Shown: positions 1-64,000 of the stretch, one piece after another
How the letters are laid out: every line of letters begins with the position of its first letter
Position numbering within the stretch: the first letter of the stretch is position 1
Origin: Candidatus Saccharimonadota bacterium
GTDB taxonomy: Bacteria > Patescibacteriota > Saccharimonadia > Saccharimonadales > UBA4665
NCBI GenBank assembly: GCA_003153395.1
Contig: PLYP01000005.1
Coordinates: forward strand, 21,701 to 85,700
DNA: 64,000 nt
Direction: 5' to 3'
The notes under the pieces: model-generated
Database searches by the model: none
What the model saw: only the letters and a program-made list of their open reading frames with translations
What the model was told of the DNA's origin: nothing
Program-made: the position numbers and the translations under genes

Positions 1-757
1 CCACTACACCTATTTCAAGTTCTTGTGCAATTTGTATCCAAGCTTGCACTAGCGTATCGCGCCAGTAGAATCCGCCGTGTAGACCAGTTTCAAACTTTTT
101 CTCAGGTTTAGACGCCCGGCTATCAACAGCCTGAATTTGCATTATATTTAGCTGTCCATTTACACCTGTGTGCGCTGCTGCAAGTGCAGTAAGTATTCCT
201 CTGTAAACAAGTCCAATAGCATAACTAGTGTCAACATAAGGTATGCTATTTTCTGGACGATAGTTAGTTGTTACTCCTTCTGGAAGTTTTATATAATTGC
301 CAGAGAAGGTGCTAGAGTGGATTGGAGTGCCCTTATTGACGATACTTATCAAATCATAGTCTTTAATATTTTTAGGAAGTTTTCGACCTGGTTGCAACCT
401 CGCAACATCTTCTAGATTAATTTTTTCTGCTAGCCCTTCGAAATCGAAATATAAACTATCTTCTTCTGGACCCCAATAATAACCCGAATATCTTTGACCA
501 GTGCGCGTATCAGTTTTTCGCGGCTGAGTGGTGTCATTGCCTTCAGTCTCTTCTTGTGGATCGTGAAGTTCAGCAGCCGTAATAGGAGAAGGCTCGATTA
601 ACTCTAAGGTGCCCTTTCCACTTATTCTTAAAATATCCAACTTAAATCTGTCACTTACACCCAGAGATGATTCATCACCTACAAGATGTAGTTCAGGTTG
701 TACGCTGTCAGAATCCAAATCAACAGCTACCAATCTATTGGCATTAACATCTCTCAT
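1..757 (-). CDS. hypothetical protein, partial (3' end beyond the left window edge)
   Basis: Hand translation of the minus strand from ATG (complement of 755-757) gives 252 codons without a stop up to position 1 (MRDVNANRLVAVDLD...LHGGFYWRDTLVQAWIQ...). It is missing from the ORF track only because no stop lies inside the window. No family recognised. Confidence 0.6.
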   Translation of the reverse strand, partial: MRDVNANRLVAVDLDSDSVQPELHLVGDESSLGVSDRFKLDILRISGKGTLELIEPSPITAAELHDPQEETEGNDTTQPRKTDTRTGQRYSGYYWGPEEDSLYFDFEGLAEKINLEDVARLQPGRKLPKNIKDYDLISIVNKGTPIHSSTFSGNYIKLPEGVTTNYRPENSIPYVDTSYAIGLVYRGILTALAAAHTGVNGQLNIMQIQAVDSRASKPEKKFETGLHGGFYWRDTLVQAWIQIAQELEIGVV

Positions 758-805
758 AATTAGATATATTATAACATTATTAATGTTATTTACAAAATAT
801 TCTTA

Positions 806-840
806 TTAAAAAAGACCCGGTGCAAATTTGCCCGGGTCGG
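806..840 (-). terminator. rho-independent terminator downstream of the hydrolase gene
   Basis: Stem GACCCGG (814-820) / CCGGGTC (832-838), extended by GCAAA/TTTGC. On the minus strand it is followed directly by TTTTTT (complement of 808-813). It lies about 75 nt after the stop at 915. Confidence 0.7.
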
Positions 841-914
841 TTGGAAGCCTCACACTTCCGTATCTAGCTTATGACAGAGCAACTTGATTATGCAACGTGA
901 TTTTACTCACATTA

Positions 915-1742
915 TTAAGTATATTCGAGCGCAATTGCGCCTAATATCCGTTTGGTTAAAAAATGACTGGCCTTAACAGAAATAATATGCCGAGCCCTAA
1001 CATTAAATGTATTTATTTGCTGGGATGGGGAACCTATATATTTTGATGGTTGCCCGCGTATAACAAACATGTCAAAAGTTCCATATATAACGTCCATTGG
1101 TACAACCAGGTCTTTTATGTCTGTGTTTGCCGTCTGATGCATTATTGTATTTTCCAAACTCTTAATGAATGGTATCCAAGTATTTTGATTTACTTCAAAA
1201 CCTACGACTCTTTGTGCCAGCTTGTGAGCTCGTTTTATATTAGACGGGTCAAACTCGGGCTTATAGTCGATTATCCAGTTATAGAATTTTTCGTAAGCTT
1301 TTAATCTAAGTCTATAAATACGTTTCTCGGGTAATCCATCGTAAAGAGGCATTTCGTAAAGAATAAGATGTTTGACTAAATCAGGTCTTTTACTGGCAAC
1401 GTGAAGAGCAATCAGACAGCCCATTGAATGCCCGACAATAATAAATTTAGTTTGGCCCTTAACTTTATCCAAACTGTAAATAACGGCGTCGGCGTGATCA
1501 TCTACATCGTATTTGATCCAGTCGGGTTTAGGCGAATCCCCAAAGCCAAGTAAGTCATAGGCTAAGATTCTAAGCGTTGAGTAATGTTTTAGATCTGTTA
1601 TTAAGTGCTTCCAAACACCTCCCGTCTTACCTATCCCGTGTAACAGTACTATAGGTGTACCTTGGCCCTCATCTATAACAAGCTTAAGCTTGAACGGTCT
1701 ACTCAGCCATTTGTTCCAAATCAAATAATATATATTTTTCAC
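915..1742 (-). CDS. alpha/beta-fold hydrolase
   Basis: HG oxyanion motif (LLHGIGKTGGVW) and nucleophile elbow GHSMG (VGHSMGCLIALHV). GTG start. Confidence 0.8.
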   Translation of the reverse strand: MKNIYYLIWNKWLSRPFKLKLVIDEGQGTPIVLLHGIGKTGGVWKHLITDLKHYSTLRILAYDLLGFGDSPKPDWIKYDVDDHADAVIYSLDKVKGQTKFIIVGHSMGCLIALHVASKRPDLVKHLILYEMPLYDGLPEKRIYRLRLKAYEKFYNWIIDYKPEFDPSNIKRAHKLAQRVVGFEVNQNTWIPFIKSLENTIMHQTANTDIKDLVVPMDVIYGTFDMFVIRGQPSKYIGSPSQQINTFNVRARHIISVKASHFLTKRILGAIALEYT

Positions 1743-1801
1743 TAATATAATTATATACGCCTAACGTGTTTGAGAGCATCGCCCAATATATTACAATATA
1801 A

Positions 1802-2827
1802 GTGTTAATGCTATTATTCTCGTCAATGCTCCATAACGGCAGCCTAAAACTAACATTACTTGTTATTGAAGTAATCTTACTTGTAGCAACTTCAGCGGTT
1901 TGTTCGGGACTTAATATTGCTATTATGTCGCTTGATCTAAATGATCTTAAGCGAAAAGCTAAGCTTGGTAACCGTCAGGCCGCTCGTGTTTTACCGCTCA
2001 GAGTCCAGACGCATTTAACGCTAGCTAGCATTTTGCTGACTAACGTGGCTGCCGTTTCTGCTACGTCTTTGGTACTAAATCAGAGGCTAAACGGACTGCT
2101 TGCAGGAATTCTAGGTACGCTGTTAATTGTTAGCTTCGGCGAAATTATACCTCAGGCCTTGTTTTCCAAAAACGCACTATTTTGGGCTAGCCTCTTCTCA
2201 CCACTGCTAAACACCATGATTTTTATAACTTATATTATCTCCAAGCCTCTAGAGATTCTTCTTAATAATCTATTTCCGCATGAGAAAACAAAGCTACAAT
2301 CCAGACATGAGCTAGGTCTATTAATTACCGAGCACTTAAGCGATAAGACTTCAGAGTTAGATGAAAACGAAATTGAAATCATGAGAGGCGCCTTAAGCTT
2401 AAGTGAAAAAAGAGTAAGAGACATAATGACAGATATTCGTCATACGTATTGGATTACTCCTGATATGGCCCTTGATGGTGATAAGATCGATGAAGTAAAA
2501 GAAAAGGGTTTCTCCAGAATCCCAGTATTTAATGCTGCACTAACCAAAAGTTATGGTGTGTTACTTATGAAGGATCTAGTCGATATAGATTTTGATGATA
2601 ATAATTATTTAGTTGAGGATATGACTCTTCACCCAGTACAGCTTGTCGGCAGTATGACTGCTCTCGATACCATGTTCCGCAAATTTATTAGTGCTGGAAT
2701 TCACTTAATACCAATAGAAAAAGACGATAAAATTGTAGGAATATTGACTATTGAAGATCTAATAGAAGAGATTTTTGGACTAGAAATAGAGGACGAAACT
2801 GACAGGACTAAGAAGCTAAATAAGTAG
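1802..2827 (+). CDS. CNNM/DUF21 transmembrane domain plus CBS-pair protein (CorC/TlyC-like, no CorC_HlyC C-domain)
   Basis: N-terminal 4-TM DUF21-like region (GEIIPQALFSKN). It is followed by the typical LSEKRVRDIMT CBS entry and a second CBS (IGILTIEDLIEEIFG). Confidence 0.8.
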   Translation: MLMLLFSSMLHNGSLKLTLLVIEVILLVATSAVCSGLNIAIMSLDLNDLKRKAKLGNRQAARVLPLRVQTHLTLASILLTNVAAVSATSLVLNQRLNGLLAGILGTLLIVSFGEIIPQALFSKNALFWASLFSPLLNTMIFITYIISKPLEILLNNLFPHEKTKLQSRHELGLLITEHLSDKTSELDENEIEIMRGALSLSEKRVRDIMTDIRHTYWITPDMALDGDKIDEVKEKGFSRIPVFNAALTKSYGVLLMKDLVDIDFDDNNYLVEDMTLHPVQLVGSMTALDTMFRKFISAGIHLIPIEKDDKIVGILTIEDLIEEIFGLEIEDETDRTKKLNK

Positions 2828-2863
2828 ATCTTTATACTTTTAGATTAGTTAACTGCTCATTTT

Positions 2864-3442
2864 CTATACTATGTGTCTGTGCAGGATTACAAGCAGTTTA
2901 TTGTAATTTTCCAAATACATATAGACATTAACTACTATCAGTAACGGAAATATGATTAATTTTTCTTCTAGTTTTCCTGTTTTAACTCTAAATTTTTTAA
3001 CTGGAGGAAAACCAAATTTTATTGGAATAGGAAGAAGCCAGGGAACGCCTTCTTTTGTTAGCGTATCCATTACAAGATGCGAAAGCATACCTATCATAAA
3101 TGCCCACCAAACTAGGCCAATGTCTACTGAGCGCATAATTGGGTCGAGAAAAATAAGTAAAAAGTGGATTAAAAAACCAAAAATAACCAGCCCAAGGACT
3201 GAATGGGTTAAAAATCTATGTCCACCGGCAATATTGTCGAAAATTTTACCGAAATACTTCCCCACCGGCAAATTCCGCCATAGTGGAGCGGTAGGCTGGT
3301 CTATATCAGGAGTAATCCCACCAACTAAATTAGCAAGAACCGCCATGATTGCTGTAGCTAGTGTTACGGTTCTAATGGGTCCAAATATAACTACAGCTCC
3401 TAGTGCTGTAAAAGCGGCCAGATCGTGGGTTCTTCCTGTCAT
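2864..3442 (-). CDS. membrane-bound metal-dependent hydrolase, YdjM/DUF457 family
   Basis: MTGRTHDL start, GGHRFLTHS and SHLVMDTLTKEG motifs, multiple TM helices. Confidence 0.7.
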   Translation of the reverse strand: MTGRTHDLAAFTALGAVVIFGPIRTVTLATAIMAVLANLVGGITPDIDQPTAPLWRNLPVGKYFGKIFDNIAGGHRFLTHSVLGLVIFGFLIHFLLIFLDPIMRSVDIGLVWWAFMIGMLSHLVMDTLTKEGVPWLLPIPIKFGFPPVKKFRVKTGKLEEKLIIFPLLIVVNVYMYLENYNKLLVILHRHIV

Positions 3443-3493
3443 AGATATAAAGTGTAGAGCTTAGTTGCCTTAAAGCACAAGCAGGAAAAACTA

Positions 3494-4060
3494 TTATTGA
3501 GGAACTAGTTCATTTTCCATCTTAACTGCTTCATGCATTAATAAGGCATTAAATGCTAGATCTGCCGCATGTTTAGCTTTTTCTCTCGTTGCTAGCCTCT
3601 TAGATGTTATTAATTGCGGTCTTTCCACTTTAAATCTTGAAGCCTTTAGTTGACCAAAGACCCAGACTAATGGCTTTGGCTTGCCTTCTTCCGTATGCTC
3701 ACTAACTACCACACTTTCTTTTAGGGCGTACTCACCTAACTTCCCATACTGCGGCCAAACAAATTCAGGTTTTAAGTATTCGCCGACAAGTGCTGCTGTC
3801 CATCTTTTCCCAAAAGATGGAAGTTCTTGTTGTTGGTCATAGTTGAATCTAATTGGATGCGGAGTAGTATCGTCTAGATCTCGATTTATATAAGAATTCG
3901 GGTCAGCAAAGAATAATTCGGTGGCTGCTCCAACTAATAATCTAAAAGCATCCGGATCGTACTCTACCCAGTCAACATTTGGCGCCATGTAGTGTCTATC
4001 AAATACACTACCGGCAAAGCCTCTAGGACTATATCTTAATGTTGGTTCTAAAAAACTCAC
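3494..4060 (-). CDS. hypothetical protein
   Basis: 188-aa ORF with coding-like composition and no better competing frame. No motif recognised. Confidence 0.5.
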   Translation of the reverse strand: MSFLEPTLRYSPRGFAGSVFDRHYMAPNVDWVEYDPDAFRLLVGAATELFFADPNSYINRDLDDTTPHPIRFNYDQQQELPSFGKRWTAALVGEYLKPEFVWPQYGKLGEYALKESVVVSEHTEEGKPKPLVWVFGQLKASRFKVERPQLITSKRLATREKAKHAADLAFNALLMHEAVKMENELVPQ

Positions 4061-4148
4061 GGCTTTTTTTATCTACATTTGTAATATTACACCTAGACGA
4101 ATAGAAAATACAGCATATTTAATAATTATTAGCTAGTATAATCAACAT

Positions 4149-5339
4149 ATGGATAGTAGACCATTGGCTGAAAAATTGAGACCGGAGAAATTAAGCGCTG
4201 TTATAGGTCAAGAACATCTAATAGACAGTGGCAAGATAATCAATGAAATAATATCTAAAAAGCAACCTACTAGTTTAATACTCTGGGGTCCGCCCGGGAG
4301 CGGGAAAACAACTTTAGCTAGAATTATAGCCAAAGAAACAGGAGCTGAGTTCATTGAGCTCAGTGCCGTAAGTGCCGGTAAAGCAGATGTTATGAAGGTA
4401 ATAAGACATGCAGAGCAGAACCGAAGGCTTGGCATGCAAACAATACTGTTTGTAGATGAAATTCATAGGTTTAATAAAGCCCAACAAGATGCATTTCTGC
4501 CTTATGTAGAAGACGGGACTATTAATTTAATTGGCGCGACGACAGAAAATCCAAGTTTTGAAATAATTAATCCTTTGCTGTCACGATCTAGGGTGTTGGT
4601 CCTTAATCCCTTGAGCATTAAAGAAATAGAAGAAATTATAAAAAACGGTGCTCAGAGCTTAAAAATAAACGCTAAAGTATTAAATGGTAAAAATATTGAA
4701 TTAATTGCTGAGCTATCAGCAGGAGATGCCCGAGTAGCACTAGGCAATTTAGAACTTGCTCATCAGCTTGCTAATGGCAAAGCAATAACTAAGGATATTA
4801 TTGAAACAGCCGCCCAAAAAAGAGTGCCCGGTTACGATAAAAAGGGCGAATCGCATTATAACGTCATAAGCGCCTTTATAAAATCTATGAGAGGTGGCGA
4901 CTCTACAGCAGCTCTATATTATTTGGCAAGAATGATACAGGCTGGTGAAGATCCTAAATTTATCGCCCGTCGCATGATAATATTTGCCAGCGAAGATATC
5001 GGTATGGCAGCACCAGCGGCACTTAATATTGCAGTATCAACATTCTTAGCCGTTGAACGTATTGGTTTACCGGAAGCGCAGTATAATCTCTACCACTGCG
5101 CTACAGTACTATCTAAAGCACCGAAATCCAGAGAAATTGCTTCGGCTATGAATAGAGCCGTTGACACTGCACAGAAATATCCTGACCTGCCTGTTCCCTT
5201 GCAGCTTAGAAATGCTCCTACTAACCTCATGAAGGATTTAGGTTATGGTAAAGGAACTAAATGGAAAGCAGGATTTAAACATCCAGACGGCTTTATGCCT
5301 AAGGAAATCGAAGGATTAGATTTTTTTAGCGAAAATTAA
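4149..5339 (+). CDS. rarA: replication-associated recombination protein A (AAA+ ATPase)
   Basis: Walker A GPPGSGKTTLARIIA, Walker B FVDEIHRFNK, MgsA C-terminal region (YDKKGESHYNVISAFIKSMRG..DPKFIARRM). Confidence 0.9.
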   Translation: MDSRPLAEKLRPEKLSAVIGQEHLIDSGKIINEIISKKQPTSLILWGPPGSGKTTLARIIAKETGAEFIELSAVSAGKADVMKVIRHAEQNRRLGMQTILFVDEIHRFNKAQQDAFLPYVEDGTINLIGATTENPSFEIINPLLSRSRVLVLNPLSIKEIEEIIKNGAQSLKINAKVLNGKNIELIAELSAGDARVALGNLELAHQLANGKAITKDIIETAAQKRVPGYDKKGESHYNVISAFIKSMRGGDSTAALYYLARMIQAGEDPKFIARRMIIFASEDIGMAAPAALNIAVSTFLAVERIGLPEAQYNLYHCATVLSKAPKSREIASAMNRAVDTAQKYPDLPVPLQLRNAPTNLMKDLGYGKGTKWKAGFKHPDGFMPKEIEGLDFFSEN

Positions 5340-5350
5340 TCTAAAATATA

Positions 5351-6481
5351 CTAACTCTTTTTAACTTTTTCCCAGGGCAAGTCTGCCTTACCAAAGTGGC
5401 CGTAAGCAGAAGTTTGCGAGTAGATTGGTCTTCTTAGATCAAGCGTTTCAATAATCCCTTTTACCGAGGTATCTATTAACTTGTCCTTAAATGCATATAA
5501 ATCATTCTCAGTTACCTTTGCTGTCCCAAAAGTTTCAATAGTCTGCATTAAAGGTCTGGGCTGACCAATAACATAAGCTAGTCCAACTTCGCATTTGTCA
5601 GCAAGTCCGCTAGCTACAATATTCTTGGCAATATATCTAGCTGCATATGCGCCGCTTCGATCTACTTTAGAGGGATCTTTACCGCTAAATGCACCGCCGC
5701 CTACGCGGGCATAGCCTCCGTAAGTATCAACTACAATTTTTCTTCCAGTTAGTCCGGCGTCACTTTCTGGACCGGGGATGTGCCATAGCCCAGTGCCATT
5801 GACCGTAATATTTTCTTCCGACGGCATTACGAATTTAAATGAATCCAATACTGGTTTAAGTATTTTCTCTATTGATTCAGAGCGTACTTTTTCAGCTGAA
5901 GTTTCTTCGTTGTGAGCCATAGCTAGCACTAATTTTTCTACTGCTACAGGCTTACCGCCTTCATATCTTATTGTTACCTGAGCTTTGCCATCCGGTCTCA
6001 ACCAATCTATTTCTTTGCTTTCTCTGGCTGCGTCTATCCTCTTTGTGAGAGCATGAGCTAGAGCGATAGGTAGCGGCATAAGTTCTGGCGTTTCATTAAC
6101 CGCAAACCCGAACATCATGCCCTGGTCTCCAGCGCCGTCCTGATCAACTCCTATGGATATTTCTGGTGATTGCTTGTGAACGTCGTTGCTAAATTCAGAT
6201 TCATCACTAAAACCCCACGCCGGTACTGAATAACCAAGCTGTCGAACTTTTTCACAGGCAACATGCTGGAAATTTATATCGGCATTCGTTTTTATTTCTC
6301 CAAATAAGGCAATTTTGTTAGCACCTGCAACAGTCTCTATAGCAGTATGGCTATTGGGATCCTGGGCCAGTGCTGCATCTACTATGGCGTCACTTATGGC
6401 GTCACATATTTTATCCGGATGACCAGCACAAACTGATTCACTCGTGAAGTAGTTTATAAAGTCTTGTACGTTATCTGACAT
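5351..6481 (-). CDS. metK: S-adenosylmethionine synthetase
   Basis: FTSESVCAGHPDKICDAISDAIVDA, GAGDQGMMFGFA, GGGAFSGKDPSKVDRSGAY signature blocks. Confidence 0.97.
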   Translation of the reverse strand: MSDNVQDFINYFTSESVCAGHPDKICDAISDAIVDAALAQDPNSHTAIETVAGANKIALFGEIKTNADINFQHVACEKVRQLGYSVPAWGFSDESEFSNDVHKQSPEISIGVDQDGAGDQGMMFGFAVNETPELMPLPIALAHALTKRIDAARESKEIDWLRPDGKAQVTIRYEGGKPVAVEKLVLAMAHNEETSAEKVRSESIEKILKPVLDSFKFVMPSEENITVNGTGLWHIPGPESDAGLTGRKIVVDTYGGYARVGGGAFSGKDPSKVDRSGAYAARYIAKNIVASGLADKCEVGLAYVIGQPRPLMQTIETFGTAKVTENDLYAFKDKLIDTSVKGIIETLDLRRPIYSQTSAYGHFGKADLPWEKVKKS

Positions 6482-6489
6482 AAAAATAT

Positions 6490-6642
6490 CCTCTCTGCTT
6501 AATTATTTCTAGCTAGGAAAGGATATAGTCTTAACATATCTTTCCCGCTAAATCGGGCTAGATGGAGCACCTTACTTACTTTAGTGTAGGTTGCTGGCGG
6601 TTCAGCGAGCTAGTTCTCTCCCCGCGCTCTTTATATTTAAAT
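6490..6642 (-). promoter_or_regulatory. SAM-I (S-box) riboswitch in the metK leader
   Basis: The minus-strand leader reads UUAAAUAUAAAGAGCGCGGGGAGAGAACUAGCUCGCUGAACCGCCAGCAACCUACACUAAAGUAAGUAAGGUGCUCCAUCUAGCCCGAUUUAGCGGGAAAGAUAUGUUAA. It contains the AGAG, GAGGGA-like, GCAACC and GGUGC cores, a P4 hairpin CCCG/CGGG, and P1 closure UUAAAUAU/AUAUGUUAA. Downstream, AUAUCCU can pair with the AGGAUAU that contains the SD, directly before a U-run and the ATG. Confidence 0.75.
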
Positions 6643-6722
6643 CAAATTGTTAATGTCTAATACTATATCACAATTATTCTCATAAATAACACTAAACTAT
6701 AATTTGTTATGCTATTAAGGTT

Positions 6723-7430
6723 ATGTTTTATACACCCATTAATGGAATTACCTGGACAATCGGGGGTATAACAACAAGTCAGTTCGGCATTAAAGCTCTA
6801 CTAAATTACAAAAATAACCGAAACCCAATAGCCAGAATATACGGCTGGTTGGGCATAGCATTAGGAATAGGCCTATTTTTTTTCGGAATACCGGCTCTAC
6901 TCACTAATAATACCGACGCATTAAAATACACTTACTTTCTGGCTGATCTTTTTGTTCAATTATGCATTCAAATACAAGTGTGTCTTTTATGGTTCTTATT
7001 ACTTCGATCTTTTGTTAAATTAAGATACTTACTTCTAATCTCAACTACATTTTCTGCGGTATTATTAGTAATACAGTTTTTAACTTCTACGGCAATGCTT
7101 AGTGCGTCACATAACTTAGTTATCTACCAAGATAAACCTATAGTGCTAATACTTAAATCTATAATTTATATTGGCGTATCTTTCCCGGTTGGATTTTTCT
7201 TCTTAAGACAAATCCCTAATTCGCCTACGCTTCGTTCAAAATTTAAATCCTTATTCTCAGGATTAATTTTTCTTATATTAAGCACAGCTGCTACCTCAAA
7301 CAATCTCTTCGATAAAGGCAGCGATACAGTGTCATCATCATTAACTCTAGGTGTGTTCTTTAGCCTGTTTATAATAGTTAATTCCTGGCCAACGAAAAAC
7401 CTCAGTACCTCTAAAACTAAATCTCGTTAA
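6723..7430 (+). CDS. polytopic membrane protein, unknown function
   Basis: 235 aa with 6-7 hydrophobic helices. SD-like TAAGG lies upstream of the ATG. Confidence 0.5.
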   Translation: MFYTPINGITWTIGGITTSQFGIKALLNYKNNRNPIARIYGWLGIALGIGLFFFGIPALLTNNTDALKYTYFLADLFVQLCIQIQVCLLWFLLLRSFVKLRYLLLISTTFSAVLLVIQFLTSTAMLSASHNLVIYQDKPIVLILKSIIYIGVSFPVGFFFLRQIPNSPTLRSKFKSLFSGLIFLILSTAATSNNLFDKGSDTVSSSLTLGVFFSLFIIVNSWPTKNLSTSKTKSR

Positions 7431-9114
7431 AGAATTCTTTGGCTTCCGCGCTAGCTACTTCGCCCTGATCTTTTTTGTCTTGGCTGTAATTTGGAATCCA
7501 CAAGTAGAAAATACTGCCTTTTCCAAGTTCAGTGTCAAACCATAACTTGGCTGTAAGTCTTTCCGCCAGCTTTTTTGCTATATATAGACCGAGTCCGGTA
7601 CCACCGTGCACTCTGGTCATGTAATCTTCGCTCTGGAAAAATTTTTTGAATATTTTCTTCTGATCGGAATGTGAAATGCCAATACCGGTATCCTTAACCG
7701 AAAAAGTAACTCCTTCTGGCTTGTCTTTTTTGTATTCCAGCGAAACTGTTACGCTGCCCTCGTCTGTGAATTTAAGGGCATTGCTTACAAGAGTAGTCAT
7801 TATTTCCTGAACGACGTAGCGACTGGTTAATATTACTGGTAGATCTATATTTCTATCTATCTTAGTAATCAGAGAGATACCCTTGGCCTTGGCCTGGTCA
7901 TTGAAATCAGATTTTAAATCCTTTAAAAGCTGGAGAGGATTTAATGGTTCAAGTTTTACATCCAGACTTTCACTATCGACTTTAGACAGGCTAGTTAGAT
8001 CTGAGATGATGTGTGATAACTGCTTCAAGCTTCTCATGGCACCGTTGAGCATATGCACGGCCTCAGGGTTACTTGGAACAAATGGAGGGGAAAGCATAAA
8101 CGACACGTCACCTTGGGCGATAGTAAGCGGGGTTCTCAGTTCATGTGCAGCTACGGCTATGAATTCTTTTCGCTCCTGCTCAATAGTTTTATCCTTTGTA
8201 ATGTCTCTAATAATAAGGACGTAGCCTTTCTGAATTCTATCTACTAGATACGGCGTGAAGCTTATATGCACGTTAATGAGGCTACCGTCAGGAGCATTTA
8301 ATCTCAAATCAGCTGTTTCTCGCATATTAGCCAGTTTTTTAACATCAAATTTTACTTCATTATTATTTGGATCCTGAAAAGCGAAGAGATCTTTTATGGA
8401 TTTCTTAAGCATAGAATCATGCCCAGTCAATTCGCTTGCCGCATGATTAAATATCATTACCTTGCCCTTGGTATCTATAACAAATACCGCGTCCCCAATA
8501 TTATTAACGAGTGTTAATAATTGGTGACGTTCGTTCTCTACTTCCGTGGCAAGAGCTAGCAGTTCTTTTCTTTCTGATCTTTCGGATCTGCTTAACCATC
8601 CTACGTATAATCCTATAGTTATATAAATCGCCATTTGAACAAGGAATGTTTTAGGTAAATCTGTCGTTCCAGCTACCGTATACGTATATATAATTAGGAT
8701 TGCAGCTTGAAGAATTCCTAAATTTATTGCAGTTAGGCTTCCGTACCAATAGGCGCTGGAGATTATCATTGTTGGTAATATTGCTAAGTAGGGGCTGGAT
8801 ACTCCACCACTATAAATAATTAAAACAAGCGCCAGAAAAGAATCAATAAACAACATTGCTGGTCTGTCTATTAGAAGAGTTTCTCTAACCTTATCGCCAA
8901 TTTTAAGCGTCAGATTATATATAATTGCTAGACCTTCAAGCAGGCCTATGACTTCTCTGTTTACTCCAGGGAAAAACCAGAAACTTACACCTACAATAGT
9001 GACTATAATCCACCTGGCGTACCAAGTGCTTTGTAAGTAGCTGGCGAGCTTAGGTTTTAATAGGGTATCGGTTTTAGACATTTGAGTAACAACACTTATG
9101 CTTAAGTATACCAA
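7417..9114 (-). CDS. sensor histidine kinase (multi-TM N-terminus, PAS, HisKA, HATPase_c)
   Basis: H-box AAHELRTPL, N-box LVSNALKFT, G-boxes DTGIGI and GGTGLGLYIAKKL, and a PAS-like segment (NNIGDAVFVIDTKGKV). No response regulator is adjacent. Confidence 0.9.
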   Translation of the reverse strand: MVYLSISVVTQMSKTDTLLKPKLASYLQSTWYARWIIVTIVGVSFWFFPGVNREVIGLLEGLAIIYNLTLKIGDKVRETLLIDRPAMLFIDSFLALVLIIYSGGVSSPYLAILPTMIISSAYWYGSLTAINLGILQAAILIIYTYTVAGTTDLPKTFLVQMAIYITIGLYVGWLSRSERSERKELLALATEVENERHQLLTLVNNIGDAVFVIDTKGKVMIFNHAASELTGHDSMLKKSIKDLFAFQDPNNNEVKFDVKKLANMRETADLRLNAPDGSLINVHISFTPYLVDRIQKGYVLIIRDITKDKTIEQERKEFIAVAAHELRTPLTIAQGDVSFMLSPPFVPSNPEAVHMLNGAMRSLKQLSHIISDLTSLSKVDSESLDVKLEPLNPLQLLKDLKSDFNDQAKAKGISLITKIDRNIDLPVILTSRYVVQEIMTTLVSNALKFTDEGSVTVSLEYKKDKPEGVTFSVKDTGIGISHSDQKKIFKKFFQSEDYMTRVHGGTGLGLYIAKKLAERLTAKLWFDTELGKGSIFYLWIPNYSQDKKDQGEVASAEAKEFFNEI

Positions 9115-9169
9115 ACTAGGGTTCTGCAGCTTTATTTTGCTATTCTAGGTATGTATTAAAGTATTAGAG

Positions 9170-9709
9170 ATGAAATTGAAAGTCGTTGTCGGATCAACCA
9201 ATAAAGTTAAAATTGACTCAGTAATAGAGTCCTTTAACGGTGTATTCCCTAATGAGTTGTGGGAAGTTATTGGTGTAGACGTTGATTCGGGAGTCTCAGA
9301 CCAACCTCTATCGGAAGAAGAGACGATTGAAGGGGCTAGAAATAGAGTACTGAGATGTAAAGAACTACGTGCGGCAGATTACTACGTTGGAATTGAAGGT
9401 GGTTTGATGAAAAGTACCTCTGGCTGGATGGAATGCGGCTGGATAGTTATCCGAAATAACAAGGGTGTTGAAGGAATTGCATCGTCACCTAAAATAATGA
9501 TATCAAGTAAAGTTTATGGATTCCTGAGTCGTGATAACAATACACTTACGGATGTATGTGAAAAATATTTTAAAGTTAAGAATGCGGGCAGTAAAACAGG
9601 TTATTTCGGCCTTATGACCAATGGTTATGTTGATAGAAAAAGGGCATATATTGACGGGGTTAGTTTTGCTCTTTCAAGATTTGCTCACCCAGAGTTATTT
9701 GAGTTATAA
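9170..9709 (+). CDS. yjjX: inosine/xanthosine triphosphatase (YjjX/DUF84 family NTPase)
   Basis: VVVGSTNKVK, VDSGVSDQPLSEEETIEGARNR and IEGG blocks match the YjjX family pattern. Confidence 0.75.
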   Translation: MKLKVVVGSTNKVKIDSVIESFNGVFPNELWEVIGVDVDSGVSDQPLSEEETIEGARNRVLRCKELRAADYYVGIEGGLMKSTSGWMECGWIVIRNNKGVEGIASSPKIMISSKVYGFLSRDNNTLTDVCEKYFKVKNAGSKTGYFGLMTNGYVDRKRAYIDGVSFALSRFAHPELFEL

Positions 9710-9753
9710 ATTGGGGAACTATATTACTAACTGATATAATTTTGTATTGATAA

Positions 9754-9827
9754 TGGGGATTGGCCAAGCGGTAAGGCACTGGGTTCTGGTCCCAGGATCG
9801 GGGGTTCGAATCCCTCATCCCCAGCCA
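9754..9827 (+). tRNA. tRNA-Gln (anticodon CUG), CCA encoded
   Basis: Cloverleaf folded by hand. Acceptor TGGGGAT/ATCCCCA, D-arm GCC-AAGCGGTAA-GGC, anticodon stem CTGGG/CCCAG with loop TTCTGGT, T-arm GGGGG-TTCGAAT-CCCTC, discriminator G then CCA. TATAAT lies at 9735-9740. Confidence 0.93.
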
Positions 9828-9876
9828 AAGAAAAAGTATGATGAAATTGGTTTTTTTCTTATAATATCTACCAATA

Positions 9877-10560
9877 ATGCATTTTGATAACCATGAAATA
9901 GCTCTGCTTGATAATTTTCTTATTGATGTTGAGAAATCTTCACTATCTGGACTTTCAACCATGGAAGATTTGTGGATGATTGCTGACGCAGAAAGTAAAA
10001 TGTTGATTGAAGAAATACTTCAACTTAATCCCTTAGATTTCGAATTCAAAGGAAAGAAAATTAAAGAGGAGTCAATTCCAGATGATGTTGTAGCCATCGA
10101 CAATAGCAAATATGCTCAAGACGGAGAATATGCATTATTCAAAAAATCATATCTACCCAGACCTGTTTATGCGGCGTTTAGCAAGATGGGTGAGGAATTT
10201 ACAAAATCTTATCCAAGCCGAGTATTACTAGTTGGATCTGGGTATCGTTCACCTGCAAGTCAAGTAGTGACTTTAGTTTACATACTAGCCAAAATTTATA
10301 ATTTTGATATCAATAAAACTCTTAAGAGGGTAGCCCTTCCACAGTATTCAACGCACAGCTCTGTTAGCGAGACCGCTATTGACGTCATGAACGTTGACGG
10401 TGAACCTAAAGACGAAGACTCGTTGGCTTTTAAAGATAGCGTTGAATATGAATGGCTGAAAGACCATGCAAATAATTTTGATTTTTACGAATCGTATCCA
10501 CCCAATAACCCTGACGGTATTATGTGGGAACCTTGGCATTGGCAATATAAGTCAAATTAG
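9877..10560 (+). CDS. peptidase M15B (VanY-type D-alanyl-D-alanine carboxypeptidase-like)
   Basis: SGYRSPASQ, STHSSVSETAIDV (SxHxxGxAxD-like) and WEPWHWQY C-terminal motifs. No obvious signal peptide. The true start may be an internal Met. Confidence 0.7.
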   Translation: MHFDNHEIALLDNFLIDVEKSSLSGLSTMEDLWMIADAESKMLIEEILQLNPLDFEFKGKKIKEESIPDDVVAIDNSKYAQDGEYALFKKSYLPRPVYAAFSKMGEEFTKSYPSRVLLVGSGYRSPASQVVTLVYILAKIYNFDINKTLKRVALPQYSTHSSVSETAIDVMNVDGEPKDEDSLAFKDSVEYEWLKDHANNFDFYESYPPNNPDGIMWEPWHWQYKSN

Positions 10561-10762
10561 TCCGAAATTCGTTAGACAAGGCCAGCCAAATGCAGCATAA
10601 CAGACGTACGCCCACATACCTTTTCATTTTGTATAGACACCGCGTAAGTAAGCGCATCGCAGATCGTAACGAGATACAAATCATCTGCGCCCTGTGACTA
10701 CGGTCATGATTTGCCAGTAGCTCATTCCCGTATACTAAAATAGTTGGTAAAGGGAATGGATT

Positions 10763-13555
10763 ATGAACTCTGATATACAGCGGCTGGCTCCTGACAAGGT
10801 TTATGGCAAGCTTTCAACGACGACTCAAGGATTAAGCGAATTAGAAGTGGAAACTCGCAGGCAACGCTTTGGTAATAACATAATTGAAGAGTTTGTCCGA
10901 ACCGGATACTACGCCAGGTTGATTGCTAACTTTACGCACATGATGGCTGTCCTACTATGGGCGGGTGGAGCCATAGCATTCATCGCAGGCATGCCGCAAC
11001 TTGGCATAGCTATATGGCTGGTTAATATTATCAACGGTGTATTCAGCTTTTGGCAGGAATATCGCGCGGAAAAAGCCACTCAGACTTTACAGAAATTGCT
11101 TCCGCAAAAGGCCGTAGTTATCCGTAGTGGGGTGGAGCAAAGCGTACTAGCAGACGAACTAGTTCCGGGTGATGTTATCGTACTGTCTCAAGGCGACCAT
11201 ATCTCAGCTGACGCCCGACTGGTAAGTGAGGCCGAGCTGCGGGTTGATCAGTCAATCCTTACAGGCGAGTCTGAGCCTGTACCGAAAGCCTCGTTGGCCA
11301 TTAGCCAAGAAAATTTGACAGCCGTCGAAGTTCCCAACCTGGTTTTTGCAGGAACAAACGTGGTGGCGGGTAATGGTCGGGCCGTGGTCTTTGCCACTGG
11401 CATGGATAGGGAGTTGGGCAAGATAGCCCATTTAACTCAGTCACTACCTCAAGACCTGTCGCCACTTCAAAAAGAAATGCAGACCGCTACAAAAATTATT
11501 ACGATCATGGTAATACTGATAGGCGGCTTTTTCTTCTTACTCGCAATCACTTTTGGACATATTAACTTTACAGACAGCGCAATTTTTACCCTAGGAATGA
11601 TAGTGGCGTTTGTGCCAGAGGGCATGCTACCCACCGTAACCTTAGCCCTGGCTATAAGTAGCCAGCGCATGTCCAAGCGAAATGCCCTAATAAAGAGGCT
11701 GTCATCCGTCGAAACGCTCGGCTGCACTACTGTTATTTGTTCCGATAAGACCGGCACATTAACTAAGAATGAAATGACTGTCCATGACATATGGCTGCCA
11801 CCATCTGCTTCAGCTGGTAAGTCGGGCAACCGACTAAGCGTGACTGGGACCGGTTACGGCGTAGAAGGTGAGATAATGCATCACGGCAAAATCTATTCAC
11901 CGGAGCAGGAAACCGGCCTCCATGAACTTTTGCAAGCTGCCCTGCTATGCAACAACGCACGACTAGTGGCTTCGACTGATGAGAGCGCCCATTGGAGCGT
12001 CTTGGGCGACCCAACGGAGGCAGCCCTGCTAGTGGCGACCCAAAAGGGTGGATTGGATCTACAGTTGGAGCTGGCACATTCGCCGCGCATTGACGAGCTA
12101 CCGTTTGAGTCAAGCCGCAAGCGCATGAGCACCATCCACCAAGTTTATGACGAAGGACAACCTACTTTGGATAGGGTAGCTTTGGCTAAGGGTTCGCCGC
12201 TTGAAACCCTCAGTTTATGTACGAATGTTCTGCAAAACGGTAAGGCGGTGCCGCTTAGTAGTGAACTGCGTGCTAGTATAGTGGCTGCCAACGACCAGTA
12301 TGCCCGGCAGGGGCTGAGGGTGTTGGCCGTGGCCTCCCGAAAGTTGCCAAGAAAGTTAAAGGAAATTTCAGCTGTCAATGTCGAGCAAGACTTAACGTTC
12401 CTAGGGCTGATTGCCATGATGGATCCACCTAGGCCAGAGGTTATTGAAGCGGTCAAGGCCTGCCAGAGTGCCGGAGTCCGGATCATCATGATCACCGGTG
12501 ATTACGGATTAACGGCCGAAAGTATAGCCAAACAGATTGGTATTACCCGCAAAAGGATACGAGTTGTGTCTGGCAGTGAACTTGACTACATGGATGATAA
12601 CAAGTTGCGCAACGTACTTGCCCATGAAGTCATCTTTGCCCGGAGCTCGCCACGGCATAAACTGCGAATTGTCGCTACCCTTCAGGGCCTAGGCCACATA
12701 GTCGCCGTAACCGGTGATGGCGTTAATGATGCTCCGGCACTAAAAAAAGCAGATATTGGTGTGGCGATGGGATGTAAAGGCACAGACGTAGCGAAAGAAG
12801 CCGCAGACATGATATTAACAGATGATAACTTCGCGTCAATTGTAAGTGCTATCGAAGAGGGACGAGCCGTATATGCCAACATAAGGAAGTTTGTCACCTA
12901 CATATTTACGAGCAATGCGCCTGAAGCCGTGCCTTTTATTATCTTCGTATTATCTAGAGCAAGTATTCCCCTAGCGCTTACTGTCATGCAGGTCATCTTC
13001 ATTGACTTAGGCACTGATATGGCCCCTGCCTTAGCCCTCGGCGCTGAACCGCCTGAGCCTGATGTCATGAATAGACCGCCGCGAAACCGTAAAGAGCATA
13101 TTGTTACACGATCCGTACTCATACGGTCTTACGTATATTTAGGGCTAATACAAAGCGGTGCGGCAATGGTTGCCTTCTTCTTTATGTATTGGATGCACGG
13201 CTACCATGGCTTCTTCGGGCTCCCTCACACCGGTAACCTGTACAGATCAGCGACAGCCATGACCCTGGCCACAGTGGTTGCCACTCAAGTTGGCAACCTC
13301 TTCGCTCAACGTACGGAAAGGCTTTCCAGCTTCAAGATAAAAGCCTTCGTCAATCCTTTAATCTGGATAGGAATTGCTGTTGAGCTGACGCTTATCTTTT
13401 CGGTTATCTACATCCCATTTTTCCAGCACATCTTTCAAACAGCTTCACTACCGCCAAGCAGCTGGTTATTCATATTTGCTTGGACGCCGTTGCTGCTGAT
13501 GGCCGATGAGTTAAGAAAATGGATCGTAAGAAGAAGAGCCGCTACCGCTGGCTGA
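10763..13555 (+). CDS. cation-transporting P-type ATPase, type II (SERCA/CtpF-like)
   Basis: TGES, TM4 PEGMLP, phosphorylation site DKTGTLT, TGDGVNDAPALKKADIGVAMG hinge, 10 TM pattern. Confidence 0.93.
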   Translation: MNSDIQRLAPDKVYGKLSTTTQGLSELEVETRRQRFGNNIIEEFVRTGYYARLIANFTHMMAVLLWAGGAIAFIAGMPQLGIAIWLVNIINGVFSFWQEYRAEKATQTLQKLLPQKAVVIRSGVEQSVLADELVPGDVIVLSQGDHISADARLVSEAELRVDQSILTGESEPVPKASLAISQENLTAVEVPNLVFAGTNVVAGNGRAVVFATGMDRELGKIAHLTQSLPQDLSPLQKEMQTATKIITIMVILIGGFFFLLAITFGHINFTDSAIFTLGMIVAFVPEGMLPTVTLALAISSQRMSKRNALIKRLSSVETLGCTTVICSDKTGTLTKNEMTVHDIWLPPSASAGKSGNRLSVTGTGYGVEGEIMHHGKIYSPEQETGLHELLQAALLCNNARLVASTDESAHWSVLGDPTEAALLVATQKGGLDLQLELAHSPRIDELPFESSRKRMSTIHQVYDEGQPTLDRVALAKGSPLETLSLCTNVLQNGKAVPLSSELRASIVAANDQYARQGLRVLAVASRKLPRKLKEISAVNVEQDLTFLGLIAMMDPPRPEVIEAVKACQSAGVRIIMITGDYGLTAESIAKQIGITRKRIRVVSGSELDYMDDNKLRNVLAHEVIFARSSPRHKLRIVATLQGLGHIVAVTGDGVNDAPALKKADIGVAMGCKGTDVAKEAADMILTDDNFASIVSAIEEGRAVYANIRKFVTYIFTSNAPEAVPFIIFVLSRASIPLALTVMQVIFIDLGTDMAPALALGAEPPEPDVMNRPPRNRKEHIVTRSVLIRSYVYLGLIQSGAAMVAFFFMYWMHGYHGFFGLPHTGNLYRSATAMTLATVVATQVGNLFAQRTERLSSFKIKAFVNPLIWIGIAVELTLIFSVIYIPFFQHIFQTASLPPSSWLFIFAWTPLLLMADELRKWIVRRRAATAG

Positions 13556-13601
13556 CAAATAGCTGCATTATATTGTTTCAAAGTGTCTCGTCTCGGGCAC
13601 A

Positions 13602-13623
13602 GTTCTAGGCCGGTATGCTCAGC
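13602..13623 (+). repeat. island intergenic motif, copy 1
   Basis: GTTCTAGGCCGGTATGCTCAGC, 47 nt after the ATPase stop. Confidence 0.6.
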
Positions 13624-13671
13624 CACGATAGATTCGAGCTAAAGTCAAATATGTAGAGTGGTTATCTATTA

Positions 13672-13701
13672 TTGTTCTAGGCCTGGACACTCAGCTATAA
13701 T
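13672..13701 (+). promoter_or_regulatory. candidate sigma-70 promoter for the SDR gene (overlaps island motif copy 2)
   Basis: TTGTTC (13672-13677), an 18-nt spacer, then TATAAT (13696-13701), about 60 nt upstream of the ATG at 13761. Confidence 0.4.
13674..13695 (+). repeat. island intergenic motif, copy 2
   Basis: GTTCTAGGCCTGGACACTCAGC, followed immediately by TATAAT. Confidence 0.55.
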
Positions 13702-13760
13702 AGACTTTAAAGTGACACCGCTTCATAATCATATTAACAAAGTCGCTAGAGGTGCTAATA

Positions 13761-14495
13761 ATGCCAGCAGAGAGCCGTAACCTTAAAGGAAATGTCATTG
13801 CCATTACAGGCGCTAGTTCGGGTATTGGACGGGAGACCGCCAGGCTGTTGGTTGAAGCAGGCGCGAAAGTAGCGCTTGGAGCTCGCCGTCTAGATAGACT
13901 TAATGAGCTAGTTAAAGAGCTTGGAAAAGATAGTGCCGTCGCTATCCAAATGGACGTAACAAGCGCTGATGAAAATAATAAATTTATTACGAAGACAATC
14001 GAGACATTTGGACGCCTAGACAGCGTAGTTGCTAACGCCGGCATTGGATATTATGGAGGGATAACTGACATCTCAGATGGTGAACTGACAAACATGATTG
14101 CCGTAAATTATTCCGGTACGATTTGGACAATTAGAGCTGCGGTTCCGGAATTCCGTAAAACTGGAGCTGGCGATATTGTGATCGTATCCAGTGTTGCTGG
14201 CTTTCGCGGTGGAGCTAATGAAGCTGTTTATGCGGGAACTAAGTTCGCTCAAATCGGGCTAGCAGGCTCCCTCGATCGCGAATTAACTCCTGAAGGCATA
14301 CGAGTTACCGCCATATGTCCTGCAGGTACCAATACCGAGTTCGCTATTGGAGCAGGTCGTACGGAGGGTGATCCAGCTTTGAACGACTACATGAGCCCCG
14401 CAGACGTAGCTTTCCAGATTGTTACTGCACTCCAACAGCCGCGTCGCATCAGGACTTCTGTCTGGATGACTTGGAGTATGGCTCAATTTAGTTAA
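13761..14495 (+). CDS. short-chain dehydrogenase/reductase (SDR)
   Basis: TGASSGIG cofactor motif, NAG, catalytic S...YAGTK. The ATG at 13761 is preceded by AGAGGTG; the ORF track uses a GTG at 13752. Confidence 0.88.
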   Translation: MPAESRNLKGNVIAITGASSGIGRETARLLVEAGAKVALGARRLDRLNELVKELGKDSAVAIQMDVTSADENNKFITKTIETFGRLDSVVANAGIGYYGGITDISDGELTNMIAVNYSGTIWTIRAAVPEFRKTGAGDIVIVSSVAGFRGGANEAVYAGTKFAQIGLAGSLDRELTPEGIRVTAICPAGTNTEFAIGAGRTEGDPALNDYMSPADVAFQIVTALQQPRRIRTSVWMTWSMAQFS

Positions 14496-14540
14496 TACGG
14501 CACATAACTGCCAAAAAGCTATACAAGCAGAATTAAGTGT

Positions 14541-14675
14541 ATGAATAAGTTATGGCATGAGCAACACAAAATGCCAAAGAATACGACACATGAAGAGCGG
14601 CTGAAGTGGCACCTAGAACATCAAAGGCAATGTGGTTGTAGGCCAATTCCAAAAAGTCTGCAAAATGGGGTATAA
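14541..14675 (+). CDS. 44-aa conserved-looking small protein (CxC, His/Lys-rich)
   Basis: ATG...TAA frame read by hand: MNKLWHEQHKMPKNTTHEERLKWHLEHQRQCGCRPIPKSLQNGV. It is below the ORF-track size cut-off. It replaces the unconvincing antisense ORF 14533..14727. Confidence 0.5.
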   Translation: MNKLWHEQHKMPKNTTHEERLKWHLEHQRQCGCRPIPKSLQNGV

Positions 14676-14677
14676 AG

Positions 14678-14698
14678 GTTCCAGACCGGCATGAGTAG
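14678..14698 (+). repeat. island intergenic motif, copy 3
   Basis: GTTCCAGACCGGCATGAGTAG, starting 3 nt after the mini-ORF stop. Confidence 0.5.
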
Positions 14699-14779
14699 TC
14701 AAGGATATGTACGCCATAAAAGTCCACAAGGGATAGGAGTTCAGGATTACGTAGTGTTTTAACTTGCTACAATTAAGGT

Positions 14780-15040
14780 ATGGTCAGATTTATTATTGAC
14801 GTGCGAGAGCCTGAAGAATACTCAGCCGGGCATGTTGCAAACGCACTAAACATACCTCCCTCGGAATTGATGAGTGGGACTGAAAAGCTTAGCGCTATAC
14901 CGAAAGACGCAGAAGTAATTTTGTATTGCAAAACTGGAAGCCGTTCTAACGTATCGAAAAATATTTTGGAGTCCATGGGTTATGTGAACGTTATAAATGG
15001 GATCAACAAAGATCACGTTGCAGCCAAGTACGGTTATTAA
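14780..15040 (+). CDS. single-domain rhodanese-like sulfurtransferase
   Basis: DVREPEEYSAGHVANALNIP and active-site loop CKTGSRS. SD AAGG at 14775-14778. Confidence 0.88.
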   Translation: MVRFIIDVREPEEYSAGHVANALNIPPSELMSGTEKLSAIPKDAEVILYCKTGSRSNVSKNILESMGYVNVINGINKDHVAAKYGY

Positions 15041-15097
15041 CAATCAACGTCTGTAGGATCCAGGCTTTCAGCATCAACCCGAACGAAATCCAAAAAG

Positions 15098-15119
15098 GTT
15101 CCTTACCGGTATGCTCAGC
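15098..15119 (+). repeat. island intergenic motif, copy 4
   Basis: GTTCCTTACCGGTATGCTCAGC, 58 nt after the rhodanese stop. Confidence 0.6.
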
Positions 15120-15176
15120 TAAGAGCACATATTTTACGCCTTATCCACTAAGTATTTGTTAGATTTACAGGTTAGT

Positions 15177-16958
15177 CTAGTTTTTTTTAGTGCGCCAATC
15201 TTTCCATATTAAACGGTGGATTGGAATTAATTTGGGTATGTCTCGAATTCCCGGTATAAATGGCACCAAAAGTAACAACAAGGTTGCAAGACTAGTAAGA
15301 TAAATAGCGATTAAGTCTACATTAGCTGATGTACTGAAACTGGGCACTTGATACCAAAGTGTGTATAGCCACAGCCATGGTTGTCCCGGAAACGAACCGG
15401 TTTCATTCATCACCCCCCATTGAGTTCCAGTCAAATGTTCAGATTTGGCAATTGATGAAAAATAGCTACCATCTTCTATAAATAACAGTGGTTTTGTGTA
15501 ATTGGTGCCGTAAAATGGCTGCTGTGCTAATAAATCAGCATCTATAGCTCCGCTTTGGGCCATCGACAATTCACTAGCAATCATAACCGGTAGAGGACCG
15601 TCGTCAGCCTTCGTTACTGTCGGTATCCCCGACTTAAACGTCACGCTGCTTGTAACTGCATTTAAGTAGGATTGAGCCCAGGCTTGCTGCTGCTTAGATG
15701 TAGCTCGATTATAGTCAGAGAGCGCTTTTGTGAGAGTTGAGTTCCCTAAAGCTACTGTTGAGAGCGGGGATAATACAAACGTTTGAGCTGGGTTTATTGG
15801 TTGGTGAACTCCGGCAAGCAATTGCGGTGAAACTCCGATGCGCTGTACATTTGAAGACCCATTATTATAGGGCGGCCCATACTTAGCTGTTTCACTGGTA
15901 CCTGCTAACTCACTCGCTGCTGTTCCCATAAAATCAGCGGGAGCAATCTTTGACCAAGTTGCAACAGTTACGGGCGGTTCATCTGGGGAAGATAGTAAAC
16001 TAGCAAGGCTAAATACTAGAAATAAAACTATTATTGTTGCGAGTGTTCCTTCTTTTAATATATCGTAGCGTCTTGTTGGCCCTTTCCAGTCTGCGGCTTC
16101 GGCAGCTTTCAGCGCTCGTCTAGCCGCTCGTCCATGCGCTCTTTGAATCGGATGAGAAACTCCCCTTACTCTTACCAATATAATATGTACTGCCACAAAT
16201 AATATTAGAACCAGCGGGATCACGATAATATGCCAAGTGAGTATTTGGCCAAAGTTCATAAGATTAAAAAATGATCCCAAGCCAGTAGCATTAATAGCAT
16301 CTTTACCGTTCGCAGCTATCCATTGTGAATCATAATTCTGCTGAGATAAGTACCCTGTGAAGCATTCTAGAATGGATACCCCAAAAGCTAAAACTCCTGT
16401 CATCCATGTTAATGCTCGTTTGCCTCGCCAAGCTGCCATCCAAAACTTACCCCATAAGTGAATAACCATAAAGGCCATAAATAGCTCGACACTCCATAGG
16501 TGCACACTATTCACAAAGTGCCCTAATGGACTATCGTGCCACCAATTAACCCCACCAATTGCCAGTACCACGCCGGAAGCCATCAACACGCCTAAAGCAG
16601 CTAGAGTTGCAACGCCAAATACATAGATCCATGATGAAACGTAAGCCGGTTGACGATCGGGCAGCAGCTTGCCTGGTGGTAGTATCCTTAGGAAAAAGTT
16701 TCTTACTTTGTTAGTCCACATGCCATTGGGCTTACTGGCAAATGGCCCATGATTGACGTCTTGGTTGTCAGATTCAGTATCTTTATCAGCCTCATTATCT
16801 CGACTTTTTGGAAACGGCAATAGAATTGCCAGTCCAAAAATAACTACCATAGTAGCTATAATTATCAAATTTGCTATAGATATCGTGAAAATTGACCAAT
16901 GGATGTAATGCTGAGGGTGATTTAAGTTTACAAGAGAAGCGATTGTTTCGATATTCAT
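15177..16958 (-). CDS. cytochrome b (bc/b6f-type N-terminal domain)-like membrane protein with a large divergent C-terminal region
   Basis: Helix B H-x13-H (HLWSVELFMAFMVIH), then GKFWMAAWRGKRALTWMTG (compare FxxGxFRxPRExxW). Helix D H-x14-H (HIIVIPLVLILFVAVH). A further TM helix, then about 230 aa of non-TM sequence and C-terminal TM helices. Confidence 0.75.
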   Translation of the reverse strand: MNIETIASLVNLNHPQHYIHWSIFTISIANLIIIATMVVIFGLAILLPFPKSRDNEADKDTESDNQDVNHGPFASKPNGMWTNKVRNFFLRILPPGKLLPDRQPAYVSSWIYVFGVATLAALGVLMASGVVLAIGGVNWWHDSPLGHFVNSVHLWSVELFMAFMVIHLWGKFWMAAWRGKRALTWMTGVLAFGVSILECFTGYLSQQNYDSQWIAANGKDAINATGLGSFFNLMNFGQILTWHIIVIPLVLILFVAVHIILVRVRGVSHPIQRAHGRAARRALKAAEAADWKGPTRRYDILKEGTLATIIVLFLVFSLASLLSSPDEPPVTVATWSKIAPADFMGTAASELAGTSETAKYGPPYNNGSSNVQRIGVSPQLLAGVHQPINPAQTFVLSPLSTVALGNSTLTKALSDYNRATSKQQQAWAQSYLNAVTSSVTFKSGIPTVTKADDGPLPVMIASELSMAQSGAIDADLLAQQPFYGTNYTKPLLFIEDGSYFSSIAKSEHLTGTQWGVMNETGSFPGQPWLWLYTLWYQVPSFSTSANVDLIAIYLTSLATLLLLLVPFIPGIRDIPKLIPIHRLIWKDWRTKKN

Positions 16959-17034
16959 ATCCTATATTCTACCATTCGAACTATCATTTTAGTGTGATCT
17001 CTGTCAATGTATTTATGCTAATCAGCTCAGAACG

Positions 17035-17598
17035 CTATTTTGTGTCAGTTAATTGTTGTCGGCCATATTTGTTTACTACCTTGCAGAGCAAAATACCGAA
17101 TGCAAGTTGAAAAATTACCTGTCCTTGGAGTAGTAGGCCATGTGGTTTTGGCAAGTAATAAAATGAGATAAGTCCGCCGCATAATTCAATGCAAACCAAG
17201 CCAAGATTTTGCCAGCTAAAGTCTATTTTTACCAATAGCCAGATGGACAATACTAGCTGGAATACAAATAGGGTTGTTCCGATAGCAGTATGGATTGGAT
17301 TCACTAATGTGTGAGGAGTTAATACTAATCCTGTGAGCAATAATGCCATGACTCGTAAACCGTAAGCAACGTAGTTATGAAGCTTATTATTATTGACTAA
17401 TACCCTGGCAGCCTCCCAATAAAAGTAAGCGTTCAGAAAAAAGGCCGCAGAATATGGAATAATCGTATTTTTAAAGCTACCAAAATAGCTAAGTCCGTCA
17501 TTAGCAGAGAGACCGGCTGGACGGATAAGTATACATATCAGCAGTAATGTGAACGCTGCAATTAGACCGTAAGATATGCTACGTGCTGCTTGAGTCAT
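17035..17598 (-). CDS. polytopic membrane protein, unknown function (upstream of the cytochrome b-like gene)
   Basis: 187 aa with about 6 hydrophobic helices, same strand, 76 nt from the next gene. Confidence 0.5.
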   Translation of the reverse strand: MTQAARSISYGLIAAFTLLLICILIRPAGLSANDGLSYFGSFKNTIIPYSAAFFLNAYFYWEAARVLVNNNKLHNYVAYGLRVMALLLTGLVLTPHTLVNPIHTAIGTTLFVFQLVLSIWLLVKIDFSWQNLGLVCIELCGGLISFYYLPKPHGLLLQGQVIFQLAFGILLCKVVNKYGRQQLTDTK

Positions 17599-17620
17599 GT
17601 TAATTATAGCCCTAGTCTAT

Positions 17621-17634
17621 GGTATACCCTCAGC
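17621..17634 (+). repeat. island intergenic motif, copy 5 (3' half)
   Basis: GGTATACCCTCAGC followed by TGTAAT. It shares GGTAT..CTCAGC with copies 1 and 4. Confidence 0.4.
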
Positions 17635-17762
17635 TGTAATAGCGTTAAGTAGACATGTGTGTGATGCGGATCATCGTCTTTTGGAGACATTGCTTACAGA
17701 CAGTCATTTTGCATCAGTACATACTGGGTAATGTCAACTTAATATGCATGGGAAGGAGGCCT

Positions 17763-17852
17763 ATGATATCGAGAGCTTATTGTCATGAAACGAGAATCGA
17801 AAGAGATGCAGAGAACTACGCGTCAAGCAAATTAGTAAGGGGGATATCATGA
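17763..17852 (+). CDS. candidate 29-aa upstream ORF, translationally coupled (ATGA) to the next gene
   Basis: Strong SD GGAAGGAGG (17750-17758), then the ATG at 17763. MISRAYCHETRIERDAENYASSKLVRGIS. Its stop TGA overlaps the ATG at 17849. Confidence 0.3.
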   Translation: MISRAYCHETRIERDAENYASSKLVRGIS

Positions 17853-18247
17853 AATTATCATTGAAGGATGTAATAAACGCACTACTCGCTATCGGGGGTG
17901 CGGCCGTTGTGTATGCTAAATTTTATAGCTATTCATGGTCGGTGATAGGTAGCTGGCGCAGTGCGGTCGCTGTACTAGCGCTAATTGGTCTAGTTATGTT
18001 TGCATTTAGTAGCTTCAATTTTGCCAACCGAAGCATACTTAATGTCACCGAAATGATGTTAGGAGTTGTGGCAATTGGACTAGTAATTGTAGGGGTCATC
18101 ATGACCAGCCAATTTGTGTTCTATAGTCTGGCTATCGTCCTTGGGCTAGAGTGGTTGGTTGACACAGCCCGTCATGCTCGTCATAGCTGGATCGGCGAAG
18201 AGGGCTACGGAACAACTACGTTTCACCACCATGCCCATGTTCACTGA
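17849..18247 (+). CDS. small membrane protein with a His-rich C-terminus
   Basis: Four predicted TM helices. The tail reads HARHSW...TTTFHHHAHVH. SD AAGGGGG upstream. Confidence 0.55.
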   Translation: MKLSLKDVINALLAIGGAAVVYAKFYSYSWSVIGSWRSAVAVLALIGLVMFAFSSFNFANRSILNVTEMMLGVVAIGLVIVGVIMTSQFVFYSLAIVLGLEWLVDTARHARHSWIGEEGYGTTTFHHHAHVH

Positions 18248-18315
18248 AAGTTAGTATTGTAAACGTATACGCAGAAAATACCACCGGTAATTAAGTTAAT
18301 AACGAGGGGGAAGCT

Positions 18316-18744
18316 ATGCAGTTAGTACGATACAATCCGCTCCGTGATTTACAAAGGATGGAACGGGATCTAGATAAGTTTTGGGAGGATGACTGGGGTT
18401 TATTGCCTTCGCTCGCTGACTCGACGACTATGGATCTTTACGAAGAAGATGGCAAATTAGTAGCCGAGTTGAGTCTGCCGAACTTCACGAAGGATGAGGT
18501 AAAGGTAACCACCGATGAAGGGGTGCTGGAAGTTTCAGCCGAACACAGCGAGAAAGAAGAGGGCAAAGGCAAGCGACGGTATTACTTCCGAGAAAGCAGT
18601 AACCGATATTTGCGCCGTGTCAAATTGCCAGAAGGCGTGAGAATCGACAATACCGAGGCTGTATTCAAAGACGGGGTATTGAGGGTAGCGATGCCGACTA
18701 CTACCTCTCCCAAGATTAAAGCCAAAACTGTACCTATTAAGTAA
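18316..18744 (+). CDS. Hsp20/alpha-crystallin family small heat-shock protein
   Basis: Alpha-crystallin domain pattern: DLYEEDGKLVAELSLPNFTKDEVKV...VLEVSAEH...F.RRVKLPEGV...A.FKDGVLRVAMP. Confidence 0.92.
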   Translation: MQLVRYNPLRDLQRMERDLDKFWEDDWGLLPSLADSTTMDLYEEDGKLVAELSLPNFTKDEVKVTTDEGVLEVSAEHSEKEEGKGKRRYYFRESSNRYLRRVKLPEGVRIDNTEAVFKDGVLRVAMPTTTSPKIKAKTVPIK

Positions 18745-18747
18745 ACC

Positions 18748-19416
18748 GTGATGATCTACCGCAACCGCCAACAGGCAGGCAAAGAACTGGCTAAAGCGCT
18801 CATACGCTATAAGGGAGAAGCCGCCGTTGTACTGGCCTTGCCTCGCGGCGGAATAGTCTTAGGTGCAGAGGTTGCGAAAAGTCTTCGAGTACCACTGGGT
18901 CTCGTCTTAGTCCGCAAGATCGGACACCCATCGTATGCCGAATATGCAGTCGGTGCTATAGCTGAGGATGAAACACCGATTTACAATCAGTCTGAAATCG
19001 CTAATATCGACAAAACCTGGCTTAAGCATGCAGAGACAGCTGCCAGAGAACTTATTGTGCGGCGACGGGAACAGTACTATGGGAAAGACTTCGTAGCACC
19101 CAGTTTGTTAAACAAGACCGCGATCATTGTCGATGACGGTATTGCTACCGGACTAACTATGCAGGCTGCAGTGAAGGCTGTCAGAAACAAGCATTCCAAA
19201 CAAGTGATAGTGGCCGTACCAGTTGCCTCTCAGGAAAGTGTCGACGCGTTAAAAGATAGTGTTGATCAGCTCATAGTACTAGACAATCCTGAAAACTTTT
19301 TAGGCGCCGTCGGCGCTCACTACCAGGAATTTGATCAAGTTAACGATGAAGTAGTGGGAAGACTGCTTCGGGAGGTACATGATGACATGCTCCAAAACAC
19401 TGCCACGCATCGATAA
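18748..19416 (+). CDS. phosphoribosyltransferase-family protein (stand-alone type I PRT domain)
   Basis: PRPP-binding loop AIIVDDGIATGLTMQAA. It starts 3 nt after the Hsp20 stop, so it is probably co-transcribed. Confidence 0.8.
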   Translation: MMIYRNRQQAGKELAKALIRYKGEAAVVLALPRGGIVLGAEVAKSLRVPLGLVLVRKIGHPSYAEYAVGAIAEDETPIYNQSEIANIDKTWLKHAETAARELIVRRREQYYGKDFVAPSLLNKTAIIVDDGIATGLTMQAAVKAVRNKHSKQVIVAVPVASQESVDALKDSVDQLIVLDNPENFLGAVGAHYQEFDQVNDEVVGRLLREVHDDMLQNTATHR

Positions 19417-19501
19417 TATACTCTGGCTCAGGAAGTTAGCCAGCCATACCCTTTGTATCTATTAAATTCTGGTGACCATTGTGTATTAGTACCTGACTTT
19501 G

Positions 19502-20626
19502 CTAAAAATTCATTGACGGGCTTAATTGGTGGACAATTGCAGTTAGTCTGCTGATTTTGCAGTTTAGCCCGCTATCATTGAGACTTTTGACGCTCGATGG
19601 ACTGTATATAAGCCACCCGAACATCTCTGCTCTATCCTCTTCGATTGCATACGTGGCGTATTGTGAAATAAATCCAGGTTGAGGGTGAAATGCCCCATTG
19701 TAGCCTCCCCCGTATGCCGATGCCCCGCCGTTACCATAATTAAATCCAGCCGTATTGCATGACGACCATTGGCTATCGGCATAATTATATGAACCCTGCA
19801 TTCTGTAGTCTAGGTAGTGCCAATACTCATGGCTAACAACTTCCCTTGCATAGGCGCTGCCGGCATTTGTCATCATATTTACGTCATATAACATGCCTGT
19901 AATGCTAGGCGCTGGTGCGGCCGCCCGGGCACCTCCTGAGACTTTCAAGTTTGTTACTAGACCAATTGTTTTAAGCCCGGAATTCACAACTAGACTAGTG
20001 GGGTACTTACTAAATTCTTGCGTTAAATACGTGCTAAACTGTTGCAAATTATTAATATCACTGCTAGTTAGAGTGGACCATGTCGAATATGTATAAGCAT
20101 TATTGTTAGGAGTTAGCGTAGCCGTTACGCCATATGGCTGTAGGCGTTGATTAATCGTTGCCACTATTTCGCTGAGTGACTGTTGCGGTGCGGTAGACTG
20201 TGCAACAGGTTTTGGTGCTGCCGAAGGAGTTGTTGACGTTTTTGGTGCTATAGCGATAGATTGGGGCGTTGGTTTGCTGACAGACTGAGCAGTATGCTTT
20301 AATTTTGCTGTAGAAGCTCTCTTAGCAATTGGGGTACTAGTTGTTTGATGGTGCTGATTAAGATGAATATTGAAAGATGCAGCTAAGACACCTAGTAAAC
20401 AAACTAGTGCTACGAGAAGCGCTGTAATGCTTGTTAGCTTTTTAGGTAATCGCATTCCGACTAGCCGACTTCCGGATTTATTGTGCGGAATTACACGAAC
20501 ACCTGAATGATGTGTATACACGGGTTTATCTGGCGTGCCAGATATGTTAACAGCTCCGCAATGTGGGCATACGATAAAACCTGTCTTGTCAGATAGTAAT
20601 TGTTGATTGCATGAAAAGCATGTCAT
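19502..20626 (-). CDS. zinc-ribbon / single-TM / low-complexity linker / HExxH metallopeptidase-like protein
   Basis: N-terminal CxxC...CPHC ribbon (MTCFSCNQ...CPHCG). TM helix LTSITALLVALVCLLGVLAA. Ala/Pro/Thr/Ser linker. C-domain with HEYWH (HExxH) and a downstream EDRAEMFGW. Confidence 0.6.
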   Translation of the reverse strand: MTCFSCNQQLLSDKTGFIVCPHCGAVNISGTPDKPVYTHHSGVRVIPHNKSGSRLVGMRLPKKLTSITALLVALVCLLGVLAASFNIHLNQHHQTTSTPIAKRASTAKLKHTAQSVSKPTPQSIAIAPKTSTTPSAAPKPVAQSTAPQQSLSEIVATINQRLQPYGVTATLTPNNNAYTYSTWSTLTSSDINNLQQFSTYLTQEFSKYPTSLVVNSGLKTIGLVTNLKVSGGARAAAPAPSITGMLYDVNMMTNAGSAYAREVVSHEYWHYLDYRMQGSYNYADSQWSSCNTAGFNYGNGGASAYGGGYNGAFHPQPGFISQYATYAIEEDRAEMFGWLIYSPSSVKSLNDSGLNCKISRLTAIVHQLSPSMNF

Positions 20627-20719
20627 TTTGTTTTAGGCCATTTATTAACAATATAACACTTAAGGGTATAGTTACGCTAAGTATTCGATGACCACGTTCT
20701 GTTATACTTACGCCCTAGA

Positions 20720-22291
20720 ATGATGCAAGTAACTATTGTGAAGAGCTGGCTAAGTCAGGTTAGGCATCACACTAGGTTGTTATTCATACTACTGGGATCT
20801 GCTTTTATAAGTGTTTGGACTTTGCTTCGTTTCTTTAATAGCACTTCTACTTATGATTTAACAACGCAGCAAGTGCTCGCGCATTCTTGGCTTCACGGCT
20901 ACGCGGCACCTATTAGTCTTGGCCCCACCAACTATCTATTAAAGATTTTCCTGATATATATGCCAGCCGACTTATTGCCTGGGTCTCCGCGTCTAAAATT
21001 AATACTTCTGACAATCTTGATCAATGTTGCAACGTACATATTATTGTTCATTGTTTTACAGAAAATCCTAGCTGAATTCAAGATTGAAGTTAGCAGTGCT
21101 TTCTATAGTGCCATGCTATGGTTATCCATTGTTGCAGGTTCGGTTTTTTGGATAGAGTTCGCAAATTCCAGAAACTTAGAGGTGGCCGGAGGCATGTTTT
21201 TAGTTTTATATAGTTTACGCGTATTAAGAGAACCGACTAAACGGAATACTGTTGGCTTAACATTACTAGCAACATTACTATTTTTTGCTGACACCTTGCA
21301 GGTATATATGGTGGCGTTACCTATTTTGGTTTACGCTTTGCTGCTTGCACTCTTTAAAAAAACGTCATGGAAGCGGATTACAACTATATTTGTTATTTTT
21401 AGTTGTGGAGTTATAGCAGCCCTTATTTTAACTTTTATCGCTAGGCATGTCTTAGATATTACTATTAGTAAAGCCGGGGCGGGTACCGTTCCGCAGGATG
21501 TCTCACAAATATCCCGAGCTGCCCAAGCAGCCATCAGGTCTACAGTGCGCCAGTTAAGTGGTGGCATAGACGCTGGCAAACCAAGGGAAGTAGTAAATTT
21601 GCTATTTATAGTACTAGGAGTAATAAGTTTTACCCTAGGAATTCTGAGGCGCAAAGTTGCACTTCGTTTTGGTCTATTTGTAGTTATCTTTTTAATCGTT
21701 GATGAATTGGTTTACATTTTTAGCGGCACAGCCTTACAGAGTGATACATCTCGTTATCTTGTCATGCTCGCACCTGTTATAGTTCTGGCATTAGCATCGC
21801 TGAGCTATTTATTTGAGCAATCCATAGTACCCAAACTAGTCGTAATAGGATTCATACTATTCAATGCATTTTTACTCAGCCATGCATTGATTCAGTCGTG
21901 GGACACAAGCTTTCCTAAAGACAGACATTTAGGTAGTGTCATGCGTTATTTGAATAATCATAATTACGCCTATGCTTTCAGCAGCATGGATAGCGCTACG
22001 CCACTAGCTTATTATGGTGGCGTTAAACACACTTTACTGCTGCCAGTTGCTTGTGGTGGCGGTAAACTGGTCCACGCCTATGCATTTAGGGACACTCATA
22101 TCGCCGTCGATAGTAACCCGTCTAAACTAGTACCAGTGATTTTAGATGGCCAAGCAATAATTAATGCGCCTAGTGTATGCACAGAACAGCCAATCGTCAA
22201 TCAGTTAGGTAAACCGGCAACAACTGAAACAACGGACGACGGCAGTAGCGTGCTTCTTTTTAGTAGTACTAGACTTTTAGGTCTCAAGTAA
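20720..22291 (+). CDS. large polytopic membrane protein (possible GT-C-type glycosyltransferase)
   Basis: 523 aa with at least 10 TM helices and a soluble C-terminal domain. The architecture resembles ArnT/PMT-like enzymes, but no catalytic motif was verified. Confidence 0.4.
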   Translation: MMQVTIVKSWLSQVRHHTRLLFILLGSAFISVWTLLRFFNSTSTYDLTTQQVLAHSWLHGYAAPISLGPTNYLLKIFLIYMPADLLPGSPRLKLILLTILINVATYILLFIVLQKILAEFKIEVSSAFYSAMLWLSIVAGSVFWIEFANSRNLEVAGGMFLVLYSLRVLREPTKRNTVGLTLLATLLFFADTLQVYMVALPILVYALLLALFKKTSWKRITTIFVIFSCGVIAALILTFIARHVLDITISKAGAGTVPQDVSQISRAAQAAIRSTVRQLSGGIDAGKPREVVNLLFIVLGVISFTLGILRRKVALRFGLFVVIFLIVDELVYIFSGTALQSDTSRYLVMLAPVIVLALASLSYLFEQSIVPKLVVIGFILFNAFLLSHALIQSWDTSFPKDRHLGSVMRYLNNHNYAYAFSSMDSATPLAYYGGVKHTLLLPVACGGGKLVHAYAFRDTHIAVDSNPSKLVPVILDGQAIINAPSVCTEQPIVNQLGKPATTETTDDGSSVLLFSSTRLLGLK

Positions 22292-22390
22292 GTGTGCTCA
22301 GAAGCAAGACAGATCAAATATGATACTTTATATATGTTGTAAGATTTTCGTATTTTGCATATGCTTTATAACATTAATAATAATGACTAT

Positions 22391-22996
22391 CTAATGTTTT
22401 AAGCTTGAATTAACGCTTCTAGCAAAATGCTTAATAATAGCTACATAGCTACTAGGATATTCCCAAATATTGTCATGCGATCCCGGCATACTTACAAATG
22501 ACCAATTATATCTATGTAACTTGCTGATTGAATTTTTAATATCCGGCCAGGGGTCTTTTTTATTGACTATAAATACTACTGTGGCGTCAGAGTATTTTTT
22601 AATTTGTGGAATATTTTTAGCATCTCGCATTATCTTGATGTTTCGTTTTGGCTGAGTGATACCGTAAAAAGCAGCGTAGAAACCTATATTTATTACTTTT
22701 AATATATGCTTATTGCGTATAAATTCTTTGTAATTTTCTTTACCAGCAATTTTAAAAGTTTGCCACGGATTGTTTTGGGAAAGTGGCATACCGATAAATA
22801 ATATAAGACCGGCTGAAGTGGATTCTGGAATCATAAAACAACCAGCCGAATGCGCGATAATAATATTTGCACTATTCAAATTTTTTGACTCAATATATCC
22901 GGCTTTAGTCAGCATTTTTCTAAAGTGTCTACTATTACCCCGTCCTCCAAGAAACCCATAGCTGAAGCTATAGGTTAGAGGGGTAGCATGTTTCAT
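22391..22996 (-). CDS. YdeN/RBBP9-type serine hydrolase (alpha/beta fold)
   Basis: Size of about 200 aa, nucleophile elbow IIAHSAGC, C-terminal GSHDNIW histidine motif. Confidence 0.5.
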   Translation of the reverse strand: MKHATPLTYSFSYGFLGGRGNSRHFRKMLTKAGYIESKNLNSANIIIAHSAGCFMIPESTSAGLILFIGMPLSQNNPWQTFKIAGKENYKEFIRNKHILKVINIGFYAAFYGITQPKRNIKIMRDAKNIPQIKKYSDATVVFIVNKKDPWPDIKNSISKLHRYNWSFVSMPGSHDNIWEYPSSYVAIIKHFARSVNSSLKH

Positions 22997-23089
22997 AATT
23001 AAATATAATGAAGCATATTCTAACTGTCTGCAAATAATGAGACTCTGATTTCTGTTCTACTTTCAATCTTTGCTTAATCTGGTAATTAT

Positions 23090-24193
23090 TTGTTAAAATT
23101 AGCTGGTACCCCCGAAAACAAAAAAACAGTAATAAAGTCCTGCTCGGCTACTGAGCTGTCAAAAATGAAAATTCATTTAACTAAAAAGATATTATTATCT
23201 TATTTACACAATTTGCTTGTTGCCTTTTTTATATGTTTATCTTTAATTGTTTTAACTCTAATTGGACAGTCTACCTCAAAAGTAGCTAAGAGAAATGTTC
23301 ATGTAACAGTTAAACTAAGTCATTCAACTACTTCTAAAAAGAGTACTAAGCCCGTTAACGCGACTCCACCCACAGTAATAGCGAAATCGGTGCCCGCTCC
23401 AGTAAAAGCCGTTGCTCCTACACCCGTTCCAAGTAAGGTTATAACCCAAAAACCTGCTCCTGTAGTTGTGCCTTCGCCAGGCAGCAATGTTAGCAGTTTA
23501 ACCCCTTCGCCTTCTACGCCACCAGCTAATCCTAATAGCGGTCAGGGTAATTCAAATCCGGCACCGCAAACAAGTTATACATCAACTAATTGGTCAGGTT
23601 ATATGTCCAGTAATGCGGTATATACTGGAGTTTCGGCTTCATGGACTACGCCGCATGTTAGTGGAAACGGCTCTACTACTAGCGCTGATGCATCATGGAT
23701 AGGCATTGGCGGTGTTACAACAAATGATCTTATACAGGTGGGCACCGACAATATAGTTTCGGCTAGCGGGCAAGTATCTACTTCAGCCTTTTATGAATTA
23801 TTGCCTGATGCTTCAATTAATATCCCAAGCATGAGCGTTAGTCAGGGTGACTCTATGTCCGCAACACTGAATGAAATATCGTCAGGTCAATGGAATATAT
23901 ATATTATAGATAATACCTCTGGTCAGTCATTTACAGTTTCAGTACCATACGCATCAACTCATTCATCCGTTGAATGGATCGAGGAGGATCCCAGTTACTC
24001 CAGGTCTACACAAATACCGTTTGATACATATGGAAGTGTATTGTTTGCAAATGGATCCACTAAAGCAAATGGAAGTAATACCAATATTTCTACCAGTAAT
24101 ACTCAAGAAATAACTATGGTCAATGGTTCAGGTAATCCAATATCTACGCCATCAGCAATTAATGGTAGCAGCTTCTCTGTAACACAAAATTAA
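23090..24193 (+). CDS. membrane-anchored peptidase G1 (eqolisin / scytalidoglutamic peptidase family)
   Basis: STNWSGY, ASWIGIGG, LIQVGTD (catalytic Gln position), FYELLPD, VEWIEEDP (catalytic Glu position) and FDTYGSVLFANG align block-for-block with aspergilloglutamic peptidase. N-terminal TM helix plus a Pro/Ser/Thr/Val linker. The TTG at 23090 or the ATG at 23165 may be the real start. Confidence 0.8.
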   Translation: MLKLAGTPENKKTVIKSCSATELSKMKIHLTKKILLSYLHNLLVAFFICLSLIVLTLIGQSTSKVAKRNVHVTVKLSHSTTSKKSTKPVNATPPTVIAKSVPAPVKAVAPTPVPSKVITQKPAPVVVPSPGSNVSSLTPSPSTPPANPNSGQGNSNPAPQTSYTSTNWSGYMSSNAVYTGVSASWTTPHVSGNGSTTSADASWIGIGGVTTNDLIQVGTDNIVSASGQVSTSAFYELLPDASINIPSMSVSQGDSMSATLNEISSGQWNIYIIDNTSGQSFTVSVPYASTHSSVEWIEEDPSYSRSTQIPFDTYGSVLFANGSTKANGSNTNISTSNTQEITMVNGSGNPISTPSAINGSSFSVTQN

Positions 24194-24302
24194 ACTTTGA
24201 TTATATTATTTAGAAGGCTCACCTGCTTATTTCATAAAATCGGAAACTAGTTTAGCAACAATTGTAGAAGCTGTAGAGCTGCATCTCTCTCGTAAATTAT
24301 AG

Positions 24303-25346
24303 TTACCTATAATCGACTAATTCGCCTGGCCTGCTCTTCATCTTTGCCAGCGATTCTCTTATTATAATTCGGACATAACTCTCTGAAATTTCATGTCTTT
24401 CGGCGATTGTTTTTACTTTTTCGGGATCGCTATCCCCGATTCCAAAATAACTTACTACCACATCAATTTGCGTAGGGTTAAGCAATCTATGCATTAAATT
24501 CATAATTACCGAATAACGTTTTGCTTGTAAGTCTTCGTTCATTACCTGTTGTTCAACATTTACACGGGATGGATATACCGAGCCTAATGTATTGCCGCTA
24601 CCATCTGTGTCCCCTAGCGGCTTATCCAATGAAGCTAAGGCCTGACGCTTTGCCAATAATTCCTGCACTGTATCTTCAGTCATACCTGCGTAGTCTGCGA
24701 TTTCGGCAGTGCTGGGCTCTCTCCTCAGCTGTGCTTCTAATTCAGAGATTTTATTGTTTAATTTTCTAATCTTTTCTTCCGTGTATACGGAATTGCGCAT
24801 TGTTCGATCTTTATTAGCTAAACCCCTTTGAATAGCCTGTTTAATCCAAGGTGTTGCGTACGTAGAGAACTTAAATCCTTTTCTATAATCAAATTTTTCC
24901 GTTGCTCTAATTAAGCCTAAACACCCTTCTTGAGCCATATCCGTTAGGGTAAAACTTTGGCCATGGTAATTTTTAGCGATCGAAACGACTAATCTTAGAT
25001 TAGATTCAATCATTTTAAGCTTAGCGTCAAAGTCACCGGTCTCAATTCGTTTCGCTAAGTCAAGTTCTTCAGCGCCAGTTAATAACGGTATTTTTCCTAT
25101 ATTATTCAGAAATACCTGCATCCCTTCTACTGTCGCTGTATCTTCAGGAACTAGGCTTTGTGCTAACAGATTTGCTCTTTCAGCTTCTATTGGATCAACA
25201 TGACCGATGCCTGGGCCTCCAAATTGAAATCCCGGCGACTGAAGTTCGTGAAGTTCCACTGCTGCCGGATCTAAAGGAACATCAGGAATTAGTAGCACTT
25301 CTAGTGTATCTGTTTCGGGCTGAGTATGTCTTAAGCTATCTATCAT
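24303..25346 (-). CDS. rpoD: RNA polymerase sigma-70 family factor (primary-like)
   Basis: Region 2 NLRLVVSIAKNY...GLIRATEKFDYRKGFKFSTYATPWIKQAIQR, region 3, and region 4 helix-turn-helix (TIAERHEISESYVRIIIRESLAKM). Confidence 0.85.
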   Translation of the reverse strand: MIDSLRHTQPETDTLEVLLIPDVPLDPAAVELHELQSPGFQFGGPGIGHVDPIEAERANLLAQSLVPEDTATVEGMQVFLNNIGKIPLLTGAEELDLAKRIETGDFDAKLKMIESNLRLVVSIAKNYHGQSFTLTDMAQEGCLGLIRATEKFDYRKGFKFSTYATPWIKQAIQRGLANKDRTMRNSVYTEEKIRKLNNKISELEAQLRREPSTAEIADYAGMTEDTVQELLAKRQALASLDKPLGDTDGSGNTLGSVYPSRVNVEQQVMNEDLQAKRYSVIMNLMHRLLNPTQIDVVVSYFGIGDSDPEKVKTIAERHEISESYVRIIIRESLAKMKSRPGELVDYR

Positions 25347-25387
25347 AGGTATGTGAAATTATTTAAATATTATATAAGCTTTTATAT

Positions 25388-26566
25388 TTACTTTTCTATA
25401 AACGGAATATAACCGGCATCATATAAATCGTCAGTTAATCGACTTGTCACTTCGACTGATGGGTTGTTTTTAAATACGCAGGCAATGAAAAACGCCAGTC
25501 GATCAGTAGGAAGCTGCGTTAAATCAAATTCAGTCCAGTTTACTTCTCTCATTACTCCAGAAGTAAATATATGCCTACGAACTTCGTTCTCATAATTTTT
25601 AGCCGCTTTTCTTGATGGCTTTAGAATAGAAGTACTACTAATTGGCACGCCATCCACTACAGATCTAGCATTATGCAAAAGATCAACTATAAATTTATGA
25701 GCTCCGGAAATTATTGTATCTACAGTTGCTTCATCTAGCTTTGGATCCACGTCTTTGGTTATTTCACTACATTCTTCTTCGAATTCAACTACTTCATTCA
25801 GAAAATGATGCATATTTCTGCGCTTAGCACTAGATGCTATGGACTGCAATTTGGATAACTGAGATTCTAATTCTATTTTTAGTTCAGATGAAAAAGAACT
25901 AGTTGATTGAGGGTCGAATTTTTTAATAAAATCATTAAGTATTCTATGAATAACATTCGAGACATCTTGATCGGGTATATTAACATCCGGAGGAATTTTA
26001 TCTTTTACTTCTTCGAATAATCCAACAAATTCTTCTGCAATAGCTGCGGTTGCATCTATATCACCGGATTGAGCGCGTAAAATTTGCTTAATTTGCTGTT
26101 TAGACAATTCTTCTTTTTGATTGGTTGAGCCTGATACATAGAAATTAAGTTCTTGGCCTCTTAAAAGCTTTAAATATTTTGTCTCTAGTATCTTAAATGT
26201 ATTTTCTTCACCACCTTCTTCAATTTTATCAAACCCTTCATCTACAGAAGCTAATAATTTTGCAGGTTTTATACCTAGTTCTTCGGCAAGTTCTACCGTA
26301 TTAATATCAATACTTTCCGAAAGCAAAGTAAGTGTCAGCAGATGTGCAGTGTGTGTTTCCGGATTTGTTTTTCTTCCTGCTAATATTTTTAGATAGGTAC
26401 CGGGAGTTCCTGTTAAAGTTGCTGCAATAAAGGCAGCGTCGATTGCTTCATTTAACGGTAATTCGAAAGATTCACCGCAAACATTCACAGCAACAAGTCG
26501 TTCCGGATCCAAATCTAATTCTGGAACAGTATCGATCGAAGTCGGTGAGAATTCTTTACCTGGCAT
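25388..26566 (-). CDS. hypothetical protein (acidic, helical)
   Basis: 392-aa ORF immediately upstream of the sigma gene on the same strand. The only hint is a weak sigma region-2-like stretch (ILRAQSGDIDATAAIAEEF). Confidence 0.5.
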   Translation of the reverse strand: MPGKEFSPTSIDTVPELDLDPERLVAVNVCGESFELPLNEAIDAAFIAATLTGTPGTYLKILAGRKTNPETHTAHLLTLTLLSESIDINTVELAEELGIKPAKLLASVDEGFDKIEEGGEENTFKILETKYLKLLRGQELNFYVSGSTNQKEELSKQQIKQILRAQSGDIDATAAIAEEFVGLFEEVKDKIPPDVNIPDQDVSNVIHRILNDFIKKFDPQSTSSFSSELKIELESQLSKLQSIASSAKRRNMHHFLNEVVEFEEECSEITKDVDPKLDEATVDTIISGAHKFIVDLLHNARSVVDGVPISSTSILKPSRKAAKNYENEVRRHIFTSGVMREVNWTEFDLTQLPTDRLAFFIACVFKNNPSVEVTSRLTDDLYDAGYIPFIEK

Positions 26567-26608
26567 AATTAGTTATATTATATCATACTCATCTATTTTT
26601 ATCAAGTT

Positions 26609-26746
26609 TCAATTACGGTTTTTTTCTGCTTCTGGAGTAGTGGGATCAACTTCACCCCTACGCGTAATATCGACTTCTCCACCAAATATTTTTTTATAAA
26701 AATTTATTGCCTCTTCTGTATTAACTACCTGAAATAGTACATCAAT
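26609..26746 (-). pseudogene. remnant of a VOC/glyoxalase (PhnB-like) gene N-terminus
   Basis: Open frame without a start codon: IDVLFQVVNTEEAINFYKKIFGGEVDITRRGEVDPTTPEAEKNRN*. It is bounded upstream by an in-frame TAG. The EAIxFYKKxFG pattern is typical of the PhnB/VOC N-terminus. Confidence 0.4.
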
Positions 26747-26763
26747 CTACATAAATATTTTAA

Positions 26764-27570
26764 TTAACGTTTTAAATCTTTTGAGCGGATAGCGGGCCTA
26801 AATCCGGAATGCGGATTCTGGCTTGCAGGTCCTAGCTTTGCGCTGTTTAGATGGAGAGCTGCCCTCTTCGAGCTCCAATGTCCTACTAATACGCTTTTTG
26901 TTAAGGGGCTTTGATACTTTGGATCCACTGTACGTTCTTTAAGGTTAGTCCTAACTAGGCCAGACTTTGACGAATCAACTGGCTGTAAATTCATAGCTAA
27001 ATTTCGCGCTTGTAAAACAGCATAAGTTGCGAAACTAGGACTGGCTATTGCTACTAATACTTCAGTAGTTAATTCCTCTAATCCTTCGCTATTGCCAATT
27101 ATAAGTTTTCTAGCCTGTCTTATATACTCTTTTGCGTTCTTACCGGAGAAACCATCGTTGCCAACATTTCTAAAAACGGGTTCATTTCTGCCGCTAATGA
27201 CTGCTATATCCCAACCAGGAACTACGCCTGTTACAGTCGAAGCCTCGTTGGCTCTAGTAAATGATTGTGTTGGATCGGTGTTTCGCGCCCAGTATCTATC
27301 GACTTTACCTGAAATCCCACTTGCTGTTGATCCATCCGGCAGTGTTCTACCGCCAATTAGATAATCACCGTCTTCTAGTGAAAGATCCTCAGGAACAAAT
27401 GTTACTACTGGTGACCAATCCTTTTTCTGCATCCTTTCATACGTTGGTTTTAGTAGCGCAATAGCACCGGCAAATAGACCAAATTCAGGTAAATCTCTTT
27501 GAAGTCTGCCTTCTTGCTGCAGTGACTGCATTACCTCATATTCTCGACTAGCGGTTTTCTCTATTTTCAA
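26764..27570 (-). CDS. hypothetical protein
   Basis: 268-aa ORF with coding-like composition. No motif recognised. Confidence 0.5.
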   Translation of the reverse strand: MKIEKTASREYEVMQSLQQEGRLQRDLPEFGLFAGAIALLKPTYERMQKKDWSPVVTFVPEDLSLEDGDYLIGGRTLPDGSTASGISGKVDRYWARNTDPTQSFTRANEASTVTGVVPGWDIAVISGRNEPVFRNVGNDGFSGKNAKEYIRQARKLIIGNSEGLEELTTEVLVAIASPSFATYAVLQARNLAMNLQPVDSSKSGLVRTNLKERTVDPKYQSPLTKSVLVGHWSSKRAALHLNSAKLGPASQNPHSGFRPAIRSKDLKR

Positions 27571-27669
27571 TTTACAGCTCCGTTATAAATCTCTGAAATA
27601 TACGTTATATATTTTAGCATATATTAATACTTTTTGCAACTTGTCTTTATGGCTTCTAGGAACAAACAA

Positions 27670-29502
27670 CTATTTATTGTTTTGGCGTTTTCTAAGTCTA
27701 GGATCTAATTCTTTTTTTCTTAATCTGAGGTTTTTGGGTGTAACTTCTAAGAGTTCATCGTTTTCAATAAAGTCCAGGCACTCCTCTAGGCTGAAGATAA
27801 TTGGAGGAGTTAACTGTACGACTCCGTCTGATGATGAGCTACGCATGTTAGTTAGGTGCTTAGCCTTACAAACATTGATCTCCATATCCTCTTGTCTAGA
27901 ATTTAAGCCGACAATCTGGCCGGCATACACTTTTTCGGCAGGACCTACGAAGCAATTACCACGTTCTTCGGCAGTTTGAAGGGCGTACGGCGTAGTAGTT
28001 CCAGTTTCAAAGGCAATTAATACGCCGTTTCTAATTTGTTTCAGCTGACTCGTTATAGCTTCATAGCCAATTGTCAGGCTGTTCATAATTACGGTTCCTT
28101 TAGTATTAGTCATAAGAATGTTTCTTATTCCGAGAGCCGACCTAGTAGGTAGTTCATAAATAAGCTTAGTAACGCCTTTATTACTCGCAAACTGCTCTTT
28201 TAGGACAGCTTTTCGCTGGCCTAACTCCATCTGTACGGTACCGACATGTTCAGCAGGAACCTCAATAATTAATTCCTCGATCGGTTCAACTTCAATACCG
28301 TTTTCCACATGTGTTACTACTTGAGGTCGCCCTACTTCAAATTCAAATCCTTCACGGCGCATTGTCTCAATTAACACGCTAAGATGCAGTTCTCCTCGAC
28401 CGCTAACAACGTAACCTATTCCGTCATCTTCCACTTTTAGACCAACATTAGTTTCTAGTTCTTTAGTTAGTCTTTCGCCTATTTGTCGACTAGTCGTAAA
28501 TTCACCTTCTTTACCTTTAAATGGGCTAGTATTAGGACCAAGATAAATTTTTAAAGTTGGAGATTCAATTTCGAGAACAGGTAGTGCTTCAGGTTCATCA
28601 AAATCTGCAATTGTTTCGCCTATTTGTACGTTATCTATGCCAGTTAGTTGGACTATATCTCCCGCTACACCTATTTGCACTTCAGATTTACTTAAACCAT
28701 GGCTCATGTAGATACTGTCGACTTTACCTTTAAGGGTTGATCCGTCTTTTTTGCAAATGCTTATTTTATCTCCAGCATTTACTTTTCCCCTGGTAATTCG
28801 TCCTATGGCATACTTTCCCTTAAAGCTATCCCAGTTTAAGGCGGTAATAAGCATTTGAAAGGGTTTATCTAGCTCAATTGACGGAGCTGGAATGTCGCTT
28901 ATTATGGCTTCGAATAATACGCTTAAGTCAGCCTCTACGCCAGGGTCACTAGGTGGTTTAACCCATGCCTTACCTTCTCTGCCCACAGAAAAATATATTG
29001 GGTAATGCAGTTGATCTTCATGTACTGCAAGTTCTAGAAATAAATCTGCTAGTTCGTCTTCAACTTCTGAAAGCCTTGATCCCGGTTTATCTATTTTATT
29101 AATTATTACAATTGGCTTAAGTTCTGAAGCTAGCGCTTTGCCAAGCACAAATTTTGTCTGCGGCATTGGACCTTCTTGAGCATCCACGATGAGTAGGCAA
29201 CCATCTGCCATATTTAATGTTCGTTCTACTTCACCGCTGAAATCTGCATGTCCAGGTGTGTCTATAATGTTAATCCTGTAGTCTTCATGCTGAACCGCCG
29301 TAACTTTAGCAGTAATAGTAATCCCGCGCTCCCTTTCTTGGTCACCGCTGTCCATGATTAGGTCCTGGCTCATTTCAGCCTGATTGTCACGAAAAGTTTT
29401 GGACTGCTTTAGAAGACCATCTACTAGTGTGGTTTTTCCATGATCAACATGGGCAATAACGGCAATGTTCCGAATTTTCGTCGGGTCTTGTACTTTTGAC
29501 AT
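27670..29502 (-). CDS. typA: translational GTPase TypA/BipA
   Basis: [32 protein letters not shown], and full-length similarity to the BipA architecture. Confidence 0.95.
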
Positions 29503-29833
29503 AAAATTAAGCGCCTCAATTCAGCGCCCCCTTCTTCTTTGCTCTATTATAGCATAAGAATAAAGTATTTACCAGATAAGGAGGCTTTGGAAGCATCAAT
29601 GTACCTGGTTATTTAGGTATCGCTTAGATTTTCATTTGTTTAAAAAATCTATCTGTAAAACTAAATCCGTATAGTCTTATTAGCTACTTATGCTTTATTT
29701 TGTGGCAATTCTATGCTATAGTTATGTTTAGCTGTTTTTCTTGAATCCAAGTTATTAGTGACAAACGTAGTACCTAGGCTTCAAATAAGGGCAAGAAGTA
29801 CTACAAATTAATAACGAAAAGGATTCTATTTTT

Positions 29834-30988
29834 ATGTACAAATCAAGTAATTATAAACGTCGATCACGACCAAGTCGCGGTGGACAACGAATTGACTCTA
29901 GTCGATTTATTAAATCTGCACGTCCAATTGCACAAAGCGAATATACGCCGCAGTATAAATTTGACGACTTTGAGCTACATTCCACACTAAAGCATAATTT
30001 GGCTAACAGAGGATTTATTAATCCTACCCAAATTCAAGATAAAACTATTCCCTTCGCACTAAATGGTAGCGATATTATAGGTGTATCTAACACAGGAACT
30101 GGTAAAACAATGGCCTTTCTATTGCCACTGCTTCATAAAATGATGAGTCAGCCAAACCAAAGAACACTAATAGTTGCTCCAACCAGGGAGCTTGCACTAC
30201 AAATTGAAGAAGAATGCCGTGTACTAGCCAAGGGTAGCGGTCTTTTCGGAGTGCTGCTTATTGGCGGAGTTCCTATGGGACCACAACTAAGAGATCTTAG
30301 ACAAACTCCAAATGTGATAATTGGTACTCCCGGAAGAATCAGGGACCATATAGAACGCGGTTCCTTAAAGCTAAATAATGTTTCTTCAGTTGTACTTGAT
30401 GAGGTTGACCGCATGCTTGATATGGGTTTTATTGTAGATATTAAATTCATTTTGAGTAAGCTTCCGCTTCAGCGTCAATCACAATTCTTTTCTGCGACTA
30501 TTAGTCCAAGCATCGAACAACTGATTCACGACTTTACCAAGGAACCTATTTCTGTAAGCGCTAAAACTAGTGAAACTAGTGATAATGTTGAACAAACGGT
30601 CCAGCACTACGCAGCTAACTCAGAAAAGATGGAAAAACTTCACGGACTTCTTTTAAGTGATCAAGTCGAGAAAACACTTATATTCAGTGAGACTAAACGA
30701 TCCGTTGAAAAATTAAGCCAGGATCTAGTTGATCGAGGCTTTATGGCTGATGCAATGCACGGCAATAAGTCGCAGGCCCAAAGACAACGGGCACTTAAAA
30801 AGTTTAGGGACAGCCATATTAATATCCTGGTTGCTACGGACGTTGCAGCCCGTGGAATCGATGTTGACGGTATAACTCATGTCATTAATTATGACGTGCC
30901 CAGAACCTATAACGATTACACTCACCGTATTGGTAGAGCCGGAAGAGCCGGTAGCAAAGGTTACGCAGTTACTTTTGTAGCTCGTTAA
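29834..30988 (+). CDS. DEAD-box ATP-dependent RNA helicase (motif II is DEVD)
   Basis: Q-motif region, motif I NTGTGKT, PTRELA, motif II VLDEVDRM, SAT, motif VI HRIGRAGRAG. Arg-rich N-terminal extension. Confidence 0.92.
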   Translation: MYKSSNYKRRSRPSRGGQRIDSSRFIKSARPIAQSEYTPQYKFDDFELHSTLKHNLANRGFINPTQIQDKTIPFALNGSDIIGVSNTGTGKTMAFLLPLLHKMMSQPNQRTLIVAPTRELALQIEEECRVLAKGSGLFGVLLIGGVPMGPQLRDLRQTPNVIIGTPGRIRDHIERGSLKLNNVSSVVLDEVDRMLDMGFIVDIKFILSKLPLQRQSQFFSATISPSIEQLIHDFTKEPISVSAKTSETSDNVEQTVQHYAANSEKMEKLHGLLLSDQVEKTLIFSETKRSVEKLSQDLVDRGFMADAMHGNKSQAQRQRALKKFRDSHINILVATDVAARGIDVDGITHVINYDVPRTYNDYTHRIGRAGRAGSKGYAVTFVAR

Positions 30989-31005
30989 TTCAATAATTTT
31001 AGACT

Positions 31006-31506
31006 ATGTATCATCATATAATTAGTAAAAGCGGAGAGAATAAATATGACGTGTATGTGAATCTTATAGCTTCACCTGCTGGTTCATATATAAACCGCTT
31101 TCCTTATATTATTAATCTAGCAAAAGAACTGCTAGCTGCGACTAAACTTAAAGGCGACTACGTAGCATTCGATAAAGATATGGGTCGAATAATTGGGACT
31201 ACGAATATTATAGATACCACAGATAAGGATTCAGTATATTATGCCCAGTCGCATAAGAGAAAGATCTACATGCCGTATGCTAAGAACAGGCAGCCCGTGG
31301 AAAGTAATAAGCTGAGTGTAATATTAAAGCGAGACGAGAACGGCAATTACGAATTATCCGATATTTGGATAGGACCATGCAGTCCGCCATTTCCTGGTGA
31401 AGACAAAGAGGCTTCTAACAGTAAAGATTACTGGCAGAGCCACGCCTTAATTCAGGACACGAAGTTTATAAAAACCAACACCATCACTAAGACTTGTCCG
31501 TACTAG
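31006..31506 (+). CDS. hypothetical protein
   Basis: 166-aa ORF starting 18 nt after the helicase stop. No motif recognised. Confidence 0.45.
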   Translation: MYHHIISKSGENKYDVYVNLIASPAGSYINRFPYIINLAKELLAATKLKGDYVAFDKDMGRIIGTTNIIDTTDKDSVYYAQSHKRKIYMPYAKNRQPVESNKLSVILKRDENGNYELSDIWIGPCSPPFPGEDKEASNSKDYWQSHALIQDTKFIKTNTITKTCPY

Positions 31507-31561
31507 TTAATTAACTAAAAGTACTAGCTTTTTGTCTTAATTTGTTGTATTATATACATAT

Positions 31562-32014
31562 ATGCGTGCCGGTGCTGTCAACCTAGGTCTTATTCCGTTA
31601 TTCTATGATTCTCTTCTGTGTGATTTCTATGTAGATTATCCAGAACAATCTGTACATAATCTAGGGCACTTAGCAATTGAAACTTTTCTTAAGAAAGAAA
31701 GATCATACGAACCTACTGCTGGATTTGGAAATATTAAGGGTCAGCAGTATAGATTAAGACCTGTCTGGGCACCACAAATTGAATCTACTATAAAATGCGT
31801 TATGGCGGGAGAATTTCCAACTCTAGCCGGCATATCCCTAAGACATACGAATAGTGATATGTTAACGATAGTCGCTGGAGGTAGTGATGTAACTGAAGCC
31901 CAAATTACGAGAAACGGTAAAATATCTACTCCCTTGGCGCTCGAATTGGGTGAGTCCCTGTCATTCGCTGCATCATATATCGCACAAGAAGCAGCTGATA
32001 TTATCAATTCCTAG
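31562..32014 (+). CDS. hypothetical protein
   Basis: 150-aa ORF on the same strand as the preceding gene. No motif recognised. Confidence 0.4.
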   Translation: MRAGAVNLGLIPLFYDSLLCDFYVDYPEQSVHNLGHLAIETFLKKERSYEPTAGFGNIKGQQYRLRPVWAPQIESTIKCVMAGEFPTLAGISLRHTNSDMLTIVAGGSDVTEAQITRNGKISTPLALELGESLSFAASYIAQEAADIINS

Positions 32015-32022
32015 AATAGAAA

Positions 32023-32595
32023 TTAATCAAGTACTTTAAGTTGTTGCAGTTCTTGTTTCAGTTCATCTGCACTGCCGTTATATAAAATACCTTTAATTCC
32101 AATGTCACTAGCTACTTTTACATTATTAATATTATCGTCAATGAAAACTGTATTTTCTGGGCTTGAATCCAAGACAGATAACGCGTGCATAAATATCTCA
32201 GGTGATGGTTTTGCTATTCCAACTTCGGCAGATACAATTATTTCATCAAATAGTTCGGTTAAATCATGTTTATTTAAAATTGATCTTATGTATTCACTGC
32301 TGGAGTTAGATAATAGTCCAATTTGATAAGAATCTTTAAGCACAATAATTAGATTAAGAATAACTATATCTAAATAGTTATCGTCCATAAATATGGCTTT
32401 TATGTCCTTGTAATCACGTCCAGTAGATTTACTGAGTCGTTGATAAAATTCATCATCACTAATATGGCCTAGATCAACTAAAAGCGAACTTTCCTCAAGT
32501 TCTTTTGTTTTTTGAAGGCCGTTTTCTCTAAGCCAAGTCTGATAAGGATCTCGGTGGATTACGTCAAAAAAGTCAAAGATAATTGTAGTTATCAT
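32023..32595 (-). CDS. HAD-superfamily hydrolase (subfamily IA-like)
   Basis: Motif II LLSNSS and motif IV FIDDNINNV. Motif I is atypical (IIFDFFDV instead of DxDGT). Confidence 0.7.
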   Translation of the reverse strand: MITTIIFDFFDVIHRDPYQTWLRENGLQKTKELEESSLLVDLGHISDDEFYQRLSKSTGRDYKDIKAIFMDDNYLDIVILNLIIVLKDSYQIGLLSNSSSEYIRSILNKHDLTELFDEIIVSAEVGIAKPSPEIFMHALSVLDSSPENTVFIDDNINNVKVASDIGIKGILYNGSADELKQELQQLKVLD

Positions 32596-32741
32596 AGGCC
32601 TTATAGTATATCAATAGTGATCCGTAGTAACCCTTAAATCTGCTCGGCAAAAACTATTACGCGCTGATTAAATAGTCTTATAGATATCTGTCCATATTGA
32701 ACAGACCGATTGGAGCCGGTTCAGACATTACGCATCTATTT

Positions 32742-32846
32742 CTACTTTGATGATTTAACTTTAACTCTAGATGGTTTTAATCGGTAAACGGCTAAAGTAA
32801 TAGCTGCAGATGCGACAGCAACGTATGGGAGTAATCTTATTATCAT
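32742..32846 (-). CDS. candidate 34-aa hydrophobic/basic peptide
   Basis: MIIRLLPYVAVASAAITLAVYRLKPSRVKVKSSK: one TM helix plus a Lys-rich tail. A near-consensus promoter lies 50-78 nt upstream. The SD is weak (GAGAA). Confidence 0.3.
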   Translation of the reverse strand: MIIRLLPYVAVASAAITLAVYRLKPSRVKVKSSK

Positions 32847-32895
32847 TTTAAAGTTTCTCGTTTTTTTATTTTTTAATTTTAACTAACTATTAGCT

Positions 32896-32924
32896 AATAT
32901 ATGCTAGTAAGCTACACCTGTCAA
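32896..32924 (-). promoter_or_regulatory. near-consensus sigma-70 promoter facing the mini-ORF
   Basis: Minus strand TTGACA (complement of 32919-32924), 17-nt spacer ggtgtagcttactagca, then TATATT (complement of 32896-32901). Confidence 0.5.
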
Positions 32925-32967
32925 CTTGGGAGTAAGCTAAGTATTAGCTTTTCTTATTGTATATTAA

Positions 32968-33807
32968 CTAGCTGCTTGTAGCGTGGGTTTCATACGCAGT
33001 AATAACGCTGCCAAAAATAACGAACATAAAGCCTAGAAGCATAACAAGCCACATGCCGCTTTTAACATTGTCACCAAGGAAGAATATCCCTAGAGCGCTA
33101 GGAACTGCTAGCTCAAATGTATAAAGGAAAGCATTAATCCTATTTACGCTGTCCCTTTGGAGCGACGCGGCTAAAAAGTATAGGCCTAAGGCACCATAAG
33201 CGATTAAAGAAACCGTCAGTGGTTGAAGTAGAGCGGCAAAACTGAAGTGCGTGATATTTATTATTCTTGATATTAAACCAGTAGCTCCGAAAGTAAGACC
33301 TGATAATGCAGCCAGAATAAGAGCGGAAAATTTATATTTATCTGCTTTAAGCATCAATAAACCAAATATTCCCATTGGAATAGGAAATAATTCAAGAATA
33401 ATCTTAAATAAGTGATTCACGCTCTTTGCTGCAGTCGGTTCTGCTATTGCTCCTAGCAAAATTACACCTATAACCACCGCAGCCATAGATATTTTCTCGT
33501 TTCTACTGCTTTTTACAGACATAAACAAACTAGCAATTATTGAACTAACTACTAGGCTTAGAGCTACGAATGATAAATCGAGAAAAAGCGGTAAATAACG
33601 AGCGGTTATTAAAAAGAATATCCAGCCAAAAATATCTAAAATAATACCAGCAAGATATGGGATTTGTTTAAATAAATCGTATAAATGCCTAAGGCTAAAA
33701 GACGAAATCTGCTTCTGACGTTTGGCGGCGATTTGCTCAAGTACTGTTGCGCTTCCGTAGCATAAAGCTGAAGCCATTCCGCTAATATAAGGGACTAAGT
33801 TTGTCAT
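32968..33807 (-). CDS. polytopic membrane protein (DMT/EamA-like transporter topology)
   Basis: 279 aa with about 9-10 TM helices. 4-nt overlap (ATGA) with the upstream gene. Confidence 0.5.
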   Translation of the reverse strand: MTNLVPYISGMASALCYGSATVLEQIAAKRQKQISSFSLRHLYDLFKQIPYLAGIILDIFGWIFFLITARYLPLFLDLSFVALSLVVSSIIASLFMSVKSSRNEKISMAAVVIGVILLGAIAEPTAAKSVNHLFKIILELFPIPMGIFGLLMLKADKYKFSALILAALSGLTFGATGLISRIINITHFSFAALLQPLTVSLIAYGALGLYFLAASLQRDSVNRINAFLYTFELAVPSALGIFFLGDNVKSGMWLVMLLGFMFVIFGSVITAYETHATSS

Positions 33808-34394
33808 TTTGCTTTTCTATATAAGTAATAGTATCGCATTATCACAGCATTATAACTTAGAGCAATTAGGCATGCGACTATAAGTGGAATAGAGGTGATT
33901 AATAGTGCATAAGTTATGGTGGTTAACATGGCAGCTAATGAAAAGAATAATGATCTTTCGGAAATGCCGCTTGTTCTTTTTGTAGTTATAACATGTAGCA
34001 CCCATGGAGCAGAAGCGGCAGCATTATATATAACACCAACCCAGCCCGAGAATGATGCATAGCTTAAGAGCAATATGCTAGTCAAAGGTCCAACAATTAT
34101 GATGCTTAATAAGCCTTTAAGAAATTGACGCTTATTGCCTAAGGTATAGGCGAGTGTCGTAGCGGTTATTATTAGCATCGTCGCATTGGTTACAACTGGC
34201 ACCCAAAGATGACGCGATGCAAAATATGTCATCCAAGCTATATTACCCGCTCCATTTAATGTTTGATTAGGCGCTGACAGTCCTTTTGTGTTCCTAGTTT
34301 TTAATAGTTTTCTAAGCTGTGAGGAATTGGAAGACAGCCAAAAGCCCTCTGCCGATATTATTAGAACATTCTCAACTAAAACGATGGTTGTCAT
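33804..34394 (-). CDS. polytopic membrane protein, unknown function
   Basis: 196 aa with about 6 TM helices. First gene of a two-gene membrane operon. Confidence 0.45.
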   Translation of the reverse strand: MTTIVLVENVLIISAEGFWLSSNSSQLRKLLKTRNTKGLSAPNQTLNGAGNIAWMTYFASRHLWVPVVTNATMLIITATTLAYTLGNKRQFLKGLLSIIIVGPLTSILLLSYASFSGWVGVIYNAAASAPWVLHVITTKRTSGISERSLFFSLAAMLTTITYALLITSIPLIVACLIALSYNAVIMRYYYLYRKAK

Positions 34395-34443
34395 TAAGAT
34401 TAAGCTTAGCAGAATTTGTTTATGCTTAAAGACTAATTAGTTT

Positions 34444-34475
34444 CATATACTAGCATACTAGTATGCTAGTATATG
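34444..34475. repeat. 32-bp perfect palindrome in a divergent intergenic region
   Basis: CATATACTAGCATACTAGTATGCTAGTATATG; all 16 pairs were checked by hand. Its last three bases are the ATG of the TrpC-like ORF. It contains TATACT (-10-like) on both strands. Confidence 0.95.
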
Positions 34476-35027
34476 GCTATGTACAAGGGTGTTGAAGTAT
34501 ACGGAGAAGTTAAAACTCATTCTCCTTTTGGATGGCAGTCCCAATATAGCTGGATGGAGCTATTTGAAATTGCTGAGGTAGTATCAGATGTTATATCAAT
34601 TCATACAGAAGCACCATGGAAGGGTTCCTTTAAGCTGTTAGAGCGGGCTAGAAGTTTAACAGAAAAAAAGATTCTAGCAAAAGGTATGTTTGTATCAGAT
34701 AAGGATATCCAAAGAGCGGTTGATATAGGAGCGGATTACGTTCTAGTTGTAGACAGATTACCTAAAATTCATTTAGATAAGTGTTTAATTGAATGGTCTA
34801 CTATTGAAGATCTCGGTAAGATGGCTACTGGCCAACGAGCGGTATGGAATAGTCGGATTCTTGAGACAGGCGAACGAAAAGTTGATACGTTTGATAAAGC
34901 CAGACAGATATTTCCCGGCTGGTTATGCCAAGCAAGTAATATCAGTAATCTAGATCAAATTAATTTAGCTGCCAACGCAGTGCTAATTGGAACAAATTTA
35001 CCACTACTTGCTAACCAGCTAGCCTAA
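34473..35027 (+). CDS. truncated indole-3-glycerol-phosphate synthase (TrpC)-like TIM-barrel protein
   Basis: Block similarity to IGPS: EVKTHSP (EFKxxSPS), ISIHTEAPWKGSFKLL (ISVLTE..F.GS), ILAKGMF (LRKDF), DIGADYVLVV (GADAILLI), LIEWS (VEVH), VWNSR (INNR), QASNI (ESGI), ANAVLIG. Only 184 aa against about 250 aa for canonical IGPS. Confidence 0.6.
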   Translation: MAMYKGVEVYGEVKTHSPFGWQSQYSWMELFEIAEVVSDVISIHTEAPWKGSFKLLERARSLTEKKILAKGMFVSDKDIQRAVDIGADYVLVVDRLPKIHLDKCLIEWSTIEDLGKMATGQRAVWNSRILETGERKVDTFDKARQIFPGWLCQASNISNLDQINLAANAVLIGTNLPLLANQLA

Positions 35028-35038
35028 TTAGATTTATC

Positions 35039-35425
35039 TTAAACAGGAATTAAGAATGCCGGTAATTTAAAATTTCGGATTCTTCTATGATTTGGTTCAG
35101 GAGATATAGGCTGTGGCTCTAAAGCAGGTGGGCTCTCTCCTGGATTAAATACTGTTAGTTCAACTCCGGCTTTTCTTAGTGCGTCCTCTAGTTTTACTCT
35201 TTCTGATTTAAACCTATCTGGGGTCGTTTCGCCGAAACTGTAAAATCTACTTACTGTCTCTCCATAAGATACATCACCAAAACCAATAACAACTAGCTCG
35301 GCACCTTTTATTGCAGCTTCGCATCTCGTGCAAATATCTTCGGGGACTGTTTCATCGATCGGACTTGGTACAAGTCTTAGGCTACGTTGTTCGCTGTTAA
35401 CGTCTTGAAGTAGTTGGAAGCCCAT
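35039..35425 (-). CDS. hypothetical protein
   Basis: 128-aa ORF. No motif recognised. Confidence 0.4.
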   Translation of the reverse strand: MGFQLLQDVNSEQRSLRLVPSPIDETVPEDICTRCEAAIKGAELVVIGFGDVSYGETVSRFYSFGETTPDRFKSERVKLEDALRKAGVELTVFNPGESPPALEPQPISPEPNHRRIRNFKLPAFLIPV

Positions 35426-35668
35426 AATGCTTATTAATTAATCTGTACACGGTAAGGTATATACCCCTATCTTCTATTTGTCAAGTACTTAACTTTTATT
35501 ATGGAGAACTCGTAACTACTGGTCCTAATGGCTTATTGTCGAGCAAGAACTACAAGCTTTTAACTGTCACTGGATTAGTAGCTTACGCTAGAATTGAGAT
35601 CATAGTTAAAATATCGCTATGTAGAGTAAAAATGTCATGTTACCGTAAGTTTTTAAGAGGAGCATATT

Positions 35669-36058
35669 ATGTTTGATTATTCAAAAGCATATAGCGGCTT
35701 TTCAGTAAGTGACATTGCTGAAGCAAAAGAGTTTTACCACGGCAAACTTGGCATTGAGTTTGAAGAACAGCCATTGGTACTTATGGTACTTAAACTTAAA
35801 ATAGATGGCTCAAACGGAATATTTATATATCAAAAAGAAAATCACGAGCCGGCAACCTTCACAGTTCTCAACTTCCCAGTAGCCAATATTGAAGAAGCAG
35901 TCAATAAACTAACAAGTAAGAATATAGCTATCGAACATTACGAAGGACTCACGGGAGATGATGGTATAGCCAGGGGAATTGCCAATAATAGAGGGCCAGA
36001 TATAGCTTGGTTTAAAGATCCGTCTGGCAATATTCTGTCTGTACTTCAACAAACATAA
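35669..36058 (+). CDS. VOC family protein (glyoxalase/bleomycin-resistance fold)
   Basis: FSVSDIAEAKEFYHGKLG N-terminal pattern and WFKDPSGNILSV C-terminal pattern. SD AAGAGGAG. Confidence 0.8.
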   Translation: MFDYSKAYSGFSVSDIAEAKEFYHGKLGIEFEEQPLVLMVLKLKIDGSNGIFIYQKENHEPATFTVLNFPVANIEEAVNKLTSKNIAIEHYEGLTGDDGIARGIANNRGPDIAWFKDPSGNILSVLQQT

Positions 36059-36077
36059 ATTAATTTTTATATTTTTA

Positions 36078-37115
36078 CTATGTGTTTCCGTAAGTAGAAG
36101 GGCCATGTTCTTCGGATACAGAATAGCGCATAAGCACTCTTTTTAATCCATCTGCAATTATCTCAGCGGCTGATATAACCACTAATTGATTTGATCCGTT
36201 TTCTCCAAGTATCTGCTCGTCCCTACTAGATATTGGTAATGTGTCAGTTACGAAAACTTTAGTTATATTTGTGCCTTCTATTCTCTCAGCTGTCTCCGCT
36301 GAAGAAACAAAATGAGTAGCAGCCACATATTGCACTACCGCACCTGAATTATCCATTGTTTGAGATGCTGACTTCAAGGTCGAGGCAGTACCAATCATAT
36401 CTTCCAGCATTAGTGCACCAAATCCATCTAAGCCTTCTACATATTCTTGATGAGAAACTTCTTCCTTATCGTGTGGTCTGATCTTAGATAAATCTACAAA
36501 ACCTACTCCTAAATCATCTGCATGTTTTTCTGCCACTTTGGAGTGACCTTTATCAGGAGAAACGACTTTGAAATTTATATCTGGATGTTCTTCAATTATT
36601 TTTGCAAACATTCTGCTTAACAACCCTTGCGCGCTTATTCTGTGTGCATTAGCGGGTTTAACAGCGTTATATAGTCGCTCTTCGTGCAGATCTACGCCCA
36701 TAAAATCAGTGATCCCAGCGGTTCCGATTAAATCAAAATTTAAGGCGCCGGTAACTGCTTCACGTGGCCTTGTAGACCTATCCTGCCGCGCCCCCATAAA
36801 ATATGGGGCAACCATAATTACTCTTTCTGTGTCTTCTCTTGTGGCGGCATCGAGCATTAACAAATGAGTATGAAAAGCATCGGCAGTTGAGCGCCCACTG
36901 ACCGCTGCATGAGACTGAAAAGCTATCACTAGTTTTCCGCGTATAGATTCTTCATACCTTACTCTAACTTCAGAATCTGCAAATCGGGTAAATTCCATCG
37001 GCCATAAATCTACTCCAAGATGTGCAGCAACATCTATTCCCAGCTGTTCATTAGCTGGACCATTTGCAAAAGCAACTTGAGATGCAATACGTTTAGGTAA
37101 TTTCTCAGTTGTCAT
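36078..37115 (-). CDS. prs: ribose-phosphate pyrophosphokinase (PRPP synthetase), divergent
   Basis: FANGP..., FADSEVRVRYEESIRGK, VAPYFMGARQDR, and a PRPP loop variant MLEDMIGTASTL. Confidence 0.85.
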   Translation of the reverse strand: MTTEKLPKRIASQVAFANGPANEQLGIDVAAHLGVDLWPMEFTRFADSEVRVRYEESIRGKLVIAFQSHAAVSGRSTADAFHTHLLMLDAATREDTERVIMVAPYFMGARQDRSTRPREAVTGALNFDLIGTAGITDFMGVDLHEERLYNAVKPANAHRISAQGLLSRMFAKIIEEHPDINFKVVSPDKGHSKVAEKHADDLGVGFVDLSKIRPHDKEEVSHQEYVEGLDGFGALMLEDMIGTASTLKSASQTMDNSGAVVQYVAATHFVSSAETAERIEGTNITKVFVTDTLPISSRDEQILGENGSNQLVVISAAEIIADGLKRVLMRYSVSEEHGPSTYGNT

Positions 37116-37263
37116 TTAAACGTCTCTTCAATATATGTCTCTCATTGAATAAAATATTAATATAATTGTAGAACATTATAGGTGTTAAATCAACTTTATT
37201 TAGCAATAAGCATTACTGATATGAATGCAGGCTTATTAATGAATTCAAAATATTATCTAAAGT

Positions 37264-37926
37264 TTAGCTAATTTCTTTAGAATTATTCGCTACTATATTT
37301 AGGTTTAGGCCTACGAGTAACAGCGATAAACCGGACAATATTAAGTAAATTTGTTGAGTCAGATGAGCATTTCCGCTCGATACCGCAAACACAATAAACA
37401 GCAAACCCGCGAAAGACCATATAAGTAGAGATAACGTCGTAAATATTTGTACTAAATGATGTGACTTGTTGCTCCTGGCGTAGCTATTTACTGAGATCAA
37501 GCTTACTAGAAGCCCTATTGCCGCAATCGCACTAGTTAGCGCATCAAGACCTAATCCTCTGCCTTGATCAGCACCGCACCTTAATATTGGCGTAACGCTA
37601 CACTCTGAAGGAAGTAAGGCGCTGATAATTGTAAACGCCCCAAAGATTAGTAATCCGAGAAGCGTGAATTTTAAAGCTTTGGTATTTAATTTAGGCCATA
37701 ATTTTATTCTAAAAGTTAAAAATACGATTATTAGCGATAAACCAGTTAACACATCCCCAAGTATAAAAATCCAGAAATATGGGTGGCCAACTACTTCTAG
37801 GTCACTAGCAAGTCCCCCGTGAGCCGTTGGATTGTTTAACAAATAGCCTAACGGCCAGGAATTATAGAATAACCCCGCAAGGGCACATAGAAGAAGTACA
37901 AGTTTAGCATTTTTTTGTTTAGACAT
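37264..37926 (-). CDS. DUF998-family membrane protein
   Basis: FYNSWPLGYLLNNP...ASDLEVVGHPYFWIFILGDVLTG is the typical DUF998 N-terminal signature. 6 TM helices. Confidence 0.6.
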   Translation of the reverse strand: MSKQKNAKLVLLLCALAGLFYNSWPLGYLLNNPTAHGGLASDLEVVGHPYFWIFILGDVLTGLSLIIVFLTFRIKLWPKLNTKALKFTLLGLLIFGAFTIISALLPSECSVTPILRCGADQGRGLGLDALTSAIAAIGLLVSLISVNSYARSNKSHHLVQIFTTLSLLIWSFAGLLFIVFAVSSGNAHLTQQIYLILSGLSLLLVGLNLNIVANNSKEIS

Positions 37927-38331
37927 TACTTTAGTCTATATCTGTTTATTTTTAGTGCCTATGTATATTATACCTTATACAAGAGATAATTTGCTTGATT
38001 TAACAGTGTATTTAAGATACATGTATAGATGCTTTCAGCAAAAACAAATATAAGTTAGGTTAAATATAATAGTGAACTGGCTGCATAACTGGACCTAATA
38101 AAGGATAGCGATCATAAAAGGTTCGAACCGTTTTAATCATCACACTAAGCTTAACTAGCTACCATTGTTTAAAGCAATACTTGCGACCATATTCCAAAAT
38201 CCACATACTTTTGTTAAGGCAGCTATTCTATGTCAATGTAAGTTTCTTTACAGTTTAATTCCCATATTAGCAATAGTATTACTAACTAGAGTTTAATGCT
38301 TCATCAAATATTTATGAAGCAAGGAGGGTGT

Positions 38332-38823
38332 ATGACTAGGTTAATTCAGTTATTGTCTTTATCCAGTCTGATAATATTATTTATTGGTTGTTTGATTATG
38401 CCCGCAATGCCATTATTCTGGCTAGCATCATCCTCTCTCAAACTCATGATAATACGTTTTCTTTTTATAGCACTACTGGGCATCATAGTTTTTATGGGTA
38501 CACCAAAAAATATGACTATAAGAACAATAATTGGTCTGTTTGCTAGCTTGCTGGCGATATGGGCGTTATCTTCAACTTATAATGAATCTATCCAAGCACT
38601 AGATGGGTTGGCATTCGCGTCTGTAGGTATCGCTTTGCTGCTTAGTTCTCTTGAGCCGGCCGAGGAATCTCAAATAAATTGGAATGGTGCTATAAGCCTT
38701 ATTGCACCTCTCACGGTTCCTCTGCAACGTAGGGCTGCGGTATATATGGTAGTTATGTTTATGGCAATAGGTTTAATAGGTCAGGACTACCAAGTTAGTC
38801 TAATTAAACAAGCACTTCAATAA
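38332..38823 (+). CDS. membrane protein, unknown function
   Basis: The internal ATG at 38332 follows a strong SD, AAGGAGGG. The ORF track starts at 38296. 4-5 TM helices. Confidence 0.45.
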   Translation: MTRLIQLLSLSSLIILFIGCLIMPAMPLFWLASSSLKLMIIRFLFIALLGIIVFMGTPKNMTIRTIIGLFASLLAIWALSSTYNESIQALDGLAFASVGIALLLSSLEPAEESQINWNGAISLIAPLTVPLQRRAAVYMVVMFMAIGLIGQDYQVSLIKQALQ

Positions 38824-38836
38824 GTAAACCCTTTGC

Positions 38837-39349
38837 TTAATTTGTAGTAGTACCGGAGGTAGGAGGTGTTGTGCTACCACTAGCGCCACCACCGCCAAAA
38901 CTCGGGTTTACTAAAATTCGAGATGCATTGGTAGTATTGGTCGTATCCTCAGATACAAAAACAATTTCACCACTTTGAATATCAGTCGTTGTAACGGTCT
39001 GTCCGGCGTCACTTATTTGTGTCGAGGATGTAATATTTAGAGTTACTGTAGTTCCACTTCTATTTAAAACGGAAATACTTGTGGGCGATATGGCACTGAC
39101 AGTCCCGACTACTCTATTTCCTCCACCAAACCTGCCTCTGCCTCCAACTCCAATACCGGACGCTAAAGCAGTCTGTTTAGACGTATTATGCTGTTTTTCG
39201 TATTGCGTTCCAGCAAAAAAGCTAACAGCTATTGCTACTACTAAAACTACTATGGCTATAGCTAACTTATTGCTAGTAAATGTACTAGCGGCAGTGGTTT
39301 GAGTACTTGCTGTTCTTATGTGCTCTTCACCTGATATAACCTTTTCCAT
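38837..39349 (-). CDS. membrane-anchored secreted protein, last gene of the MacB-type ABC operon
   Basis: N-terminal anchor helix, a Gly/Arg stretch GVGGRGRFGGGNR, a beta-rich domain, and a GGGGASGS tail. 14 nt downstream of the ATPase gene. Confidence 0.55.
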   Translation of the reverse strand: MEKVISGEEHIRTASTQTTAASTFTSNKLAIAIVVLVVAIAVSFFAGTQYEKQHNTSKQTALASGIGVGGRGRFGGGNRVVGTVSAISPTSISVLNRSGTTVTLNITSSTQISDAGQTVTTTDIQSGEIVFVSEDTTNTTNASRILVNPSFGGGGASGSTTPPTSGTTTN

Positions 39350-39363
39350 TAAATTTCCCTCAT

Positions 39364-40041
39364 TTACTTATTACGCTTATCCAATTTGCCGTCTTTTAAC
39401 TTAAATACGCTGTCAGTTTTACCTGCTATTGCTTGGTCGTGAGTAACGACTATAATTGTCGTTTTCTCGGTTTTAGATAATGAGTGCAATAGATCAAATA
39501 TCATTTCCCCTGTCTGCGAGTCTAAGTTGCCAGTGGGTTCATCTGCAAGAATCAGCTTTGGATTATTAGCAAGTGCTCGAGCAATAGCAACTCTTTGCTG
39601 CTCTCCGCCTGATAGTTTTGCAGGCTTTCGTTTCTGTTTATCTGCTTTTAGCCCAACTTGATCCAGTAGTTTTTGTGCTCTTTTTTGTCTTTCGTTTTTA
39701 CTAACGCCTCCGAACTCCATAGGCAGCATTACATTTTCTTTAGCGGTCAAGTTTGGAACTAAGTTATACCCTTGGAACACAAAGCCAATTCTCTGGCACC
39801 GATATTTAATTAATTCTCTATCGTGAAGAGAAGTTATATCTTGGCCGTCTACTTTTATTTCGCCGCTAGTTGGCTTGTCTAAAGCTCCTAATAAGCTAAG
39901 TAGCGTTGACTTACCGCTACCACTTCGACCAACAATAGAAGCAAATTCACCGTCCTTTACATCGATACTAATTCCGTTTACTGCGGCAACTATAGTGTCG
40001 CCGGATTTGAATGACTTTTTCAGATTCTTTACTTGTAACAT
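39364..40041 (-). CDS. ABC transporter ATP-binding protein (MacB/LolD-type)
   Basis: Walker [10 protein letters not shown], signature [15 protein letters not shown], Walker [12 protein letters not shown]. Confidence 0.93.
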
Positions 40042-40042
40042 T

Positions 40043-41425
40043 TTATTCGCTCCTCAATACTTCTGCAGGTCTTACTTTAGATATAAATAGGGATACTACC
40101 CCACTGCCAATTAATGCGATCACTATAGCGGCTATAAAGCCGTCAATAATGATGTTCCAACCAACAGCTGCATGGATGCTGCTGAAGTTATTTCTTACAA
40201 AACCGAATGCACCACGTCCTCCTCCACCTACTCGTGGACCACCACCTCCTCCAACACCTGGCGTACCCGTTGAAGTTGAGTTAGTGACAAGCAGTCTGGT
40301 TATAGGATTGGCAGCAACTGCGCCCAGGGCCATGCCGATTGCTGATCCCATTAGAGTGAGCGTTACTGCTTCTGTCATAAATTGAATAGCAATTCGGAGG
40401 TTTGAGGCCCCAATGGCTTTCAATACTCCGATCTCTCTGGTTCGTTCCCGCACAATCATTACCATAGTAAGCAGTATTATTATTCCCCCGGCAATAATCG
40501 CACCTATCAAACTGTATAGGGAGATACTCTTTACGCTGTTCAAAGGTTGGACTGCTTGATTTGCCTGATCGACTGAACTCACGACGTCAGCCGATGAGCC
40601 GAGAGTTGTCTTAATATTACTGGTAGCCGAGCTTAAATTATCTATTGAATCAATACTAGCAATGGCGCTCGTAACTTCGCCGCTTTGACCACTTAAGCGT
40701 TGTTCAGCTGGAAGCGAAATTATTACAGAATTCGATGCGCCGCGGTTAGTTGTAGTGAAAATTCCGGCAACCGTAAGGTTTGCTCCGTATGCAGCAAATG
40801 TAGATCCTACTTTTAGGTTATTCTTACTAGCCATATCTTGGCTTATTAATGAATTGTTTGAATCCAAGGATCCGTTAATAGATTTTCCTGAAGAAATAGT
40901 AATGTCGGTGCCATTTATCTGGTTTGGTGCAGTTGTTCCAATTATACTAATTGGTGGAGAGAAGTTAGCTGGCAGTCCTCCTCCACCCGATAAAAATAAT
41001 CTCCCTCCACCACCACCACCGCTATCTGGATTTAATGTAACCGGAGAGGATAGGCTAGTCTGATTGTTACTTGAAGACGAGTTGCCTCCACCAAAAGGAT
41101 TGCTCGTCTGCGAAGAACCAATGGTAGTCAAACGATCCGTTAGATTTTCACTTAGCTGAGTTACATGAGCTAGAGAATTTACTTTTGTAAGCTGCGAAGT
41201 AGTTAGAGCATTATTGACTTGGCTAAAATTACTAAATCCGGCAGGAGAAATAGTTACCGTATTTCCCACTGAGGCTTTTACGGCAACGATTTTATCCCCT
41301 ACTGCTTTGTTGGCAATGAGCATTGATAAAGCCAGGCCCATACTCAGTCCTAAAATTATTACTATAGAAGATGTTCTTATTATATTTCTAAAAGCGTTTC
41401 GTATTCCGCGGGTCACAGCATTCAT
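40043..41425 (-). CDS. ABC transporter permease, FtsX/MacB-type, with poly-Gly insertions
   Basis: TM1, a large extracytoplasmic domain and a C-terminal FtsX 3-TM bundle (REIGVLKAIGAS). Inserts: GGGGGGRLFLSGGGG and GVGGGGGPRVGGGGRG. Confidence 0.85.
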   Translation of the reverse strand: MNAVTRGIRNAFRNIIRTSSIVIILGLSMGLALSMLIANKAVGDKIVAVKASVGNTVTISPAGFSNFSQVNNALTTSQLTKVNSLAHVTQLSENLTDRLTTIGSSQTSNPFGGGNSSSSNNQTSLSSPVTLNPDSGGGGGGRLFLSGGGGLPANFSPPISIIGTTAPNQINGTDITISSGKSINGSLDSNNSLISQDMASKNNLKVGSTFAAYGANLTVAGIFTTTNRGASNSVIISLPAEQRLSGQSGEVTSAIASIDSIDNLSSATSNIKTTLGSSADVVSSVDQANQAVQPLNSVKSISLYSLIGAIIAGGIIILLTMVMIVRERTREIGVLKAIGASNLRIAIQFMTEAVTLTLMGSAIGMALGAVAANPITRLLVTNSTSTGTPGVGGGGGPRVGGGGRGAFGFVRNNFSSIHAAVGWNIIIDGFIAAIVIALIGSGVVSLFISKVRPAEVLRSE

Positions 41426-41511
41426 ATATTTTTAGTCCTTAATAATTGTTTTGTTAGCTGCAATGTATAAGGACCAGCTGAAGCTTAGCTGTAGCGAATA
41501 CGTATTTATCT

Positions 41512-41949
41512 TTACATAACGACTTTTAACCTCATGCATTTACTACAAAGGCCTTGAATTTCAATCTGATGCTTTGATGCTGAAAAATTATGCGTATCTG
41601 ATATTTGTATAATAAGCTTTTCCAGTTCATCATCCTCCCTAATAGGTATAACCCTGCCACAGTTCGTACAACTCAGATGATGGTGATGGTGTGCAAATTT
41701 ATCAGTTAGCTCGATCTTATACTTCCAGCCGAGATTGACTCGGTGAGCTACACCGATTTCCTCAAATAGATTAATAGTCCTATAAAGGCTAGCTCTGTCA
41801 AAACGATTCTTTCCAATTCTCAGCAAACTATTCATAGAAATAGGTTCTTGTCCTTTTAGTAAGTTGAACACTATTAGCCTGGTTTTAGTTACGCTGTGAT
41901 TATTGGTTCTAAGCGTAGTTTTAAAAAGCCTTATTGCGCTGTCATCCAT
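41512..41949 (-). CDS. Fur-family metalloregulator (Zur-like)
   Basis: Winged-helix N-domain, HHHHH, CTNCG...CSKC structural Zn site. Divergent from the metal ABC importer. Confidence 0.85.
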   Translation of the reverse strand: MDDSAIRLFKTTLRTNNHSVTKTRLIVFNLLKGQEPISMNSLLRIGKNRFDRASLYRTINLFEEIGVAHRVNLGWKYKIELTDKFAHHHHHLSCTNCGRVIPIREDDELEKLIIQISDTHNFSASKHQIEIQGLCSKCMRLKVVM

Positions 41950-41954
41950 GTAGC

Positions 41955-41966
41955 AATAATATTATT
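41955..41966. promoter_or_regulatory. candidate Fur/Zur box
   Basis: Perfect AT-rich palindrome AATAATATTATT, 6 nt upstream of the regulator start, in the 65-nt divergent region. It resembles the NATWAT-repeat Fur-box logic. Confidence 0.45.
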
Positions 41967-42014
41967 TTTGCGACATATTTGCAATATTTAGCTTTCGGCT
42001 AGTACTATAAAGTT

Positions 42015-42941
42015 GTGAAAAAGATTAACTTGAACGTATTAATCAGTGCGGGTTTTATAACTATATTTATATTAATTTTAGGGGTAGTATTTTTTAGCAG
42101 CAATAATAGTGCAGGCCATAAGTTGCCTATAAAAGTAGTTGCGGGAGAAAATTTTTGGGGAAATCTCGTATCACAATTGGGGGGCAATAAAGTCAGTGTA
42201 ACAAGCATCGTTTCAGATCCTAACGCAGATCCGCACGAATACGAAAGCAATACATCCAATGCCAGATCATTCGCAGCGGCCGATTATGTTGTCTTAAACG
42301 GCGCCGGATATGACAGCTGGGCAAATAAATTATTGAGCGCTAATCCCAGCAGCTCGCGTAAAGTTTTAACTATCGCCACTCTAATTGGCAAAAAAGACGG
42401 TGATAATCCCCATTTTTGGTACAGCCCAACTTACGTTAACGAGTCTATTAGCCAGATGAAAGCAGATTTAATTAAATTAGATCCTAAAGACGCGGGATAT
42501 TTTAATCAGCAATACATAGCTCTGCAAAAGTCACTAAGCGGTTACCAAAATAGGATTAAAAGCATTAAAGACAAGTACCAGTCAACTAAAGTTGCAGCAA
42601 CTGAAGATATATTTGCTTACTTAGCAGAAGCCTCGGGACTCAACCTAATATCACCACCACCATTTATACAGGCTGTGGCAGAAGGCAATGATCCTCCGGC
42701 TGATAGTGTGGTTTTATTCCAGCAGCAGCTTCAATCCAACGAGCCGAAAGTACTGGTATATAATGAACAAACAGTGACACCTCTTACAAATAATATTAAG
42801 CAGTTAGCAGCTCAGCAAAATATACCTATAGTTGGAGTCACTGAAACAATACAACCACCGGACACCAGTTTTCAGGATTGGATGAATTCGGAGCTAATTA
42901 ATTTAGAAAATGCATTAAATGCTCAGGCGTTAGGTAGATAA
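42015..42941 (+). CDS. metal (Zn/Mn) ABC transporter substrate-binding protein, cluster A-I (ZnuA/TroA-like)
   Basis: N-terminal anchor, DPHEYE and NPHFWYSP metal-site motifs. GTG start. Confidence 0.85.
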   Translation: MKKINLNVLISAGFITIFILILGVVFFSSNNSAGHKLPIKVVAGENFWGNLVSQLGGNKVSVTSIVSDPNADPHEYESNTSNARSFAAADYVVLNGAGYDSWANKLLSANPSSSRKVLTIATLIGKKDGDNPHFWYSPTYVNESISQMKADLIKLDPKDAGYFNQQYIALQKSLSGYQNRIKSIKDKYQSTKVAATEDIFAYLAEASGLNLISPPPFIQAVAEGNDPPADSVVLFQQQLQSNEPKVLVYNEQTVTPLTNNIKQLAAQQNIPIVGVTETIQPPDTSFQDWMNSELINLENALNAQALGR

Positions 42942-42942
42942 T

Positions 42943-43752
42943 TTGTCAGAAGCGCCCAAAAAAGATGACCTGGTTATTAGTGCCAAGGGTTTAAGTGTAG
43001 GCTATGGCCCAAATGTAATATGGCAAGACGCTAGTTTCTCTGTAAGAAGAGGAGAATTTATAGGCCTTCTAGGTCCCAATGGATCGGGTAAGACCACACT
43101 CTTTAGATTACTTCTCGGCCTCACCAAACCGCTGACTGGTAGTATAAAAATTTTAGACGAAGAATTAAGACGAGGAAATCCAAAAATTGGTTATGTACCT
43201 CAAAGACGCCTACTAGATAGTGAATCAAGGCTACATGCATTAGAGTATGTAATTTTGGGAATAGACGGCAATAAGTATGGCATTAGCCTTTTTAGAGCTA
43301 AAGCAAATAGAAATGAGGCGATTGAAGCATTAAGATTGGTTGACGGCTTAGCTTTTGCCTACAAACCTCTGAGTGAATTATCCGGAGGCGAGCTACAGAA
43401 AGTTTATTTAGCACAAGCACTGGTTGGTCAGCCCGAGCTCCTGTTGCTTGACGAGCCTCTGGCAAATTTGGATATACGCAGAAGTAACGAACAGATAAGG
43501 CTAATAAAAACAATCACTGAAAAAAACAACATCGCGGTACTACTTATTGCTCACGATATTAACCCGCTACTTCCAGTAGTTGACAGGATTATTTATATAG
43601 CTAATAAAAAGGTGGTATCCGGATCCATAGATCAGGTAATTTCAAGCGAAAGACTATCTAACTTATATAATTCACCTATCGAAGTACTTAAGGATTCTAA
43701 AGGAAGATTAGCGGTATTGGGAGTAGAGGAAGCCATACATCATGATGAATAA
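42943..43752 (+). CDS. metal ABC transporter ATP-binding protein
   Basis: GPNGSGKTTLF, LSGGELQKVYLAQAL, LLLDEPLANLD. Confidence 0.9.
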   Translation: MSEAPKKDDLVISAKGLSVGYGPNVIWQDASFSVRRGEFIGLLGPNGSGKTTLFRLLLGLTKPLTGSIKILDEELRRGNPKIGYVPQRRLLDSESRLHALEYVILGIDGNKYGISLFRAKANRNEAIEALRLVDGLAFAYKPLSELSGGELQKVYLAQALVGQPELLLLDEPLANLDIRRSNEQIRLIKTITEKNNIAVLLIAHDINPLLPVVDRIIYIANKKVVSGSIDQVISSERLSNLYNSPIEVLKDSKGRLAVLGVEEAIHHDE

Positions 43753-44620
43753 TATTGCTGTTATATTTAGCTGGAACATATGGAATGATCTTCAAGATAT
43801 GTGGCAATACCCGTTTATGAGACATGCTTTTGAAGCTGGTACTGTTGTTGCAATCGTTGCTGGGATAGTAGGTTATTTCGTAGTAATACGTAGGCTTTCT
43901 TTTGCCGCTCATGCCTTATCTCATATAGGCTTTGCCGGTGCTGCGGGAGCCGTACTAGCGGGTATAAATCCTCTCCTAGGTTTAATAGGTTTTACAGCCG
44001 GAGGAGGACTGGCTATGGCGGGACTGGGAAGAAAAGCAGCCAGCCAGGACGTCCAGATTGGCACAGTTCTAGCATTCATGCTTGGACTTGGCGTACTATT
44101 TATCAGTTTATATAAAGGCTATGCAACAGAGGCATATTCGATTTTATTTGGAGAAATATTAGGTATAAGTACCGGCGATGTGTGGCTGACCGCCTTTTTT
44201 GGATTAATAATAGTGGTTGTGGTGACAACTATGTACAGAAGGCTGCTCTTTACATCACTAGATGAGGATGTAGCGGAAGCAAAAGGAACATCGCTGCTTG
44301 GAACAAGTATAGTCTTTATGTTAATACTTGCTTTGGCAACTTCTATGTCAGTTCAAGTCGTAGGCGTGCTATTAATCTTTGCGCTTATGGTGACACCCGC
44401 GGCAATTGCTCAGAGACTTGCATATAAACCAAGTCAAGGGATTGCTATAGCTGTAATATGTTCACTCCTTGCGACATGGGTCGGCTTATTCGCTTCGTAT
44501 TATTTGCCGTACCCAGTAAGCTTTTTCATCGTTACTTTCATTTTTTCAATATATGTTTTGGTTAGATTAATTCAAGCATTTTCACATAGACAAAAGAAAA
44601 CGTTAATAAAGTCTATATAA
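43742..44620 (+). CDS. metal ABC transporter permease (ZnuB/TroC-like)
   Basis: ABC-3 family pattern (FMRHAF..., 8-9 TM helices). 11-nt overlap with the ATPase gene. Confidence 0.88.
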   Translation: MMNNIAVIFSWNIWNDLQDMWQYPFMRHAFEAGTVVAIVAGIVGYFVVIRRLSFAAHALSHIGFAGAAGAVLAGINPLLGLIGFTAGGGLAMAGLGRKAASQDVQIGTVLAFMLGLGVLFISLYKGYATEAYSILFGEILGISTGDVWLTAFFGLIIVVVVTTMYRRLLFTSLDEDVAEAKGTSLLGTSIVFMLILALATSMSVQVVGVLLIFALMVTPAAIAQRLAYKPSQGIAIAVICSLLATWVGLFASYYLPYPVSFFIVTFIFSIYVLVRLIQAFSHRQKKTLIKSI

Positions 44621-44627
44621 GATAACT

Positions 44628-46157
44628 TTAGGTGTGGACAATAACGGGCGTTCCAATAGGCGCCCAGCTATAAATCCAAGACGCATCATCGTCTCCTAAA
44701 CCTACGCAGCCGTGTGAACTATTTACGTTGCCGAAGTAACTTGTTGGACGCCAGTAATTGCCGTGGATAGCATAATCTTTATAAAAATAATTTATCCAAG
44801 GAACATGAGGCTGAAAGTAACTACTTCCATCAACATTTTCGCCTTGCATATCCTGGGTGGTAAACTTTGAATATATTGCGAATTGACCAGTTACTGTTGG
44901 CGTAGCTGGCGCACCGGCGGTTACTAAATCTGTAGTTACTAAATTGGTAAATTCGTAGGCATAAAGTCTTTTATTGGTTGTGTCGACTTCTATCCATTTA
45001 GGATAATTGCCGGCGGTTATAGTTTCAAAGGGTTGGGTATTTATAGGCAGAGTCTCGCTTATACCCTTGCTGCTTAATAAATCGCTGGCAACTCTTGTTG
45101 CGATAGCATTTTCATTAGTTACACTTATTCCATTAACTCCAGGTACTAGTACCTGGGTAGTGCCGTTATTACTGACCATTACTTGAGCTTTAGCCGGATG
45201 AGTAATTGGCGAGGCAATACTATCAATATAGGCAAGAACTTTACCACTATTAACAGTTATAGCGACTTTCTTGGTTTTGTCGTTAGGCGTAATCTCTAGC
45301 CAGTTTGCTATATCACTCGCTGATGCAGTTATAGTTTGTCCGCCAACAACAAAGCTGGCATTTTGATTCAGGGTGCTGCTAAGCGTAGTTTTGTATGGCG
45401 CTAATTCGTCCGCTGTTAAAGCCGGGTTAACAGCAAGAGTTTGAAGCTTTATAGGGCTAGTGTTTAAATCTGTGGCCGTGTTTATTAATGAGCTGGCGCC
45501 ATTAATTAAACCGTATTGTTTACCTGTGACTGCACCAACAATACTTATTTTACCTCCGGTAATACTTAAACTGGCGTCTTGCGATGGTTGCACAGTAATT
45601 TGCGTCGAGGTATTTATAAAACTATTAAACATTGCTTCATTCTTATTGAAAATTAGGCTTACTTTAATAGGACGCCACCACATAAGTAGATTAGTAAGTC
45701 TATGCTCGCTGCCGTGCATGGAGCTGAGAGTTTTTTTAGAGTTAAGGTCTAATCCTAGATTAGATAAACCATAATATTTTTTTGTACCATTTGGGTAAGC
45801 GACTGTTAACTTATAGGCTTTTATTTGATTATTTATTTTACTTATTAAGGCTGTGTCGCTTAAATTGCTTGAGTATGCCTTATTGGCTAGAGCAAATTTT
45901 GAAATAAACATAGCTCCGAACAACCAAATAATTAAAACGGCAGCTAATCCCGAAACCGAATATATTAGTAAGTGTTTTTGGTTTTTGGTTTTTTCTTGAT
46001 CGATGCTATCGGGTGCTACAGTATTTTCAGGCTCTTTTAAGTCCTCAACAATAGTTTTATCTGTTGAGTTATCTGCCTGCCCTTTAGTGATAACCTGCCC
46101 CAGCCACTGCTTTTTCTCGTCAATTGCTGGCTCAGATTCTTGGTCCTCGTCCGACAT
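44628..46157 (-). CDS. L,D-transpeptidase (YkuD domain) with an acidic cytoplasmic tail, TM anchor and long extracellular region
   Basis: C-terminal catalytic motif IHGNYWRPTSYFGNVNSSHGCVGL. Confidence 0.85.
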   Translation of the reverse strand: MSDEDQESEPAIDEKKQWLGQVITKGQADNSTDKTIVEDLKEPENTVAPDSIDQEKTKNQKHLLIYSVSGLAAVLIIWLFGAMFISKFALANKAYSSNLSDTALISKINNQIKAYKLTVAYPNGTKKYYGLSNLGLDLNSKKTLSSMHGSEHRLTNLLMWWRPIKVSLIFNKNEAMFNSFINTSTQITVQPSQDASLSITGGKISIVGAVTGKQYGLINGASSLINTATDLNTSPIKLQTLAVNPALTADELAPYKTTLSSTLNQNASFVVGGQTITASASDIANWLEITPNDKTKKVAITVNSGKVLAYIDSIASPITHPAKAQVMVSNNGTTQVLVPGVNGISVTNENAIATRVASDLLSSKGISETLPINTQPFETITAGNYPKWIEVDTTNKRLYAYEFTNLVTTDLVTAGAPATPTVTGQFAIYSKFTTQDMQGENVDGSSYFQPHVPWINYFYKDYAIHGNYWRPTSYFGNVNSSHGCVGLGDDDASWIYSWAPIGTPVIVHT

Positions 46158-46344
46158 ACACTGGTCTACCTTATGCTTAGTTTAACATTTAACGAGCTAT
46201 ATTAAACAGCTTTTTTAGGACCTAAAAGATCGCTACATATATTAATAATGCGTACATATTGGCATATCGTTAGCAGAGGATGTTCCGTGACGATTTTATA
46301 TTAAAGATAGGGAATATGCATCAGGTCGTTAAGCTGTCTGATTT

Positions 46345-47979
46345 CTATTCATTAGCCAGGTCACGCCTATTGAACTTAATTGCACCTATTACACATAGGG
46401 ATACGCCCAAGACTAAGATTATAAAGTTACTACGCCAGTTCGGACTTACTGCCGGGGCTAGTTCAATATGATGAACTATTGAAGTATCCAATATCCAATG
46501 ATTTAAGTTAATACCAGAGCTTACCATCTGTATTAAGAACGACCATCCTATCGCTCCGTATGCCAAAATTGAAGTAAGTCTTGGCATAAAGCCTAAAGCA
46601 ATGGCGCCAATTCCAACAGTCAAGAAAGAAGGTGGCAATATATTAAAACCAGCTATAAATATTGAGTGAAAAGAAGCGCCACTGTGTTGTGAAAATACAC
46701 CTGCCCAAGTACCGATGCTGCTTGCTAGACCCATAAGAATGATTATGCTAAAAACCATCAATATTCTTCCTGACAGCCATTTATATCTACTCACTGGCCG
46801 TACTAGGTAATTATCCAAATATCCCTGCGCTTCTTCTTCTCTTATTCTGCCTAGTGCGCTTGCTGAGTAAGACATTATTAAAACCATGAGTAAGAAGAAT
46901 ACTATTCCAAGATACAGAATACTTGCTGAAGACGAATTTGTTTGCAGTAATTTATTGACTCCATGCACTGCTGATGTCTGCATAAACGCTTGAGCCGCAG
47001 ATTTTGTAAGTAGTCCATAGAAGATAGAAACTAGTAGTACTGCCGCTATCCAGCTTAGTGTATTGCCGCGATTTAATCGTATTGATGCAGATAACGGACT
47101 GCCTAATAATTTATTGCTAGATTTAACACTAGTTTTTTCAGCTATGATGCTGTCCCCCATATCTCTTCTCCCGGCAAGATAAACACTTAAATAACTGAGG
47201 AATAAAATAAGTGCAAGCAGGGGTAATAGCCAAATGGGTTGGGGCTTATATAACGGCTGCAATTTTTCTATCCATCCCAGCGGAGTAAAGTAATACAACC
47301 AATTTAGTGTCGTTACGTCGGCCATGGCGCGAACTAAAAAGAATATCCCAAAAATAGTTGCAGCCGCACCTGCAGCTCGACTTCGAGTGGGCATGAACTG
47401 ACTAGTAAGTGCACCGACGCTTATAAATAATGCACCCCCTATAACTGATGCTAATGCGAAATATAGTGCTGGGCCAACACCTATATTCACAGCTTGGTCT
47501 TTGCCTATTAAAACAAAACAGGCAGCTACAATTACATATATAATTAGCATAGTTGCCAGTAGTCCAACTAATGCGTTAACAGCAGCCTTCCTTGCAGTAG
47601 TTTGTCCAGCCAGTAATATTTCCCATCTACCGGACTCTTCTGCTCCTCTAAAAGTTTTAGTTGAAAGTAGTAAGGCCCATATAGCTAAAATAATTACTAC
47701 TACTCCAATTGTGTTCCACTGTGCATACCCGGCTACAGTGGATATACCGTGTGGCCTTCCAAGCAAGGCACTTAATCCAGTATTACTGCCAAAGTTAGCG
47801 GCAATTTTATCTCTACTTATCTGCGTTGGATATGCTTTGGAAAAGCCAATTGCCTTAGATGCTACATAAGCACCGATTATTAAAGCCCAGAATACACCAC
47901 CCCTAATACTCTGTTTCATTATGAATCTACCTATAAGTGTTTGTGGTGATTTGTAATAGACGGGCGTGTTAATCGACAT
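46345..47979 (-). CDS. ABC-2-type exporter permease (12 TM)
   Basis: The start is taken at ATG (complement of 47977-47979, MSINTPVYY...), which overlaps the ATPase stop by 11 nt. The ORF-track start at 48081 lies inside the ATPase gene. Confidence 0.75.
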   Translation of the reverse strand: MSINTPVYYKSPQTLIGRFIMKQSIRGGVFWALIIGAYVASKAIGFSKAYPTQISRDKIAANFGSNTGLSALLGRPHGISTVAGYAQWNTIGVVVIILAIWALLLSTKTFRGAEESGRWEILLAGQTTARKAAVNALVGLLATMLIIYVIVAACFVLIGKDQAVNIGVGPALYFALASVIGGALFISVGALTSQFMPTRSRAAGAAATIFGIFFLVRAMADVTTLNWLYYFTPLGWIEKLQPLYKPQPIWLLPLLALILFLSYLSVYLAGRRDMGDSIIAEKTSVKSSNKLLGSPLSASIRLNRGNTLSWIAAVLLVSIFYGLLTKSAAQAFMQTSAVHGVNKLLQTNSSSASILYLGIVFFLLMVLIMSYSASALGRIREEEAQGYLDNYLVRPVSRYKWLSGRILMVFSIIILMGLASSIGTWAGVFSQHSGASFHSIFIAGFNILPPSFLTVGIGAIALGFMPRLTSILAYGAIGWSFLIQMVSSGINLNHWILDTSIVHHIELAPAVSPNWRSNFIILVLGVSLCVIGAIKFNRRDLANE

Positions 47980-48883
47980 TATCACTATCCAAATTACGTA
48001 CTTCCTTATCACCGTATAGAGAAAGAAATAGTTCTTCAAGAGATGGCTCTCTGCTAAGTAATGATTTTGGTTTAGCCGCAACTAATACGCTAAGTAAGGG
48101 TGCTATCGGACCCCTGACCTGACATATTAATTCATGCCCGATTATTTTCACATCACTGACGCCTTTTATATGATCAACTTTGGGAGGAGCTGCCTCAAAA
48201 GTTGCTTGAACAGTTAGAGCAGATAAGTGCCTCATCTCCGAAAGCGTACCAAGCTCAACTAGTTTACCGGCTCTTAATATACCTACTCTATCGCATAAAG
48301 CTTCAACCTCTTCAAGGATGTGTGAGGATAAAAAAACTGTTTGTTTGTTAGCTTTGGCTTCTAAAACACTTTGCCTGAAAGCTTGCTCCATAATGGGATC
48401 CAAACCAGTTGTCGGTTCGTCCATAATTAGTAGATCAGCTCGCGTCATAAGCGCTGCAATAATATTAATTTTTTGGCGATTACCTTTAGAGTATGTTCTT
48501 ACTTTTTTTGATGTATCAAACTTAAAGCGCTTTACCAGTTCAGCTTGATAGCTTAAATCTACTTTACCGTGTATTTTACCCAGCAGTAGCAAAGTTTCTT
48601 TTCCGGTGAGTCCTGGCCAGAAAGTTGCTTCTCCGGGAATATACGCTATTTTTTTATGAGCTTCAACTTTATTTTTTTGACTATCAACACCAAACACTAA
48701 AGCGGAGCCGCTGGATGGCTTAATTAAGCCCAGAATCGCTCGAATAGTAGTAGTTTTACCAGCCCCGTTAGGGCCTAAATATCCAAATACTTCACCTTTT
48801 TTTACTGTTAGATCTAATGATGATAGAGCGAAGAATTTTCCGTATTTTTTTGATAAATTTTTAATTATTAGAGCGTCGTCCAT
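47969..48883 (-). CDS. ABC transporter ATP-binding protein (ABC-2 subfamily)
   Basis: GPNGAGKTT, YSKGNRQKINIIAAL, LIMDEPTTGLD. Confidence 0.92.
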   Translation of the reverse strand: MDDALIIKNLSKKYGKFFALSSLDLTVKKGEVFGYLGPNGAGKTTTIRAILGLIKPSSGSALVFGVDSQKNKVEAHKKIAYIPGEATFWPGLTGKETLLLLGKIHGKVDLSYQAELVKRFKFDTSKKVRTYSKGNRQKINIIAALMTRADLLIMDEPTTGLDPIMEQAFRQSVLEAKANKQTVFLSSHILEEVEALCDRVGILRAGKLVELGTLSEMRHLSALTVQATFEAAPPKVDHIKGVSDVKIIGHELICQVRGPIAPLLSVLVAAKPKSLLSREPSLEELFLSLYGDKEVRNLDSDNVD

Positions 48884-49017
48884 ATTACTTCCTTAAAAAT
48901 ATTTACTCGTTTTCTGTATGTAGCCACATAGTTTCAAATAAAGAGCAGTGTTGCAATGACGCTCATCAATAATATTATTCTTCTTTCGATTTTTTTACTA
49001 TACTTAAAGGCAAAGAT

Positions 49018-49968
49018 ATGTCAAAACCGCAGATAATTATTTCCGGATCAATCGCAATTGATAGAATTATGAACTTTTCAGGTCAGTTTGTTGATCTAAT
49101 TGAGCCGGCTAAACTTGATGTGCTTAGTGTCAGCGTATTAGTTGACTCTCTAAAAATTGCTGAAGGCGGAACAGGAGCTAACATAGCATATAATCTAGCT
49201 TCATTAGGGGAGAAGCCTGTCTTACTAGGGAGTGTAGGAGTTGACGCTGCAAAATATATTGAACGATTATCTCTTCTTGGTGTTAATACATCGAGAGTTA
49301 ATACATCGAATCTACCAACAGCTAGTTTTAATGTTTTAACAGATTCCAGCGATAATCAAGTCGGCGGGTTTTACCCTGGAGCGATGAATGACTCCACCCC
49401 TACCGACTTAAAACCGTTAATGGTTGGGGATGCACTTTTTTGTTTGTCTGCCCATAGTCCAATGGACATGAAAAACCAGATTGATCAAATAAAGAAACAC
49501 AATCTGAGGTTAATATTTGATCCAGGTCAGCAAGTTACTAATATGTCGGTTGAAGATTTAAAGTCAGGTATTGAAGCTGCGGAAGTACTGCTAGTCAACG
49601 AATATGAATTCGGTATCCTATGTAGCCGAACGGGAATAGATAAAGACTTGCTGAAGAAAACAGTTCCCTACTTGGTTATTACTCACGGCATTCATGGCTC
49701 CCTTATCACCGGTAAAGATATTGAGGAGCCTATAAATATTGGCATTGCAAAACCAAATAATATTAAAGACCCGACAGGCGCCGGAGATGCTTACAGGGCT
49801 GGGTTTTTATTCGGATATTTGCGACAATGGAGTCTAGAAAGTTGCGCAAAACTGGGTGCTACTCTTGCTTCGTTTGTGCTTGAAGAATTCGGCCCGCAAG
49901 TTAAGCTTTCAAAAGAAAACATTATTATTAGATACAAAGAATCATTTAATGAGGAGATAGAAATATAA
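49018..49968 (+). CDS. PfkB-family carbohydrate/nucleoside kinase (adenosine-kinase candidate)
   Basis: [12 protein letters not shown]-terminal motif and [16 protein letters not shown] anion-hole motif. It ends 5 nt before ahcY. Confidence 0.8.
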
Positions 49969-49973
49969 CGCTT

Positions 49974-51266
49974 ATGCAAGAAGATTACAAAGTAAAAGAT
50001 ATAAAACTAGCCGAATGGGGCAGAAAAGAAATCAACTTAGCTGAAAAAGAAATGCCCGGTCTTATGGCTCTGAGAAAAGAATACGGCGAGAGCCAACCTT
50101 TAAAAGGTGCCCGGATTGCTGGATGTATCCATATGACCATTCAGACTGCAGTGTTAGTTGAAACCCTTCAGGCCTTAGGAGCTAATGTCAGGTGGTCATC
50201 CTGTAATATTTTTTCAACACAAGATGAGGCAGCAGCTGCAATTGCGGCAAAGGGAACACCGGTATTTGCCTGGAAAGGCGAATCAGAAGAAGAATACTGG
50301 TGGTGCATAGAGCAAACACTCGACTTTGGTGATGGCTTAGGCCCTAACATGCTGCTTGATGATGGTGGAGATCTCACGGCATTAGTACATGATAAAAAAC
50401 CGGAACTACTAAATGATATTAAGGGGGTAACGGAAGAAACAACGACTGGCGTTAAACAGTTAGAACGCTTTTTTAAAGATGGCTCCCTTAAATTACCTTC
50501 TATAAATATTAATGATAGTGTGACGAAGTCTAAATTCGATAACCTATACGGTTGCCGTGAATCACTAATGGACGGTATTAAGCGAGCAACCGACATAATG
50601 ATAGCCGGTAAGGTAGCGCTTGTTGCGGGCTACGGTGATGTTGGTAAAGGCTGCGCCCAATCATTAAGAGCTTTTGGTTGCCGAGTTCTAATAAGCGAGG
50701 TAGACCCAATATGTGCGCTGCAGGCCTTAATGGAAGGTTATGAACTAGTAACACTAGAAACGGCCGCGGAAATTGCCGATATTTTTGTAACTGCAACTGG
50801 CTGCAAGGATGTTATTACTATAGATCATCTCAAAAAAATGAAAGATACAGCAATAGTTTGTAATATTGGTCATTTTGACCACGAAATACAGGTCAAAGAA
50901 CTTAATGAGCTCCAGGGAGTTCAAAAAGAGACTATAAAGCCCTTAGTTGATTCTTATAAGTTACCAAACGGTAACCGAATAATAGTACTATCTGAGGGAA
51001 GACTGGTTAACTTAGGTAACGCTACTGGACATTCTTCTTTTGTCATGTCTTGCTCCTTTACTAATCAGGTCCTGGGACAAATTGAACTATTTACAAAGCA
51101 GTATGCAATAGGCGTACACCTGCTGCCTAAAGAATTAGATGAGAAAGTAGCTACGCTACATGTAGAAGCTTTAGGCGGCGCAATATCACGTCTAAGCAGC
51201 GAACAGGCTGAGTACTTGGATCTATCGGTCAACGGACCTTTTAAGTCCGAGCGTTACCGTTATTAG
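49974..51266 (+). CDS. ahcY: adenosylhomocysteinase
   Basis: [36 protein letters not shown] motif, C-terminal [10 protein letters not shown]. Confidence 0.96.
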
Positions 51267-52389
51267 GTCTCAAGCTTGATGGATACATAAATTCGGGCCA
51301 TAAAAACGGACTAAGGGTTGCGATCAGTCCTGCGATGCTCTCCAGATAGAAAAGTATAAAGGTAATAGGAATACCTAGGGTGTAGTTAATCTTAGTATGG
51401 AAACTACGATGACTATCACTCCAGACAGCTAAGATCAAAAATACAGTTAATAGTCCCCAAGACAATAGTAGTAAAGTGGGCTCGTGAAGTGAGATTGCCA
51501 AATATATAAGATAGCCAATTAAAATAGGCACAAAGATACTAGTAATAATTTCAATAATTAAAATAGGCCATAATATAGATTTACTTACGTAGAATTTTAG
51601 CTTTTCTAATTTGATTTTACTTTTATTTAATAGTAGGCCGCCAAATGTATTAATTGCTGGAGCATAAAGGATGATAGAGTCGTCAAATATTACTTTAGGA
51701 TTAACTGTCTTATTTTTAGTATTAAAAGTTGTATTAAAAATATCTCGCTTTAATATGACCGCATCTTGACTAAAGTTAATTCCCACTAAGTTCTTAGACT
51801 TATTCGAACGTAACTCAACTGAGTTTAAGTATGATTGAAATAATGAAGTCAGTGTGTAGTTTGTCTTTGATATAAATCTAGGGGACAGAGCCTGAATAGT
51901 TCCATCTCTATTTATCCTATCTACAAATTCTTTGATAGTAGTTTTTTCTACTATTACTTCTGGTCTAAGTAGTAATACTAAATCCCCTTTTCCGTAAGAC
52001 TTAAATACACGGTATTTGTCCGGATTAGATATAGACCGCTTTCGTTTTACTACTAATCTTATACTCTGCTTAGTATTAGCTTTGATGAAGCTACCCACTA
52101 TTTTCTTCGTGGAGTCTTTGGAATTATTATCGATAATAATTATTTCGTATTTTTTATAACTGCTCTTAATAATGCTATTTAACGCATTCTCAATTACTTT
52201 TTCGCTGTTACGAGTATTAATGAGTATCGTTACTAATGGTCGTTTATAATATTTTTTATTTAAACTATTCCTTTTACGTTTTTGGGTTTGAACATCATAA
52301 ATATTGGCACCAATAACACTACTTACCGCCTGAATAATAAACAGCACGGCACTGAGTAACAGAATTGGAATAATGAAGTTGTCAAACAT
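51241..52389 (-). CDS. family-2 glycosyltransferase, membrane-integrated
   Basis: N-terminal TM helix, a GT2 core ([21 protein letters not shown]...[14 protein letters not shown]), and C-terminal TM helices. Its 3' end overlaps the ahcY 3' end by 26 nt. Confidence 0.75.
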
Positions 52390-53003
52390 TACTGCTCCAC
52401 CTTGTTAAAAACAAAACTATATTCCGTGCGCCATTCATTTAAGCTTCCAGTACAAGTTTGTATAAGTAGAGTGGATGGACCGCTGTAGTTTAGTATCGCA
52501 ACATCATTTGGTCCTATGCTTTGAACACTCGTAAATGTATAGGAAAAGATATGGCCATTAGTTGTATATATTAATGCTTGAGCGCCGGGAGATGGAGTAA
52601 CGTGCCGCAAAGCTCCGAAAACATAATTGTTGTTATGGCCATAAATAAACGTCTGGCCTTCAGTGTTATTAGCTAGGGAACTAATCATGGCAAACTGAGC
52701 GTCATAACCACTCAGCGTCCAAGTGTCCGTAGTACTGTCATAGTAACCGGGAATAATCGGAAGATCTACGCTAGACGCTGGAATTACTATTCTGTTTGGT
52801 AATCCACTTATTACAGGTATTTTTTTAACTAACGGTATATGTGGTTTTTGCTGACTGCGCGTAAGAGAAGCATAACGAGAAGAGTTTAGGGCTGAAACTG
52901 GGTGTACAACATACCAACCGAAACCTATCGTCAAAGCATAGATTATGAAGATTGTTGAATAGAAGCGTAGTTTATACACCCTGGTATTAACCCTGAAGAA
53001 CAT
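52389..53003 (-). CDS. sortase
   Basis: N-terminal anchor, catalytic His block TFIYGHNN, Cys block LLIQTCTG, and a downstream Arg (WRTEY). Confidence 0.8.
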   Translation of the reverse strand: MFFRVNTRVYKLRFYSTIFIIYALTIGFGWYVVHPVSALNSSRYASLTRSQQKPHIPLVKKIPVISGLPNRIVIPASSVDLPIIPGYYDSTTDTWTLSGYDAQFAMISSLANNTEGQTFIYGHNNNYVFGALRHVTPSPGAQALIYTTNGHIFSYTFTSVQSIGPNDVAILNYSGPSTLLIQTCTGSLNEWRTEYSFVFNKVEQ

Positions 53004-53027
53004 TCCCGCCCCTTAATTTAAGCGTAC

Positions 53028-53585
53028 TTATTTTATAGCAAAGCGTCGATATAGCGTTATGCCAATTTGAGATACAACAAGAGCTAAAGCTATTGATCCG
53101 CCAGCTACTTCTGCTGTCTTCACAGCGCTATTACTTCCTGTTTCTGGTAAAGAAACTACCTTAGGAGCCGGTGTTGCGGCTTTTGCAGCAGGAGCCGGAG
53201 TAACTGTAGTAGTTGTCGCAGTTGGTGTCGGAGTAGTTGTAGTAGTAGTAGATGCAATCTGTACTGGTACACATGGAGTACCTACAGCTATTGTATAGCT
53301 TGACGAGTTACTATTGTTAGAGTTCCCACTACTTGTTACACCCGAATTAGTATTGTCGACAGTGAATACATCTCCAGAATTTGAACTTTGATTATTTGAA
53401 TTTGTAATTTCGATTGTATTATCGCTGCTGCAATCAATATTACTTTCATCAGTGCCTTTACATATATTTGTAGAGCCTGGCCCTGTGTTATTTATATTGC
53501 AACTAATTGTTGCAGCAGACGCCACCCCTGCTGATAAACCTAGTACAAGTGTTAGTGTTGATAATATTGTTGCAATTCGTTTCAC
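53028..53585 (-). CDS. LPXTG-anchored surface protein
   Basis: Signal peptide MKRIATILSTLTLVLGLSAGVASA, an Asn/Ser/Thr-rich body with NTGPGSTN, and a poly-Thr linker. LPETG is followed by a hydrophobic helix and an RRFAIK tail. Confidence 0.85.
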   Translation of the reverse strand: MKRIATILSTLTLVLGLSAGVASAATISCNINNTGPGSTNICKGTDESNIDCSSDNTIEITNSNNQSSNSGDVFTVDNTNSGVTSSGNSNNSNSSSYTIAVGTPCVPVQIASTTTTTTPTPTATTTTVTPAPAAKAATPAPKVVSLPETGSNSAVKTAEVAGGSIALALVVSQIGITLYRRFAIK

Positions 53586-53695
53586 CTTTTTAACCTCCCA
53601 AGTTAATATATGATATAGTTGTACACTATTTCAACATATATGACAATACGTAAATTTACTTATGTAGCATAAGCGTTATGTAGATGTTGTCTTAG

Positions 53696-54154
53696 CTATA
53701 AAGCTTCTAAAGATTTTGCTAGTTGAAGCGCTGCTTCTAGGTGTTCGCCACTTAGATTAGTTCTAGCTACTGCCTGTTCTTCGTTTTCAGTGGTCAGTAT
53801 TCCGAATCCAATAGGTATTTTATTTTCTAGTTCTACTTGAAGTATTCCTTCAGTCGCAATTTTACAGACATAATCAAAGTGAGGAGTTTCTCCCCTAATA
53901 ATGCAGCCTATGGCAAGTAATACGTTATATCTACCGGTTTCGGCCATCATTTTTAATGCTAGGGGAATTTCTGCGGCTCCGGCTACTCGTACAGTGTTAG
54001 TATTAGCTCCAGATATTTTGTATTTATTAGCAGTAATTAGAGCACTTTTATAAAGTTCTTCAGTAATATGATAATTGAACTGCGATAGAACTATGCCTAT
54101 TTTCCAATTACTTGCATCAAATACTTCAAATTCCGCAGTTTTAGCTTTTTGCAT
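53696..54154 (-). CDS. ribH: 6,7-dimethyl-8-ribityllumazine synthase
   Basis: IGIVLSQFN, VRVAGAAEIP, IGCIIRGETPHFDYV, GFGILT blocks. Confidence 0.93.
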   Translation of the reverse strand: MQKAKTAEFEVFDASNWKIGIVLSQFNYHITEELYKSALITANKYKISGANTNTVRVAGAAEIPLALKMMAETGRYNVLLAIGCIIRGETPHFDYVCKIATEGILQVELENKIPIGFGILTTENEEQAVARTNLSGEHLEAALQLAKSLEAL

Positions 54155-54755
54155 CTTGCTCCCAATTTTTAATAGCGTTTACTACATATTTTCCTAATAT
54201 ATCGAACTCTAGGTTTACATGGTCTCCAGACTCAAGAGTGCCTAGCGTAGTATGCTCTAAAGTATATGGTACCAGCGAAACCTCAAACCACCCATCTAAT
54301 ATCTTACTTATTGTTAGCGCCACGCCGTTTACGCAGATTGACCCTTTGTATACGATAAGGGAACGATTTAAAGCGCCAAACTTAATTCGTAAAATTTTAT
54401 TTTCATCATTAGATACTGTTAATATTTCTCCTAATTGATCAACATGCCCCTGGACTATATGACCGTCTAGCCGATCACCAACTTTTACCGCACGCTCCAG
54501 ATTTACGAAATCCGGAAAGCTTATGCCAAAGGTACTAACACTTAAAGTTTCCTCGACAACCATGCAGGAAAAACTATTTTCATTTATTTCAGCAATTGTT
54601 AGGCATACACCATCTACAGATATAGAATCTCCTAGCGATACGTCTGACCAATTGCTAGGTAGATCAATCGTAATCTTCACAATTTCCGATAACTTTTCGG
54701 TACTAGTAATTTTAGAAGTAGTAGCTATTATTCCTGTAAACATTGATTCCTTCAA
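54141..54755 (-). CDS. ribE: riboflavin synthase alpha chain
   Basis: MFTGII (Met-5 of the ORF is the likely start, 54743), GDSISVDGVCLT and GSICVNGVALT duplicated lumazine-binding repeats. Confidence 0.93.
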   Translation of the reverse strand: MKESMFTGIIATTSKITSTEKLSEIVKITIDLPSNWSDVSLGDSISVDGVCLTIAEINENSFSCMVVEETLSVSTFGISFPDFVNLERAVKVGDRLDGHIVQGHVDQLGEILTVSNDENKILRIKFGALNRSLIVYKGSICVNGVALTISKILDGWFEVSLVPYTLEHTTLGTLESGDHVNLEFDILGKYVVNAIKNWEQDAKS

Positions 54756-54784
54756 AAGAATTGTAGCCTTCAGCTTAGCAATTC

Positions 54785-55156
54785 TTAGCTTTTAAACCAA
54801 GCGCGGGCAACTCTTTCATCCTCTCTCATTACCTTTAAAAGTTGCTGAATATTATCAAACTTTATATTTGATCTATGAAATTTTAAAATCTTAACTTTAA
54901 TATTTTTGTCATAATAATCTAGGTCTGGAATATCCAGTAAGTGAACTTCTACTCTACGACTTTTATCACCCATAGTTGTTGGAACACCGATAAATATAAG
55001 TGCTGGATTATCGCTAAATTTATCCAAATTTGCCCTGCCGAAATAAACTCCGTCGGCCAGATCCGTATCCTCGCTTAAATTTGCGGTAGGATAACCAAGC
55101 TTTCGGCCGTTGCCTTTAAAGCGCTTGGTCTTTCCTTCAATATCTATAGGTATCAT
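54785..55156 (-). CDS. monofunctional riboflavin kinase (RibF C-terminal-domain homologue only)
   Basis: GNGRKLGYPTANL, GVYFG, VEVHLLD, and a C-terminal F.....L...M..D pattern. There is no FAD-synthetase domain in this 123-aa ORF. Confidence 0.8.
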   Translation of the reverse strand: MIPIDIEGKTKRFKGNGRKLGYPTANLSEDTDLADGVYFGRANLDKFSDNPALIFIGVPTTMGDKSRRVEVHLLDIPDLDYYDKNIKVKILKFHRSNIKFDNIQQLLKVMREDERVARAWFKS

Positions 55157-55170
55157 ATTGGGGTAATAAT

Positions 55171-55797
55171 TTACTGAAGCTTACTATTAGGAATTGTCAT
55201 TAGTAGTCTTGTATCTTCCACTTCGTTTCCATTTAAAGTTTTCCTCTTAGATGACGTCGCAGAAACTATCTCGAAACCTATTTTTTTATAAACATGAACT
55301 GCGCCCGCATTTGAGCTCCATGTAGCTAACCAAATATTCTGAGCGCCGTAGATAGCATTCGATCCATAAATAACGACAGATGAAAAAGGAGTCGCTAGAC
55401 CTTTGCCTTGGTAACTTGTGCCAACTCTTAGTGCAAAAGTTACATCCCCCTTATCTACTTGGTTATTTTTTTCTTTACCCACCCATCCGTATCCCGCTAG
55501 ATTTAACTCATCTCCGTTATTTTCTACTAAAAGAAAAACTGCTTTTTCTTTTTTTAGCCATTTATTAATAGTTTCTAAATTAGTAAATCTTGTTTCGGAG
55601 TCGTTTGGACAGTATTCCTTGATGGCATCTTCTTTTGCCATCTCTATAAGCTGGTCCGTAAATTCTTCACTTATGCCTAAGTGGACTTCAAAGCCCTTCT
55701 GACTTAACACGTTAAGTGACTCATTGCATTTTTCTCCATATTCACCACTTATTAAGGTTGTAGTAACTTTAGCCAGTTTAGTTGGGAAATCTTTCAT
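55171..55797 (-). CDS. GNAT-family N-acetyltransferase
   Basis: Acetyl-CoA motif A: LRVGTSYQGKGLATPF. 4-nt overlap with glmM. Confidence 0.75.
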   Translation of the reverse strand: MKDFPTKLAKVTTTLISGEYGEKCNESLNVLSQKGFEVHLGISEEFTDQLIEMAKEDAIKEYCPNDSETRFTNLETINKWLKKEKAVFLLVENNGDELNLAGYGWVGKEKNNQVDKGDVTFALRVGTSYQGKGLATPFSSVVIYGSNAIYGAQNIWLATWSSNAGAVHVYKKIGFEIVSATSSKRKTLNGNEVEDTRLLMTIPNSKLQ

Positions 55798-57095
55798 GCC
55801 TCTAATAGTTCCTTTAATTCGTTTGCGAAGTCTCTTGCAAGCGTTTCTGCGTTTTCAGCTTCCACCATTATTCTTACTACTGGTTCGGTTCCTGAAGGTC
55901 TAATAAGTATTCTGCCGTTAACTGGTAGCTGGAGCTTCTTACTTTCTATCCAATTTTTAATTTCTGCACGTTCTAATATGGTTTTATCTATTAATTCTAC
56001 ATTCTCTATTGCCTGGGGGACAAGCCTAACTTCTTGGCACCACTCAGCAAGTGTCTTACCTGATTCACTCAGCGCTTTAAGAGTTTGAACAGCCGCTAAG
56101 ATTCCGTCTCCAGTCGCTAAAATATCAAATAATACGATATGTCCCGACGCTTCGCCACCGAGCTTTAGCCCGTCTTCTTTTAGTTTTTCAATGACAAAAT
56201 GATCACCTACATCTGTTCGGATTAAATTAATGCCTTTATTTTGTAGGGCTTTTTCGAACCCAATGTTGGACATTACAGTAGCTACGACATCCTTTATTCC
56301 ATTTGCTAGTGCCAGAATATATAAAATATAATCGCCTTTAACTTCACGTCCAAGATTATCTACCATAATTACTCTGTCAGCATCACCATCGAAGGCTATA
56401 CCTATAAAGCATTGCTGCTCCACTACTATTTTCTGTAGCTCACTAGTATCAGTAGCTCCGCAGTTCTGATTAATGTTCCGTCCGTCCGGCTTATTAGATA
56501 GAACTATTACATCTACCTTTAAGCTCTTGAATACTTTTTCAGCTATATCACTAGCTGAACCATTTGCGCAATCTATAGCGATTTTTTTACCGCTTAAATC
56601 TAATCCTCTTACGCTGCCAAGTAAGAAGTTTATATAATCACTAACTAAACTATTATCTTTATCTAGGCTGCCTGTTTGTAGTGACTCAATATTTGACTGT
56701 ATTAGCTCGTTAAGTCTGGACTCTATTTGCGAGGAGAGTTTATCGCCGTTAGCATCAAACACTTTTACACCATTATATTGGTAGGGGTTATGACTAGCAG
56801 TGACCATAATTCCCGCCTTAAAGTTTTTACCTTCACGAGTAGTGTAAGCTAGCCCTGGTGTTGTAATAACACCGAGCTCGATTACGTTAATTCCCATCTC
56901 AACTAGACCCTTACAAATACTCGCAACAATTACTTTGCTTGATTCTCTTGGATCATATCCGATTGCAATATGATCGCCTACACCTGCAAACTGCAGAGCG
57001 ACTGCCTTGCCTATATGAATAGCCCCCTCGGTGTCTAGCGGGTATTCATTGGCCAGTCCTCTTACGCCATCGGTACCAAACAAGTTCTTTGTCAT
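55794..57095 (-). CDS. glmM: phosphoglucosamine mutase
   Basis: LFGTDGVRG, active-site TASHNP, FDGDADR, GGEASGH. Confidence 0.93.
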   Translation of the reverse strand: MTKNLFGTDGVRGLANEYPLDTEGAIHIGKAVALQFAGVGDHIAIGYDPRESSKVIVASICKGLVEMGINVIELGVITTPGLAYTTREGKNFKAGIMVTASHNPYQYNGVKVFDANGDKLSSQIESRLNELIQSNIESLQTGSLDKDNSLVSDYINFLLGSVRGLDLSGKKIAIDCANGSASDIAEKVFKSLKVDVIVLSNKPDGRNINQNCGATDTSELQKIVVEQQCFIGIAFDGDADRVIMVDNLGREVKGDYILYILALANGIKDVVATVMSNIGFEKALQNKGINLIRTDVGDHFVIEKLKEDGLKLGGEASGHIVLFDILATGDGILAAVQTLKALSESGKTLAEWCQEVRLVPQAIENVELIDKTILERAEIKNWIESKKLQLPVNGRILIRPSGTEPVVRIMVEAENAETLARDFANELKELLEA

Positions 57096-57313
57096 ATTAG
57101 ATAAAAAATTTGGATATTAAATTATTCCGGTCTCTTTTAATTAATACTAACTAGTATACCTGTTAGCAATATATGAAGAAATGCTTCCGACATAAATATC
57201 AATATATGGATGTAATAAATAAAATGAAAAATATTATGGAGCTAATACTTTTAAACGTTATAATGAATTTAATAATATTAACTAAACACACTACTAAAAA
57301 GAGGATTACCTTC

Positions 57314-57919
57314 ATGTTTACACTACCAGATTTACCTTACGGATATGATGCATTCGGCAAATATATAAGTAAAAATATTATGGAGCTTCACCATTCGAAA
57401 CATCATCAAACTTATGTGGATAATGTTAACAAAGCTCTGGAAAAAGCACCGGAGCTGGCAGGAAAAAGCATTGAAGAGCTAATCACTAACCTAGACGAAG
57501 CCCCCGAGAGTGTTCGCTCTATAATAAGAAACCACGGAGGTGGTCATTATAATCACAGCCTGTTCTGGCAGTTTATGACTCCTGATGGCCATGGTCAGCC
57601 AAATGGTAATTTAGGACCAGCGCTTAATGAGAAATACGGAGATTTTCAAAGCTTCATGGATGAATTCGGGGCTAAGGCTCTCGGGGTATTCGGTAGCGGA
57701 TGGGCCTGGCTAATGCCTGATCTTTCTATTACTACTACTCCTAACCAGGATTCACCAATTATGGAGGGTAGTCCTCCTCCATTATTAGGTTTAGACGTAT
57801 GGGAACATGCTTATTATTTGGATTACACATATAAGCGAGCCGACTACATTAAAGCTTGGTGGAATGTAGTTAACTGGACGGAAGCTGAAAAAAGATTCGA
57901 CGCCGCCAACAGTCAGTAA
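57314..57919 (+). CDS. sodA: Fe/Mn superoxide dismutase
   Basis: MFTLPDLPYGYDA...HHSKHHQTYV...HYNHSLFW...DVWEHAYYLDY. SD AAGAGG lies 8 nt upstream of this ATG. The ORF-track start at 57173 adds a non-homologous 47 aa. Confidence 0.93.
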   Translation: MFTLPDLPYGYDAFGKYISKNIMELHHSKHHQTYVDNVNKALEKAPELAGKSIEELITNLDEAPESVRSIIRNHGGGHYNHSLFWQFMTPDGHGQPNGNLGPALNEKYGDFQSFMDEFGAKALGVFGSGWAWLMPDLSITTTPNQDSPIMEGSPPPLLGLDVWEHAYYLDYTYKRADYIKAWWNVVNWTEAEKRFDAANSQ

Positions 57920-57958
57920 ATTACTCCTTAAAGTATTCTTAATTAATCTTCTGGATAA

Positions 57959-58099
57959 ATTATCAAACTAGTGCCAATGGGACTGGGACTGGCGATTATA
58001 AAACAATATGTATACGAGGATTTTAATGGATCTATCGAAGTTATGTGTAGTGCAAGACTAGGTACTAAATTTATCATTACTCTTAATAAACGGTATTAA
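57959..58099 (+). pseudogene. remnant of a histidine-kinase C-terminus (HATPase_c G2 box to the stop)
   Basis: The frame reads IIKLVPMGLGLAIIKQYVYEDFNGSIEVMCSARLGTKFIITLNKRY*. This is the GLGLAIvK...GG.I.v.S..G.GT.F...L pattern of histidine-kinase C-termini. An in-frame TAA lies just upstream, and no H-box or N-box is present. Confidence 0.5.
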
Positions 58100-58214
58100 C
58101 AGGTTAAGTGTTGTAAAAATATATGTGAAAATATTTACATATATTCTTCAAGGACAAGCGTAATATACATATATTGTTAATGAGCGATCTAAACGAAAAG
58201 GCTATACTATATAA

Positions 58215-58640
58215 GTGTCAGATTATTTTTTAGATAATACTAAAATAAAATATGGTTTGGAGACTAAAGTTTTAATACCTATATTAGCTATTACGCTATT
58301 CTGCTTTAGCTTTCTTTTAATGCAAGCTAAGCCGCACCAGTTGTTATTAAGCCATACGAAGTCTTCTCCTGCGCTCAATAATGCTAAAGTTATCAATCTG
58401 CCCCAGAAGCTGCCAACTCTATCAGTTTCCTCTAGCTCAATTAACGCTGCTAACCCTTCGTCAACCGTAACACCCCAAGTTTCTAATCAGATGACTGTCT
58501 CTCCAAATGTAAATCACGTGCAATCAGTTCCCAAAACTATCACGACCCCAGTTATTAACCTGCATAAAACTGATGATAACTTAATTAAATCTGTTAATCT
58601 AAATAACGAAATAAGTCCACTAAACAGTTTATTGCCCTAG
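58215..58640 (+). CDS. hypothetical membrane-anchored Ser/Pro/Asn-rich protein
   Basis: 141-aa ORF with a non-ATG start, one TM helix and a low-complexity tail. Weak support. Confidence 0.3.
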   Translation: MSDYFLDNTKIKYGLETKVLIPILAITLFCFSFLLMQAKPHQLLLSHTKSSPALNNAKVINLPQKLPTLSVSSSSINAANPSSTVTPQVSNQMTVSPNVNHVQSVPKTITTPVINLHKTDDNLIKSVNLNNEISPLNSLLP

Positions 58641-58651
58641 ATTTAGTTAAT

Positions 58652-59302
58652 CTATTTGTCTCTACTTTCCTTATCTCTCCATTTTTGTATCTCGCCGTGA
58701 TGACCGCTTAATAAAATATCAGGTACTTTCATACCTTTAAAGACTTCGGGACGGGTATACTGCGGAAATTCTATGTTATTGTCGTCTTTCTGAAATGACT
58801 CTATTTCTGCGGACATATTTCCACCTAAGACTCCAGGTATAAGCCTGACAACAGAATCAATTATTACCATAGCCGGCAGTTCGCCACCCGTTAAGACATA
58901 GTTACCTATACAATAGCTTTGATCGATCCAATTAGTTATTCTCTCGTCGTATCCTTCATATCTTGGGCAAACAATTATTATTCCGCTAAGGTCCTTAGCT
59001 AGCTTCTTGGCATGAGACTGCTTATACACCTTACCTCGCGGAGTGGGAAGTATTACTACAGCTCCTGGATCATTTGCTTTAGCAACTTCAATAGCTGCGA
59101 CTATTGGTTCAGGTTTAAGCAACATCCCATCCCCACCTCCATAAGGTGTGTCGTCAACCTGCTGGCGAGGTCCTAAACCGAAATCTCTAAGATTAATATA
59201 TTCAAAGCTAACAAGCTTCTTTTCCTGGGCTTTAAATAACATGCTGCTACCCAGCACACCTTCAAACATTTCTGGGAATAAAGTAATTACCTGTATCTTC
59301 AT
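58652..59302 (-). CDS. trmD: tRNA (guanine37-N1)-methyltransferase
   Basis: MKIQVITLFPEMFEG start (ATG at the complement of 59300-59302), DDTPYGGGDGMLLKPEP, CPRYEGYDERI, IGNYVLTGGELPAMV. Confidence 0.93.
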   Translation of the reverse strand: MKIQVITLFPEMFEGVLGSSMLFKAQEKKLVSFEYINLRDFGLGPRQQVDDTPYGGGDGMLLKPEPIVAAIEVAKANDPGAVVILPTPRGKVYKQSHAKKLAKDLSGIIIVCPRYEGYDERITNWIDQSYCIGNYVLTGGELPAMVIIDSVVRLIPGVLGGNMSAEIESFQKDDNNIEFPQYTRPEVFKGMKVPDILLSGHHGEIQKWRDKESRDK

Positions 59303-59315
59303 TAGATCACTATTG

Positions 59316-59369
59316 TAGCAAACCAAAACAACCCTCGTCTGAAGTAATTAACTTCACTGAGGGTTGTTT
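59316..59369 (-). terminator. terminator-like hairpin plus U-tract directly upstream of trmD
   Basis: AAACAACCCUC/GAGGGUUGUUU 11-bp outer stem (59326-59336 with 59359-59369), and an inner stem UGAAGU/ACUUCA. On the minus strand it is followed by UUUUGGUUUG. Confidence 0.5.
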
Positions 59370-59458
59370 CGTCACATAAAGCTCCCATCACTGGTGATGG
59401 CTCGCAATGAGCTTTTTATATTTTTGTTTTATCGTATAGTCAGTCTTGACTAGAGCCC

Positions 59459-59487
59459 ATTATACAAACTAACCATACACTGAGCAA
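59459..59487 (-). promoter_or_regulatory. sigma-70-type promoter between the KH gene and trmD
   Basis: Minus strand TTGCTC (complement of 59482-59487), 17-nt spacer, TATAAT (complement of 59459-59464). Confidence 0.5.
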
Positions 59488-59504
59488 GTTATAATTTATA
59501 TTTA

Positions 59505-60005
59505 CTAAACATCAAGATCATCTAGATCTGCAAGTTCTTCCCGGGCCTGACGTAGCCTATCGCTAGTCTTTTCTTCATCTGTCGCTTTAGCAGGTTCAGC
59601 GTCTTGCTGTGGTTCAGCTTCCGCGACCGGTTCTTCATTGACGTCGGTGACTTCCTGAGCTTCTTCAGGCTTAGCATCGTCTTGTGGTTCTGATCCAGCG
59701 CTTACAGCCGTGTCATCACTTCTATTATCCGATGGCTGAGAGCTTGAATGACCGCCGGTCCCGTTATCTATGATTTTAAGGTTATAGCGAGCATCATTTT
59801 TGGTACCGAGCGCTCTTAGCAGAGTTCTTAGTGACTGAGCAGTTGCACCACGCTTACCAATAACTCGACCTAGATCTTCTGGGTCGACTGTAAGTTCAAG
59901 TAGTACACCTTTTTCATCTATGCGGCGATCAATATGAACCGCATCTGGATTTCCTACTAACGACTTAACTACATATTCAATAAATTGTTGGTCAATTTCA
60001 CTCAC
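59505..60005 (-). CDS. KH-domain RNA-binding protein (KhpA/YlqC-like) with a long acidic tail
   Basis: LELTVDPEDLGRVIGKRGATAQSLRTLL (GxxG KH core). GTG start with a GAGGAG SD. The C-terminal ~85 aa are Asp/Glu/Pro/Ala-rich. Confidence 0.85.
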   Translation of the reverse strand: MSEIDQQFIEYVVKSLVGNPDAVHIDRRIDEKGVLLELTVDPEDLGRVIGKRGATAQSLRTLLRALGTKNDARYNLKIIDNGTGGHSSSQPSDNRSDDTAVSAGSEPQDDAKPEEAQEVTDVNEEPVAEAEPQQDAEPAKATDEEKTSDRLRQAREELADLDDLDV

Positions 60006-60116
60006 GATTTGGACTCCTCTAGTATGGTCTAATTCTGCTGGACGACATTTACTACTTTATAAATTATAGCAAAAATTGACTTTAAATGTGTGAAAAATTT
60101 GGCTAAGAATTAAAAT

Positions 60117-60647
60117 CTATTTTTTAGATTCTTTGGTTTCTTCCGCCGGTTTGTCCTCGGCAGGTTCGGCTGTTTTTTCTGTGTCTTCAGCTACTTCCTC
60201 TTTAGGTGCGTCAGCTTGTTTAGGTGCTTCTACTGCTGTTTTTTCTTCTGCAACTTCTGCTGTATCGGTCGGCGCTACTTCTGCTACCTCAGGAGTTTCT
60301 TCTACTGCTTGGGGAGTCTCTTCTTTTGGCTGTTCAGGTCTGGTACTTCTTCGCTTATCGGCATTTCTTACAGATCTATTCTTTTCTGATGCAATAGCTA
60401 CCCAGTCTGGTAGTTTAACACCGTCAGATTTCAACAGCCTGGCGATTCTTTCCGAAGGTTGCGCACCATGATCTAAATAAAAAATAGCTTTTTCTTTATC
60501 TACAGCAAGTGTTTTACTGTGTGGATCATAGCTTCCTAGACGGGCGACTACTTTGCCGCTGGTTGGTGTGCGCCTAGAGTCTTGAACTACGACGCGAAAC
60601 ATTACATGTCCTTTGCGTCCTGCTCTTTGCAATCTAATAACTAGCAT
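60117..60647 (-). CDS. rpsP: 30S ribosomal protein S16 with an ~85-aa acidic C-terminal extension
   Basis: MLVIRLQRAGRKGHVMFRVVVQDSRRTPTSGKVVARLGSYDP core, followed by a Glu/Ala/Pro/Lys-rich tail. Confidence 0.93.
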   Translation of the reverse strand: MLVIRLQRAGRKGHVMFRVVVQDSRRTPTSGKVVARLGSYDPHSKTLAVDKEKAIFYLDHGAQPSERIARLLKSDGVKLPDWVAIASEKNRSVRNADKRRSTRPEQPKEETPQAVEETPEVAEVAPTDTAEVAEEKTAVEAPKQADAPKEEVAEDTEKTAEPAEDKPAEETKESKK

Positions 60648-60709
60648 TATTTAATATGTCTCTTCTTTCTTCGTCTTAAACAGTTGAATGATTAAATGCG
60701 ATTCTTGAC

Positions 60710-60738
60710 ATTTTACAGATAAGCTTCTCTGTTGTCAA
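60710..60738 (-). promoter_or_regulatory. consensus-like sigma-70 promoter for rpsP
   Basis: Minus strand TTGACA (complement of 60733-60738), 17-nt spacer acagagaagcttatctg, TAAAAT (complement of 60710-60715). About 60 nt upstream of the rpsP ATG. Confidence 0.55.
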
Positions 60739-60764
60739 CGAAGTATTATGAATTCTAGAGACAG

Positions 60765-61463
60765 TCAACGGTTTTGATAATAAACTAGAGCCGCTTTAGC
60801 AGCTTTCTGCTGGGCACTCTGCTTATTTGGGCCATCGCCCTGCCCCCTTAGTACTCCGGCTACATAAACACCTACAATAAAGGTTTTATCGTGATCTGGC
60901 CCATCTTCGTTCATGACCTTATAAATTGGAGTAGCGGCCTCCTGACTTTGAGCCAGTTCCTGCAAATATGATTTAGGATCCATCCAAGAGCCACTCTCTA
61001 GAATCTGGGCAAATGTGCTCAGGATGCTTTCAGTAATGAATACTGCTGCTGCCTCGTAACCCTGATCTAAATATAGGGCTCCAATGACAGCTTCAAAGCT
61101 ATTGGCCAGTATCTGGGCTCTGGCTCGGTCTGTTCCCCGTTTTTCACCCCTACTTAGCCGCAGGTATTCCTCAAAACCATATTTTGCGGCGGCAGCGCTT
61201 ATACTTTCAGTTCTAACTAGACTGCTTCTCCAGTTAGTTAGTATGCCTTCAGGGTCGGGATAGTTCTTATATAAATATTCAGTTACTACAAGCTCTAAAA
61301 CGGCATCACCTAGGAACTCAAGCCGTTCATTATGTTCTTTGACGTTTCGCTTGTGTTCATTTAAGTAAGATCTGTGAGTAAAAGCAGTTATTAGTAGATC
61401 CAAATTCTTAAATGTAACGTGCAGTTTATCCTTGGCAAAGACTGCATAGGCTTCACTGTTCAT
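60765..61463 (-). CDS. rnc: ribonuclease III
   Basis: NERLEFLGDAVLELVVTEYL signature plus a C-terminal dsRBD (GPDHDKTF...AAKAAL). Confidence 0.95.
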   Translation of the reverse strand: MNSEAYAVFAKDKLHVTFKNLDLLITAFTHRSYLNEHKRNVKEHNERLEFLGDAVLELVVTEYLYKNYPDPEGILTNWRSSLVRTESISAAAAKYGFEEYLRLSRGEKRGTDRARAQILANSFEAVIGALYLDQGYEAAAVFITESILSTFAQILESGSWMDPKSYLQELAQSQEAATPIYKVMNEDGPDHDKTFIVGVYVAGVLRGQGDGPNKQSAQQKAAKAALVYYQNR

Positions 61464-61467
61464 TAAA

Positions 61468-61971
61468 CTAGAGCTCCCCTTTTCTAATCTTCTTCATTCC
61501 AAGTAGAATTAGTTTGCCAATATCGTCATACGCAATCTTATCTACGGCTTCGGACGATGGCAACCATTTAATATCATTGAGCCAGTCTTCTGGCTGCAGT
61601 TTATCGGTGTCACCTTTACCTTCCACTAAGTAGGTATGCATCGTCATAAGTACAAGAGTATGACCGCGGCGATATCTAAAGTTTACCTTCCCAAGCCAGC
61701 TGTGCACTTTCATCTCTTCTAGACCAGTTTCTTCTCTTATTTCTCTGGCTGCCGTATCTCGAGGATCCTCTCCTGGCTCAACATGACCTTTGGGAATTGT
61801 CCATCGGTTCTTAGCATCCTGCATGAGTAGTATCTGAACACCCTTGGTCTTAGCGTCTATTCGAAATACAACACCGCCTGATGTAGTCTCACGTACTACT
61901 TCATCTATAATAGGGCGGCGCTTAAAGGGTAGTTTACTCTTGATGCCTTCGATTGGTTTAGGTCTCTTCAT
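61468..61971 (-). CDS. NUDIX hydrolase
   Basis: Nudix box GHVEPGEDPRDTAAREIREETGL. Confidence 0.88.
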   Translation of the reverse strand: MKRPKPIEGIKSKLPFKRRPIIDEVVRETTSGGVVFRIDAKTKGVQILLMQDAKNRWTIPKGHVEPGEDPRDTAAREIREETGLEEMKVHSWLGKVNFRYRRGHTLVLMTMHTYLVEGKGDTDKLQPEDWLNDIKWLPSSEAVDKIAYDDIGKLILLGMKKIRKGEL

Positions 61972-61982
61972 AATTTTAGGTG

Positions 61983-62513
61983 TTATTTATCTCCCGTTGG
62001 TTTTGCCTTACTTTTTTTAGTAATCGCCTTTTTAGCAGGTTTTTTCGAACTAGCTTTCGCTTTTACTTTAGCTGCGGCTTTTGGTTTAACTTCACTTTCA
62101 CGAAGCAGTGTACCAAGCACTCCATTAACGAATTTAGATGAATTATCTCCACCGAATGCTTTCGCAAGCTCAACTGCTTCATTAATGACTACTTTAGGTG
62201 GTACATCAGCTTCATTCTCCAATTCATATAGCCCTATTCTTAGTACCAGACGATCCATTCTGGCTATTTGATTAATAGGCCATTCCGGAGCTACTGGCTG
62301 GAGCTTGGCGTCAAGGCTTTCGGCCTGTTTAGACACACCCTTAACAAGTTGAGCAACGAAGTCCTTATCTTCTAGCATCTGCTGATAACGTGCTATATTC
62401 CGCTTGAGGACTTCATTTAAATCAAAACTATCATCGGATGCCTCTTGACGAAGCTCTTGCTCATAAAGCGTTTGTAGAGCGATTATTCGGCCTAGGTGAC
62501 GATTGGATGCCAT
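61983..62513 (-). CDS. nusB: transcription antitermination factor NusB with a Lys/Ala-rich tail
   Basis: [10 protein letters not shown]...[12 protein letters not shown]...[14 protein letters not shown]...FVNGVLG. The C-terminal ~35 aa read [29 protein letters not shown]. Confidence 0.9.
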
Positions 62514-62561
62514 ATTGTTAAATCTACTTTTGTTAACCTTACTTACAAGGAACCTATGAAG

Positions 62562-62705
62562 TTAAGCGACTTTACTAGACTCTCGTTTAGTAGTTCGTAC
62601 TTTTACTGGTGATTTTCCATTGACTTTACGAGCCAATTTTAGAACCAAATGACTGCGCCGTGTACCAGTCTTACGCGGACTGGTTCGCTTTTTTGGTTTA
62701 CCCAT
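62562..62705 (-). CDS. rpmF: 50S ribosomal protein L32
   Basis: Hand-translated 47 aa: MGKPKKRTSPRKTGTRRSHLVLKLARKVNGKSPVKVRTTKRESSKVA. The KRRTS..R...RR.H pattern matches L32. SD AAGGAAAAGGA upstream. It is below the ORF-track size cut-off. Confidence 0.85.
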   Translation of the reverse strand: MGKPKKRTSPRKTGTRRSHLVLKLARKVNGKSPVKVRTTKRESSKVA

Positions 62706-62786
62706 TTGGTATTTCCTTTTCCTTACATAACAAAGCTTAGCTTCTATTTTATCTTAAAAAAACCACTTTCTCAAGGTTCTATTAAT

Positions 62787-64000
62787 TTAGCTAACCACGA
62801 AATTTATTATTTTACCCGGCACATAAACAGTTCTCTTAATATCTTGACCACCTAAATACGGCTGCAGGCGAGGGTTTTGTTTGGCGAGCTTCACCGCAGC
62901 TTCCTCTTTAATATCGGGTTCTACTTCGATTTCTGCTCTAAGCTTCCCATTTACCTGGACAATAAGCTTCACTTTGTCTTCAATTAAATACTGTTCATCA
63001 TACGTCGGCCAGCTTGACAGGTGAATAGTGTCTTTATTACCCAGCTGATGCCAAAGCTCTTCGCTTATATGTGGTGCGAATGGAGATAGTATCTTTAAGA
63101 CTGATTCAAATGCCCATTGCCAATCCTTTGAGACAAAACCTTCTTTAGCTTTAATCTTATACAGTTCGTTTGTAAACTCCATCAGTCCGGCAATAGCTGT
63201 ATTAAACAGCATTGCATCCAGATCATTGCTTACTTTTTTAATAACTTTATTGACTGCTCTTTTTAATTCGCTAGATTCTTCGTTGCCTTTTGGGCCTTCA
63301 CTATATTCCTGAACCAGTGTCCATAATCTGGATAAGAACCTATGAGTTCCAGCAACACCCTCCGGACTCCATGGCGTAGTCTGATCATAGGGCGCTAGAA
63401 AAGAGATACTAAGTCTCAACGCATCGGCACCATAACCACTGTCAATAATCTCACTGGGATTAACTATATTACCTTTACTCTTACTCATCTTGGTGTCATC
63501 AGCGGCCAGAATTATGCCCTGTCCTCTCCGAGCCTGATAAGGCTCAGGGGTTGGAACAAGTTTTTGATCATACAAAAATTGGTGCCAAAACCTGGAATAC
63601 AGCAAATGTAGGGTTGTATGTTCCATGCCACCGAGGTACATGTCTACTGCGCCCCAATAGTCTAGCTTATCTTTAGCAGCGAATTCACTGTTATTCTTAG
63701 CATCATAGTACCGCAGATAGTACCAACTACTACCTGCCCAGTTAGGCATGGTGTCGGTTTCTCTTTTTGCGGGTTCTCCGCATACAGGACACTTAACATT
63801 TACCCAGTCGCTAATCTGCGCTAGAGGACTTTCACCAGTATCCGTCGGCTCGTAGTTCTTAACATCAGGCAGCAAGACCGGTAGTTGATCATCAGGTACA
63901 GGTACAGCGCCATGTTCTGGGCAGTGAATAATTGGTATAGGCTCGCCCCAGTAATGTTGACGACTAAATATCCAATCTCTGAGTCGATAACTAACTTTTC
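62787..64000 (-). CDS. leuS: leucyl-tRNA synthetase, C-terminal ~400 aa (5' end beyond the right window edge)
   Basis: The frame stays open to position 64000 (...YRLRDWIFSRQHYWGEPIPIIHCPEHG...). KMSKSKGN class-I signature and a C-terminal anticodon-binding region. The ORF-track Met at 63875 is an internal TTG Leu codon. Confidence 0.95.
   Translation of the reverse strand, partial: KVSYRLRDWIFSRQHYWGEPIPIIHCPEHGAVPVPDDQLPVLLPDVKNYEPTDTGESPLAQISDWVNVKCPVCGEPAKRETDTMPNWAGSSWYYLRYYDAKNNSEFAAKDKLDYWGAVDMYLGGMEHTTLHLLYSRFWHQFLYDQKLVPTPEPYQARRGQGIILAADDTKMSKSKGNIVNPSEIIDSGYGADALRLSISFLAPYDQTTPWSPEGVAGTHRFLSRLWTLVQEYSEGPKGNEESSELKRAVNKVIKKVSNDLDAMLFNTAIAGLMEFTNELYKIKAKEGFVSKDWQWAFESVLKILSPFAPHISEELWHQLGNKDTIHLSSWPTYDEQYLIEDKVKLIVQVNGKLRAEIEVEPDIKEEAAVKLAKQNPRLQPYLGGQDIKRTVYVPGKIINFVVS

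Follow-up and report, generated by a model that had tools for sequence, protein, structure and literature searches.

A mosaic accessory region beside tRNA-Gln in a Saccharimonadales contig, most likely recombined in from within the lineage

The window analysed here, a 64,000-nt stretch of a contig from a Saccharimonadales (TM7) metagenome whose host genome is low in GC (39%), carries at about 10.6-19.45 kb a mosaic accessory region, and we hold with moderate confidence that its GC-rich blocks most likely recombined in from within the lineage, independently of an integrase. The locus has little synteny and directly follows a conserved anchor made up of tRNA-Gln, VanY and a displaced fragment of the tRNA 3' end. 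Foreign in composition are two blocks, a cation-pumping ATPase and a lineage-typical mem132-Hsp20-PRT-89aa operon whose last gene is cut at the right edge; both most likely derive from a higher-GC member of the same lineage through integrase-independent recombination, in one event or several. The genes between them (SDR, a possible 44-aa ORF, rhodanese, mem187 and a cytochrome b-like gene) would be older residents or the contribution of a donor of similar GC. Recombination probably introduced the region, with related Saccharibacteria and not Actinobacteria as the main source; as no relative found is closer than 76% identical (VanY), acquisition is read from composition and the breakpoint only. 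The features of the locus are as follows.

9754-9827, + strand: tRNA-Gln (anticodon CTG), found by ARAGORN and by the Rfam tRNA model (60.8 bits); conserved anchor of the locus
9877-10560, + strand: VanY/LdcB-type LAS peptidase (Pfam VanY, E = 5.6e-17); native composition (GC3 0.31, z = -0.1)
10560-10600, + strand: degenerate copy of the tRNA-Gln 3' end, an att-like displaced fragment running from the T-loop to just past the CCA; includes the left repeat of an earlier, sequence-only reading
10601-10762, no strand: left junction and region upstream of the ATPase gene; GC about 0.45, no homology to relatives beyond about 10600
10763-13555, + strand: type II P-type cation ATPase of 930 aa, with the Pfam N, E1-E2, HAD and C domains; GC3 0.509, z = +4.5, strongest GC anomaly
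13602-13632 and 13674-13704, + strand: two copies of a 24-31 nt direct repeat from a repeat search, upstream of the SDR gene
13752-14495, + strand: short-chain dehydrogenase/reductase, SDR (Pfam adh_short, E = 1.3e-52); GC3 0.387, z = +1.7, intermediate composition
14541-14675, + strand: possible 44-aa ORF (MNKLWHEQHKMPKN...CGCRPIP...), read from the sequence; putative
14780-15040, + strand: single-domain rhodanese, 86 aa (Pfam Rhodanese, E = 3.4e-17); z = +2.6
15098-15128, + strand: third copy of the direct repeat, downstream of rhodanese, overlapping a terminator-like hairpin
15177-16958, - strand: cytochrome b-like fusion, 593 aa (Pfam Cytochrom_B_N_2, E = 3.9e-12); GC3 0.362, z = +1.1, host-like composition
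17035-17598, - strand: mem187, ORF for a polytopic membrane protein of 187 aa; shares its strand with the cytochrome b-like gene and lies upstream of it; GC3 0.356, z = +1.0
17763-17852, + strand: upstream ORF, 29 aa, with the Shine-Dalgarno (SD) sequence GGAAGGAGG in front; its stop overlaps the mem132 start (ATGA)
17849-18247, + strand: mem132, membrane protein of 132 aa, first gene of the conserved mem132-Hsp20-PRT-89aa operon; GC3 0.451, z = +3.2
18316-18744, + strand: Hsp20/alpha-crystallin small heat-shock protein (Pfam HSP20, E = 4.5e-16); GC3 0.517, z = +4.7
18748-19416, + strand: PRT, stand-alone type I phosphoribosyltransferase fold of the TT1426 family (Pfam Pribosyltran, E = 1e-18); z = +3.4
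19379-19454, + strand: remnant of the 89-aa fourth operon gene, about its 25 first codons with a 1-nt deletion (frameshift); holds the right repeat of the sequence-only reading
19502-20626, - strand: putative HExxH metallopeptidase lipoprotein of the right flank (Pfam Peptidase_Mx1, E = 3.8e-6); GC3 0.37, z = +1.2, near-native

Measured against a background of 58 genes (mean GC3 0.315, sd 0.043, maximum 0.405), the rise in GC is two-peaked. The ATPase (GC3 0.51) and the mem132-Hsp20-PRT block (0.45-0.52) both lie above all 58 background genes, and the four genes concerned have z-scores of +3.2 to +4.7, while SDR, the cytochrome b-like gene and mem187 are close to the host in composition. Tetranucleotide distance has its maxima at 11-14 kb and 18-20 kb and stays above the 90th percentile between 10 and 15 kb and between 18 and 21 kb. 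The compositional anomaly exceeds chance and, as the two-peaked z-scores and the tetranucleotide distance together indicate, is therefore mosaic, which the sequence-only reading had suspected. That reading's hand GC counts are reproduced (0.52 at 11101-11200 in the ATPase and at 18481-18580 in Hsp20; 0.35 at 2401-2500 and at 52021-52080), the pile of antisense ORFs that it reported at 11467-14044 is present, and family searches return the identities that it gave to the type II P-type ATPase, SDR, rhodanese, cytochrome b N-terminal domain protein, Hsp20 and PRT. The SD-like strings it pointed to are also there, but GGAAGGAGG (17751-17759) serves the 29-aa upstream ORF and not the 132-aa gene. 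Its general picture stands: stress and transport genes in a mosaic block that is foreign in composition and has no integrase.

The right-hand block has close counterparts in Saccharimonadales. In GCA_035457485.1 and in two of the compared loci, L094 and L095, the same genes occur in the same order, with 70-82% identity and with overlapping or 4-nt junctions. mem132 is 82% identical in L094 and 69% in L095, with equal gene order. Hsp20, assigned by its alpha-crystallin domain (PF00011, 59.3 bits against a cutoff of 20.8), is 78%, 70% and 73% identical in L008, L094 and L095, respectively. PRT, whose best PDB match is 1WD5 (Thermus TT1426, E = 1.2e-36), reaches 75-76% in L094 and 71% in L095 and matches named Ca. 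Saccharimonadales at 58-61%. Additionally, the 29-aa peptide (RAYCHETRIERD) and its upstream DNA resemble the leader that precedes Hsp20 in L008 (ATRCHETVMERRD). In GCA_035457485.1 PRT stands beside Hsp20 and PRPP synthase (Hsp20-PRT-PRPP synthase); unlike that operon, the one in the window has a truncated and frameshifted fourth gene and no adjacent PRPP synthase.

This fourth gene defines the right edge. The 89-aa gene is full-length after Hsp20/PRT in L008, L094 and L095, and the remnant in the window has 84% nucleotide identity to positions 9567-9629 of L008, with homology to L095 reaching 19451. The sequence-only reading took the repeat at this place for a copy of the tRNA end. Aligned with the relatives, the motif reads GCC-AG(G)-CCA, the Ala-Arg-Pro codons of the 89-aa gene, and homology runs on through it, so that it is coding sequence of a truncated gene with a 1-nt deletion. 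The edge itself had been placed correctly to within about 10 nt, and judged from these alignments it is a true recombination breakpoint. The metallopeptidase gene beyond it matches the NCBIfam LIC13305 family below cutoff.

The left-hand block consists of the ATPase, which has the domains PF00690, PF00122, PF13246, PF00702 and PF00689, all over their cutoffs, and in whose translation the type II motifs CSDKTGTLT (DKTGT), LTGESEPV (TGES) and GDGVND can be read directly. Its closest match is P0002 in L008 (76% identity); other matches, at 63% or less, carry Chloroflexota, Meiothermus and Bacteroidota names, none of them actinobacterial. Two Chloroflexota-type relatives (L099 and L100) are 61-62% identical over the full length and have an identical domain set; a pair of TrkA genes (TrkA-N/TrkA-C) follows each of them, unlike in the window or L008, where no TrkA genes lie 3' of the pump. 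The protein falls below cutoff for all NCBIfam equivalogs, including those for Ca2+-ATPases (TIGR01522, 640 against 798; TIGR01116, 570 against 703; TIGR01517, 418 against 507), and its best PDB match is the Na,K-ATPase alpha subunit (525 bits). On account of that PDB score, the M6 motif IDLGTDMAPA and the TrkA pairs behind the two relatives, we consider K+/Na+ a more likely substrate than Ca2+. The label CtpF-type, which the pump had been given, is unsupported, the best scores being against Na,K-ATPases in a comparison set that did not include CtpF itself.

For the GC-rich genes, the best-matching homologues come from other Saccharimonadales-like genomes with a GC content of 43-55% (L008, L094 and L095, their taxonomy inferred), which are candidates for the donor type, and the actinobacterial donor suggested by the sequence-only reading is not borne out for these genes. 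The placement in this lineage is supported by the PRT matches given above and by VanY, whose orthologues are 69-76% identical in L009, L010 and L012 and 50-55% in named Saccharibacteria genomes. In L008, Hsp20 (78%), the 89-aa gene and the ATPase (76%) are contiguous and of native composition in a contig of 55% GC, which argues for a shared history of the two GC-rich blocks. A purely vertical history is possible and, in our judgement, unlikely: Saccharimonadales genes inherited without horizontal transfer, with a GC3 set by the codon use of stress genes or by mRNA structure, and a local rearrangement that truncated the 89-aa gene. It accords with the lineage-typical operon and with identities of 70-82% resembling those of housekeeping genes against L009 (RarA 78%, MetK 80%); as gene identities of 75-82% are about the housekeeping range, the genes themselves could descend vertically. 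In L094 the operon's GC3 (0.45-0.52) also stands above that of its neighbours (about 0.38), as it does slightly in L095, so part of the anomaly could be gene-intrinsic. In the window, however, operon GC3 is 0.14-0.20 above that of its own host genome, and the values for the ATPase and Hsp20 exceed even those of the ribosomal-protein genes in the background set. Furthermore, the L008 copies match their 55% GC host, which indicates that composition tracks the host genome and is not fixed; the intergenic DNA upstream of the ATPase (10561-10762) is GC-rich as well, at 0.446; the tetranucleotide signature deviates too; and a gene cut short marks the end of the block, in a locus without synteny.

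Between the two blocks, the SDR is only 26-38% identical to SDRs of L012 and L094, the putative 44-aa ORF is without a Pfam match, mem187 is without a Pfam or NCBIfam match, and a rhodanese homologue (63%) lies about 0.8 kb from VanY in a Saccharibacteria contig (L003). The direct repeat that flanks the SDR and rhodanese genes has a chance expectation of 0 in the pattern search and was not found in the other loci compared; its second copy resembles TTGTTC-18-TATAAT.

The cytochrome b-like protein is the sole product of the region that points to high-GC bacteria. It consists of an N-terminal four-helix di-haem cytochrome b6-like domain followed by a transmembrane (TM) segment, a domain of about 200 aa and a second TM segment. 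Like cytochrome b6 and the N-terminal half of bc/b6f cytochrome b, it has a four-helix bundle, with paired histidines in helices B and D (H-x13-H and H-x14-H, read directly), and it matches PDB cytochrome b6 at E = 1e-9. PF13631 is the sole family over its cutoff (46.9 against 27), PF00033 falling under cutoff, and the NCBIfam QcrB, b6 and ExtP models score 28-49 against cutoffs of 290-500, below the level of a bc1/b6f cytochrome b. Unlike bc/b6f cytochrome b, the fusion has neither subunit IV nor the PF00032 half, and Rieske and cytochrome c genes are absent from its surroundings; unlike b6, it is fused to a distinct C-terminal module of about 300 aa that elsewhere is a separate protein. JGI metagenomes contain more than 584 relatives. 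Of the best 80, 76 come from contigs with 59-75% GC; a low-GC clade unites the window with L014 and L039. DevR and DevS/DosT orthologues lie within about 6 kb of relatives in high-GC contigs, together with tandem USPs, a nitroreductase-family (Acg-like) protein, and CBS, Hsp20 and Pyridox_ox_2 proteins. The family is tightly conserved, and the high-GC carriers of DevR/DevS are probably Actinomycetota. That the family, its small low-GC clade aside, resides in high-GC bacteria beside DevR/DevS and dormancy-regulon families suggests an old cross-phylum transfer of this gene.

The M. tuberculosis DosR/DevR dormancy regulon includes ctpF, hspX-Rv2030c and Rv0571c, and the sequence-only reading had compared the block to it. 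The comparison has some support. As in that regulon, a type II P-type ATPase, an Hsp20 adjoining a PRT-domain protein, and oxidoreductases occur together, and the high-GC relatives of the cytochrome b-like gene have the DevR-associated neighbours just described. The window itself has no match, at up to 3 mismatches, to the DosR box, whose consensus we take to be TTSGGGACTWWAGTCCCSAA; neither DevR (REC+GerE) nor DevS/DosT (GAF-GAF-HisKA_3) is encoded in 6.7-25.3 kb, where the only kinase is of the PAS-HisKA type, and no USP or nitroreductase genes lie in or near the block. Unlike in the regulon, moreover, the pump resembles Na,K-type ATPases more closely than any Ca2+ equivalog, and Hsp20, PRT and the ATPase all have their nearest homologues outside the actinobacteria; the likeness is one of gene content. 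Judged from gene families only, the region may provide a membrane and proteostasis stress kit, in which a cation pump and a holdase chaperone would act alongside a PRPP-dependent transferase, a pair of proteins for sulfur transfer and redox chemistry, and a b-type cytochrome in the membrane.

The tRNA-Gln(CTG) coordinates of the sequence-only reading agree with ARAGORN and Rfam, and the strings GTTAGACAAGGCCAGCCA (10571-10588), GTTAGCCAGCCA (19435-19446) and CCAGCCAAA (9821-9829) are where it placed them. From these it built a single old island at tRNA-Gln, with an actinobacterial-type donor, a lost integrase and decayed att repeats (GTTAG..GCCAGCCA) at both ends, an account that we find quite improbable. 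Its left motif does look like a displaced piece of the 3' end of tRNA-Gln: in L010 the orthologous copy agrees with the tRNA end and downstream flank at 17/19 nt (P = 0.004), a match that spans the T-loop to about 25 nt beyond the tRNA, about 45 nt in all, while the window's own fragment matches the tRNA end over 9 nt only (P = 0.03-0.04). The block also starts right after this fragment, its right edge is within 10 nt of the second motif, and high-GC contigs with DevR/DevS account for the great majority of the cytochrome b-like gene's relatives. In the Islander account (PMC4383910), tDNA islands are defined by a regenerated tRNA gene and a displaced fragment; the locus resembles them in being a variable locus by a tRNA gene with a displaced tRNA 3' copy, atypical composition and stress/transport cargo. 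It differs from them in that the block is without an integrase, that a truncated gene and not a tRNA fragment stands at the distal end, and that the fragment closes a 0.8-kb, VanY-only interval and predates the GC-rich block.

The tRNA-VanY adjacency is kept in L010, where about 50 nt separate tRNA-Gln from the VanY orthologue that follows it (about 2.1 kb in L009), and the fragment is kept at the equivalent place after VanY in L010, L011 and L009, relatives without this block. Synteny stops just after 10560-10600, and the DNA 3' of the fragment differs among the window, L010, L009 and L012; L010 and L009 share the tRNA-Gln/VanY anchor and then continue into unrelated DNA. The fragment is thus ancestral, being shared with relatives that carry wholly different DNA beyond it, and it encloses only VanY, of native composition. 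The GC-rich block begins at 10.60 kb at the earliest, about 780 nt past the tRNA with VanY between. As a left/right pair, the border repeats are not above chance: the two borders match each other over 8 nt at best (P = 0.30, with random 202-nt segments as the reference), the tRNA end matches the right border over 7 nt (P = 0.15), and GCCAGCCA occurs 3 times against 1.39 expected, with 18 of 100 shuffles reaching 3. The right motif is explained base by base as 89-aa coding sequence, no other tRNA-like fragment stands out in the window, and no ORF in 6.7-25.3 kb has an integrase or transposase Pfam family. Furthermore, the only actinobacterial-like gene, the cytochrome b-like one, has host-like composition. 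Of the proposed island, the foreign mosaic block and its right breakpoint remain; bracketing by tRNA-derived att repeats and the actinobacterial donor do not. No empty site was seen among the relatives found, the best VanY match being only 76%. An assembly chimera of a low-GC genome with a fragment of a higher-GC relative is very hard to credit, since, although the source is a metagenome scaffold and relatives of 43-55% GC exist in similar samples, host-composition DNA lies on both sides of the block within one contig, identical ATPase, VanY and PRT proteins are recorded on two contigs (115,757 and 157,146 bp), and host-like genes in the middle make the interior mosaic as well.

Not bounded by a tRNA and mostly internal to the lineage, the locus is a fairly ordinary variable region, and recombination within Saccharibacteria would make it one more of the laterally assembled accessory regions common in bacterial genomes. 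It would nevertheless provide a concrete example of integrase-free gene flow between Saccharibacteria lineages that differ in GC, in a group with reduced genomes and poorly documented routes of gene exchange. A broader proposal, to which we give little weight, is that soil Saccharibacteria carry and exchange a hypoxia/dormancy-type kit (cytochrome b fusion, Hsp20-PRT-89aa and type II pump), partly from presumed actinobacterial hosts, that gathers at a tRNA-Gln-linked recombination hotspot; if true, such a kit could allow an epibiont with no DevR/DevS of its own to enter and leave dormancy along with its host. The analysis also defines a conserved Saccharimonadales operon, mem132-Hsp20-PRT-89aa, of uncharacterised function, and it draws attention to a family of cytochrome b fusions that is uncharacterised, very tightly conserved and found in a few low-GC Saccharimonadales-like (CPR-like) genomes and in high-GC bacteria. 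The DevR/DevS and dormancy-regulon neighbours of this family in high-GC bacteria offer a testable lead to the role of the fusion.

The genes that a sequence-only reading had named in the block at ~10.6-19.45 kb were confirmed with Pfam and NCBIfam, and its four hand GC counts matched ours exactly on recomputation. The GC jump that it described, with a mosaic make-up, is real. Sliding-window GC, ~0.38 outside, climbs to 0.47-0.52 at 10.5-14.5 kb; between 14.5 and 17.5 kb it falls back to 0.40-0.44 before a second rise to 0.44-0.48 at 18-20.5 kb. Tetranucleotide distance has its maxima at 11-14 kb and 18-20 kb. Third-position GC (GC3) grades the individual genes, which include two membrane proteins of 132 and 187 aa (mem132, mem187), a phosphoribosyltransferase (PRT) and a short-chain dehydrogenase/reductase (SDR).

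GC3 of genes in the block, with z scores against 58 background genes (mean 0.315, sd 0.043, maximum 0.405)
ATPase: GC3 0.509, z +4.5
Hsp20: GC3 0.517, z +4.7
PRT: GC3 0.462, z +3.4
mem132: GC3 0.451, z +3.2
rhodanese: GC3 0.425, z +2.6
SDR: GC3 0.387, z +1.7
cytochrome b-like: GC3 0.362, z +1.1
mem187: GC3 0.356, z +1.0

The block is probably a mosaic accessory stress/transport region in a variable locus. It would have received the ATPase and the Hsp20 operon, at the least, from higher-GC Saccharimonadales by integrase-independent recombination, and would end where an 89-aa gene, the fourth of the operon, is truncated. The window is treated here as part of a Saccharimonadales (TM7) genome of ~39% GC. 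Its closest syntenic relative is the locus L009 (RarA 78%, MetK 80% and VanY 69% identity). Species-representative genomes with relatives of VanY, a LAS peptidase gene, are all titled Candidatus Saccharibacteria or Saccharimonadales, except for one Levybacteria match, and the names on PRT matches are Ca. Saccharimonadales.

The nearest relative of the ATPase, P0002 (76% identity), lies in L008, a 1.10-Mb contig of 55% GC. There the genes for Hsp20 (78% identical to that of the window), the 89-aa protein and the ATPase are contiguous, and their GC3 of 0.66-0.70 is in line with host composition. L008 is probably from the same broad lineage as the window, as judged from a 77%-identical accessory gene that it has in common with L009. 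This gene encodes an uncharacterised 191-aa protein (L008 15891-16466); the L009 copy (13374-13944), in the variable stretch that follows VanY, is apparently frameshifted and broken into ORFs of 141 and 56 aa. The other ATPase matches number in the hundreds, at 59-63% identity, and the few source names among them are Chloroflexota/Anaerolineae, Caldilinea, Meiothermus and Bacteroidota, with none actinobacterial.

The pump has all P-type motifs and reaches none of the NCBIfam equivalog cutoffs. Among PDB entries its top score is with Na,K-ATPase alpha (525 bits); Listeria LMCA1 (492) and SERCA (479) come next. Its M6 motif, IDLGTDMAPA, is of the Na,K type. In each of two Chloroflexota-type relatives (61-62% identity; L099 6001-10231 and L100 6001-10206), a pair of TrkA-N/TrkA-C genes comes after the pump gene. 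At the level of the family, these scores, the motif and the TrkA neighbors make a role in K+/Na+ handling more likely than the Ca2+ transport implied by an earlier CtpF-type assignment. In L100 a GAF-GAF-HisKA_3 kinase is encoded 2 kb upstream of the ATPase relative.

The operon mem132-Hsp20-PRT-89aa is conserved at two further loci of 43% GC, L094 (82/70/75% identity) and L095 (69/73/71% identity), and in the named Saccharimonadales assembly GCA_035457485.1 an Hsp20-PRT-PRPP synthase cluster adjoins rpoBC. The only solved relative of the PRT is Thermus TT1426, whose function is unknown; since relatives have it linked to PRPP synthase, its role, again at family level, may be in nucleotide or PRPP metabolism. 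At 17751-17852 a strong Shine-Dalgarno sequence, GGAAGGAGG, is followed by a 29-aa upstream ORF whose stop codon overlaps that of the mem132 start. A 23-aa leader ORF, ATRCHETVMERRD, before Hsp20 in L008 (~9025-9110) is similar both to the peptide of this ORF, RAYCHETRIERD, and to the DNA upstream, ATGTCAACTTAAT. Other short upstream ORFs with strong Shine-Dalgarno sequences occur in L094 and L095; the Hsp20 operon may thus have a conserved leader or regulatory element here. On a 495-kb contig (L101 8832-10546), a PRT homologue of 70% identity, shortened to 181 aa, directly adjoins an IS3-type transposase pair (rve + HTH_Tnp_1), so that rearrangement of this module is not confined to the window.

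The L008 block, the L094/L095 operon and GCA_035457485.1 place the GC-rich genes in the gene pool of the Saccharimonadales. Their nearest homologues are in Saccharimonadales-type contigs, an outcome that the earlier reading had itself listed as refuting, which argues against a foreign-phylum donor; their composition fits an intermediate- or high-GC donor inside the lineage. The operon in L094 also has a GC3 ~0.10 above that of its neighbors, and the genes themselves may account for some of the offset. Vertical inheritance with a gene-intrinsic composition is regarded as unlikely. The right edge of the block carries a genuine recombination breakpoint, the truncation of the 89-aa gene.

At this edge, positions 19379-19441 have 84% DNA identity to the 5' end of the 89-aa gene, which follows Hsp20 in L008 and PRT in L094 and L095. 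In a four-way alignment the right-hand 'repeat' sits within continuous homology to this gene, which stops at ~19454; the window reads GCC-AG-CCA-TAC-CC where L095 reads GCA-AGG-CCA-TTC-CC (Ala-Arg-Pro-Phe-Pro), a 1-nt deletion in the window. The right motif is therefore part of the coding region of a gene that has been both truncated and frameshifted. A circular permutation of the block (Hsp20-89aa-ATPase in L008, ATPase...Hsp20-PRT-89aa' in the window) was rejected, since the DNA upstream of the ATPase (10561-10762) has no protein or DNA similarity to the missing 3' portion of that gene.

An island inserted at a tRNA attachment site, possibly from an actinobacterial-type donor and with its integrase since lost, had been proposed, partly on the strength of border repeats matching the 3' end of tRNA-Gln. 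The tRNA-Gln(CTG) at 9754-9827 was confirmed, as the sole match of an Rfam search over 9-21 kb, and the border strings are present at 10571-10588 and 19435-19446. Taken together as left and right borders, they do not reach significance: the best left-right match is 8 nt (P = 0.30), the tRNA end matches the right border over 7 nt (P = 0.15), and GCCAGCCA occurs 3 times against 1.39 expected. The left motif fares differently. The 40 nt past the VanY stop codon are kept after VanY in L010 and L011 and more weakly in L009, and the L010 segment matches the tRNA-Gln 3' end and downstream flank at 17/19 positions (P = 0.004); if gaps are allowed, it extends from the T-loop to ~25 nt beyond the tRNA. 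In L010 tRNA-Gln itself immediately precedes VanY, and in L009 it lies 2.1 kb before it. The left motif is thus a real, degenerate, displaced tRNA fragment, the sort of remnant by which tDNA islands are recognised (PMC4383910). However, it closes the tRNA-VanY interval, is itself ancestral to these genomes and is not a boundary repeat of the GC-rich block. Neither in nor near the block is there a gene for DevR/DevS, a USP, an integrase or a transposase, and the window has no DosR box. We consider the tRNA-targeted actinobacterial island improbable. An assembly chimera is scarcely credible; the exact ATPase protein is recorded twice, on an ENA metagenome scaffold of 115.8 kb (ERZ28653421, WOOD18-1_SAMN07125042 scaffold_921) and on another contig, 157.1 kb long.

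tRNA-Gln, VanY and the degenerate tRNA 3' copy form a conserved 0.8-kb unit (window 9754-10600; L010 54-905), in which VanY looks like the sole cargo left from an ancient tRNA-Gln-targeted insertion. Homology among the window, L010 and L009 stops immediately past the tRNA-like fragment and the genes beyond differ in each genome, which is compatible with a recombination hotspot without proving one. In a search for an empty site, the VanY relatives found by protein search and contig look-up have 69-76% identity, none keeping the downstream region; a scan of genome contigs with VanY gave relatives at only 39-55% identity, without synteny.

Within the block, a 24-31 nt direct repeat, GTTCYWDRCCGGTATGCTCAGCYA, flanks a sub-block of SDR, a 44-aa ORF and rhodanese (13602-13632, 13674-13704 and 15098-15128, with a partial copy at 14676-14710). 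None is expected by chance, and the repeat was not found in any other fetched locus. Copy 2 looks like a TTGTTC-18-TATAAT promoter and copy 3 overlaps a terminator-like hairpin; the repeat may represent duplicated promoter/operator DNA or mark where a small cassette begins and ends. The candidate 44-aa ORF MNKLWHEQHKMPKNTTHEERLKWHLEHQRQCGCRPIPKSLQNGV (14541-14675) is absent from the public gene set and has no Pfam match. An SDR directly after VanY in L012 was rejected as an orthologue of the window SDR (26% identity), and the idea of a single-gene ATPase insertion was rejected with it.

The cytochrome b-like gene encodes a 593-aa protein with a cytochrome b6-like four-helix di-haem domain, a transmembrane segment, a ~200-aa domain and a last transmembrane segment; separate proteins of 320-340 aa that correspond to the C-terminal half occur as well. 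A metagenome scan yielded >584 relatives, and in a 50%-clustered library the family falls nearly into one cluster. The best 80 all have full or nearly full length, and 76/80 lie in contigs of 59-75% GC (~59-66% identity). The best 77 high-GC sequences sampled (L015-L093) have at least 64% identity among themselves, a very tight, uncharacterised family. In a neighbor-joining tree the window, L014 (76% identity, 49% GC) and L039 (63% identity, 35% GC, CPR-like neighbors) form a low-GC clade beside the high-GC set. A plasmid search gave no match, and a 594-aa neighbor in L008 was rejected as not homologous.

Neighbors in the high-GC contigs include Pyridox_ox_2 proteins, tandem USPs, cNMP-binding proteins, Zn-ADH, Hsp20, a nitroreductase-family protein and CBS-BON proteins; a ~200-aa conserved membrane protein is encoded just upstream of the fusion in 16-18 loci. 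An NCBIfam scan of the neighbors yielded no taxon-specific names. By PDB matches, through which DevR/DevS orthology was assigned, a nearby REC+GerE regulator is closest to M. tuberculosis DevR (277 bits vs 153 for the next), and the first GAF domain of a nearby GAF-GAF-HisKA_3 kinase best matches DosT/DevS (~170 bits). At least one such family occurs within 6 kb in 27/58 loci with flanks of at least 4 kb, and at least two in 13/58, as raw counts without a random-gene baseline. The cytochrome b-like gene is host-like in composition here, and any transfer from Actinomycetota-type bacteria would have been an old one. Literature searches on Saccharibacteria islands and on this gene combination turned up nothing specific. 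Two leads stand out as the most interesting, the conserved Hsp20-PRT-89aa operon and this cytochrome b fusion family with its DevRS neighborhood.

What the first reader, a model, noticed from the sequence alone, without database searches (positions are those of the whole stretch)
13602..17634. Recurrent ~22-nt motif restricted to the island's intergenic regions
Five copies, all on the + strand. GTTCTAGGCCGGTATGCTCAGC (13602-13623). GTTCTAGGCCTGGACACTCAGC (13674-13695). GTTCCAGACCGGCATGAGTAG (14678-14698). GTTCCTTACCGGTATGCTCAGC (15098-15119). A half copy, GGTATACCCTCAGC (17621-17634). Copies 1, 3 and 4 sit 3-58 nt after the stop codons of + strand genes. Copies 2 and 5 are followed immediately by TATAAT and TGTAAT, so they overlap likely promoters. 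Copies 3 and 4 bracket the rhodanese gene. I did not notice the motif outside the island by eye. It does not form a convincing hairpin and does not match any operator I can name. It could be the binding site of a regulator that is not in this window, a donor-lineage promoter element, or a recombination or cassette-boundary scar.
Basis: seen in the sequence. Interest (0 to 1): 0.6.

Follow-up and report, generated by a model that had tools for sequence, protein, structure and literature searches.

The report
tRNA-Gln-like cassette boundary sites
The repeated 22-nt motif is the conserved end-piece of small mobile gene cassettes stacked head-to-tail behind a tRNA-Gln gene in a Saccharibacteria genome; it imitates the last 24 bases of that tRNA and marks where cassettes are joined, so it points to an integron-like gene-capture system in these tiny bacteria whose recombinase is still unknown.

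Summary
Four 24-nt copies (GTTC..YYA at 13602, 13674, 14678, 15098, all + strand) are real. Three are individually significant, and none occurs elsewhere in the 64 kb. The fifth half-copy is only suggestive.

The motif is neither a promoter/operator nor a donor-lineage element. It is a 24-26 nt core (GGTTCYAGACCGGYATGCTCAGCCA) that mimics the 3' end of tRNA-Gln from T-loop to CCA (18/25 identical to the window's tRNA-Gln at 9754-9827).

In low-GC metagenome contigs, taken as Saccharibacteria-like:
- The core recurs with unrelated flanks, and conservation stops exactly after CCA.
- Every tRNA gene near it is tRNA-Gln.
- Copies lie downstream of that tRNA on its strand, in strictly co-oriented arrays spaced about 0.4-8 kb.
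- Shared cassettes in unrelated contigs begin right after "CAGCCA" of the tRNA, a core, or a foreign partial tRNA-Gln, and end at their own core.

Best explanation: an att-type recombination site bounding single-gene cassettes in a tRNA-Gln-anchored array. This resembles integron arrays and tRNA-seeded additive islands. No integrase was found, so the enzyme and current activity are inferred. I rate it a new variant of a known kind.

The parts
9754..9827 (+). tRNA-Gln(CTG) gene. Its last 24 nt (9804-9827, GTTCGAATCCCTCATCCCCAGCCA) are the proposed primary attachment site at the head of the array.
   Evidence: Found by Rfam and ARAGORN and read directly. In other contigs, cassettes start directly after the tRNA's CCA. 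All tRNA genes in low-GC motif loci are tRNA-Gln.
10556..10589 (+). Possible decayed core with upstream block (TTAGTCCGAAATTCGTTAGACAAGGCCAGCCA). It sits right after the VanY stop codon, where GC content steps from 37% (VanY) to 50% (ATPase).
   Evidence: Seen by eye. The profile search did not detect it, so it is tentative.
13602..13625 (+). Core copy 1 (GTTCTAGGCCGGTATGCTCAGCCA), the end of the P-type ATPase cassette.
   Evidence: E = 9e-8.
13628..13656 (+). Cassette 5'-end block ('L-end', ATAGATTCGAGCTAAAGTCAAATATGTAG), 2 nt after the CCA of copy 1. Together with the core it forms an imperfect dyad.
   Evidence: In 14 loci this block always follows a ...CAGCCA site at a 2-nt gap. The dyad is visible.
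13674..13697 (+). Core copy 2 (degenerate, GTTCTAGGCCTGGACACTCAGCTA). It ends a 72-nt cargo-less mini-cassette (13626-13697).
   Evidence: The unit 13602-13695 is conserved in L139, L128 and L099. Homology of the SDR cassette in L081, L085 and L087 starts at 13693-13698.
13698..14701 (+). SDR cassette. It holds its own promoter (13701-13729), the SDR gene (13761-14495), a 44-aa ORF (14541-14675) and core copy 3 (14678-14701, GTTCCAGACCGGCATGAGTAGTCA).
   Evidence: SDR orthologues of 82-95% protein identity (P0004, P0007, P0008, P0013) sit in unrelated gene contexts.
14702..15121 (+). Rhodanese cassette. It holds the rhodanese gene (14780-15040), the upstream block CCCGAACGAAATCCAAAAAG (15078-15097) and core copy 4 (15098-15121).
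   Evidence: E = 8.6e-11 over 15072-15120. A dyad TGCTC-AGCTAA-GAGCA lies across the junction at 15112-15127.
17613..17636 (+). Possible fifth, indel-bearing copy (TAGTCTATGGTATACCCTCAGCTG), followed by TAATAG like copy 2.
   Evidence: Present in the sequence. Not significant.

Best explanation
The motif is the conserved half of an att-type recombination site, plus the crossover segment, that marks the 3' end of each small gene cassette. The cassettes sit in an array anchored at the 3' end of the tRNA-Gln gene of a Candidatus Saccharibacteria genome.

Each cassette consists of:
- a 5' end, in some cassettes the conserved block ATRAATTCGAACTTWAGTCAAAKATGTAG;
- usually one gene with its own short promoter;
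- a roughly 26-nt core, GGTTCYAGACCGGYATGCTCAGCCA, that mimics tRNA-Gln positions about 52-76 (T-loop, 3' acceptor strand, discriminator G, CCA).

The proposed mechanism is as follows. A recombinase pairs the cassette's core with the 3' end of tRNA-Gln, or with the core of a resident cassette. It exchanges strands within the shared CAGCCA. The tRNA therefore stays intact, the new cassette lands directly after CCA, and its own core becomes the next boundary. Repeating this builds a co-oriented array. In the window the boundaries fall at 9827 | (10589?) | 13625 | 13697 | 14701 | 15121 | (17636?).

Shown here: the architecture, the polarity, the tRNA-Gln linkage, the exact junctions, and the same cassettes occurring in different genomic contexts.

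Inferred: that the exchange is enzymatic site-specific recombination, where the crossover lies within CAGCCA, and that the system is still active. The recombinase is unidentified and is presumably encoded elsewhere in the genome or on a helper element.
For: 1. The core is real outside the window. A metagenome scan returned at least 120 stretches. The 68 distinct low-GC hits have unrelated flanks but extend to G at -1 and CCA at +21 to +23, then drop to background. CCA follows in 45/68 low-GC hits against 1/45 high-GC chance hits.

2. tRNA mimicry. The core matches the window's tRNA-Gln 3' end at 18/25 positions with the same 24-nt length.

3. tRNA-Gln linkage. All 15 tRNA genes in low-GC motif loci are tRNA-Gln, as is the window's. 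In 15 of these 16 sequences the cores lie downstream of the tRNA on its strand, 0.2-10 kb away, with up to 5 copies.

4. Polarity. In 16/16 sequences (15 loci and the window) with two or more cores, all copies share one strand: 21 adjacent pairs the same, 0 opposite. Spacing is 420-7713 nt. Neighbouring genes point either way.

5. Exact junctions.
- One roughly 470-bp cassette lies directly after a tRNA-Gln 3' fragment in L142, after a core in L097, and after CTCAGCCA in L114. It ends at its own core's CCA in all three (offsets 0/0, +2/+2, +4/+4).
- L180 and L202 share a 450-bp cassette with 0/0 offsets.
- L094 and L168 share a 100% identical tRNA-Gln and a 91% identical second cassette, but their first cassettes are unrelated and begin exactly after CCA.

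6. The L-end block is always 2 nt after a ...CAGCCA site. In L110, L126, L142 and L099 that site is a partial tRNA-Gln 3' end with no tRNA body before it, and in L110 it differs from the locus's own tRNA-Gln.

7. The SDR cassette's homology starts at the 3' end of copy 2 in three unrelated contexts.

8. Core plus L-end form a dyad centred on CAGCC (ATGCT-CAGCC-AGCAT, GTTCGAAT...ATTCGAAC), as expected for a recombinase core site.

9. Cargo is diverse accessory genes, including SOD, MsrA, Nramp, heliorhodopsin, ArsP and methyltransferases.
Against: No recombinase was found. There is no tyrosine-recombinase signature in 1179 ORFs of motif loci or in the window. No integrase family recurs among 215 ORFs. 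The island holds nothing recombinase-like. The only candidate is one small serine recombinase 100 nt from a core in L211.

No excised circle or empty-site joint was seen in four metagenome runs, although only assembled contigs were available.

In L094 versus L168 the right-hand end of the swapped segment lies 43-74 nt beyond the core, not at it.

Only a minority of cassettes carry the L-end block. Some cores lie more than 7 kb from any tRNA (L081). RecA-dependent exchange between conserved repeats could produce similar junctions.

Confidence: 0.62

Rival explanations
1. Same architecture, different engine. The cores are conserved 'portable homology'. Cassettes are swapped by natural transformation plus RecA-dependent or homology-facilitated recombination between repeats, not by a dedicated site-specific recombinase. 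Alternatively, the copies are inert scars of long-dead tRNA-Gln-targeting elements.
For: No recombinase was found near any array. Junctions at the edges of conserved repeats are also what homologous exchange would give. The right-hand breakpoint in L094/L168 is not at the core. From background knowledge, Saccharibacteria are reported to be naturally competent.
Against: A 24-nt sequence kept nearly invariant in contigs of 33-50% GC, with a sharp edge at CCA, needs a sequence-specific constraint. The tRNA-Gln 3' end shares only 18/25 positions and a 6-nt identical stretch with the core. That is too little for RecA, yet cassettes start exactly after its CCA. The dyad with the L-end block at a fixed 2-nt spacing looks like a protein binding site.
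Confidence: 0.18
2. The core acts at the RNA level. It would be a tRNA-like 3' tag (T-loop plus CCA) in mRNAs or small RNAs, used for processing, stability or termination. It would mark cassette ends only because transcripts end there.
For: The core ends in CCA and mimics a tRNA 3' half. It often sits 0-60 nt after a stop codon and is often followed by an intrinsic-terminator-like hairpin. In several loci a TGATACAAT-type -10 box lies 15-40 nt upstream, so it is probably transcribed.
Against: There is no partner for the acceptor or T stem, no Rfam family and no significant folding (mean z = -0.7). In 23 of 64 cases the upstream gene is on the opposite strand. Strand follows the tRNA-Gln gene and the array, not the genes. 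An RNA role does not explain cassettes starting exactly after the tRNA's CCA, or partial tRNA-Gln fragments occupying the same position as cores.
Confidence: 0.1
3. This is the first reader's idea: the motif is a promoter element or the operator of a regulator that controls the island genes.
For: Copies 2 and 5 are followed by TATAAT and TGTAAT. Many copies elsewhere are followed by a YANNAT hexamer.
Against: There is no -35 at the right spacing, and the consensus scan does not call these sites. The SDR gene's conserved promoter is the downstream TAGACT-17-CATAAT. Copy 4 and many other copies lie in convergent intergenic regions with no gene to drive. The downstream gene is on the opposite strand in 38 of 73 cases.
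Confidence: 0.04

Closest known systems
Additive genomic islands seeded at tRNA/tmRNA genes by site-specific integrative elements. Examples are Prochlorococcus tycheposon islands with partial tRNA repeats (bioRxiv 10.1101/2020.12.28.424599, read) and tandem Dehalococcoides islands at the tmRNA gene ssrA (PMC3146451; abstract seen, details recalled). Accretion of integrase-less cis-mobilizable elements (CIMEs) in streptococci is recalled from background knowledge.
   Same: A full-length tRNA gene sits at the proximal end. Co-oriented repeats resembling the tRNA 3' end separate horizontally acquired modules. New material enters next to the tRNA. Many modules lack an integrase. True partial tRNA-Gln fragments occur at the same positions.
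   Different: The repeat is not a copy of the resident tRNA. It is its own conserved sequence (18/25 to tRNA-Gln), shared by genomes whose tRNA-Gln acceptor stems differ. Units are integron-sized (0.07-4 kb, mostly one gene) rather than 5-50 kb elements. No integrase-bearing 'master' element was seen in about 70 loci. The lineage is Saccharibacteria (CPR), where I found no description of such arrays.
Integron cassette arrays (attI, attC, IntI).
   Same: There is one fixed primary site, followed by a co-oriented array of mostly single-gene cassettes. Each cassette carries a recombination site at its 3' end, cargo is diverse and adaptive, and the same cassette is found in different arrays.
   Different: No IntI-type tyrosine recombinase is next to the primary site. 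The primary site is the end of a tRNA gene. The cassette site has a conserved sequence rather than a structure-defined attC with RYYYAAC/GTTRRRY boxes. The junction falls near the centre of the dyad, not at the outer GTT. Many cassettes have their own promoter, and about one third of upstream genes are reversed.
Xer-dependent pdif modules and integrative elements that exploit Xer recombination (IMEX). This comparison is from background knowledge only.
   Same: Small integrase-less modules are bounded by short conserved recombination sites and moved by a recombinase encoded elsewhere.
   Different: The core shows no 11-6-11 XerC/XerD layout. Sites are all in one orientation rather than alternating, and they are tied to tRNA-Gln rather than to dif.

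Membership tests
tRNA-targeting integrative element / additive tRNA-seeded island | [quoted passage not shown] | tested here: met
   tRNA-Gln lies at 9754-9827, with cores downstream on the same strand. The same holds in 15/16 sequences that carry a tRNA (14 of the 15 loci, plus the window), and every such tRNA is Gln.
tRNA-targeting integrative element / additive tRNA-seeded island | Direct repeats that are partial copies of the target tRNA's 3' end. | tested here: inconclusive
   The window's repeats have the same length and 18/25 identity to the tRNA-Gln 3' end, but they are a distinct conserved sequence. Partial tRNA-Gln 3' ends do occupy equivalent positions in L110, L126, L142 and L099.
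tRNA-targeting integrative element / additive tRNA-seeded island | An integrase (tyrosine or serine recombinase) encoded in the element. | tested here: not met
   None is in the island or the window among the families visible. No tyrosine-recombinase motif occurs in 1179 ORFs, and there is a single resolvase, in L211.
tRNA-targeting integrative element / additive tRNA-seeded island | Insertion junctions coincide with the att repeat when genomes are compared. | tested here: met
   Searches show junctions 0 to +4 nt from CCA, and the first cassette swapped directly after an identical tRNA.
Integron | An intI gene with an adjacent attI site and Pc promoter. | tested here: not met
   Genes upstream of the tRNA are an NTPase, a histidine kinase and metK. 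There is no tyrosine-recombinase signature.
Integron | attC sites: imperfect palindromes of 55-140 nt with R''/L''-L'/R' boxes (RYYYAAC...GTTRRRY). | tested here: not met
   The core is 24-26 nt, sequence-conserved, and starts with GTTC[T/C][A/T]G. The dyad with the L-end is centred on CAGCC, and there is no significant hairpin.
Integron | A co-oriented array of small cassettes, each ending in the recombination site. | tested here: met
   16/16 sequences with two or more cores (15 loci and the window) are co-oriented, with 420-7713 nt spacing.
REP/MITE-type dispersed repeat | A palindromic unit or terminal inverted repeats, with many copies dispersed on both strands. | tested here: not met
   The core is not palindromic. 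The four confirmed copies in 64 kb all lie in one 1.5-kb stretch on one strand (two tentative extra copies extend this to about 7 kb), and 22 kb of another Saccharibacteria contig has none.
Sigma-70 promoter / operator | A fixed position and orientation relative to a downstream gene. | tested here: not met
   The downstream gene is on the same strand in 35 cases and opposite in 38. Copies also occur in convergent intergenic regions.
Described structured RNA (Rfam) | A match to a covariance model. | tested here: not met
   In the window only tRNA and the SAM riboswitch reach the gathering score. No family covers the core in 11 loci at E <= 1.

The most novel reading that the evidence does not exclude
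Saccharibacteria, and perhaps other CPR bacteria, possess a dedicated integron-like gene-capture platform. The 3' end of tRNA-Gln serves as the fixed entry site. Every mobile cassette carries a roughly 26-nt mimic of that tRNA end as its recombination site, plus a conserved partner block on the other side of the junction. A recombinase encoded elsewhere, of a type not yet linked to such arrays, shuffles single genes between genomes. This would be a major route by which these minimal-genome epibionts acquire stress and transport genes.
Probability: 0.4. Interest if true: 0.85.

Novelty: new variant of a known kind. Interest (0 to 1): 0.72.

Why it matters
Saccharibacteria and other CPR bacteria have tiny genomes, and how they gain and lose accessory genes is poorly understood.

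A conserved, easily searchable 26-nt boundary sequence tied to tRNA-Gln gives three things. It is a direct handle for delimiting horizontally acquired cassettes in metagenome-assembled genomes. It allows cassette traffic between strains to be traced. It offers a way to hunt for the responsible recombinase.

If the system is an active site-specific platform, it would be a second integron-like solution to gene capture, built on tRNA mimicry. It would also be a natural docking site for genetic tools in the few Saccharibacteria that can be cultured and transformed.

For this window it explains the mosaic 'island'. The VanY, P-type ATPase, SDR, rhodanese and possibly further modules are separate cassettes of different composition, not one transferred block.

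Tried and rejected
- **Exact-protein look-ups.** The window's SDR, rhodanese and TypA are not on record.
- **Plasmid collection.** No match to 13400-15300.
- **Genome-collection scan with the ATPase.** The best relatives are only 60% identical and come from other phyla. They hold no motif. This spent the single genome scan, so no genome-wide census was possible.
- **Coding hypothesis.** On the minus strand the motif can be read as (M)AEH[AT]G[LQK]E and is preceded by an NTG codon. I rejected this because copy 3 is in a different frame, there is no ribosome-binding site, and the reading overlaps the ends of + strand genes (reasoned).
- **Other identities considered from sequence.** Sigma-54 or ECF promoter, hammerhead ribozyme, group II intron domain V, functional tRNA or tmRNA end, and uptake sequence. 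None fits. ARAGORN finds no tRNA overlapping any of the 68 cores.
- **Viral-contig scans.** The core pattern gave only high-GC chance hits. The L-end block gave no hits. The upstream TGTCTCATTTGTCTCATT repeat gave mostly low-complexity hits, plus one phage contig (L229) that carries this repeat with a variant core.
- **Searches for a recurrent recombinase.** These covered 215 ORFs of motif loci, 53 window ORFs, signature regexes, and NCBIfam on the island's unknown ORFs. The only find was the lone resolvase in L211.
- **Synteny through TypA to find the distal end of the array.** Not conserved.
- **Read laying on four peat runs.** The island is present at about 99% identity, but there are no joints. 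Contigs that match only the tRNA diverge on both sides, so they are weak evidence.

Full report
**Observation.** A degenerate consensus finds 3 matches against 0.03 expected.

Profiles built only from metagenome copies score as follows:
- 13602-13625: E = 9e-8
- 15096-15121: E = 8.5e-5, or 8.6e-11 with the upstream block included
- 14676-14693: E = 1.8e-4
- nothing else in the 64 kb

Copy 2 is degenerate. It lies in a 94-nt unit (13602-13695) that is conserved in other contigs. The half copy at 17621-17634 is not significant. All four copies measure 24 nt from GTTC to YYA.

**Setting.** The window is about 38% GC. A stretch of 44-50% GC runs from about 10.6 to 20.6 kb, directly downstream of a tRNA-Gln(CTG) gene at 9754-9827. 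A SAM riboswitch precedes metK.

The closest TypA relatives (81-84% identical) that carry a source name are mostly named Candidatus Saccharibacteria or Saccharimonadales. The stretch itself is found in peat and soil metagenomes.

The island genes are VanY, a P-type ATPase, an SDR, a 44-aa ORF, a rhodanese, a cytochrome-b-like protein, Hsp20 and a phosphoribosyltransferase. No recombinase is among them.

**Not a donor-lineage element.** The ATPase's nearest relatives are about 60% identical and come from Anaerolineae and other phyla. The 1.43 Mb around them holds no significant copy.

**The SDR gene moves as a unit.** Proteins 82-95% identical to the SDR lie in unrelated gene neighbourhoods. 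DNA homology to the window starts at 13693-13698, the 3' end of copy 2, in three of these contexts. In one it runs through copy 3. Those contigs carry the motif too. The SDR has its own conserved promoter, TAGACT-17-CATAAT at 13701-13729.

**The motif elsewhere.** High-GC hits are chance or coding matches. The 68 distinct low-GC hits have unrelated flanks but share G at -1 and CCA at +21 to +23, after which conservation falls to background. CCA follows in 45/68 low-GC hits against 1/45 high-GC hits.

The core is therefore GGTTCYAGACCGGYATGCTCAGCCA. It matches the window's tRNA-Gln 3' end (GGTTCGAATCCCTCATCCCCAGCCA) at 18/25 positions. The match covers the T-loop, the 3' acceptor strand, discriminator G and CCA. 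No core is part of a tRNA gene, and no Rfam family covers it.

**Link to tRNA-Gln and polarity.**
- Every tRNA gene in the low-GC motif loci is tRNA-Gln: 15 loci, and the window's tRNA is Gln as well.
- In 15 of these 16 sequences the cores lie downstream of the tRNA on its strand, 0.2-10 kb away, with up to five copies.
- All 16 sequences with two or more cores (15 non-redundant loci and the window) have every copy on one strand: 21 adjacent pairs the same, 0 opposite. Spacing is 420-7713 nt, with a median near 1.1 kb.
- Neighbouring genes point either way. The upstream gene is on the same strand in 41 cases and opposite in 23. The downstream gene is on the same strand in 35 and opposite in 38.

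This pattern argues against a promoter, operator, terminator or 3'-UTR role. It argues for a DNA-level site.

**Junctions.** Segments shared by otherwise unrelated contigs end at the core's CCA. Offsets are 0/0 for L114-L142, 0/0 for L180-L202, and +2/+2 and +4/+4 for L097.

One roughly 470-bp cassette starts in three different places:
- directly after a tRNA-Gln 3' fragment in L142 (...GTTCGAATCCCCCATCCCCAGCCA|);
- after a core in L097;
- after CTCAGCCA in L114.

L094 and L168 have a 100% identical tRNA-Gln and a 91% identical second cassette. Their first cassettes are unrelated, begin exactly after CCA, and each end in their own core. The right-hand breakpoint, however, lies 43-74 nt beyond the core.

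**Partner block.** A 29-nt block, ATRAATTCGAACTTWAGTCAAAKATGTAG, occurs in 14 loci. It always sits 2 nt after a ...CAGCCA site. That site may be a core, a degenerate core, or a partial tRNA-Gln 3' end that lacks a tRNA body and, in L110, differs from the locus's own tRNA-Gln. In the window it is at 13628-13656, after copy 1.

Core and block together form an imperfect dyad centred on CAGCC (ATGCT-CAGCC-AGCAT, GTTCGAAT...ATTCGAAC). A similar dyad spans the copy 4 junction at 15112-15127. In one peat run, a contig carries tRNA-Gln followed 2 nt later by this block.

**Interpretation.** The window's island is an array of cassettes with boundaries at 9827, possibly 10589, 13625, 13697, 14701, 15121 and possibly 17636. 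The modules differ in GC content. The motif is the cassette-borne att-type site. Recombination is inferred to occur within the CAGCCA shared with the tRNA, which would leave the tRNA intact.

The enzyme is unknown. There is no tyrosine-recombinase signature in 1179 ORFs and no recurrent integrase family. One small serine recombinase lies 100 nt from a core in L211. No excision joints were seen, but only assembled contigs were available.

**Comparison with known systems.** The closest known kinds are tRNA-seeded additive islands with partial-tRNA repeats (tycheposon preprint; Dehalococcoides ssrA islands, listed) and integron cassette arrays. This system differs from the first in having a conserved tRNA-mimic repeat that is not a copy of the tRNA, integron-sized units, and no element-borne integrase. 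It differs from integrons in lacking IntI and attC architecture. I found no description of it in Saccharibacteria.

Noticed in passing
window 6533-6639 (-), upstream of 5351-6481 (-): A SAM (S-box) riboswitch precedes the metK gene. The same arrangement with an identical tRNA-Gln occurs in locus L202, whose cassettes downstream of the tRNA are entirely different.
   Followed up: partly
window 14511-14518 and 14649-14656: An 8-nt direct repeat CCAAAAAG brackets a 138-bp segment holding the 44-aa ORF (14541-14675). SDR cassettes in L081 and L087 have one repeat copy and lack the segment, so this is an indel inside the cassette.
   Followed up: partly
L102, L108, L151, L158, L144, L136, L095, L135, L157, L205, L192 (40-95 nt upstream of cores); possibly window 13576-13589 (TGTCTCGTCTCGGG): A tandem repeat TGTCTCATTTGTCTCATT lies on the same strand upstream of many cores. 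It is often followed by a TGATACAAT-type extended -10 box and sometimes by an inverted ATGAGACA. It could be an outward promoter/operator or an arm-type protein binding site.
   Followed up: partly
L229 (IMG/VR contig, 9117-bp period repeated): A phage-like contig (terminase, two DNA methylases, ribonucleotide reductase) was assembled as a concatemer. It carries the TGTCTCATT repeat plus a variant tRNA-like core (GGTTCCAGACCTAGGTGCTCCGCCA) upstream of a NUDIX gene. No integrase was recognised.
   Followed up: partly
L211 932-1489 (+); same contig context as L147: A 185-aa resolvase-type serine recombinase (PF00239, E = 3e-47) lies about 100 nt beyond the last core of an array, convergent with it. 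It is the only recombinase seen near any core.
   Followed up: partly
window 10763-13555, 18316-18744, 18748-19416: The island combines a P-type cation ATPase, Hsp20 and a phosphoribosyltransferase. From memory, this set resembles members of the mycobacterial dormancy (DosR) regulon (ctpF, hspX, Rv0571c). This was not tested.
   Followed up: no
window 10556-10589: A sequence resembling the upstream block plus a deletion-ridden core ends in CAGCCA. It sits immediately after the VanY stop codon, exactly where GC content steps from 37% to 50%.
   Followed up: partly
L096, L117, L121, L138, L140, L150, L161 and similar high-GC loci: About 15 high-GC contigs match the search pattern (GTTCCCGACCGGCATGCTCAG) inside one conserved protein-coding gene. 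This is a chance coding match unrelated to the core.
   Followed up: no
L171 251-295: A second, partial copy of the 5' part of tRNA-Gln (93% identical to window 9758-9802) lies 2.2 kb downstream of the full tRNA-Gln on the same strand.
   Followed up: no

Follow-up and report, generated by a model that had tools for sequence, protein, structure and literature searches.

The window analysed here is a stretch of 64,000 nucleotides from a Candidatus Saccharimonadota genome. On its reverse strand, positions 15177..16958 (−) encode a protein of 593 aa with seven transmembrane (TM) helices by hydropathy, which is the fused cytochrome b that concerns us. Its neighbours lie where a preliminary description of this DNA had placed them: a 187-aa membrane protein of about five TM helices, encoded on the same strand 76 nt upstream (17035..17598, −), and a convergent single-domain rhodanese of 86 aa (14780..15040, +; PF00581, E 3.4e-17). 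The 76-nt gap 5' of the cytochrome b ORF holds the best match to a sigma70-like promoter (16980..17007, −; TTGACA-16-GATAGT, 10/12), a candidate by consensus match only. Judged by homology, the 593-aa start is correct and the ENA gene call of 557 aa is too short, because residues 8-52 are homologous to a small subunit that is separately encoded in other phyla.

Neither neighbour behaves as a partner. The 187-aa protein matched no Pfam or NCBIfam family, and its sole homolog, which is weak (26% identity), lies upstream of the fused gene in another Saccharibacteria locus (L010); there is none in the remaining low-GC loci and none among the neighbour clusters over 84 loci. A role for it as a conserved partner, as entertained in the preliminary description, is therefore not borne out. 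The rhodanese can likewise be set aside, since no homolog of it occurs near the fused gene at other loci.

The most secure part of the protein is a b6-like four-helix core (helices A-D; aa 81-271; 16146..16718, −). PF13631 scores 46.9 bits against a curated cutoff of 27 (E 3.9e-12), and the best sequence matches in a phmmer search of the PDB are cytochrome b6 chains (1q90_B, E 1e-9), so the cytochrome b signal is beyond chance by far. All four haem-ligand histidines were located by alignment to b6: H153-x13-H167 in helix B (HLWSVELFMAFMVIH; 16458..16502, −) and H243-x14-H258, the b6/Gram-positive spacing, in helix D (HIIVIPLVLILFVAVH; 16185..16232, −). They align to His86/100/187/202 of 1q90_B, with numbering counted from the printed alignment. 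Together with H147 they are invariant across 90 full-length homologs, and the four are also kept in the split-form cytochromes b described below. The core further carries the bc-loop W/R patch AAWRGKRALTW (aa 175-185) and ends in a b6-like stretch (RVRGVSHPI). Histidines, spacing and patch thus stand as first described, and profile and structural comparisons (PF13631; b6 chains in Foldseek) place the N-terminal half in the cytochrome b fold. Among the profiles named for that comparison, PF13631 gave a clear match, PF00033 fell below its cutoff (19.9 versus 27.2 bits) and PF00032 returned nothing. From the PF13631 score, the b6 chains as best PDB matches, a Foldseek list of cytochromes b alone and the invariant haem histidines, the ORF is a real di-haem (b6-type) cytochrome b, in which haem binding is predicted. 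It belongs to no curated subgroup by score: the NCBIfam models for cytochrome b6 (NF002990, 39.4 versus a cutoff of 325), QcrB (NF050120, 27.7 versus 500) and SoxC (NF041076, 26.4 versus 740) all remained far from their thresholds. There is weak similarity to DUF4405, and some homologs carry the JGI label 'quinol-cytochrome oxidoreductase complex cytochrome b subunit'.

Several canonical features are missing. The ORF has a single cysteine, C199, and so can hold neither a CxxCH motif nor a CxGG haem-cn site; by manual alignment, the stretch matching the CxGG of b6 helix A reads VFGV. Helices G/H are absent from the ORF, as is a PEWY-type Qo motif (P-x-W-Y/F). The missing PEWY had been recognised in the preliminary description, and that part holds; the PADF which it offered as a weak Qo motif does not, because PADF (aa 340-343) sits inside the soluble domain near its start, far from the TM helices. 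The positional equivalent of PEWY is instead an invariant PGQ-x-W-x-WL just before the last TM helix.

The protein has several further parts. An extra N-terminal helix, TM0 (aa 8-52; 16803..16937, −), is the homolog of a separate ORF of 50-63 aa, as seen when the window sequence 'LVNLNHPQHYIHWSIFTISIANLIIIATMVV' is set against 'LVNLNGSGHYVHWGFIQISVANLVLIGLMVV' from locus L005. The p-side cd loop (aa 200-238, TGYLSQQNYDSQWIAANGKDAINATG...; 16245..16361, −) aligns to the cd region of the b6 Qo pocket. The C-module (aa 290-593; 15180..16091, −) consists of two TM helices either side of an extracytoplasmic, mostly helical domain of about 220 aa. Its first helix (aa 300-322; 15993..16061, −) stands where cytochrome b has helix E and is preceded on the cytoplasmic side by a conserved YD(I/L)xKE motif. 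The domain itself (aa 323-545; 15324..15992, −) is mostly alpha-helical with one beta-hairpin; hydropathy gives a soluble stretch of 223 aa (aa ~323-545) between the sixth and seventh TM helices, in agreement with the roughly 230 aa noted earlier, and the loops flanking it are K/R-rich, consistent with cytoplasmic loops. The last TM helix (aa 547-570; 15249..15320, −) ends in VPFIPG, which lines up with the VPFIEN end of PetD helix F, and is followed by a K/R-rich cytoplasmic tail.

The most conserved motif of the family, QWGVMNETGSFPGQPWLWLYTLWYQVP (aa 513-539; 15342..15422, −), is the counterpart by position of the PEWY/ef helix. W514, G515, N518, E519, G521, P524, G525, Q526, W528, W530, L531 and Y536 are invariant in fused and split forms alike, and hhalign sets the motif opposite 'PEWYFYPVFQIL' of PetD. 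That alignment of the C-module to the PetD profile is co-linear over 94 columns and weak (probability 16%, P 0.0016), while HMMER, with or without the insertion, found no match to PF00032 or to subunit IV in the PDB; homology of the C-module to subunit IV is accordingly unproven, a point against the explanation favoured below. Neither the C-module nor its extracytoplasmic domain has a Pfam family or a PDB relative by sequence, and no conserved Cys, His or Met was found in the domain among homologs, which likewise counts against that explanation. Foldseek returned no PDB relative of the soluble domain, the query being the whole model, for which cytochrome b matches dominate the list.

The AlphaFold model proposed in the preliminary description was built twice: a first AF2 run on a shallow alignment gave pLDDT 64, and a second, with split-form sequences added, gave pLDDT 71, a moderate quality that counts against the explanation favoured below. 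Within the domain, pLDDT is mostly 85-98 at aa 330-480 but falls to ~50-65 at aa 360-390, whereas the cd loop is poorly modelled (<50 at aa 207-236). The cd loop and the aa 513-539 motif are at once the most conserved parts in the homolog alignment and those modelled with least confidence; on one reading, they might form a site that needs a bound ligand. In Foldseek searches, b6 chains matched with probabilities of 0.97-1.0 (TM(target) ~0.5, ~211 columns), and every match with a probability above 0.3 was a cytochrome b.

Homologs number more than 3,000, and the best 120 full-length ones cover 93-100% of the protein at 64-100% identity. In Chloroflexi and Acidimicrobiales the same parts occur as a split cassette: an ORF of 50-63 aa encoding a protein with one TM helix, then a short cytochrome b, then a C-module of 313-350 aa; in four independent contexts the stop codon of one gene overlaps the start of the next. 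Because C-modules of 313-350 aa stand free in other phyla, because the cassette is coupled in all four contexts, and because aa 8-52 have their homolog in the small ORF, the 593-aa ORF is, by sequence comparison, a cassette of three translationally coupled genes fused into one. Peat and soil Actinomycetota commonly carry this fused form, at 56-69% identity. Most carriers are Actinomycetota and Chloroflexi, on contigs of up to 4.1 Mb; carriers with a named source are almost all Actinomycetota, Chloroflexi or Saccharibacteria, with a bias towards peat, bog and soil. The suggestion that the protein is an orphan oddity of a lineage without respiration is not sustained, given a fused gene common in Actinomycetota and a cassette in Chloroflexi and Acidimicrobiales. 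The family is large and unstudied, and literature searches turned up no such cytochrome b, whether described as Rieske-less or as linked to DosR. If the reading favoured below is right, the series from three genes to one offers a clean example of modular evolution among cytochrome b complexes.

The fused unit, on the evidence of its surroundings, looks self-contained. No ORF of at least 60 aa in the 64-kb window contains a CxxCH or Rieske-type motif, and tblastn found no homologs of COX1, COX2, UbiA or polyprenyl synthase there. Across 84 clustered loci no Rieske, cytochrome c or oxidase gene recurs beside the fused gene, and no single neighbour is common to more than 21 of the 84; in 13 Pfam-annotated contexts there were no such calls save CtaG/SCO1 about 8 kb away in one (L002). 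The preliminary description was therefore right that Rieske, cytochrome c and oxidase genes are missing nearby and that this is not a standard bc complex. At some loci the neighbours are toxin-antitoxin pairs and variable genes of accessory type. A link to quinone is suggested by three low-GC loci in which genes of the cyo quinol oxidase (cyoA/cyoB/UbiA) lie within a few kb of the fused gene; in two of them it directly follows a polyprenyl synthase gene on the same strand. Most Saccharimonadales loci have the fused gene without adjoining respiratory genes, which counts against the explanation we prefer. Soil Saccharibacteria are documented with a cyo quinol oxidase, NDH-2 and haem O synthase, their haem and quinone presumably being scavenged (PMC6031116, PMC8407418). 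With such a chain on record, fused loci adjoining cyo and the fused gene common in Actinomycetota, the premise of a lineage without a respiratory chain, on which the first account had leaned, is weak.

A connection to hypoxia comes from Actinomycetota. DevR/OsdR-type palindromes, of the consensus class in PMC5069765, occur in 44 of 69 upstream windows of Actinomycetota loci versus 9 of 73 downstream ones, with 55 matches observed against a shuffle mean of 3.3. Recurrent neighbours over the 84 loci include a NarL-type regulator, a GAF kinase, Usp, an Acg-type nitroreductase and PNPOx-like proteins. Together, the upstream excess and the stress and regulator genes suggest that in Actinomycetota the fused gene may belong to the DevR/DosR response to hypoxia and redox stress. 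No DosR box was found at the window gene or at any of the 11 low-GC loci, which also weighs against the preferred explanation. The association provides a concrete, testable entry point in culturable actinomycetes. If the favoured reading holds, the protein would fill a gap among the membrane components of actinobacterial dormancy.

Among known systems, PetB/PetD of the b6f complex and the split QcrB/QcrC of Firmicutes share with the family the four-helix core, the H-x13-H and H-x14-H ligands, a b6-like bc-loop (R-x-LTW) and C-terminal end, and a short cytochrome b gene followed by one for a membrane protein with helices at the E/F positions, to which PetD adds its weak co-linear hhalign match to the C-module. 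Unlike these, the family lacks a Rieske protein, cytochrome f/c, the haem-cn cysteine, PEWY, helix G and a PF00032 match, and it has an extra 1-TM subunit and a domain of about 200-220 aa at the ef loop. QcrB of the actinobacterial bcc-aa3 supercomplex (7q21_B, 7e1v_B, 6adq_B) gives the best Foldseek matches, with about 500 aligned columns, and shares the carrier phylum of most family members; yet TM-scores are 0.26-0.29, the QcrB model score is low as noted above, and the gene of this QcrB belongs to a qcrCAB cluster that also supplies a Rieske protein and a di-haem cytochrome c, whereas the fused family is encoded alone. The best NCBIfam match to the core is ExtP (NF040969, E 5.6e-13); at 49.2 bits versus a cutoff of 290, the ORF is not a member. 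ExtP is an earlier case of a b6-like cytochrome b that operates with no Rieske protein. In ExtP-type systems the cytochrome b is partnered by multihaem c-type cytochromes or FeS proteins; such a partner is absent here. Finally, the short cytochromes b of 'subfamily G', as outlined in the relevant part of Dibrova et al. (2017, PMC5600118), include members from Ca. Saccharibacteria and Patescibacteria and are heterogeneous, with gene fusions and operons of unknown function; that part of the paper gives no account of the C-module or the small subunit, of their fusion with the cytochrome b, or of DosR and cyo contexts.

Taken together, we lean, with modest confidence, towards a self-contained, Rieske-independent di-haem cytochrome b that acts as a quinone-linked transmembrane electron carrier. 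Two b haems stacked across the membrane would pass electrons between an n-side site, b6-like and without haem cn, and a p-side pocket formed by the conserved cd loop together with the invariant QWGxMNETG-YPGQ-W-WL. The new domain would cap this pocket at the place where the Rieske head normally docks, and the likely substrate would be the membrane quinol/quinone pool. Given such a capped pocket and such a substrate, the protein would be a non-bifurcating, quinol-linked transmembrane carrier rather than a Q-cycle enzyme. In Saccharimonadales it might plug into a minimal chain of NDH-2, quinone and bo3 oxidase, with scavenged haem. The stand-alone electron conduit envisaged at the outset fits the self-containment seen over 84 loci, with a quinone-linked carrier as its best reading. 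It is highly improbable that the protein is instead an ordinary subunit of a Rieske/cytochrome b complex whose Rieske protein and cytochrome c (or other acceptor) are encoded elsewhere in the genome. Clear homology of the core to cytochrome b6 and QcrB, and the JGI label, would suit such a subunit, but the partner genes neither recur at the 84 loci nor are called in the 13 annotated contexts, PEWY, helices G/H and a PF00032 match are all absent, the QcrB and b6 scores are far under their cutoffs, and the 220-aa domain takes the place of the ef loop, at which the Rieske head docks. Actinomycetota with the fused gene would in addition normally possess a canonical qcrCAB operon, QcrB included.

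Two other readings were considered. The protein could be an outward-facing redox safety device, whose p-side domain captures an extracytoplasmic oxidant or reductant—superoxide, peroxide-derived species, humic or exogenous quinones—while the haems pass electrons into or out of the quinone pool. CybB, a superoxide:quinone oxidoreductase, and MsrQ, which feeds a periplasmic partner, would be analogues. Almost all carriers with a named source belong to Actinomycetota, Chloroflexi and Saccharibacteria, generally regarded as monoderm, so the domain would be exposed; the peat, bog and soil bias, the company of stress genes (Usp, HSP20, AhpC, nitroreductases, PNPOx-like proteins), the upstream DosR boxes in Actinomycetota and the weak DUF4405 similarity point the same way. 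We nevertheless think this device unlikely: the domain lacks conserved residues that could bind a metal or take part in redox chemistry, there is no conserved partner gene, and the likeness to CybB and MsrQ is an analogy from general knowledge. A role outside electron transfer (haem store, chaperone, importer or sensor), or a decaying relic in Saccharibacteria, is very unlikely. Saccharibacteria are reported without haem synthesis (PMC6031116), which could make such a role attractive for a haem auxotroph, and the gene is solitary among variable accessory neighbours such as toxin-antitoxin pairs; yet full-length conservation is very strong, at 64-85% identity among the best 120 homologs and with dozens of residues at either membrane face invariant, which argues against decay, both bis-His sites are kept in a transmembrane electron-transfer arrangement, and large-genome Actinomycetota and Chloroflexi presumably have little need of scavenged haem.

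Returning to the quinone-linked carrier, a bolder version, which we put forward only tentatively, holds that cassette and fused form may be an unrecognised class of self-sufficient, Rieske-independent, menaquinol-linked cytochromes b, with the outward domain as catalytic or acceptor site, that monoderm soil bacteria would induce through DosR under oxygen limitation to keep the quinone pool turning and that would have been passed from actinobacterial hosts to Saccharibacteria epibionts in a small respiratory and stress toolkit. If the carrier reading is true, thousands of abundant peat and soil Actinomycetota and Chloroflexi genomes, and many Saccharibacteria, carry an enzyme outside the described complexes, with no Rieske centre, c-type cytochrome or PEWY, and with a new extracytoplasmic domain absent from family databases.

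As for its origin, sequence relationships suggest that the fused gene probably reached Saccharimonadales from Actinomycetota. Compared with Actinomycetota sequences, the C-module is 56-69% identical and the complete protein 57-66%. In a neighbour-joining tree the low-GC (Saccharibacteria-type) copies group as a single clade among the high-GC actinobacterial copies, and in eight of eight other low-GC loci the gene has a GC content 1-5 points above that of its flanks. Bootstrap support is weak (62/100 for monophyly, 42/100 for nesting) and counts against the preferred explanation. Such a transfer would extend the small set of apparently transferred respiratory genes in Saccharibacteria beyond the cyo operon, and would bear on electron transport in an epibiont auxotrophic for haem and quinone. 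In the window, the gene lies in a segment of higher GC (10763..19416; GC 0.458 versus 0.39). A tRNA-Gln sits at its edge, but a search for an att-like repeat there found none, and tRNA-linked integration was set aside; plasmid carriage was likewise set aside, with no match in PLSDB. The segment, possibly a co-acquired stress island, also holds genes for a P-type ATPase, an SDR, the rhodanese, two small membrane proteins, HSP20 and a PRTase.

The fused cytochrome b gene (window 15177-16958, minus strand) encodes a 593-residue protein in which hydropathy analysis places seven TM helices, with the sixth and seventh separated by a soluble stretch of 223 residues (residues ~323-545). On sequence grounds, its assignment as a cytochrome b is statistically solid: PF13631 matches at 46.9 bits (cutoff 27; E 3.9e-12), and the top sequence match in the PDB is cytochrome b6 (1q90_B, E 1e-9), with whose haem ligands four histidines of the window protein align. 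These form two pairs, H153-x13-H167 and H243-x14-H258, and AAWRGKRALTW comes after helix B, all as the preliminary description had recorded. Across 90 aligned full-length homologs the four histidines, together with H147, never vary. The protein has a b6-type di-haem core with predicted haem sites; it contains one cysteine in total, and therefore neither a c-type haem site nor a haem-cn site.

The origin of the rest of the protein is illuminated by genes in which its parts remain separate. The C-terminal half had no match in Pfam, even up to E 10, and its profile found no sequence match in the PDB. An exhaustive phmmer search with residues 290-593, the C-module, returned 911 cluster representatives, many of them free-standing proteins of ~320-340 residues that align end to end at 33-53% identity; by profile search, free-standing C-module proteins number more than 5,900, all annotated merely as hypothetical. 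Labelled carriers are few (one Chloroflexi and one Acidimicrobiales MAG), and some of these genes sit on contigs of up to 4.1 Mb. In four independent contexts the C-module occupies third place in a compact split cassette—a 50-63-residue ORF, a short cytochrome b of 219-257 residues (PF13631) and the C-module itself, at 313-350 residues—with stop and start codons overlapping between consecutive genes. Because residues 8-52 of the window protein are clearly homologous to the small ORF, and the C-module stands free in the cassette, the window protein is, as judged by homology, a fusion of all three cassette proteins: the core is joined to a small subunit and to a two-helix module bearing a novel outward-facing domain. 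The homology of residues 8-52 also supports the 593-residue form as carrying the predicted true start; the ENA gene call P0002 (557 residues), which begins at M37 and cuts the first TM helix (affected stretch window 16851-16958, minus strand), is by the same token too short. One split cassette, on a 4.1-Mb contig, is followed downstream (L005:9698-13309) by genes encoding ApbE, a Ferric_reduct-type membrane protein, a NuoF-like protein (Complex1_51K) and ferredoxin; this set, seen at none of the other cassette contexts, may constitute an electron-transfer operon of flavin/haem type distinct from the cassette.

An AF2 model of the window protein, for which fused and split forms were aligned together, has a pLDDT of 71 and a pTM of 0.65. 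In it the soluble domain consists mainly of helices plus a single beta-hairpin, and confidence is good over residues 330-480 save for a dip at residues 360-390. Confidence is lowest in the p-side cd loop (residues 207-236) and at residues 513-527, and these stretches coincide in part with the most conserved motifs of the family. Against the PDB, Foldseek retrieved cytochromes b alone at meaningful probability, with the best scores for long actinobacterial QcrB and bc1 chains and TM(target) of about 0.5 to b6 chains; the soluble domain had no counterpart among these matches. In topology and gene order, the C-module is certainly analogous to subunit IV (PetD). Homology between the two, as assessed by profiles, is plausible but unproven: HMMER found nothing, also when the inserted domain was removed computationally, and when hhalign compared the C-module with a profile made from real PetD sequences, the two aligned co-linearly over 94 columns (probability 16%, P 0.0016), an alignment that pairs helix E with helix E, PEWY...FQIL of PetD with W-WL...YQIP, and helix F and its VPFIEN with the last TM helix and its VPFIPG.

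A scan of GTDB species representatives yielded at least 587 matches confirmed as relatives, and among the best 80 of these the gene is fully fused in every assessable member. Carriers within the best 80 comprise about 70 Actinomycetota MAGs (Acidimicrobiales, Streptosporangiaceae, Jatrophihabitans and others), two named Saccharibacteria MAGs, five MAGs labelled just "bacterium", all of low GC, and one labelled Gemmatimonadota. Bog, fen, palsa, peat or soil samples yielded many of the actinobacterial MAGs in this best 80. Over the C-module, the actinobacterial proteins share 56-69% identity with the window protein, which by general experience is high between different phyla. Since Actinomycetota have both split and fused forms, we infer that this phylum is where the fusion originated, with one later transfer to Saccharimonadales; Actinomycetota are known hosts of epibiotic Saccharibacteria. 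In an NJ tree with concatenated split cassettes as its root, the low-GC sequences, eight in all, fall into a single weakly supported clade among the high-GC ones (bootstraps 62/100 for monophyly and 42/100 for nesting), and in the eight low-GC loci other than the window the gene is 1-5 points richer in GC than its flanks. A check of PLSDB plasmids found no copy of the gene.

The fused gene has no conserved neighbour, the commonest occurring in 21 of 84 loci. In the window, a gap of 76 nt separates the fused gene from an upstream ORF of 187 residues (17035-17598, minus strand), whose single homolog is weak and is found upstream of the fused gene in the Saccharibacteria locus L010; the convergent rhodanese gene (14780-15040, plus strand; 86 residues) has no homolog near the fused gene at other loci. 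Recurrent neighbours in Actinomycetota—NarL-type response regulators, GAF sensor kinases, Usp, Acg-type nitroreductases, PNPOx-like proteins, Crp-type regulators and Zn-ADH—resemble the DevR/DosR dormancy set. Searching 450-nt windows for the DevR-box core GGGAC-N4-GTCCC with at most one mismatch, we found it upstream of the fused gene in 44 of 69 windows versus 9 of 73 downstream windows (high-GC loci L012-L089), with 55 matches in total versus a mean of 3.3 and a maximum of 11 in shuffles. Most boxes lie 120-170 nt upstream, typically as GGGACCAAGGTCCC, and fit the DevR/OsdR consensus class (PMC5069765). The core is absent from the window and from 11 low-GC loci, and essentially absent upstream of split cassettes.

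Three low-GC loci link the fused gene to respiration genes. At L083 (1-6838), a polyprenyl synthase gene is oriented divergently from cyoA (COX2 with COX_ARM, a motif typical of quinol-oxidase subunit II), cyoB (COX1) and a UbiA fragment; at L023 (3042-6909) the order is UbiA, polyprenyl synthase, fused gene; and at L056 (1-6897) a COX1 fragment and UbiA lie ~3 kb upstream. At L083 and L023 the synthase gene directly precedes the fused gene in the same orientation, an arrangement suggestive of a small cluster of respiratory genes. At other Saccharimonadales-type loci the fused gene is solitary amid variable genes, and no COX1, COX2, UbiA or polyprenyl synthase homologs were found within the 64-kb window. 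Soil Saccharibacteria have been reported with cyo oxidase, NDH-2 and haem O synthase, and scavenged haem and quinone have been proposed for them (PMC6031116, PMC8407418); Saccharibacteria cytochromes b also figure in subfamily G of Dibrova et al. (PMC5600118).

On balance, we lean towards the fused cytochrome b being a transmembrane electron carrier that is quinol-linked and non-bifurcating, and that Actinomycetota would use when oxygen is limiting. Electrons would travel through two stacked haems connecting a b6-like site on the n side with a pocket on the p side; the cd loop and the invariant motif QWGxMNETG-YPGQ-W-WL would make up this pocket, with the new domain as its cap. The likely substrate would be the quinone pool; bifurcation and a Q cycle would be unlikely because there is no Rieske centre. 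That the protein instead partners Rieske and cytochrome c subunits encoded elsewhere is very improbable: in the gene neighbourhoods covered it is independent of Rieske and cytochrome c genes, and the earlier observation that none lies nearby was borne out, with no CxxCH or Rieske motif in any ORF of the window. An outward-facing redox-protection device of CybB or MsrQ type we regard as unlikely. A non-redox haem-handling role, or decay, is improbable. The preliminary observation is thus upheld, and its interpretation is right in part: this is no standard bc complex, and the protein stands alone. Its picture of an orphan in a respiration-less lineage is weakened, however, as the family is large and mainly actinobacterial and related Saccharibacteria place the gene beside quinol oxidase genes. 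The family appears uncharacterised: literature searches found no paper on it, the C-module lacks a Pfam model, and names are otherwise generic and at domain level alone.

The fused gene lies in a compositional island (window 10763-19416; GC 0.458 versus 0.39 elsewhere) that starts ~0.9 kb past tRNA-Gln(ctg) (9754-9827) and at which no att-like repeat was found. Alongside the fused cytochrome b, the island encodes a P-type cation ATPase, an SDR, the rhodanese, two small membrane proteins, HSP20 and a phosphoribosyltransferase, a functional set reminiscent of actinobacterial dormancy-regulon neighbourhoods; the ATPase shares 48% identity with the product of a gene adjoining the fused cytochrome b in the Streptosporangiaceae locus L051. 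Divergent from the 187-residue gene, window 17849-18247 (plus strand) encodes a 132-residue protein of no known family with ~4 TM helices and a His-rich tail, TTTFHHHAHVH, which may bind metal. Directly outside the island, a 523-residue polytopic membrane protein without a Pfam match is encoded at 20720-22291 (plus strand). Elsewhere in the window, whose contig name (WOOD18-1) suggests that the sample came from wood, 23090-24193 (plus strand) encodes a member of the peptidase A4 family (E 1e-30), a family known chiefly from fungi and acidophilic microbes. A SAM riboswitch (RF00162, 56 bits; 6533-6639, minus strand) sits directly upstream of an S-adenosylmethionine synthetase gene (5351-6481, minus strand).
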